DNA of 64,000 nucleotides. It comes from Lingula anatina (lineage: Eukaryota > Animalia > Brachiopoda). The notes under the pieces were generated by a model. It ran no database searches. It was given only the letters and a program-made list of their open reading frames with translations, and had not been told where the DNA came from. Shown one piece after another: positions 1 to 64,000 of the stretch (position 1 is the stretch's first letter; each line of letters begins with the position of its first letter). The translations under genes and the position numbers were made by a program. The stretch covers positions 19,964,001 through 20,028,000 of the forward strand of contig CM120641.1 in NCBI GenBank assembly GCA_051362555.1, given 5' to 3'.

Positions 1-1572
1 TGGTAGGATATTAATTAATGCATGTCTGTTATTAAAAAAAATTTTCATTTAAGTGTTTTGTGCTTTTTGAGTAACTTCATTTGCCCAGCAATAACACTTA
101 TCTGTTATTAAAGATCTACTTTTCCTTTTTTTAGGACACAGACCAAATGGGATCACACAATGTGTAAAGAATAAACGGACTTTCAATTATTTTTAACCCC
201 AGCAAAGATACCAAGTAATCTCAAGAACTCCAAAGAACTATTTATTTTGTTTTTAAAGCTTTTTTTATTTGCATTTAACATGTTAGTATTATGCAGAGTA
301 TTGTGTGCATTTTACTTGATGGATATTTTCTTATTACGAGATGTTACTACTTACAACTCAAGTGATGTCAGGGAAAACAAAGTAGTCAAGATGATATGTT
401 TAGTGGCAATAGCATCTATTTACTTGCCAGTGTAATTCAGCATTTGTGTTCGACTTAAAAAACTTAATTGGATATTACTAATTTCATTGAAATTCACGAT
501 TTTGAAGTTTTATCTAGATTTAGCTGGTCTAAATTAGATACAAGAGATATTTGCCAACATTCTCATTCTCAAACAAACTTGACTCGTGAATTTTGAACCA
601 AAATTTTTTTAATACTTTCTTTCAACACATTTTTGTAGAACTGCTTTTTAGTTCTGTATTGTATCAAACAAACTTCAGTGATTTAACTGAAGTGCAAAAT
701 GAGCTAAATATTCACTGCACATCTCATTCCGTCCTTACAGTAGGCTATGCTGTACTTAACGTTAGTGTGAATTGTATTGGACTAATTGAAGGCCATGTGA
801 GTTTTGCACCAGTGTAGCAGCACAAAGCTGTTAGATAATCGGCATTGGGTTAAGACAATCGCAAACAATGTAAATATAACCCAGAAACATTCAAGGCTTG
901 AATTGAAGGGATTTTAAGTTCAAAGAGGTTGGACAAGGGACCAAAACTAACAACTGCACCGTCCAAGTAAACAATTACAAAGAGCATGGTTACACTTTGA
1001 TATGTTTTAATAAATGTGGAGGGACCAAGAAGTGTTAAAAGATCTTTGGCTGGATTCAGTGCATTGCATGTGAAAGTTTCACTCCAAATTATTGCACATT
1101 CTTGTCCACTTAATACTTTTGCCAGTTCTGTTCACCTAATTGTATGAATGCAATAAAATGTTTTGTCAAAGCAACAAAAGTGTTAAAGTTTATTTACAAA
1201 ACCTTGTGACTTTTTCAAAATGAATTATTTTTGTAAAAAAAATTATTTCAGTTATATCACTCACTATACACACTTTCAAATGGTGTTTTCTAACTAAATT
1301 ACATTCCTTTACGAGGAAATTTTCATTCTTTAAAAAATATTTAAAATGACCAGGTTATATTTCTTCTTTATAAGTGACATTCATCTTATCATTAATTACG
1401 TGCCCATGAAGTTCACCAAACTAACCAGCAGCCAAAATCATTTCTTAGTTTGCATATAGCTGCTAACCAGTCCCAGATAGCCAATTTTCTCTTGAAATCA
1501 TGACAAGGAATTGCAATTTTATGCCAAATGAAATAAAATTGAACCAGTGACTGTTATCAATCCTATGGTGTT

Positions 1573-4500
1573 TTATTTTCTTTGCAGTTTCTTCCCTTTA
1601 AAGTTCTTCCCTTTTCCAGTTTTTCGAAACTTATTTCCATTTTTCCTTGGACCTCTTTGCTCTCTGTTAGATCTGTGTATTGACTTTTTGCTCTTAGTCT
1701 TATCCATACTTCCTTTACTTTTGTTACTTGAAAACTGTTTCTGAGGTTTTCTCTGCTGTCTACTGTTGGTTTCAATTTTCTTTCTTTTCTCTGGAATGTC
1801 CGTTTTCATCTTGCGTTTTCGCTTTTGTCCACCAACAGGAAAAAGATCTGAAAATACAAGATTTTATTGAAATAAAAAAAATTATTCTGACTCGCATCCT
1901 TATGTTGTCATTGAAAGTAAATTCCTCAAGCTATGGTAATAAATATAAAGCAAGATTCACAATATTAACCAATTTGCAAATTAAACGTTTGTTCATTGCA
2001 TGTTTTATTTATTCCATTCTTAAGCCTGATAAACTGGTGTAAACAAAACCTAATGTATACTGCAAATAAACTGGAAGAAGTCTTCCGGTAGTCAACAAAA
2101 CTCTGTGTCTTCCTGAAGAACTCGGTTTCACATTTAATGAAATAATTTAGATTAACGTTTTTAGGAAAAGAGGAAAATTAGAACCAATTAGATGTGTACT
2201 GTCCATCTATAACTGAAATGGTGAATTTTAATGACCTAAATTACTAAACATAAACTCAGAGAACATGTTTACCTGGATCTGGTGCTGAGCCAAGTTCTTG
2301 TTTATAGTATTCGACATCATCTTCATCACTCATCTCTTCAGCATCTGAAATTGCAAAATAATCTAAACAATATTATAAATCATACTTTACTAAATTATGT
2401 TTAACTAGACTCAAGTTGGTGTTTTTGTAGATTTCTCAAAAACACCCTTTAACCTTCCATAGACAAGTTGTCAGTTTAAAAAAAAAAGTTACTGTTATCA
2501 AGTCATAAAAATTTTTTTACGCTGCACTATGTTAACAATTCCTAATAAAGAAAGAAAAACCTTGTCATTACACAAACTATGAAAATAATGTGTAGCAGAA
2601 CACTCATTATTTACTCCTTAAACATCAATAAACCACAATAAATCTAGAATAAATGCTACTGAAAAAACAAAACAAAAGGATGTTATTATCATGATGCATT
2701 TACCTTTGCTTGTTTCATTGTTTTTCTCTTCTTCCTTGTTCTTGTCCATCCCAGCTAAGCACTTTTCTTTGTGTCCTTCTTTCTCTTTTTCTTTTTCCTT
2801 TATCCTCTCCATTTGTTGTTGCTTTCTTTTCAATTTAAGTTTTCTGTACAAATTTTAAGACTGCAGATTAATCTTTGAATCAATTGCAACCTTCTACAAG
2901 CCTTTACATCAATAAGTTAAAATATAAGTGAGAATCTTATTGTTTGACAAAAATTTTAGTGCTTGATAAAAATTTCTTAGGAAGCTTACATATTACACAG
3001 TTGTGAAAAATATACTATACAAAAGAAGTGGCCTAAAGCCTAAGGAAAAAGCTGGATGCCTATAAAAAACAAAGATGTCTGCAATTCACTACATATCCTT
3101 TTTTACAATTTAAATCACAAACCTCATCTCACTTACTTTTTATGTTCTCGGAACTCCTTTGCAGCTTGGATTTCCTTTTCTGTCTTTTTTACAAACCTAT
3201 GAAACAAAACATCACCACTGCACATGCCATCCTCAATCTTGACTAGTTGCAAAGTCATCCTTGGACCAATCTCAGTCAACCTACAATTGTGGAAAAAATT
3301 ATAACAAAAATATCATTACTAGCTTGATACCAGTACGTGAGCAGGGCTCAAAATAGCCCATTGCCTGTCATAACTGACTTTCTAAGAAGGCAAGACCCTT
3401 TTTAATGCCAGTTATGGCAAACATAACCCCCCACCCCTAACAACAAAGTCATGATCACTTTAAAAGTAAAATCCATAAAAAATCTTGTATTCTCTAACCT
3501 AAATGAACAATTTCCATGTAATAATAGCAAATGTTCCACCTCATTTTTTTTCACTGCCATCCTATCAAAAGTATATTTACCTGATTGCACTCTGAGCAGA
3601 CTTAATGTTTCCTCTACTGGACATGTGCTGTGGTAGAACCACTTCATTATGAGGACCATCCATCTCAGCTTCACTCTCAGAAAGATTGCCGCCACTAAAT
3701 CATCAAGTACAAAATTATTATGCTGGTTTTGGCGAAATGTGAGCATTTTATTCGCATTTAATCTCTTAAGTTGGACAAAATTAAATTTACAGATAATAAA
3801 AGAGTGTGAAATCTTAACTACTTGTGTCTAAAGTAATACTCGTCCTGGTCTCGCATACAAATTGTGATAGGAGGATTGCTGTTGCATCATGATTCATGCT
3901 TTAAAGAATAGCAAATAGTAGTCATAAACACATAAAGAACAGAGAGAAGAACAATTGTATTACTTCATTCAAAATTATAACAATAAATAAAAATATGTAA
4001 TATTCTAATTTTTTATTTTTGAAATAAACCCTCCAAGCAATTGAGTTCACTTGTTTTATTACAACTAATGTAATTTTTCATCATTCTAGCCCTAGCCTGT
4101 CATTTCAGGACAATCCCATTAGAAAAGGTACATTACCCAAGAACAAATTCACTGACATCATCAAATCTGCTCATGTTGGGAATTTTTGCTTTGATAAGTT
4201 TCTTCACTGCTCTGCCCATCCCCACAGGAACCACCTTGATGTTACTGAAATAACACAGCAATATGAAGTAAAATCCATCAGATATATTCTTTTGGATGGA
4301 AAGAAATATTTTTACAGATCAAAAACCTCATGTACAAACTGAATTAATGAAGAATCACACCACAGACTTTGCATTAAAATAAGCAAATCTGAAATAAAAA
4401 GAATATCAATAATCAACTAACCTTAGATAAAGCAAACATTTTATCTATTTGTTTCAAACTGCAGGTTTTATACAGAACTTATATACTTGAATGGCCTATC

Positions 4501-4836
4501 GATAGAACCCAATTCTAATATTGAAACTGTTGCCACAGATTATATATTTATATCCAAATCTTCCTGTAGATATGTTTTTGTATCATTCTATGCACAAGTG
4601 TACTGTATATATCTAGAGGTAAAATCTTTAGATGTACTTACTAATGTCTGAATTCGATAGTTTCATCTTCTTGGTTATAATTGAATAGTACACATCTTCT
4701 TATGTCATTCAACTTCACCTTAAAAATAGTATAAATTGATAATAAAAATTGAGAACAGACTGGATTACACATAGGAATAATTTCTATTTCAGGACCTTTT
4801 ACTGAAAAAGCTGAATTTTTCTGACTTATTTTTATT

Positions 4837-4892
<56 letters not shown>

Positions 4893-5927
4893 AGGGGGGG
4901 TAATAAGTGAACATACGTTTCTAACTGTTCAATAAATGAGATCAGTAATAATGTAAATGAATTAATCATTTCTATACATCTTAAATTTTGCACATCAGTG
5001 CACTCATGACAAAAGCAGAATTCATGTAAACAACACGGTTCTCCATTTGGTGTAAAAAGCAATTTTGTTCTAAGAGGATTGCAGATATATTTACCTTGGT
5101 AACATTTATAGAAGGGAATAAATTCTGAAACATGCTAGACATCAATTTAAGATGAACACCTTCTCCTGTAAAATTATTCATCACCAACAATGGATGTAGA
5201 TTGAATTGCTTTGGGTCCATATTATGTCTCTTAAGAGAAGAAACAACATCTTTACATAAACTGAACTTCTGGACTTGGAAAGTCAAAGTGGGTCCTCGGG
5301 GTAGGCGTGTCACACGCAAGTTTGTTGAAGTTTCAGACTTCGTAAACATGAGAAGATGAGACACGTTAAGGGTTCCAGCTATCGTCACAAAATCCTTCAG
5401 CACATTCTTCCTTCTTGTCTGGAAAAAAATTTTCATAAGTCACTTTAATAGTCCCTTAATGGGCCATATGAAGCGAGAAAAAGTGCTATAAAGTTTTTGA
5501 AATGACATCAGAATGGTGTTTAAAATAATTTATCTAAAATAGTTTATCAATCAATTTACCTTCTTTCACTAAGACATGAATATCTATTGAAAAACAATTA
5601 AGTTCAGATTAATTATAATGCACAGTATATGCTTTCCACTGGCAAACTGAAGATATTTATAACATTTATATGTATGTTTAATTATAGAAACTATAGAAAT
5701 ACCTTTAGTTTTGAAGCTGTATAGGGTGACATAACTCTCCTCATATCAGTAATGAGTTCTGACACATTTTTTCCAACATGTCCACGATTTATTACAAAGG
5801 AATGAGGAGCTTTCTTATAATGCTCTTCAGCATTCTGCGCCTGAGACTGCTTGGTCTTCTTGGTTGCCTTTCCCTGATGAATGATGGATGACGAAAACGT
5901 ATGTGATAAGTAACATTCGAGCTAACG

Positions 5928-6001
<74 letters not shown>

Positions 6002-6174
6002 CGTTTTTAAACATAAACTTATATAAAGGGCCATAACAGGTAAATAATAGGAATTATAATTTCTCATCTTCAAGTAATGTCTACTAAGAAACAGTAATAC
6101 ACGTGTAAATATGTTCTTGGAGCTACTTAAATTTCGGAAATAATTTGGATATTTACCTTCTTGCGCTTTCCCAT
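1573..6174 (-). CDS. PPAN: Peter Pan / Suppressor of SWI4 1 homolog (Brix-domain ribosome biogenesis factor), 10 coding exons, ~480 aa
   Basis: Exons (minus): 6157-6174, 5703-5873, 5095-5418, 4642-4718, 4137-4244, 3581-3694, 3137-3280, 2704-2843, 2273-2344, 1573-1847; all GT-AG and frame-consistent (1443 nt). Peptides APHSFVINRG, DMRRVMSPYTASKLK, RLPRGPTLTFQV, MFQNLFPSINV, LSESEAE, SAIRLTEIGPRMTLQLVKI match PPAN/Ssf1; Lys-rich C-terminus. Confidence 0.96.
4839..4890. repeat. (TG)n microsatellite
   Basis: Pure TG run in PPAN intron 3. Confidence 0.95.
5929..6000. repeat. (TA)n microsatellite
   Basis: TA run in PPAN intron 1, flanked by AACGTT on both sides. Confidence 0.95.
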
Positions 6175-6510
6175 GACTATTATACGCAGTGACAGAGAAT
6201 TAAGGACACAATGATGTACACAGTTTTGTAAATCTCTAGCTCAAGACGATCGAGCAAGACTCCTCGTGGTGGCTGACATGTTGGACTGATAAAAATTGTG
6301 GAACGGCATAATTACTTCCGTGCAAATGTTTGTTAATTCTGAATGTTAACACTGTCAGAAAACAAAAACAATAAATCAAATAAGAAATGATAAAGTACCA
6401 TGCTATTATTTTGTGCATAGTGTATTTAGTCAAAATGTCACAGATTTAAAATATTTATATTATTCCTTTCCGATAAATTCCCGAAGTGCTACATAACCCA
6501 GCAACCAAGG
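6175..6510. promoter_or_regulatory. Bidirectional promoter between PPAN and PFDN1
   Basis: Divergent start codons only 336 bp apart; locally more CpG than the flanking gene bodies; ETS/GABP-like ACTTCCG at 6314-6320. Confidence 0.75.
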
Positions 6511-7956
6511 ATGGCTTCGGCAGGACCAGCAGTGGACATGGAGCTGAAAAAGGCATGTTTATCCCCTTGCTAAGCACATAACTTTGCATACATATGCAAT
6601 AAAATCTCTTATAATTGATAGTGTTCTGTAGTGTATTATGTAGATTGATCCAGATCCAATTGAATTGGCTATTTTATCCTGTTAACGCGTGCATGACCAA
6701 GACTGACATTTGTAATTTAATTTCTTATTTAAAATTATCATAAAGCCAAGTAAGATTTGCTGTGAAATTTCATAATGTACACTTCTTTCACTATATTAAA
6801 TCCATTTTAAATACCAAGTTACATTTCAACTGATTAACGATGATCAAGAAGTGTATTTACAGTATAACCATGATTAGATATATTTTTGTCGTTGATTGCT
6901 GCATGGTTTAGTTGTGTTAATATTTTAATGGTGTTATATTTATGTTTTTAAGGCTTTCCAAGATCTGCAGTCCAAAATGATACAGACCACTCAACAGCTG
7001 AAAATGTCCGACATGCAGGTTGAACAGCTCAAGCGACAAATTCAGCACTCTAAACTAGTAGAACAAGAATTAAAAACATTACCGGAAGGTGTAAACACTT
7101 ATGAAGGAGTTGGAAGAATGTAAGATATCTACCTATGTTAATGCATTTTTTTTTTGCATTCAAATTATCAGATAAATAAATAGATGAATAAATAGATAAG
7201 CAAAAACAAAGGCCCTGTACTAGTAGTAGTAGTAGTAGTAGTGCAATATCAAAGTATTCAATCATTAGGATTAAACAAACATTCTTGAATAAAATGAGGA
7301 TAAGGCTGTATTATGGAATCTAATTTGTCATAATTCTCAGATAACAAAGTTACTTTTTTGAGCACTGATTAAAGATAATTTAATAAATATTATATTTAAA
7401 CTATCTGGAGTTGTTGCCATAGTATCACTATTTGAATTCTTATTTCAGGTTTATCTGTCAACCAGTGGAAACTATTAAGTCAAATCTTGGAGAGAAAGTA
7501 AAAAATGCAGAAGCAAAAATTAAAACCATTGAGGTAATGGAAGGTTGAGAATTACGAGGACAGTTCTGTTGTTTTAATTGTGGTCTAGTAAAGATGTAAA
7601 ATTATCTGATACCCCTATCATAGGCATATATTTATCAATATAGATGTGTAAGTATAGCTTTTAACTTTGTGTTAAGAATGTTAATTATTTTTTAAGTTAA
7701 AAAGAAAATGGACCCCTATGCTTGTTAAAGGGGGATATCACTTTAATTTCTCTTTCATACTTTGGTAAATAGGTGTAGGTTATATGTTAGAATTTTCAGT
7801 AGGAGAAAGTAATGCAATATTTTCTTTGTAAATTTACAGATTTATCTTTTATTTTATTTTGGATTTCAGACTAACAAACAGTATCTGGAAAGAAGTATAA
7901 AAGAAAGTGAAGACAATCTAAGGGAATTAGTTTTGTCAAAAACTGGAAGACATTAA
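6511..7956 (+). CDS. PFDN1: Prefoldin subunit 1, 4 coding exons, 126 aa
   Basis: Exons 6511-6552, 6953-7119, 7449-7533, 7870-7956 (381 nt). Translation MASAGPAVDMELKKAFQDLQSKMIQTTQQLK...TYEGVGRMFI...NKQYLERSIKESEDNLRELV matches PFDN1. AATAAA at 8027-8032 and 8063-8068. Confidence 0.95.
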
Positions 7957-8654
7957 CCTTTGCATGTGTTAAAGGCACATTTCTGCTTTGCTGTTTTATA
8001 TAGACTATATTATGTATGCAACATAAAATAAAGGAATGTATAATCGTTAAGTGTGCATGTATAATAAATGTATGTTTGTAAAGTACTATTGTGTCACTAC
8101 CTATGTGTCACTACTTGGCTTTAAATAGATTTAGAATAGTGAAATAAAAGAATAAGAAAAAAGACAATAGCTAATAAGGATGATGATATGGTGGATATTT
8201 TCTTCCATTTGTTAAAAAGAATTGTTGGGTTACGTCTCTAATAAAAGTCATTCATTTATGATGTGTAACATGTTTGATGTATTAGGAATGCTGACATTAA
8301 AACTTTGTTTATAAGTGTTTATATTGTAACCATCTGGCTAATCACCTATTAGACTTGGATTAAATCATCTTCATTCTTGATCCTTTAATCTGAACACAAT
8401 TCAAGCATGTGAGGATCGCCTTTGTGCATGCCTGTGCAGTAAAATTCTTAGAGCTTACAGAGTACAGTAGTTGTTAGATCTTGACATTTAAAAAAAATGT
8501 CACTGAATAAAATCCCACGGTATGGCAGAAATAAGAGATTGATTGATTTCTGTTTTTGTGTTTTATTGGCAAGAGTTTTTACACCGTCTTCTCCCCTACC
8601 TGAAGGTCTTCTCTAGCACATTTACATTTCGGTTTGTCTTTTCCACGATGATGT

Positions 8655-8672
8655 GCAGCGCCATCTAGTGAG
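8655..8672. promoter_or_regulatory. CTCF-like binding motif
   Basis: GCAGCGCCATCTAGTGAG (reverse complement CTCACTAGATGGCGCTGC) closely fits the CTCF core CCACYAGRKGGCRS; lies between PFDN1 and the MTR kinase gene. Confidence 0.55.
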
Positions 8673-8702
8673 TAAAATATTGTAAACACTATCACGTGTT
8701 AG

Positions 8703-9045
8703 GCATGAGCTGGAGTTCAGGGTGGTGACCCAAAATTTGGGCCAGCCTAATCTATCTGTATTCCTTGGTCATTATTCAAGCGAGTGTGGCCTTAATGCAG
8801 GTCATGGGGGAGAAGTTGGATACAGAGAAAATTCAACATATTTTGCGCAAATGTGCTCCACTTCCTGGACTAGAGGTGATGTCACATTAGTTTGTAAACA
8901 GCTAGGGAAAGGGAAAGGAATAGTGTAGGGTGGTGGCGATGTAAATTGTGGATGGCCTCTCCTCGTGGTGTCTGTCTGTCACACTGTGTACATTTAACGG
9001 GCTTAAATATGTGTGGACTGAGCTTTGAATCGGGGAAATTTGCCC
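8703..9045 (+). pseudogene. Degenerate SRCR (scavenger receptor cysteine-rich) domain fragment
   Basis: ORF 8722-8928 contains MCSTSWTRGDVTLVCKQLG, fitting the SRCR motif VCDDxWxxxDAxVVCRQLG; it is followed by a stop, with only frameshifted hints of the later SRCR motif. Confidence 0.45.
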
Positions 9046-9138
9046 CCTGTCATCAACATACCCGCATGTTGTTTCTATTAATAGCAGTATTAGACAACTG
9101 AGTAGTTGATAAATACTCACTGTACTCAGCATGCAGTA

Positions 9139-9234
9139 CAGTGGCGGATTTAGAGGGGGGGTCTTGGGGGGGTGGTGTCGGCTCCGCATCCGCGAACCCT
9201 CCCCCCCTTTCAAATTATCCTGGATCCACCCCTG
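9139..9234. mobile_element. Short non-autonomous DNA-transposon-like element (CAGTGGCGGA...TCCACCCCTG termini)
   Basis: Imperfect terminal inverted repeats CAGTGGCGGATTTAG / CTGGATCCACCCCTG around G- and C-runs; no clear target-site duplication. Confidence 0.55.
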
Positions 9235-9382
9235 CAGCACATTCTAAAATGTGAAAAAGTTACAACATAGCGGACAAGGTTATTCATGCTTGTAGCTAGT
9301 AGAAGTGAGTGGGTACTCTTTAGAGTTTAGTTACCGTCAGTATCGCCTTCTTGATCGAGATTGAAAAAATAAGGGGGGGGGG

Positions 9383-10924
9383 ATGAATGATGAGCAATAT
9401 TTTTCTCCTCATGCTGGCATCCTCCACAAAATCTTGGATGTGTCATTGAGAAGGTGATACTTAACATGATTAAGTCAGACATGCGTTTTAAACTTCATTT
9501 GAACTGTTGGACATTTTTTCTTTGAATAAACATGAAAGTTCTGTTATATTACTATAGTGTTGAGGTATATGTTGTATTGTATATGTATTGTTCCCAGTGT
9601 CTAGATGGCAGTGAAGACATAGAGTTGGAAGAGATTGGCGATGGAAATATCAATGATGTTTTTCGAGTTACAAGTGTTAAGGAGCGCTCACAATCCCTTG
9701 TTGTCAAACATGGACCAGCATATATCAAGGTAAATAAATCTATTCTAGATTTTAGATTTAGATTTATTGATATAAAATTTAAGATGATAAATTATAATTA
9801 ATAAAAAGAATTTTAGAAATTTTGTTAAATACTTTTGAGGTTTGAAGTTGGGCATGTTTTGATGTTTTTATTGCTAACCAATTCAGTAAGTATGTACGTT
9901 AGTCATCCAGTCATATTCTATATAAAATAAACTTAAAATATATTGCTGGCCTTAGGGAGATGCAGTGTCGTCAGCTTGTTGTCATCTGCCAATTTATTTT
10001 TATAATTTATTTTATTTATTTATTTATTTTTGCCACAGTGCTTAGGTCCAGAGTTCCCATTATCCATAGTCAGGTTGAAGGTGGAGTATAATGCATTAGC
10101 CGCCTTTCAAAGAATTTGTCCTGGATACTCCCCCTGCCCATATTATTTTGATGTGGAGACCAATGCAGGTACAGTTGAAATTGGCCAGGAATTGTTTTAA
10201 AGGCATGTTGGCTGTAAAGCACTTGTAGTAAGGTAAAGTGTTATTGGTCGTTATAAATTGTTACATCCCTCAAAACATGGTGGATTTATACTCACAAAGT
10301 AGATGACATTATTGAGGTTATAAATAGGGAATTCATTACGGTTCCAGTTGGCAAAAAAGACATACATGTACTTGCTGAATTGCAGTAATGAGCAAAAATT
10401 GTTTTAACCTAAGAAACCAAGATGATTTTGCATGTACAACTTGAATATATGAATGTGAACAAATATTATTGTCAGATCTATAATAATCTGAAACATATAT
10501 ATAAACAAAGATGTAATATCTATTTCAGTTTTAATGGAAGATCTGAGAGATCATTCCATAATGAGAAAACAACTGATAAGTGGAAATATAAATATGGAGA
10601 CTGTGAAGAAGATAGCCTACTTTCTTGGTTGTGTGCACAGGGACACCCATGTCAGCAAACTAAGTGAAGCAGAATTTGAGAAACTTCAGCAAGATTTTCA
10701 GTAAGAACTCTTTCCCTTAATCTCCAACCATTTTTGGAGGGAGAAGATTGATAATTTTAATATATATATATATATTCTTTTTTTTTTGGGGGGGGGGGGG
10801 AGATGTTATTCCTCAAGTGCTGAAATAAAGCCAATATTGCTTTCTTTTTAATAACATAATTGCAAATAAGGATTGGATGCAATGATAACTTAATGTCAGA
10901 TATTGAACTAATTCCTCAATTTCC

Positions 10925-10998
<74 letters not shown>

Positions 10999-12987
10999 TT
11001 TAGCAAATATACATGTTTTCTTTATTTGACAGACATCTATAGATGCATGGTGTCTGAATTGTGCGATATAATAATGAATAACATCACCAGACAGACACTT
11101 AGCTTTGCAGATATTAAGGCATAATTATTCCTTTTTAGAAATGAAGACATGGTTTCTTTAACAAGACAGTACATTTTCACTCGCCCATTTGATAAAACTG
11201 ATCCTACCAACAGATGCTCAGAAGCAGTGCAAAAGAAATTGCACCTCGTATATGAAGACCCTGGACTATTAGACAGTGTGTGGAAAATGAGGAATTTGTT
11301 TCTAGAAAAGAAGGAATGCTTAGTCCACGGAGATTTACATACTGGCTCTGTACTAGTCAGTAATAATTCAGCCAAGGTACAAACCACTGCACGTGAATGT
11401 GTGTGTGTGTGTGTGTGTGTAAGTGTGTGCCATAAATTCCAGTGCCATAAAAATGTAAAAAGTTCAATATATTCTTTAATAGAAACCATGCATGGCTGGT
11501 GACACTCCCTTCCAAACAGTAAAAATATGTGAATGAAAGATGTGCACTATCTATCTCCACAATTGCTACATATGTATATTTGATATATTAACAAAGAGAA
11601 TGTGCCCTTTGGCTACTAACTACTGGCTACTTGTAAAATAAAAATCCAATTTATGAATAAGAAATTTTCCCCTGAATTTTAGAATTTTCTTGGAGGTATT
11701 ACTGAAACTTTACACCGAATCTCTATGAATTTGAACAGAACTATGTAAAATTATAATGATTATATATATATATATATAACACAATTAGTCTTGTTGATAT
11801 TTTTATTTCCTTAGGTGTTTGATAATGAGTTTGCCTATGTTGGGCCTGCAGCTTTTGACTTGGGACTCCTGATAGCCAATTACATCTTTTCCTATTATCG
11901 TCACATGTCAACACAGGAAAATCATGACACACATCGAAAGTTCAGTCAGAAATTGATTGAAGCTTGTTATCTGACAGGTGATGTACACAGAAATACCTAG
12001 AAAAGGAATTAGAATTTATGACATGATGCACATTTGTATTTAAATTAAGTAACAAATTGGTTTACATGTATGCTATCGATTTTTATCTTCAAAATATCAA
12101 CCAACTTAATATAAATTCTTTGTTTTACTTTTGTTTTTTTTTTCTAGTAGTTATTAAAATAATTGCCTTACATGTATGATATCGATTTTTATCTTCAAAA
12201 TATCAACCAGCTTAATATAAATTCTTTGTTTTACTTTTGTTTTTGTTTTCTAGTAGTTATTAAAATAATTGCCAAGTTTCATTGATGCTAAGTATCATTG
12301 AGAAATTCATTAACTATCAAGTATTCAACAGTTGAGTTCAGTATTGCTTATTGTTTATAACTTATTGACTTAGTACCATTTCATTAATATTTTACACGTG
12401 CACTAATATGATAACATAATCTGATTTTTCATCTTTGTAGTTAACACTTACCTGTCAGTCATGACCTGCACAGTAGGGCAGCGCCATGAGTACTTGAACA
12501 ACCTGCTCACAGAAACGGCTGGATTTGCTGGCTGTGAAATCATTCGCAGGTATATACCTCTTTGGTTGTATTTCTAGCATTAAACTGTAAGGATTTTTTT
12601 AACGGGAGGTTGTGAATTCTTCTTGATTAGACCATTCTGCAATGATTTACTAGACCATTATAGAATTGACAATTGCGGATTGATTTTATTGATACAGTAT
12701 TGAAATAGTTGAAACATAACATCATTTGGCAAAAACAATTAGCAAATATGGCTCATTTTTGTGTGTATCTGCAAATCAGTTGAGAGAGAAAAAAAGAGAG
12801 TAAATTCATTTTTATCTGTTTGAACTATTTCATTTCCAGAATAATTGGGACAGCTCATGTTGAGGATTTAGAAGGCATACCTTATGCTGAAGAAGATGCA
12901 CTGGAGGCTGGTGTACGTCTTCTTCTTGGACATGATAGGATCCATACCATTGATAGACTAATGGTCATAGCACTTATGCTAACATAA
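9383..12987 (+). CDS. mtnK: 5-methylthioribose kinase (MtnK/MTK1-like, APH/choline-kinase fold), spliced; 5' end uncertain
   Basis: Firm exons 9598-9729, 10039-10168, 10529-10700, 11139-11376, 11815-11977, 12441-12549, 12840-12987 (363 aa, GT-AG, in frame). Motifs EIGDGNINDVFRV, LVVKHGPAYIKCLGPEFPL, VLMEDL, LVHGDLHTGSV, KVFDNEFAYVGPAAFDLG, ETAGFAGCEIIRRIIGTAHVEDL follow Bacillus MtnK. A tentative exon 9383-9453 joined to an acceptor at 9557 gives ~400 aa. Confidence 0.93.
10927..10996. repeat. (AT)n microsatellite
   Basis: AT run in an MTR kinase intron. Confidence 0.95.
12062..12273. repeat. Tandem duplication, 2 x 106 bp, intronic
   Basis: 12062-12167 and 12168-12273 are near-identical (TTACATGTATG...AATAATTGCC). 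Confidence 0.9.
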
Positions 12988-14289
12988 GAGACACCAGGGT
13001 CAGATAAATCAACTGGAGGTCCAAAGCAGAGAAGACTGTAATTGAACAAATTGAAAAAAAAAATATTGGTCTGGGTTCTGTTTCACTGGCATTAGGGATT
13101 CGGCCTGTTCTAGTTTCACAAACTGAGGTGGTAGCACATTTTTCCAAGATTAAAATTACTCACTAGTATATCATGCTGATATATATTTCTTAACTAGAGG
13201 TACTCTTTATGGAATTAACCTGGCAAAATGAATTTTCCTTGGGGAAGAAATAAATTTTCTCATACTCGTGAATCATTGCTCAACCCATTCCTTCACTTGG
13301 ATTCGATTTTTTACTCCACTTTTATTTAAATAATTTAGTTTTGAATTTAGAATTTAGAACACCATGTCTTCCTGTATTTTTCAGAATGAAATATCATCAT
13401 CAAATACTTTTATTTGAGGAGATCTATGTTTTCTGAATTGGTAATTATAAGTAGTTTTGCAGGATATGTAGAGAAATAATGACAAAAATTAGGGAAATTT
13501 TCAAATCTTTAATAAATAATTTAACCCATTTTCATCCTCTCATGGACATTGACTACAAGGATTCTGTGGTGAAGGGCTTCTGCAAGTTTGCCAATGAGTT
13601 TGTCTCAGATTTATTTTGTTTAAAACAATATTTACATGTTATTTAGGAAATTTTAACATTTTTAACTAATATTATTTGTTGACATGTTTATTGATAGAAG
13701 TGAGAAGCCAATTATCTTTAATATTTTACTTATTTTTGTTACCTTTATTCGGTATTTCAGTGGTATCTTTTGTGAAATATCAACAATAACTTGCTTAAAT
13801 GTATGTGTGATATATATATATATTTCTAAAAGATTAATTACAAGGGAATAAATGGTCTTGAAGATGGGTGTTAGCTCTTTTACTGGTTACTAAAATTTCA
13901 GCTTATATTTCATATTGTGTCATTGATGATGTTGATGTGGCATGAACATATTTTATTATCGGGATGTGTGTGTGTGTAACATTTTACCCAAGAAAATGTG
14001 ATGATTGTTTCAAATAATGGATGAAAAACAAAAACAATCCAAACCAAATTTTTGTTATAACACATCTTTTCCTTGAAAAATTATAACCAAGAAATCCAGA
14101 AAGTTATTTCTAAAGTTGACTTTTAAGTTTTGCAAACATATTTAATATTAAGCATAGCATATGATGTGGAATACCAAAGAACATTATTGTAGAGAACATA
14201 AAAATCAGCTTTACTTGCAGCTTTACTTGGCTAATTGCGCTTGTTATGACCCAAACATCTCAACTAACACAATGTCGATTTCAGTGTTG

Positions 14290-14602
14290 ACACCGTGACG
14301 TCATATCGTCCTGCACATGTAAACTATGGCGGAAACGAGGAAGTGAATCATATTGGGCCACCTCCATTTCAATTGTTAGGTGTGCCTATCAGTGTTAGTA
14401 ATAGTTTATTTTTCGTGCACCTGTTATCGAATTATGTGTACATTCAGTTTGAGATGTTTGACTGATTTTCATCACAGAAAAACAAGTTAGTCAGGAGGCC
14501 AAAGAGACATAGACAGCGGCAAGTGCCCGCAACCGTGGACTTACCTTACAACTTGTAGAGCATCCCATCTAGAGTGACACCTTCGCCCGAGGTCCTTTTG
14601 AG
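14290..14602 (+). promoter_or_regulatory. Probable promoter and non-coding first exon of the SH2D4-like gene
   Basis: CpG-rich patch with a perfect CRE TGACGTCA (14296-14303), ATGGCG and GGAAGTG motifs, and a donor AG/GTAATA at 14603. Assignment to SH2D4 is inferred. Confidence 0.5.
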
Positions 14603-17600
14603 GTAATACATTGTTTGATGTTTTTGTGAAATATATAGAAAAATATTCTCGTTGCAGCATGTATTCTTGAGCACCTTGGAGATATTCGTTCATGATTGCC
14701 AGGTGTTTTGACTGAAAATAAAAAAGTTAGCTTGTTAAATGGAATGTTATCATCAACATCAATTATGTGATGTGGCGATTCGGGTTCCGCTTGCTTGGTT
14801 AGTTGAGGGCCATATTTTATATTTATGACTTAACCACAGGGCTATTCTCAATTAATTTTTTTCTTGTAATATGTGTGCATGTGGATCACTCATTTACTTT
14901 TGTGTGAAAGGTTTGAAGTTAAAAACTGTACCAGTTATTAGTGAAACCTTGTCTGGGCCACTATATACGTGTAAACGTTTTTTGGGGTGATGATAAATGG
15001 CTTGACCTTACATGTCTTTATTAATGGCATAAGAATTTGACGTAGCTTTTTTGTATTTTTGTTGTTTCTCTTTTGGCCACAGTAAGCCCAATGCTGATAT
15101 GCATTCAACACAAAAAGGAAATATAAAGGCTTTGGACTTCCTTTTTGTTTTATCTCCTTTACCTTGGCTTTATCTTTCATGTTGTTGACAAAGTAAAGAA
15201 GGATGTAATATAGTGTAAGATAAGCAAAGTATGCTTATATAAGCTCAGGCCAGCTTTATACAGGTAAGCGCTGTGCACTTAACCCCAGCTAGGTTCAAGT
15301 TACATACAACTAACTTGAATTTTTGTTAGTAATAAATTAATTATAAAACAATGCACCAAAATCTTGGGTCGCTTTTGCCTAAGCTTAGAGTACCACTGGT
15401 CCAGTAAAAAAGAATATTAAGACATTACAGTAGCCCACAAGAGTTCACATTATTAAATGAATTGATCATGAGAGTTGGGGAATGTTTTTTTACTTAGTTT
15501 TAATGATGTAAAGTTTTAACTGAAATGAATGGAAGATTTTTGATTATTTTCACCAATTTAGCGTTAGTTTTGTATTGGATTCAGTGGGCTATATAGTAGT
15601 TGAAAAAAGTGATGGCCACTACACTTGGCACATACTCTTTGCAGAGGATAGGATGGTTTTGCATGCCTGGGCCAAGTTTTGCAAAATAATTTATGTTGAA
15701 AATCAGTCTTAACCCAATTGAAAAATAAGTATTGTCCACTGCCATTTAGGATAATTTCTTAGTTGTCCATTACATGTACATATGCATTTTGTATAAAACT
15801 TTGGCCCATTTATTTCTGTAATACACAAGTTCATCAGACACTATTCTTATTTAAGTGGACTACGGACTACTAATGTACCATCCATGATTATATTAAAAAA
15901 AAACTTTTGATAATAAAGTTGAGGCTACCTTTTATCATAGGGTCATTTCAGAAAACTTGTATCTGCACATCTTGGTTGTATTTCTGTGATGAAGCTGAAA
16001 GTAGAACTAGTACTGCATAATTAAGATTGATTCTGACATGATATAATTCTTCAAAATGCATTATGTTATCTGAAAAAGGTAAAGGGGCCTTTAGCTGTTT
16101 CAGATAATAAGCAGATAATTATGTTAATTAAGGTAGGTGTCAAATTTTTCCTCCTTGCCATTGTTTTGTACTATGCCTTATCAAGTAATTGTGTTTAATA
16201 ATTCAACTCTAGATAAGACCCAGATTATTAGCCATTCATACTTTCATGTAAACAGCAATTATCTTTTAATCTATGGTTATTTTGGAACATAATTCTGAAT
16301 TGATTATACTTTTGAATCATTTAAAACAATAAAAATTATTTGAGTGTGCACTTTAATTAATTTGCTGGCATGGAAAAAGTAAATTATACCATGTGGCCAA
16401 TTGCAAAATTTTGAAGGACCATTCTAAGCCCCCCACCCACACCCCACTCACCCCCCCCCCCCCCCCCCCCCTCCAATAACATCTTTTCCTACTGTAATTT
16501 ACTACCTGTCAGTCCTGCCCCTTCCAACAAAAAAAAGCTATATTGGGGTTACTTAACCAAAGAAACAAATTAAATTATAAGTGTTATTAGTTTGATAGGA
16601 ATCAGTTGACTCACATGCCTCCTTTTTTAAGAAGGAAGACAAAGAGATTTAATTTAATTTGATTCATATTGTCATTATATTATGTTAAAGTTTAAATACT
16701 TTCCAACTCCCTTCCAGGAGAGGATGAGTACATGTACTCCAATACTGTAACATTCTGCTAAAAAAAGTTAAATAAATGCATGATAGATGTGTTCCTCCCA
16801 GCACTTAGTGTGAAGATACAACAAAGATTAAACATCCTCCCTTGACATTGACAGCTCTTAAATCTTCTAGTAAATCTATCACCTGAGAGGACCTGTGGTG
16901 ACAGTTGGTGTCCATTGTCATTTCTGTATGACCACAGTGCTATAGCATTGTGCTAGATATGTATCATCTCTGGTGTTGGGGATATAAGTGTTGATATGAT
17001 ATATTTTTGTTAACAGTCAATTGACCAGATTAGTCGAAAATAAAGCAGAGGTCAGATGGGTTATGTGAATGTAGATAAGTGAATTGAGTAGTGAATAGAT
17101 AAATAAGGAAAAAGAAAGAAACAAGCAGTCAGGCAGATAGAGTAGAAAAAGTGTTAGTTGGAAGTACATATTGGCGCACTAAGAAAAAATTCTTGACATT
17201 GAAATTTTGCATTAAAATCATGTTAGATATGTGACTTGCCAAACACAAGAAATTGCAATCACATTCTTGGTTCTTTTGGATGTATTCTCAAAACTGTTTG
17301 AAAGCAAATCAGTGTACATGAATGTCACCAAAGAGAGGTTTTTATTGAGTTTATGAAAGTACAGGCCTTTAAAGATTTTGGTTTATTTTGAAAATATTCA
17401 CTAATAATAAATCTAAAATGTATCATAAGGAAAACCCTTTTACTGGGCCCATTAATTACCTTAAAATGATATTTTTGTAAGTCTCCAACTTGCCAAAATT
17501 GTCTGCATGACCTCGTTTCAAAATGTTGCGCAGGCATTTGATACCTGTTATGTTTCAGTCCAGCTAGCAGAGTCTTCAAAGGATGTTCTATACCAATGGT

Positions 17601-20433
17601 ATTTAAGTAATGTGATTGTCATTGCCAGGTCAGACAAATGCACTTGTATTACCACCCACTAGGGTTAACTTTCTGCAGTTTACATGTTGCTTTGCTATTT
17701 TTTTCTTTTAATGATTATTATGCCAAGCAGGCAAACTTATGTATTCTTGTGTGCTGGACGCAAAAAATTGCTTTTGTTATTAAAAAATGACTCCTGTATT
17801 GAGCATAACAACGATGTGGACGTAATAGAATACCTATACCCCATGGCATTTAATTCCAGTCACCTGATCTTGTGCATTGTATATTCTGTAGGGAAGTTAT
17901 CATTCTATTGAATAGTATGTGTAGTGGTATTGAAAGAGGCTATAATGTGAATGGAAATTGATACAAACAAATAAGTAGAAGTCTTGTGTGATTGTATTAT
18001 CAATGTAGATATAATACAAATATTAAGATTTTGAGGCTTAGAAACCTGGCAAATTGTAAGGGTGTGACATGGTGTTTGGTGTAAAGAGGGGTTCTGTGCA
18101 GACTGCTTTTAAAATTTAACTGATAGTTTGTGGCTTGTTAATGCGTTTTCTTGCAAAATGACTAGGTTTTAAAAATTTCCAGATACCAGTTCAGAGAAAT
18201 TGTGCAAATTTAGCAAAATTATTGTGAAGGGTTTCTGACAGACAATTATGCAATATTAGGTTGGCCAATAGTCATTTTAATAATTGATTAACCCAGTTCT
18301 GTAATTAACAGTGGACAGCCTATGTGGTATTGCACAGTTTACAGTAGACAAACATGAGAACTAACCACCTGAAATATTGAATTAATTGATTTCTGCCCTG
18401 TGCATTAAAATGGGTAAAGAAATATTAAAACACAGTGAAGTCACACAGGTAGTTGTTTTGGACAAAGACAGAGAAATGTGTTTATAGAGAAATGATAGCC
18501 AAAATGGTGGATTTAAAATGTAAATCTTGATAACGTACAGGGAAATACATGTTATGTTATGGCCACTAGCTCTCCCCACCCTGATGACATAATTAAAGCG
18601 ATACTAACTCTTCGTATGACATCTATATTTCACAGTAAAAACATTGTGAACAACTCATAGAAATATAATATATTCTGTTTTACCACAAAAATGGCAGTTG
18701 TATTATTCTGATATCTGAGCTTGTCTTTAGACCACTTGACCTCCATTGATGGCTATACTCTGTAATAATCTCTTAAGAGATTATAACAAAAAAATCTAAC
18801 TTTTTAGAAAAAAAAAAAAAAAAAACAGGGACTAACTTTGAATGTAGAAATGGATTCATTAACCATTGGTAAGTATGGGAAAATTGTTGTTTACTCCAGA
18901 AAAATTGATTTTTTGGCTAAAACGAACAGTAATTATCCCTTTAAAGTAGACATAGTTTACAAATATTATACTAGGACTGTTACAGGTTAATATTCCTGGT
19001 ATGCTGCACAGAAGGGTGATTTTTTTCACAGTATATACACATACTTTCTCTGTTTTTCTTCTTTAAAATTCAATTGATTTGGAAGCCATTAGTATTGTTT
19101 CCCAATGCCCTTTCATACCCCTACCCTCCCCAACCACCACCTCAGTATTACTATTTGGCCCCCACTAAGGAAACACATAAAATATACTGTATAACTATAA
19201 CTATGTACTAAAATGATGCACTGCCCAGGGGTAACAGTGCATTATTTGTCATACATGCAAATGCAAATTGTACAGTTCCCATCCCAAACCTGATACCCTG
19301 ATATAACTATGCATAGGTATGTATGAGAAGGCACAAAGTGTGGCATTCCTTACCTTTTGGCTTCCCTTAATGTGCTGGCCAAAGAAAATGCTGCATTGTG
19401 AGGGTTTGCATCAGTCTAAATGATTGAATTTACTGCTTACTTGGTTCATATTAAAAACAAAGCAAAAGCCATCACATCTGTCACTCAGTTTTAGTATACA
19501 CTTGTACTGCATGTATTATACAAAAAATGGTCAGTTTTAAAAATCAACAACAATATCACTTCCATCAAGCAAAAGCATACTTATACATTACTTATGCAAT
19601 GAAGATGAATTACTGGTTACATATTTCAAACAACTATCAGTTTCTTCAATGACATTAAATCACAAGGAGAGGAGATAGATAAATTGAAGTTACCTTCTGA
19701 CAAACTCTTGCTGCTATGGCATCCCACACTCCTACCCTGCATGATTGATTTCTCCTTATTTCAGTAATAGTACTACAAGGAAGGAAAGTTTAAGTAATTA
19801 TTTTGGGTTTGAACTGGGGAGTATTACAAAACACTTTGAACTGCTGCGTGTAGAAACCTGTCACATGCTAGGCGTTGTCACAAAAAGCGAGCTGTACGGT
19901 ACCAGCTGCTCACAGATGTGAACTCTGTGTTATGATTACTGGTTTAAAGAATACCTTAAATAATGTAGTTCTCTGTTTTTAAAGATAATATTTTTTTATC
20001 TTTTTTTTCTCATTTGTAAATGATTCAAAGAGAGAATTAAAGATGGCTTTGGATACAATGACAAGCAATGCCAGTTAAAAATTTTAAAGGCTTTGTAGAG
20101 AAAAGACTAACATGATTTTTTACCAACTCTCAATTAAACGCATGTTGGGTAAGATTATGTAATAAATAATCGGTTTTAACAAAAACAATCTAAAATAATT
20201 TAAAACTCTTGAAATGCTGTATGTAGCACTGCTAGAAATGCAAGATGCTAATTTGTTCAACAAATTTTCAAGCTGTTGTCAACCATGGATGTCAACTTAA
20301 ACAGCTGGTGCCTCTTCTTTCGACCAATTTTGTTCATGGAAAGAATTACTTTAGTCTGTATCAAGTGCCACGGTGATAGTGCATTCTTCAAATACCTCAG
20401 CAAAAGATTTTCAAAAATATTGGTTGATACAAT

Positions 20434-21340
20434 ATGGCTTGCAAGCCAATTATGGAAGAGTTGCCTCTGCTCTTGGAAAAAGGAGACAGTATGTCTTTTG
20501 ATGTTGCTGCAGGAGGTAAAAGTGAAGGCCAGACAGATGTACAAGTTAGCACTCAGGAAAATGTGATAGAACCTGGTGACACATTGTCTGTAAGACGCAA
20601 CCGTAGACCAAAACTTTCCACATTTTTCTCCAAAAGGACTGCATCCTTTGCTGACAATGCTTCTCCTACTACTGGGAGAATGTCTTTAGGTAAAACGCTA
20701 GGGAGAAAAATAATGAAATTTCTGAGAAGAACCCATAGTGAAGAGCAAGTTATATCAGAAGAAAATCTGACTTTGATGGAATCCTCTCCTTCTCCAAAAA
20801 TGGGCTGTAGTAGCAGTAGTAAGAAAGGCAGTATGGATATCACTGTCCCAGACAAAGTGCAAGCTCTTCAAAAAGTTGATCAGCCACAAAAGCCCCCACG
20901 TCCACCTGCATTGCCAGCTTCTTACAGGATAAACCCTCAGGTGCCCCCAGAACCAACATATCAAGAAATTGGCTCTGTCTGCATTGACAACACAACGCAA
21001 GATGTTTCAACACAGTGTTTGATCTTGAACACTTCTGATGCTGGAGATTCTGCTGCCAAATTCATTGGCATGGCAACCCCAAAACCAATCCAAAGACGCA
21101 CAAGTAATGTGTATGACACTGTGACAATTCGGAGCTTGCATGAGGGAGGTCCAGTTGTAGATGAAAAGCCTAAAATGGTGGTGAAACCACAACCAAAGCT
21201 TACAGCAGAAAAAAACATGGAGCCCAAACAACCTGAAGTAGCTTCCCTGGATGAAAGAACACCTGCTACAGATGAAACAGAAGGAGGCTATGATGAGAAT
21301 GACTACATAAGTGAACAGCATGAATTGGAAACTCTCTTGG
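20434..21340 (+). CDS. Large coding exon (302 codons, Ser/Pro/acidic, probably disordered); candidate N-terminal extension of the SH2D4-like protein
   Basis: Longest ORF in the window (20434-21402), with an in-frame stop just upstream of the ATG; donor G/GTATGG at 21341 is phase 1 and matches the phase-1 acceptor at 25703. Confidence 0.7.
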
Positions 21341-24300
21341 GTATGGAATTTTTCAACATTTTTTCAGTGAAAAAATTCGGTCCATGTGAAATTGATGCTT
21401 AGAGTAGCCAACCAAAAACACAAAATTCAGAAAAAATAATCTCGTAAATGTACATCAAATATAAGTCGGTGAGAGTTTGGTGTGTTAGGATATATATTGT
21501 TCCAAGTAGCCAAGAATTTAAGCAAGGGGACAGTTATTTTGTCTCTTAAATTGCTAACAGGTATCCTGAGTTAAAGGGTAAAAATATCCTCCCCTCTGTA
21601 GGCTCTCCTCTACCCAGAATATTTGCTGTCAGTATATTTGAAGCGTCCAATCGTCTCTGAAACTCGAGGTAAAGAAAAACAATACATGTTTGAAAATGTC
21701 CCAGAGTATATATTTTCATGTCTGAATATCTGACACAGCTACCTACCTTTCCCAATGCAGACTTAAATAATAATAATAAAACCCTCCAAATAAAAGTATC
21801 CAATATTGATAATTTCTATGACATTTTAATTGTTTGGCCAGACATTTAGAACTAAATGATTTATTTGGAAATGGTATAAAACATCAAATCAAAGTGCAGG
21901 GATGGGTCAAGCAATGGACCTGGAGTAAGAGAAAATCACATTTTGTACTAAGGAAAATTAAATTTGGCACAGATATCCCAAATAAGATGCCTTAAATGTC
22001 ATAACCCTGTAGCACATAAAAACTAGGTTTGAGAGGATGGATTAGTTTAAAGAAGACTTATGCTTTGGTTTATGGTTTGGACTTGATTACAACATCAAGT
22101 ATTTTTAGACCATGGAGTAAGATTTTTTAGGCTACCATATTGGATTTGGTGACCATGTTGAGATTTTCAGATATATCACAATAACGTTGATAAAAAAGCA
22201 CTATTTTGAATATGTCAAATTTCACGCTTGCCCAGTGCATTATTCCCCTCTCCCATTATGGGCAAAAATTGCTGATTAAATAAAATTTGTGTTTCTTGCA
22301 AACTTCTTAGCATGAATTGCTTTTAATTTCATCTTTTTCAAAATGATATTAAATTGACATACATATCTAACAATAGGAAGAATGCTAGCCTCTTGAGGTT
22401 ATAGTTATCTTTTCCTAAATGAAAAGGATCTCATCTGTTTAACAATAAGAGGAATGCAAGCCCTCTGAAGACCTTCAGTACAGACATGCAATGTAGCCTG
22501 AAAATTAGTCAAGGCACAGGTAATGTAGTTTACCTGAACCAGTGGTATACCTGTGGGGAGCAATGAAGGACTATAAATTTTACGATCTCATGCACGTGTC
22601 ATGGAGCACCTTCAGGTGGATGTACAGTTGAAGCTGTATGTTAGCAAATGGAATTTATGTAGAGATGGTGTTTATGTTTGGAGATAAAAAGAATGTGTTA
22701 ATTGTAACATTTGGTAATAATAATAATAATAACAATATACATTCTTGCAACTAAAAGTTGGATTTAAAATGCACTATAAAAGAGTATTAAAAGTAACTAA
22801 AACATGTTATGGCACTAGAAATATAAAACACGAATTCACTAATTTAAATATTACATTAATCTGCTTCTTAAAAATAGTTCAGTAACATAAAAAAAGAATT
22901 CATTTATAATGTATGGTGGTTGAATCTTGAAAAATTCTAATACATCATTATGTTAGACAAGGAAAACCTTAGTTCAAATGAAATTGGATTTTTTTTTACT
23001 TTTGCAAGTTGATTTATAGTCTTACCTAACACTTGGAAGGAAAGGGTAGGGTAAAATTTATCTGTTGACTTGCTGTTAAAGATATTTAATCGTGGGAGCA
23101 TTTATCTGTTAATGCAAAAAATAGCAAAGTTTAAATGAATAAGGAAAAAAGGCTGCAATAAGTCTGATATTTTTAAACTTTTATAGTGCTCTGAGAAACG
23201 CCTTCCTTCACTATGGACCATTTCCAGTTAGCATTCAAAGCTTGCGATAATCACCACAGGCCGTGACTGATAATAATGTATGATATAGTTGTACTGTTTA
23301 TGGGTGGTATGGATAATGGCACCGACTGATAATGCACAGAACACATAAAATAATGGACTGCACACTGTTGAAACATTAAAGTTCTTCTGCCACTAGGGAC
23401 CCATTGTCATATAGTCCATCACATTATGATATGCCAGGCTGTATTCAAGTGATTTACTTTGTTGTAAAAACCAATAAGCATGTGGAATTTTTCTGAGACT
23501 AATTTGATTTGACATTTAAAAATGAATTTGTTTTGCCAGATTTGAAAAAAATGAAAAGGAGTAAAAAAAGTTGACAACCAGCTTATTTGATGTTTTGCTT
23601 GTGTATTGTACTTCTGTAGACATTATATATTCCTTAAACAACTTTCGTGAGTTCTCCTTTTTGGGAGTCATGATTTGTTGAATCAGTGTTACGGTATCAT
23701 ACTGTGCAAGTTGCTTGGGCAAGATGTTTCAAAGCAGATAAAAATCATGACGTTGTGATACTGTCATGAGAGATTTATGCCCTCCCCTCCTTTTTACCTT
23801 CAAGGTTTACGAATCCATATTGAAGTTGTAAAGGTGTTCATGATATTTCTAATTGCCATGCCAAGAAGAACTAAGAATAATGGTTGGATATTGTCTGTAA
23901 TTACATCAAAATTTTCAACAGAAATTATATGTTTCGTATTCTTAAATTATTTTTTAACCACCACTCATAAATATTTTAATGAATTAATTAAAGGACAATA
24001 AAGAAATTATAATAACATAGCAAATGTGCCCTGTTCATAAACACCCCTCCCCAAGTCTGCTACAGCATTTCTTGAACATTACACAGTAGCCTACATGTAT
24101 CTCGAGAGACCAACTAGGATAATTAGTTGGCATGCGCCATGTAATTATCCATTCTGTTGTCCCATAGATCAGTGAATGTTGCCCATTGTTCTAGCTTTAT
24201 GAGCAGAACATTTTAGAAGCGGATAAGCCTCAGACTGGTACTCATTGATAAATGAAGAAAGATGCCCTATTATGGCTGGGTCACAAATTATCTGACCCAT

Positions 24301-25156
24301 GTTATCTGATCTAAAGAAGTTATTATTGTACAGAATGTGTTATTAAATACAAAAAGTATCTGTTTTATAAATGAAATGCATAAGGATTGATGGTAATACT
24401 GAGTGTGTTAGTTGGGATGAAGATGTTAATAGACCATCTTTGAGGAAATGCATTTTGACATTTTGCACATATTTCTCATAGCACATTTTCTGATATCTGT
24501 GTTAACTACAGTCCAATTTTTATCATAAAGATTTAAAAAATAAGTAGAAAAATCATTAAAAGATGCAGATGGTAAACTTCCAGAATGTTTATGTACAAAT
24601 TTTACATAGCAGTGTTGACTCATCGTCCAGAAAATAATAAAGTAATGCTACTTAGTACATATGAGCATGTGCTATATATATACAACTAGACTATAACTTC
24701 CAGTATTTAGCTCAATGGGTTTGGCAGAAGCATTTGACCTGACCCCATAATTCTTCAAACAAACATCTGCATTGCAGGAGCTCCCTGTATGAATGTATAA
24801 AGAGTGTTTTAGCTTTGTTTACATATATTTTAGGGGGTAAATGTTGAACTGAACTGTATTTTTTGTGTATAAAGCAACATACTAACCGTATGTATGAAAA
24901 GATAAGAGAGAGGTCATGGTGGATTTTCTGTTAAATGGTCTGGCATTTACTGAGGTGGGTTTCAGATTTTAGCTTTGAACCACATCACTGGTATTTTTAT
25001 ATTTTCTAGGTTATGTTTTTTTTCCGTGTAGTTTAAGGAAGGAAACAGTAAATACTCATTTGCACCTGGCACCATTTGGCTCAGTTCTTAGTCTCAGGTG
25101 TTGAGGATAAAAAAATAATAAAGGATGATCATGTTGGACTCTCAAAGTTGTCAATC

Positions 25157-25289
25157 ATGGGTGATACCTTAACTAAAGACACCATTAATAAATTAAAAGT
25201 TAGAATGGATCCTGAAGGTGCTTTCACATGTCACCATTCCAGCTGCAATTTTGCTATATTCTTATTGAATCATGACATGGATGTTACAG
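25157..25289 (+). CDS. Candidate alternative first coding exon of the SH2D4-like gene
   Basis: ATG 25157 (MGDTLTKDTINKLKVRMDPEG...) runs to a strong phase-1 donor AG/GTATGT at 25290, in frame with exon 25704; acceptor at 25009. Confidence 0.4.
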
Positions 25290-25630
25290 GTATGTGAGGT
25301 ACAGAGTGCATATTGTGTTCAGGTGTCATGGGTAACAATTAAAACTGTCTGTGGAATAACGTGAACTGCCATTTGTGAAGATTGTGTAATGCTACCTCAT
25401 CCATGCTAATGGTGAAAAAAACATGTTGAAGCAACTACTGTTAAGATTTTCTCCAATTCATGACATACCATGTATATATAGAGTGTGTTTTTTCATTATG
25501 GTCTTATAATATTATAAGCAGTGAAAGTTACGTTATTCGTATGTAACTTCCATGATTTTATTAGTTTACCTGTGTAGTGACAAAAAAGTGTAAGTCAGTC
25601 TTCATACCTATTCAGTTCTTATTTATTTAG

Positions 25631-38898
<13,268 letters not shown>

Positions 38899-41800
38899 AA
38901 ACAGTTATCAAATGATTTCCATACTTATACATACATAACTGTACACTCTGTTGTTGAAGTGTTGCTCACATTTAGTCTGATACTCAAACTAGAAAATTGC
39001 CTATGAAGTTTGGCTGGAAAGGGTTTTAAACAGATTTTAATAAACTCAGAATAAGAATAGACCCTTCAGATTTGTGGAAAATATGGAAATATGCCATTAA
39101 AAACACTTTTGATCAGTTGATTGCAGGGTAGAGTGACATTATTTTGGAGTTTTTCTAACATTTTACTGGTTCCTTGAAATTATAATAAAAAACATGGTCA
39201 ATGGAATACCTTCCTTTGGTAAAATTCAAAATGTCATTAATTCTGGATGTTTAAGTTTTGTAAAGAGCGAAGTTTACGTTTTGCTAGAGTTAGTATTGAG
39301 AAGTCTTATTTAATGTACTGTATATATTTTATATAGTGTCTATTCATGTCCTATTTCAAATATATGCCTGAAGTTTTCATATTACTGAAGTATAATGAGT
39401 GATGAGTATTACTCATTGACCACACTTTCTGTAGAAATCTTCAAAATGTCTCTTTAAACCCTCTGGGTTCAGATCTGTATTTAATGTAAAGTAAACAGCT
39501 GATAATTACAACTGCTTAATTTATTAATCATATAATATGTTTGACATTAGAACATGTATCAAAAGATTTCTCATTGCGTACAAAAGTTAGGTCTAAGTAC
39601 TTATTGATATTTCTAATTCAAGTTCTGTAGTGTACTGTTTTACTTATTTTACATGACTATTGGAGTGTGTTAGGCATGCTTATTTAACTAATAGACATGT
39701 GGAAGTTTTTTCCTGTCCATTATTGGTAGTATTAAGGTCAGGTGAATCTGAAATCTTCTATAAGTTCAAAACCTTACACTTGTTGACAGGTAATTTCAGA
39801 TTGGATGCCTACCAGGTGATATTGTATTTCTTTTTGTAATTTTGCAAGATTTTCAGTTATAGCAGTTATTTGTGGTTAGATATGTAGTAATTTAAATCAT
39901 TCATATTAGTAAGATTTGTCACACAGGCATTCAGGAATGAGTTATATATGTTTAAGATTATTCATGTTCAGTTTGATATTAATTTGCCTTAGTAAACAAT
40001 TTCCATGACAACCACCCTGGTTTCTTATCAGATTGATGGGCTACTTGCCATCAGAGTTACTAGCCTGTATGTGCATTGACAAAATGAAGTGCATTGGGGC
40101 ATATTGATATGTACAAAGAAATAACTGTGCAATTGAAATACCTATGTTTAAATGAGGTATTTTCTAATCAAAGTAATCAAAAGGGCAGTGTATGTCTGCT
40201 TTCAGAAACCAACTGATGGCAAATAAAATGATCTGATGATGATGCAATTTAGCAATATTATGTTGCAATTTACTTCATATAGAGTACAACTTGTTATATT
40301 GGCAGTTACTGTGCAGGCCTTACAAGGACAATACCAAGTGCTTTTAAGGTCCTGTATCAGGTTTTCACCCCCTTCCCCAGTTATTTCCAGTAGATAACTT
40401 TTGTTTATTTGTAATGAAACAATTATTTTGTTTTTGAAGTTCAAAAGATTTTAAGTCTACCATCAGGGATTTTTCTTAAATTGCTTTTCTCCTGAAATGG
40501 CAATTATGTTGTGCTTGTGTAAATAACCACAGTTACATTTGTAATAAACTTTTTTTATGATATAAAAAGTTTAAGAAATAGCATCTTCAAGTGAGGTAAG
40601 TGTGGAAGGATGTCATAGTTATTTGTATATTTTGCTGCTGCTGTATATTTTAAGATGCTTGAAATGATACTTTGCAAGGGAGTTTCTACCGTCATTCATA
40701 TGTCTGTGAAACAACACACAATCCCAACAGTTCAGTTTAAGAAAAATGCTCAGCATTTAAAGATCATGGTAATTTGTACATGCTGTATAATTGAGTCTAT
40801 GAGTCTGCTTTCAGGTTATCAAACATTTGTAATATAGGTGATAAAAGAAATAGACCAGAGTTAAAACTAATAATTGTTAATAGTACAAAATTCCTTTTTT
40901 GTGTAATTACAAGTTCTGTAGTCTTAAGACTTAATTTCTCTGTTTTAGGTTGCACAGTAATCAAGAAACGAACATAACTTTTGTGTGCATTACATTGTTT
41001 TAACAAAATGGAATCACGTAAATGATAGGCCATCATCTCGGCAGTATTTTGCTCATCTTAGTCATCCATTGATTATTGAAATAAAATACATAACAATTTT
41101 TTATTTGTATTTTATTCTCTGAATCCTTCTGGCAGGTTTGAGAAAAAATTAATTACAGTTTTTCTTTTCAATTATTTTGTTATACCTTATTTTATACTTA
41201 ATTCAAAGTGATAATTGGCACAGAAAAAGGCTTTCTGTAATTGCATGAATCATATCAATCTAAAAGCAGCAGTATGTTATTCAAGTTCTCTGCCATGGAG
41301 GAAATTTCACAATGATTTGATGGTCCAAATATTCTAGGCTAATGTGGTAGTGGTGACGGTTGCTGTAACTTCCCGTACTCACAATTTACCAAAGCATGGC
41401 ATTAACATCACAATAGAAAGGTGAGCTAGATTACATCTGTCTGATCCAATTATGTCCTGGGACCATTCTGCAGTGAGGCATTTTAAGACACTTATGAAAG
41501 ATTGATTAAATAATCTGAATCATTCAAACGCTCACAAATTTTTTTCATTTTATGGATTAATCAGGAAGACCGAAGACCGTAAAGATTCGCCCGTCTTGTG
41601 AGGATGATTTCAACAACTTCTCGATCAAAACGCGCCCTACCTGTGGTCATTTACATAACAATATGACGCTCAGCGTAGAGCGAGTTGTCTTTCAGAATAA
41701 TCATTTGACGGCTGGATTCTGTAAGAAGTGGACGCAAGATAGGTGTGGTGAAGTCGCAAGGCCAAACATTTCTTTCAGTCCGGAACCAAATATGTCTTGT

Positions 41801-44800
41801 GAGTAACAATTCATTTACAACCACGTACCAAAATTGTATACATGTTCGTCCAGTGTGCACAACTCTTAAGTGTACATGTATGACTCTCGTAATTTCAAGG
41901 TACAGGCTAATGATTTGAAAATCCCTCAAATGCTTATTTTTGCCACCACAGCTTCTTATATACCTTAAATACACCTTATAAACGATTTAACCCCTTAAAT
42001 AATTTTTCTTGGGAGTACATTATCTGATGTTAATATCCCTTAGAGCTTAGGCAGATGGTCGCTGGTTAGGCCTATACATAGTGGCTGGTCAGTCATTTAA
42101 AACTAAATAAGCCTTTATAGCTTCAATTAAAGGTCAAATCCAAATGCAGAGAGGGGTAGATAAATGATTCGTGAGTACAAGAAAATTGCTTATTTCCTCG
42201 GGAAAATTTTTAATGATTTTTAAAACAAGCGAGCTGCACGTGCACATGTCACCCAACGCCTCCTTTTGTCACAAAGAAATTATGTAAAACTTATTTACGA
42301 TGTTGGATTATAAGCGTCTTTTACGGACTGAAAAAGATGTTTAAATTACATGTTCATTTTACGTAAATTCGCCATTACGCTTCCCTGTCCAACGTGATAG
42401 AGAGCCCCCCCCCTCCCCCCACATGTACTTTCTCTTTCATAAACAATACATTTGAAATTATATGTGAACCGAATAACTACATATTTTGACTTTCTTTATC
42501 CCAAATGTGCCAATGAAATAAAGTGCAGGTGCTGAGTTTGAAAGACCTTGGTACCGCTGACGAATAATTTATATTTGTACTAATGGTGGATAGTTAGAAA
42601 TGGGTAGACAATGGGCCGATTTTAAGTCTTAACAGAAAAAAACTTAAAAATCTAATTTAAAATTAGATTCAGTATCTTGATAAATGCCTTATTTACTCTC
42701 GTTCCCCGCATCTTTCTCATCCGACCGACGACGCCCCTTTCTGTCATTCAGAAACCGAAAGTGCATGTACATGTTAAATAACTGCCAGTCTGGAGATGGG
42801 TGATGAAAAAGAAAGATTGATTAAATAATTTAAAATAGCAAGTATATGAATTGAAGGTAAATTTTACCAATGTACTACTTATGTATAATGTATACATGTA
42901 TGTTAAGCAGTGTAAGGAAAAAAAACGCGGACACGCGCGAGATGTGTGGTAATGCTGTGCCCCATACATTTTTATAATCACCCACTACATGTTAAAATTA
43001 AGCACTTTTATGAATCTGCACTTTGTACTTGCAAACCAGTCATCAAGGATGTGCTTGGGCAATTTGGAATTCAGTGCAACAGGGGGTTTGGCTGTCCCTG
43101 GGGTGTTGATTCTAAATTCTTTTCACATTGTTATTTCTATATAGGTCTGTCAAAGATTCAACTCCCTAACTCTAATGGTCTAGGAAGAGACAGAGGGAAT
43201 TACTAACGCACAGACCCACGGACGGGCAGAAGAACATGATCCTCGACTTGTCTCAAAAGGGGATAAAGATGCAGTAAGTCTACCTGTTGTCAGCGACAAC
43301 CTGGTTCAATTGTGAGTTTTCCCATATAATATAGCTGAGGATACTTTTGATGAGCAAAATATTTGTTAACAAAGGTAAAACTGTAAGGTTTTCACTCCAA
43401 TAGGATACGTGTCAATATGCATTTAGGTGTCACAGACTGTAATACAAATGAGAACTGTTGTCGATGGGTAGCCATCGCATATCCCCGCACTTCCCCGCCT
43501 GGTGGTTTACTGAAAACGTGTAAGTGGATCTAAAAATTTTGCAAATCAAGCTGCAAATGATCGCATGGATGGTATGGAAAAGTTATTTTATATATCACTT
43601 TTATATATCACTGTCAGTGTGATCACACAGATCTACTCCACGTAATTGTGCCACGAGAACAAATAACTCTTTCAAAAACAATTATGTTTTGTAGCTTATG
43701 TTTTTCGGTGCCTACATTAGAAAGTGGCCTATGTTATATTTCGTTTGATTTTTTAAAACAATACATTTTTCAACTGTAGCAGACGTTTTTTTTTGTTTTC
43801 TCGATGGCACAAAATTTTTGATACCCGTGCGATATTTTCTTAATAGTCTTTTCTCATGCTATAGATAAGTATTGTACCATTCATCCAATAAGATTTGCTA
43901 TTCGCGAGAAAACTGGAGGATCCATCAAATCATTTGCCTTACTCGATACTTTACGATAATCTGCCCCTTGGCTAAATTCCCTCCTTTGCAGTAACTTTTG
44001 AGACAGTTTTTAAAAATTTGTTCCATTTTCCCTTGCCATTTTTTTCGAAATAAACTAGAAATTGGTGCAAACGTGAAATATTCACTGAGATTCGTTGTGG
44101 AAAAAGGTTAAACCTTGAGATATACATCAAGTGGCTTTTTAAAGTTGGTGTGTAACCTACAGTGCGATTTTTTCAATATCAGCCTTCATTTTCAGTTTAT
44201 TTAATCTTAGTCCAAATTCTATGTCACTGAAACATCAAATTATTTGTAACTTTTTTTTCGTATTTCAGAAGCTCCTTTGCAGTGATGCTGTAGAATGCAC
44301 ATGCGACTGACAGAAACTTGTCCAGCCTTCTGTCCCTGTTTGGAACCGGACACACACGCATGCACTCACACGCACGCAAGCTATATAGTGAAAATAGCGT
44401 ATGCTTTTACTGTGATTTGTAAACCATTTTAACTTATAAGCCTACATATTTTCATATATTAAAATGGTGCTTAGAATCACCGTGTTCTTTTCGTGTCAAT
44501 TTTACCCTGAAAACACTTTTGTTTTAAAATTATACCCAAAATATTGACAGTGACCTTTTTTTCCCCAAATTATACCCAAGAGCGAGCTAGGATGCATCTG
44601 TTTCTGCCAGATTTTGTTATGTACATGTGTAATGATTTAGATCCAAGTGTTAGAAATATAATAATGTAATGTTCAAAGTGTGAGCACATCCCAACTTTCA
44701 AACTGCATCGTAAAATGAAACTTGTAAGCTTGTCGGGTTTGTATATCAAATTGATTACTACCGCATCAGTTGATATTGTTCTTTACATTGTAGAAGTTAC

Positions 44801-45504
44801 TTTATTTATCTATTTATTTTTGTTGTTATTTCTATATGTTATTTGACAGTCATGAATGACATACAGTTTTGTCTGAATAAATGTGCTTGCCAAGGGGAGT
44901 TTTCAATTTCATAAAAGTAATAATATTATTAATATCAATGTTTCCTGAATTTTCAGAACCTATAATCTGTAAAATCCTACCAAATGTGTTTTTATCCTTA
45001 ATTAAAATAGATATTAGTTATAACATTTTGCAAATAAAAAGAAGTGAAAGTGAAACTGAGACGCGCTTTTGAATTAAGACCAAGGGTAATTAAACGCGGG
45101 GCATTGAGGGGCGAAATAAAAATTGTAGGACTGCCAATTTTCAGATTTCATATTTCCGCTTAAATTATAAAAGAGTACACGTGGCTCATCGACCTATGGT
45201 GTTCACCGTCTTACATTTATTATGCCAATTGGAAAATCCCTTTTCTGCTACCTAATGTCTTCGCTTACTTTGGTCTTATTTTAAGATATTGGTTTCTGCT
45301 AGAAAACGGCATATCAGTGCTGTAATTAAAATTATAATTTACAAAATTGCAAAGTTTTAACATTACTCTAAACCACGCATTTTACATTTTGGAAAGTGAG
45401 TCGAATAGTATTTTTTTCAAGTCTACAAGTTTCAGATGAATCTAATTTTGCCCGCTAATTTTTTCACGCTAGAATAAGTGAATCTTGTCCATTGCAACTG
45501 AAGG

Positions 45505-46140
45505 AGAGGTGGGTCAAGTCCACTCCATCTGAGGGGTGTTAGGATGGGCGAGTCCACTCCAACTGAGGGGTGACAGGTGGGGCGAGTCCACTCCAACTGA
45601 GGGGTGACAGGTGGGGCCAGTTCAATCCAACTGGGGGGTGACGGGTGGGGCGAGTCCACTCCAACTGAGGGGTGACAGGTGGGGCGAGTCCACTCCAACT
45701 GAGGGGTGACAGGTGGGGCCAGTCCACTCCATCTGAGGGGTGACGGGTGGGGCGAGTCCACTCCAACTGAGGGGTGACAGGTGGGGCGAGTCCAATCCAT
45801 CTGAGCGGTGACAGGTGGGGCGAGTCCACTCCATCTGAGGGGTGACAGGTGGGGCGAGTCCAATCCAACTGAGGGGTGACAGGTGGGGCGAGTCCACTCG
45901 AACTGAGGGGTGACAGGTGGGGTGAGTCCACTCCATCTGAGGGGTGACAGGTGGGGCGAGTCCACTCCAACTGAGGGGTGACAGGTGGGGCGAGTCCACT
46001 CCAACTGAGGGGTGACAGGTGGGGCGAGTCCAATCCATCTGAGGGGTGACAGGTGGGGCGAGTCCACTCCATCTGAGGGGTGTTAGGTGGGGCGAGTTAA
46101 ATCCATCTGAGGGATGTAAAATGGGGCGAGTCAATTCTAT
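45505..46140. repeat. 34-bp G-rich minisatellite, ~18 copies
   Basis: Unit AGTCCACTCCAACTGAGGGGTGACAGGTGGGGCG with period 34 (e.g. 45551 to 45585); explains the three repetitive minus-strand ORFs. Confidence 0.95.
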
Positions 46141-48321
46141 TCAGGGAGTGACTATATGTCAATGGCAGACGTTAAGGTGATTAACCATTTTATTTTCAAA
46201 TATTTAAAACGTACATAATCCATTGTGGAAGTTATCATTAAATTTACAATTTTTTAACAGAAAAGAATGTGAAAGCAAAGCCCTTAATAAAAATGGAAGC
46301 AGAAGCTGTAAATTGTAAACAAACCGCAAAAATGAAAATCTGACTGAATATATTACTTAAAACTTACACACCATACAAAAGATGATAGATTGATTGATTT
46401 GAACTAGTCGTAGGGTTAGGAGATATCAACTCTGGGGAGATAGACTCACATTAAATAATTGGTCTGAAATTTGCCTACTCCACGATAAATTCAAACTCGT
46501 AACATTATTTCCTGAACATTTTAGTGGAATTTAAAACTTATCTCCAAATACACGAAATAGTGAGAACACTCAGTATTTTTTAACCATGCCATTTTTTTTC
46601 ACAAAATAAGAATTGGAAAAACGTTCATTCACCCTTATAATATCACAATATACTTGTTGTCCAAATTTCAGTTGTCAAGTTGTCAGAATCTTTCCAAGTT
46701 TTCGATTTTCAAATCTTTAATTTAAATCTTCATATAATTAAATGTTCATCTGAATTTTATTAAATGTAAAACATTTTTATAGGGGTGGACGGTCGCATTT
46801 GTTTCAAAAGATGCAAAAAACCTATTATACTATGGAATAAATTTAGAAAAAAAATCTATAACGCTAACTTTAAATACAATTGATGAATATTGGTGGAAAA
46901 TTTTGTAGGTTAATTCTTTCAGTGGGTTTAGAATTTTTAAATGCTCAAAAAGTATTTGGCTAAGTACATGGCGCGTTTTGAAAGCTTTTTGTGTTTTAAA
47001 AACCTGGTACCTTGGAAAGCTGTTTACCCCAACGGCAACATGAATAGATCATATTAAGCAAATTTGAAAGTGTTAAAACAGTTATATTTATATCATTTTC
47101 CTTCCCCCTAATCATTATCAAATAAAAAACACGGAACGTTTTTTTTATTCAGTTTTAATATAACACAGGCATGAGTGGGCGTCGGTTTCCTGAATGCTGG
47201 GTGGTGGGCAGGCGCATGTTGTGACCATCTCGGTGCGCTTCTGAAATGAAAAGAATAATACCGTTTTAAATTTCTGGCCACACGGGCAGATGCGACCAAT
47301 ATACTAATATGATATTTCACAGGGGGGGGGGGGGGGGGGATACTTAAATTATTATGACATATCACTGTGGGGAGAATACTTACATTTTAATTAAAAGAGT
47401 TAATTTGTTGGCGTGTCCGAAGCTCAAGGGCGGCTAGTACCATAAAAAGAGGCTGGATTCGAGTGTGCCTTACGAGACGTCAAAATCATATTCTGAAATA
47501 AATAAAATATTTAAAGACATGACTAGAGTACTCCGAGATGACGGTCCTTTACCAAAACAAAATGTGAATATTAATGAGATAAAAGTTATCTAAAAATATG
47601 GAGAATTTTGAAATCACTTCTTTCTCGGTTAAAACAATATCTTGAAAATTTCATCAAAGAATATAAAACGCCTTTTCAAATATTTTGCTTACATTCTTTT
47701 TATTACACAAGAGCAGTTCAAGAATGCTACGGTCCACACAGTAGGCCTACTAACCAGAACGATACAGTTAATATATTAAAAGGGTTATCGTTTTTTATCA
47801 GAATCAAACGGCACATCGGAAGATTAACTATATTACAGGGGTGTGACATTTAACTTTATCTCTTGGTTGATCGTGCATTTGTCATATAAATGATCGCAAA
47901 ATACCAAGGAACTTTTTGTTCAATTTCTGCCGTGTAAACAGTGGGCCAAAATGCATAATATATAATCACACAATTTTAAGAATAATACGTTAAGAAACTG
48001 TAAAGAAACGACAAAATCAATTTACTTGAAAAAACATTACACATTTAGCCAGGAAAAGAACTCGACTCTGGTCCCCAGTGTTAAGTGACCATGAGACATT
48101 CAGCAAGAACACCCCACAGGACGTGAAGGAGGGACATATAATCTGGATTTTTCTTCACAAACACCTCTTGAACACGAACAAGAATTAGGCTTAAGAAAAA
48201 AAAACAGGGGCAAGGCCAACCTTCGAACGAAATCCAACCTATACTACAAACCAGAAAGTTATAGTTTACATAAAATTTATAGAATATATAATTACATAAT
48301 GAAATAATCATGGCAGGTAAT

Positions 48322-48567
48322 CACTGGCTGATCCAGGATTGTGCTTTTTTTTTGGGGGGGGGGGGGGGGGGGGCACACAAGGATACAAAATGATAAAAAA
48401 ATCAGTAATCAAATCAGAAATCAATTTTTGTCATTTGTAGAGCACTGGGATGAAAAATATTTTTACTAGTTTTGATAGTTATTATTTTGAGAAGGGAGAA
48501 GTGGTGGGCCTACCTCTGAACCAAAAGTAGATACACGTGTTCGCCGTGTCCCGTAATTCCGCCATTG
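48322..48567. mobile_element. Degenerate relative of the CAGTGGCGGA-type element
   Basis: Begins CACTGGCTGATCCAGGATT plus a G-run and ends AATTCCGCCATTG, resembling the 9139-9234 termini. Confidence 0.35.
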
Positions 48568-51500
48568 TGCTATTACTTGCACGAAAACACGAGTCATTTC
48601 CACAAATAAACTGGTGTGGTACATGTATTAGTTCAACACCGTATTGTTAAATGTTTTCACTTCACTTTTCACAGTAAAAGATTTATAACATTAAGTTCTT
48701 TATTTCAATGCACCGACATGAATTTTGCAATCCGAGCGCTGGCAAGTTTGGGCAACCTTTTAAAATCAAATTCTTTAAATGCAAAGATGTTCACCCAAAA
48801 CGTATTTATCAAGAAAAGGAATGTAAATGAAATCATGAGCCTTGAAGTCAAAGGAATAATTACACAGTAACAGGTAGATGTGTTTCTTTCTCTTGCTTGG
48901 TCGCTGCTAGCTCTTTATAAAAATTGTTTGTGCCAGTTTACTTCAATAAACAGGATATGTTGATACTTCGATAAACAAATAGCTGTCGTCAGCATTCCAA
49001 GTAATAAAAATATTTCCCAAAATGTGCTACCAATGTTGTCAAGCCTTATCTGCCTTGTTGACTTACACGTTCTTCTTTTTAAAAAAGACACAACGCGTCC
49101 AGACCTTTGGAGGACTGGAAAAAACCCTTTATTGGCAAATGCTTTCTCTATAGAAAACAAACTGAAAAGAAAATATTTGCGATGCAAGCTGATTTTGGAC
49201 ATTTGAAAGAAAGTGTCGTCCACGTCAGTAAAATGTCCCATGATCATTATGTTATGCCTTACGTAAGGGATACGCCAATTTAGGCAAATATCGCCCATGC
49301 AAAATAAACCATTTTATGTTACACCATCCATACAGTACTTACGGCAAATAGCTGGTGTTTTCAGTACCACATTCTTGACCTACACGTGTAAATTGTCGCA
49401 ACCTGACATGAGGCTTCTTTCTTCTCCATCTTCTACTGACCATGGTCCTATCTGAACACCTCTCACCAAAATGCTCAACTGATTTGCATAATAATGATAA
49501 TGTACACTTCATTCACTTTCCGTACGGAAGCTTCTACTAAAAGAATAGTATTTGTATTATTATAAAACACAATGAATTTCCATCCTTGGAAATTTATTTG
49601 GGTTTGTTTAAATTACAGCGTCAAAACAATCACATTTTATCAGCCATTGTATTCGATATGGTTGATCAAATGAATGATAGGAATCCAATGAAAGCACTGG
49701 TTAGTGATTGTGTTAGAGAAGATGCAATTTTACCCAATCTATTGTCAAGCTATTGTGCAACATGCCATGTTGTAAACTAAAAAGAAAATTCATATATATC
49801 TGAAACGGTGCTTTCCGACTAGTAAACCAAAACACTCAAATATTACATATGTTTTATGAAAAAATTTCTTTGAACAGCGACCATAACATAATGGGCGACA
49901 AGGTTGCGATGGAGTTATCTGTTAGCGCATTTCTGTGTTAGGCTCTTACGCCAGTTAAGTTTGTCTTTGCGTATGCAGAAAGATGTGGAATAAGACAAGT
50001 GGGATGTTTCTGAATAACTTTCCCCAGGTATGATTGATGAATGAGAGTATTGAGAGATTCAGTTTAGCAAAATAAATTAACAGTAACAGTAATAGAAAAA
50101 ATTTAAAAAGCATATAAATTCTGAAATAAATAAGTGAATAAAATGCGTGTGTGACAGTCTCAAATCCTCTTTTCACCTATTCCAGCAAAATGATTAGTAT
50201 GCCATGCCACGTATATTGTTTGGCAGTGGCAACATGTAGAATTTTTGCCATAATGGTTGTATTATTCAGCAAGAAACTTAAACAAGGTCTTATGTACCTA
50301 GGCAAATGGTGTACACATTTCAAAGATTTTCTTCTGTTTGTTAAAGTTATGAAAAATACCATTTTTGAAAAAAAAATTTATTACCTTAAATTGGTTCTGT
50401 TTAGCTGTACAGAGATGGAAAAGAATGAACGTATTGGAAAATGTGGTAAATAAAGAAAAGTATCTCTTTAAAATTAGTTGCCCACGTTGAAACGGCTTCT
50501 TCCCTTGGAATATCATTTAAAAATTAAGCCATCATTTTAACACTACAGAATGTGCATCATAATCATGGCTCTTGAACTGATGATGGAATTCAAATTTCCC
50601 CTCCACTCTATATGATCAGAAAAACTAAAAAAAATTGAGTGAAACCATTTTGAACAGTATTTTTAAAATATATGGAGATTTTCTCAAAGAAACCTCTAAT
50701 GCACTTTAACTCTACAATTTGATTTTGTAGATTCAAGTCAACTAAATGTGATCTAAATTGAGTGAAGTTAATAGGTTTCTGATAATTGCTGTCAACTCTA
50801 AAAGAGTATAGTCATTTTGAATTTTTTCAATTCTCACAAATACTGGAAAAAATGCTTGTTAAAAAACTAATTTAACACAATATATTATGCACTGCAAATA
50901 ACATTATGCTGATTTTTCCTGCCTGTCTTGTTTTCTAATTGAGCAAGTGAAAACACAAATTGTGAGATGTGCCTAAAATCACCTAAGAGATGCTTCAATG
51001 TGATAAATAAAACACTTCAAGAATGATAACAACTATCAATATACAAACTTATGGCTCTGTTAAAACGAAGTCGGCAACATTCTTGTTGACACCCAATCAA
51101 GTATTACTACAATATATGCGCAGGCACACTGTCTGAATTCAAACCCTGTTTGCCTTAATACATCGCTGATATATTGCATTCCTTCTACTCACAAGACTCA
51201 TTCACAAACTAATACTTCTGGCATCTGGAGGGGATTTCAAAACTACAATTGACACAAACATTTAATAATATTGTGAACATTGCCAGGATTTTATCACTTT
51301 ACTGTTCACTGAACCCTGGCAAATGATCTGTTATTGTATACTTTGAGCAAGTGTGAAGGACACAGTTTCTATGTGCTCCTTTCTGATTATGCAACATTTC
51401 TCTAAAGAGCAGTGATTTATTTGACAGTGATGTCTCAATAAATAATTTTGAGCATGACATGGGTATTCTTCAGAAAAAAAACTTGATTGCTGTATAAGTG

Positions 51501-51593
51501 CATCACAGTCCACAAGTTCTGGTTTCTCCACAAAGAACTCTATTTCCTGTACATGTCCATGGTGCTGCTGATCTGCTGCTGATGTCTAAGACG

Positions 51594-59733
<8,140 letters not shown>

Positions 59734-61416
59734 CTGGAAAAAAAAGTAAAATAAATTTACATTTGCATATGAACATATCATGCAATTTGTCAAATAGACT
59801 GAACTCTAAATTTTCGGTGAGTTTATATGAAAATTGATGTGTTCCACAGGTTTTTTTGTCCAATGTTTAGAACTGAACACTGATCGAGTTTAAAAGACAC
59901 GGATCACATTTAGCATAATTCACAACTTTTATCTATCTTTGAAGAAGCAGAATCCATATGTAATTATACTTCAGAGCAGGTGTGCTTTTCTGTTTAATCT
60001 TGGTGAAACATTATCTGGGGTATCAAATTACACTTCTTAAATCAATTCATTCTGCAAAAGAAGTATTTCATTACTATTTCTTATATTAGGATAATAATTA
60101 ACTTTATAAATTATTAATTTTCAGAAGGAACTGTTTGTACATTGTATCTACCTAAGCCCAGCATTTGATAACTGTCCAACATATAGTTCAATAAAACAAA
60201 ATCTGCAAATGTCAGAGTGTCCTTTAAAATAAATATGTTGCAGTGCACTTGCAGGTTCCCTTAGGGTGAGGTACCATAACTGTTTATATATTTATAGTTG
60301 TTCTTCATTTGCACCTAAAAAGGTCAGTTTTCATATTGATTATAACAGTATACAAGACAAACCATGCCCCTGGCATTGACATACACTTTTGCTTGCCTAA
60401 GCCATTGGTTTCTCTGACAGGGGTAGAATAACTGGACCCCAAAGAAACTTACAAAAGCTTAAGGCTACTGGTAATTTTCTTGCCTGACTGGAGAACTATA
60501 TGCGTCTGGTTTGCTGGACAATGCACAGTTACCTGGCAGTTCTATTTAGCTCCTACACCCCACAGTCTTTTCAAACTATCCTTGTCAAAACAAAAAATAA
60601 ACCAAGCGTGCTCCTTTGATTCTGAATTTTGTTTACACTATACTGGTGTATTTTTTATGTGACTGAACAAACCTTTAAGTTAAGGAGAGACACTATGTGG
60701 TGCTTTATGATGTGAATGTGAGTAAACAGAATAGTTGATATAACGTTACAGCCACACACTCATGTCAGCAGTTAAAACTCAGATTTTTCTCTCTTAAGAA
60801 AGATAAACACATTTAAAAACACACACCATTTACATGGATTCAAATAGCATCTGAAATATGTCATTTAATAACTCTTGCCTCATTGAGCAAAACAACCCAA
60901 AAATAAATGTTCATATCTTAGAAATGACCAACTTGAAGGAAAAAAAATGAAAATACCCTCACCTTCTCATTAAACAAGTCAAGCATTGGCTCTCAGCAAA
61001 TATTTCCCACTTGGAAGAGAAATATTTGTCCGCCTGGGTAAACGATAGATATGCTTGACTATATTCGATACATATTTGCTCTGGAACTTTCTCCAAGCAT
61101 TCATATGGCAATACCTTCCACAACTACTGGCTTTTTATTAACAGTGTCTATTACCTTCTACACCAGCTATAATTCTTACAGAAGTCCATTGAAAGATGCA
61201 TTGCTTTCAGAGTATCTGTCATTATTTTTTTACTTTTAACTTCAGTTTTAAGTATTATTCATAAATCATATGTTTTTAAAATTGTCGAAGGTATCATTTT
61301 TCAAAACAAATATCAGTTCCTATGATATATTAATAATTTTTTCAAAAAAAAAAAAAAAAAATTAATCAAATCTTTTTTAGAGTATGCCTAACTCTTTACT
61401 GAGCTCAACAATGTTA

Positions 61417-61971
61417 GACCGCATTCTCAATGAATTGAGCCAGGCTTTACAAATCCTGAGACTAAAAATGGCGGACGTACATGAAAGAAAAACCGCCTAA
61501 TCTTTTAATAGTCTCTCCGCCTCTCACATGCCTCCCCACACGTCGTCCCTGCAGGGTACAGTAATTAAATCTCGGCTCCGTTCGCCATGTGGAAGCTACC
61601 TGAGAAATATTAAGTGCGCATGCTCATCAGTTAAACTCGTGGTGAAGAAAGCATGGCGACTGAAGGCGATCGAAGGAAAAAAGCTCTTCTGTTCTATAAT
61701 CTTTCAAAACAGAGACGAAAAAGGAATGAATTGGCCCGTAGAGCAGCAATGAATCGACTATCTACAGAGATAATATCACCAGAGATATTCACGGAGATAT
61801 TCATGTTAGGAGCCGAGATTTAATTACTGTACCCCACAGGGACAACGTGTGGGGAGGCGTGTGAGAGGCGGAGAGACTATTAAAAGATTAGGCGGTTTTT
61901 CTTTCATGTACGTGCGCCATTTTTAGTCTCAGGATTTGTAAGTCCTGGCTCAATTCGTTGAGAATGCGGTC
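61417..61971. mobile_element. MITE with ~163-bp terminal inverted repeats and TTA target-site duplication (PIF/Harbinger-like)
   Basis: 61417-61579 is the near-perfect reverse complement of 61809-61971; flanked by TTA at 61414-61416 and 61972-61974; no coding capacity. Confidence 0.88.
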
Positions 61972-63444
61972 TTAAAGGCTTTTTAATTCTGTTCATTTTA
62001 AATCATATTCATATTTGATGGAAAAAAAAGGTATAGCAATACCTGACAACAATGTCTTATTATTTTCCAATCCAAAACAGCTGGTTTAATTCTTTATTTA
62101 AAATTTATATGAATATGTGATGATTAACTAGAAATAGTTACCAAAAAAGAGGGAATTTCAGCTTCATCTTTGTCATAGAAAGCTTAATGTGATTTTACAG
62201 AATGGGGGCTTTGAGTTAAGTAATTGGATTATCCTGCTGGGAGAGGCATGATTAAATTATGTAACCTGACACCCAGTCCTGATTGCAGTCTCTTTAAGAA
62301 ACCATTAAACATGACAGTGCTCCTCCCCTCAATCTCATGGCTACTTTCAGTATAAATTAATTGCTCCAACGTTTACCATCTGGGCACTGTCTGACAAAAA
62401 AAAAAAAAAAAAAAAAAACATGTCTATGGACTAAACTTATATTGCGACTCTCTACCAGAGGCCAGCCAAGTGATGATGTAGTTGTTCACAGCTAGTGAAT
62501 ATCTAGACAAATATAATATCTGTGAATATCCAGTGAACAAAATTCTTTCTGTGACCCTGGTAGAGGACAATACCCCTATAAAGTTGATTCTGCATCAATG
62601 GTCTTTATGTGCTTCATAAAAGGTAAGAATGCTAAATTTTAGTTTTCTTCAAATAGTCAGCCTAAAATATTATGATAAGTAGAAAATAAGTGACAAACAA
62701 CACTTCACCTGTCATTATCTAGGTTGTCAATGATTGCTTTCTACATTTTATCCATCATGACTGTGTAAAGAGGAAACAATCATCACATACCTACATTTAA
62801 AGATGTCAGATGTTGATATTCATCAATTATGACATGGTCATTGATACTGCCTTGTGGGGTAGAGGAACACCCCTCTGGTAATCAACAAATGAAACCTTAG
62901 GTAATGACAACAACTTTTCAACGAGCAAAATTCATCATTTTTTCAGATTCATAATTTTGTATTCATTAAAAATCACATTTCTATATATAGCATTTGTGGT
63001 TCTTTTACTGCATAGAACTATATGGGTAACCCGCTTTTCAAATTTTGTTGCTACCATTCAATTAGATTGTTCTAATTTAAAGAATTTTGGACTATAAAAA
63101 ATACAGTATCTGTAAAATCACAATTTTCCCCATTGAAAAGATTGAATCATTGCTACAAATAATGATTTGAAAATGTTAAAACTAACAGTAAAAAGTTAAA
63201 ATGATCATGATCAATCAATCTATCTGACATTCTGAAGGTATTTTCTATTTGAAATTACCGTAAGTTGTATGCAATATCAGTTGCTATGTTTCATTGGCGA
63301 TCAAAAGCTCAGGCCTGCCTCATAGTAGGCTAAATGCTTGGCCTATGGATTTAGTGTTTCAGTTTTCTCAAAAGATGAAGAGAAACAAAAAAAAAAAAAA
63401 AAAAAAAAAAAAAGGAGCCTTAATCAGTCCTAAAACTGACTTAA

Positions 63445-63617
63445 GGCTTCATTCACATGCAATGTCTATTTTCTAAATTCTATTTTCTATTCACGCTATC
63501 TTATGATCATGGTTTGTTCCCTGAATATCCCGCCGCGTAATTACTGGCAGTGCGAGCCAGTTACTTATAGTAACTTATAGTAACTGGCTCGCGCTGCCAG
63601 TAATTATGAATGAAGCC
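63445..63617. mobile_element. 173-bp PIF/Harbinger-like MITE with an internal hairpin
   Basis: TIRs GGCTTCATTCACA / TATGAATGAAGCC, TAA duplicated at 63442-63444 and 63618-63620; internal 28-bp inverted repeat spanning 63538-63606. Confidence 0.8.
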
Positions 63618-64000
63618 TAAGACCAGGGCCCTTTCTTTTATCAGTTATCAAGATTCAAAATATGCTTAGATAATTAGTAAAATATTTTACAACAGCTTTA
63701 CCTGCATCTATAATCATAATGTATAACTTGAAATATCACTGTACCAGTACTTAGTATAAGATAAGTTTAATAAGAAACTATTAAAACTGCTTTTTATTTT
63801 CCATATATATATATATATCATTTTTTCATAACTCTGTCATTAAAAAAAACAAGTTTGATCCCTTCCTTCATGTTGCTTTTTAAAATCACTGCAAGTTTAT
63901 TTATCCATTGGGTCTTTATGGGGTTAAAGGTATCAGGCAAAAAATCTTAATGAGACATTTTATGCCTCATTAAAACAACCATAAAATGTTTAAGTTTATT

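What the first reader, a model, noticed from the sequence alone, without database searches (positions are those of the whole stretch)
9383..12987. Intact, intron-containing methylthioribose kinase in an animal genome: a possible nucleosidase/kinase methionine-salvage route
Seen: at least seven GT-AG exons encode a complete MtnK with the glycine loop (GDGNIN), HGDLHTGS, the DxE metal site (DNE here, DPE in Bacillus) and the substrate-binding RR motif (CEIIRRIIG), embedded among metazoan genes, so contamination is unlikely. Established: vertebrates and yeast salvage MTA with MTAP, whereas MTA nucleosidase plus MTR kinase is the bacterial/plant route. Inference: this animal either has a hidden two-step route or scavenges methylthioribose from diet, microbes or symbionts; the gene is an ancestral retention or an old, intronised horizontal transfer. 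Similar automated annotations may already exist in other marine invertebrates, so novelty probably lies in function rather than presence.
Basis: partly seen in the sequence, partly recalled or inferred. Interest (0 to 1): 0.8.

Follow-up and report, generated by a model that had tools for sequence, protein, structure and literature searches.

The report
Ancient animal methylthioribose-kinase with reshaped pocket
This is a real, spliced and expressed brachiopod gene of the methylthioribose-kinase family, part of an old, already auto-annotated but apparently unstudied lineage running from a sponge to molluscs, sea urchins and amphioxus, which likely phosphorylates free methylthioribose or a similar waste sugar so that it can be recycled.

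Summary
The gene is real, but has eight exons and starts at 8795, not 9383. The 390-residue protein matches RefSeq Lingula anatina models, passes the TIGR01767 cut-off, folds like MTR kinase (TM 0.89), and keeps the ATP, Mg, catalytic and ribose-binding residues described for the solved enzymes.

It is not peculiar to this animal. Thirty animal species appear in one search, mostly already named 'methylthioribose kinase-like'; a sponge copy exists too. The animal copies form one clade that roughly tracks animal phylogeny, so inheritance is old and recent transfer is unlikely.

What seems undescribed: this clade groups with Poribacteria/Latescibacteria and some microbial-eukaryote proteins, apart from the Bacillus and amoeba/MtnAK types. 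All three residues capping the methylthio group differ (W to Y/F, L to Y/F, L to A/T). Five Poribacteria genomes carry the kinase beside MTAP, with no MtnN over cut-off. Best reading: a scavenging or repair kinase for free methylthioribose or 5-deoxyribose, not half of a hidden nucleosidase route. Activity, substrate, and Lingula's MTAP/MtnN content are untested.

The parts
8795..8875 (+). Coding exon 1 (residues 1-27); transcribed 5' end about 8720
   Evidence: RNA depth over 8745-8910 and joint to 9598 in 4 of 4 runs; matches the RefSeq P0001 start
9598..9729 (+). Exon 2 (28-71): G-loop GDGNIN and nucleotide lysine K64
   Evidence: RNA depth and both junctions; TIGR01767 E 4.8e-9
10039..10168 (+). 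Exon 3 (72-115): W-loop with F77 in place of Trp, and R83
   Evidence: Its first bases are read as loose ends behind exon 2 in 3 of 4 runs
10529..10700 (+). Exon 4 (115-172): hinge and start of C-lobe
   Evidence: GT..AG ends and open frame; TIGR01767 E 0.0024; no reads laid
11139..11376 (+). Exon 5 (172-251): pocket Y183, catalytic HGDLHTGS (D237, S242)
   Evidence: TIGR01767 E 2.9e-16; 99% identical to P0001; no reads laid
11815..11977 (+). Exon 6 (252-306): Mg-binding DNEF (D254, E256, F257)
   Evidence: no reads laid
12441..12549 (+). Exon 7 (306-342): E338, R341; intron 7 splits the R342 codon
   Evidence: no reads laid
12840..12987 (+). Exon 8 (342-390 plus stop): pocket T346, C-terminal helices
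   Evidence: no reads laid
9383..9453 (+).
   Evidence: Zero RNA depth in 4 of 4 runs over 9243-9574

Best explanation
The gene encodes an expressed, intact MtnK-family kinase shared across invertebrate animals, which is predicted to use Mg-ATP to phosphorylate O1 of free 5-methylthioribose and/or 5-deoxyribose, and likely acts as a scavenging or repair entry to methionine salvage beside MTAP rather than as half of a nucleosidase/kinase route. Shown: gene structure, expression, family membership, fold, conserved active-site residues, one animal clade. Inferred from the solved enzymes: D254/E256 hold Mg-ATP, D237 activates the ribose O1, R341 grips O2/O3, F257 packs on the sugar. Inferred: inheritance from an early animal ancestor; the 5-substituent sits in a rebuilt pocket (F77, Y183, T346), where a larger residue at 183 offsets smaller ones at 77 and 346; the free sugar comes from ingested or resident bacteria that excrete MTR, or from dephosphorylated MTR-1-P; the product enters the isomerase/dehydratase/dioxygenase steps.
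For: TIGR01767 294.4 bits against a cut-off of 275. Only PDB sequence hits are B. subtilis and Arabidopsis MTR kinase. AlphaFold model pLDDT 95.8, TM 0.89 to 2PYW against 0.69 for PsiK and about 0.5 for choline kinases. The residues named in PMC2194712 and PMC4702295 are kept: N44, N46, K64, R83, D237, S242, D254, E256, F257, E338, R341, R342. Enzymes of this family take both sugars: DrdK has kcat/Km 8.7e4 and 8.5e4 (PMC6079011). In 5 of 5 Poribacteria genomes the kinase co-occurs with MTAP and MtnA over cut-off, 0 of 5 have MtnN over cut-off, and in 2 of 5 MTAP is the only PNP_UDP_1 match. Bacteria lacking MtnK excrete MTR (PMC6302742), and MTR kinase lets organisms take up external MTA/MTR (PMC2194712). 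Oysters have the downstream dehydratase and dioxygenase (passages). asd lies directly upstream of the kinase in 56 of 58 related bacterial loci, a weak link to aspartate-family metabolism.
Against: No activity measured. All three residues that cap the methylthio group differ from both solved enzymes, and no clade member I found has been assayed. MTAP, MRI1 and MtnN were not searched in Lingula, because no genome is held; that animals generally have MTAP is recalled. 3 of 5 Poribacteria have MtnN-like hits at 67-70 bits against a cut-off of 73.8, and 5 of 5 have IU-type nucleoside hydrolases that might release MTR; genome completeness is not given. Bacterial gene content is only an analogy for the animal. 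No SAM riboswitch was found in 10 loci. 15 of 56 animal-clade rows have lost or lack a key residue, so the family does drift in function.
Confidence: 0.5

Rival explanations
1. Hidden two-step route: an animal MTA nucleosidase makes MTR inside the cell and this kinase phosphorylates it, as in plants, Bacillus and Tetrahymena.
For: This is the pairing in all characterised cases (PMC2194712, PMC2759508). Exon depth is roughly a quarter to a half of the neighbouring prefoldin gene in three studies, which suits a housekeeping role. Near-cut-off MtnN-like hits in 3 of 5 and IU hydrolases in 5 of 5 Poribacteria.
Against: No nucleosidase domain among the 13 and 105 window ORFs scanned (a filtered subset). 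The animal kinase is not of the amoeba/MtnAK-fusion lineage (AU p 1.5e-6). Its bacterial relatives have MTAP.
Confidence: 0.2
2. Shifted substrate: same chemistry, but the aromatic-lined pocket prefers a different 5-substituted ribose, such as a bulkier or cationic S- or As-methylated ribose from marine food, and the product does not feed methionine salvage.
For: Pocket signature Y/F-Y/F-small in 40 of 56 animal, 11 of 11 Poribacteria/Latescibacteria-group and 20 of 24 sister rows, against 6 of 165 others; Trp in 0 of 91 against 87 of 165. The named members are almost all aquatic, mostly marine. The fungal relative PsiK shows the fold can be repurposed. Aromatic cages for onium groups and marine arsenosugars are recalled, from no call.
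Against: PMC2194712 calls the Trp semi-conserved and the three caps not strictly conserved, and says bulky analogues are accepted anyway. The changes look compensatory. PMC2763108 gave no passage on arsenic or xylosyl analogues. Freshwater molluscs keep the gene.
Confidence: 0.25
3. Recent bacterial transfer into this lineage, or contamination.
For: The highest-scoring non-animal rows belong to the group whose named members are Poribacteria/Latescibacteria.
Against: Seven introns; spliced reads; neighbours are animal housekeeping genes; 50-55% identity to molluscs against about 40% to bacteria; one animal clade with a sponge member; scallop and chiton isoforms break where Lingula introns 1, 2 and 7 lie.
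Confidence: 0.02

Closest known systems
5-methylthioribose kinase MtnK/MTK1 (EC 2.7.1.100; TIGR01767; B. subtilis 2OLC/2PUN, Arabidopsis 2PYW)
   Same: Passes the family cut-off; same fold (TM 0.84-0.89); G-loop, HGD, DxEF, catalytic-loop Ser and RR motifs all kept.
   Different: Only 27-29% identity in the structural alignments. Methylthio caps W74/L180/L345 (W76/V184/V370) are F77/Y183/T346. Separate clade from Bacillus-type and amoeba/MtnAK-type enzymes. Partner nucleosidase not shown.
5-deoxyribose kinase DrdK of the DHAP shunt (PMC6079011)
   Same: Same family; acts equally on MTR and 5-deoxyribose, so sequence cannot separate the two. NCBI names some echinoderm copies '5-deoxyribose kinase-like'.
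   Different: DrdK works in a kinase-isomerase-aldolase operon. No such cluster was seen in the window or in the Poribacteria loci scanned, and those genomes have only weak Aldolase_II matches of 36-40 bits. The DrdK sequence itself was not compared.
MtnAK fusion of ciliates, prasinophytes and diatoms (PMC2759508)
   Same: A eukaryotic MtnK outside plants.
   Different: Fused to the isomerase. IF-2B+APH fusion rows fall with Arcella in another clade.
RefSeq/UniProt 'methylthioribose kinase-like' proteins of molluscs, annelids, echinoderms, amphioxus and Sycon
   Same: Direct orthologues; this locus is already a Lingula anatina model (LOC106180084 or LOC106169969).
   Different: Automated names only; no study found in 10 searches.

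Membership tests
MtnK (TIGR01767) | Whole-protein score over the curated cut-off | tested here: met
   294.4 against 275 bits for P0001, which differs from the window's product at 3 residues
MtnK (TIGR01767) | G-loop GxGNxN and nucleotide lysine | tested here: met
   GDGNIN 41-46, K64 (definition PMC2194712)
MtnK (TIGR01767) | HGD catalytic loop with the family-specific Ser | tested here: met
   D237, S242
MtnK (TIGR01767) | DxE Mg site followed by Phe | tested here: met
   D254-N-E256-F257; the preceding Ile is Phe here
MtnK (TIGR01767) | RR motif with Glu/Lys three residues upstream | tested here: met
   E338, R341, R342
MtnK (TIGR01767) | W-loop insert with its anchoring Arg | tested here: met
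   Insert present, R83 kept
MtnK (characterised enzymes) | Methylthio cap Trp/Leu(Val)/Leu(Val); described as semi-conserved, not defining | tested here: not met
   F77/Y183/T346; clade-wide change. Only 87 of 165 other rows have Trp.
MtnK (TIGR01767) | MTR-kinase fold | tested here: met
   Model TM 0.89 to 2PYW, E 8e-27
MTR kinase EC 2.7.1.100 | ATP-dependent MTR-1-P formation | not testable with these tools
   Needs an assay
MTR kinase EC 2.7.1.100 | Homodimer through helix 8 | not tested
Nucleosidase/kinase salvage route | MTA nucleosidase in the same genome, MTAP dispensable | not testable with these tools
   No genome held; indirect evidence from Poribacteria leans against
DHAP shunt (DrdK-DrdI-DrdA) | Kinase clustered with isomerase and class II aldolase | tested here: not met
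   Not among the window ORFs scanned nor in the Poribacteria loci scanned; clustering is not expected in animals

The most novel reading that the evidence does not exclude
Early animals possessed an MtnK of a lineage shared with sponge-associated Poribacteria, distinct from the plant/amoeba enzyme and with an aromatic-lined pocket. Marine invertebrates still use it to harvest bacterial SAM-waste sugars (methylthioribose, 5-deoxyribose or a methylated sulfur/arsenic analogue) as a microbe-to-host sulfur or carbon route that vertebrates lost.
Probability: 0.25. Interest if true: 0.72.

Novelty: new variant of a known kind. Interest (0 to 1): 0.43.

Why it matters
The papers read describe MTR kinase as an enzyme of bacteria, plants and some protists that mammals lack, and propose it as an antibiotic and herbicide target on that basis. 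An old animal lineage of the enzyme would mean that MTAP-only salvage is a reduced state in vertebrates, and that many aquatic invertebrates can recycle a sugar bacteria excrete. It would also mean MTR-analogue agrochemicals might affect molluscs and echinoderms. One recombinant assay would settle the substrate. Presence alone is already in automated annotation.

Tried and rejected
No genome is held, so MTAP, MRI1 and MtnN could not be searched in this animal. No RNA holder was indexed for the stretch; same-species raw runs were laid instead, and only exons 1-2 and the exon 2-3 junction are covered.

The careful C20 tree of 50 rows did not finish in three runs; I use its quick version and a careful LG+G4 tree of 30 rows. 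The profile search meant to name early-branching eukaryote relatives returned mostly 377-379-aa proteins, the named ones Poribacteria, and left P0175 without a taxon; the Atlas gave only family names. The first fold job modelled P0175 by mistake and is not used.

Read-through from prefoldin into the kinase: rejected, depth is 0 over 8579-8661 in 4 of 4 runs. RefSeq isoform X3 (alternative acceptor in exon 2) was not among the listed joints. No SAM riboswitch at 10 Poribacteria loci.

Ten literature searches listed no paper on an animal MTR kinase; the library lacks most subscription papers, including Albers 2009 and Ku 2007 JBC, and supplements were not opened. Absence from vertebrates, insects, nematodes and cnidarians is not shown: none is named among listed hits, but the lists were cut at 120 and 150 rows.

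Full report
Observation. The six-frame translation shows MtnK-like blocks on the + strand. With corrected boundaries, each of seven exons hits TIGR01767 in profile order. RNA reads from four runs of three studies were laid on 7500-9980. In the three runs with one-sided mates the direction fits a + strand RNA. The eight-exon model (8795-12987) gives 390 residues, no internal stop and seven GT..AG introns. It differs at 2 and 3 residues from RefSeq Lingula anatina proteins P0127 and P0001. Introns 3-7 have no read support here. Upstream neighbours are prefoldin and a Brix-domain gene; SH2 and protein-kinase exons lie further down.

Family. P0001 scores 294.4 bits on TIGR01767 against a cut-off of 275. 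Its only PDB sequence hits are the B. subtilis and Arabidopsis MTR kinases. An AlphaFold model from 120 sequences (pLDDT 95.8) matches 2PYW at TM 0.89, PsiK at 0.69 and choline kinases near 0.5. I read parts 1-3 of 5 of PMC2194712 and passages of PMC4702295 and mapped the residues they name through the alignments. The G-loop asparagines, K64, R83, D237, S242, D254, E256, F257, E338, R341 and R342 are all kept. The three caps of the methylthio group are not: W76/V184/V370 of Arabidopsis (W74/L180/L345 of Bacillus) are F77, Y183 and T346.

Distribution. Of the 120 best hits listed (278 found), 31 are named animal proteins from 30 species: bivalves, gastropods, a chiton, Capitella, echinoderms and Branchiostoma. 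22 of the 31 carry an NCBI name 'methylthioribose kinase(-like)'. Look-up of 10 unnamed rows in the animal clade added Sycon ciliatum, Owenia, starfish, Amphiura and Batillaria (7 of 10 named as animals); P0175 (EukProt), P0168 and P0179 have no taxon. Presence in invertebrates is therefore already in the databases. No vertebrate, insect, nematode or cnidarian is named, but the lists are truncated.

Phylogeny. From 303 proteins I dropped 14 for short coverage and 33 near-duplicates, leaving 256 for FastTree. All 32 named animal rows fall in a 56-row clade (support 96), inside a 91-row clade (100) that also holds 11 rows whose named members are Poribacteria and Latescibacteria (54 of 58 loci are titled Poribacteria) and 24 rows for which I have only one organism name, a pelagophyte, and one MMETSP source. 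The quick C20 tree of 50 rows gives P0175, then Sycon, then bilaterians, with echinoderms (86), lophotrochozoans (95) and molluscs (90) each grouped. The careful LG+G4 tree of 30 rows gives the larger clade 100/99, bilaterians 98/96 and animals plus P0175 only 88/77. It places Branchiostoma beside Lingula and Owenia (84/83), against the species tree. AU tests reject joining the animal rows to the Arcella/MtnAK-fusion clade (p 1.5e-6) and reject one clade of all presumed eukaryote rows (p 3.5e-5). Caveats: groups were chosen after seeing trees, the model was LG+G4, no named plant row was available, and the root is a midpoint. Isoform models of two scallops lack the segment equal to Lingula exon 2, and a chiton isoform lacks it and reads on after the RR motif where intron 7 lies, which hints at shared intron positions. 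Reading: vertical inheritance since early animals; the deeper origin (bacteria to eukaryote, the reverse, or an old paralogue) is unresolved.

Pocket signature. Y/F at 77, Y/F at 183 and a small residue at 346 occur together in 40 of 56 animal-clade rows, 11 of 11 Poribacteria-group rows and 20 of 24 sister rows, against 6 of 165 others. Trp is at 77 in 0 of 91 against 87 of 165. PMC2194712 calls these caps not strictly conserved, so this does not exclude MTR. 41 of 56 animal-clade rows keep all of D237, D254, E256, F257, R341 and R342; the other 15 include diverged paralogues and partial sequences.

Pathway context. No Lingula genome was available. As a proxy I searched five Poribacteria genomes. 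MtnK, MTAP and MtnA pass cut-off in 5 of 5 and MtnN in 0 of 5; 3 of 5 have MtnN-like hits just under cut-off, and in the other 2 MTAP is the only PNP_UDP_1 match. All five have IU-type nucleoside hydrolases and only weak class II aldolase matches. asd lies just upstream in 56 of 58 loci, all close kin; no riboswitch was found. So the nearest bacterial relatives keep this kinase beside MTAP, which suits scavenging, though a hydrolase source of MTR is not excluded. Passages read: DrdK acts equally on MTR and 5-deoxyribose (PMC6079011); E. coli strains without MtnK excrete MTR (PMC6302742); Tetrahymena pairs MtnN with MtnAK and lacks MTAP (PMC2759508); oysters have the dehydratase and dioxygenase (PMC13182035, PMC5632645); PMC2763108 added nothing on analogues.

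Mechanism and verdict. Most likely (0.5) the enzyme phosphorylates free MTR or 5-deoxyribose at O1 as a scavenging or repair entry beside MTAP. A shifted 5-substituent preference gets 0.25, a hidden nucleosidase route 0.2, and recent transfer or contamination 0.02. It is a member of the MtnK sequence family; that it is an MTR kinase in function is untested. Ten searches listed no paper on animal MTR kinases, within a library that lacks most subscription journals. An earlier scan note on an octopus copy with a replaced catalytic aspartate agrees on distribution and was not tested here. Novelty: a new variant of a known kind; interest 0.43.

Noticed in passing
proteins P0033, P0047, P0048 (Haliotis), P0166, P0234, P0246 (starfish), P0173, P0187: Diverged animal paralogues: abalone copies have NxG in place of the DxE metal site, and echinoderm and gastropod copies have altered RR or Phe sites, which suggests repeated duplication and drift.
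   Followed up: partly
L001-L058, upstream of position 4001: Aspartate-semialdehyde dehydrogenase directly precedes mtnK in 56 of 58 Poribacteria-type loci, with a DnaJ-like gene in all 58. PDB entry 9A5I models B. subtilis MtnK bound to DHOM, another aspartate-pathway link.
   Followed up: partly
proteins P0300, P0271, P0226; P0287, P0212; P0260: MtnK fused to DUF2064, to a PNP_UDP_1 domain, and to a HAD hydrolase, in unnamed records.
   Followed up: no
window 6511-8500 (+) and 8720: The prefoldin gene's transcript ends only about 200 bases before kinase exon 1, with no bridging reads. Its first intron (6553-6952) appears to begin with GC (no reads laid there).
   Followed up: partly
window 9140-9236: A short element in intron 1 draws RNA reads with loose ends on both sides, likely a dispersed repeat.
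   Followed up: no
window 12055-12266: Tandem duplication of 106 nt (95% identical) in intron 6.
   Followed up: yes
window 20428-21402 (+): A 324-residue open frame with no Pfam match.
   Followed up: no
run X7 on window 7500-9980: This run differs from the window at many more sites than the other three (67 of 210 reads at 90-95% identity), which may be a divergent population under the same species label.
   Followed up: no
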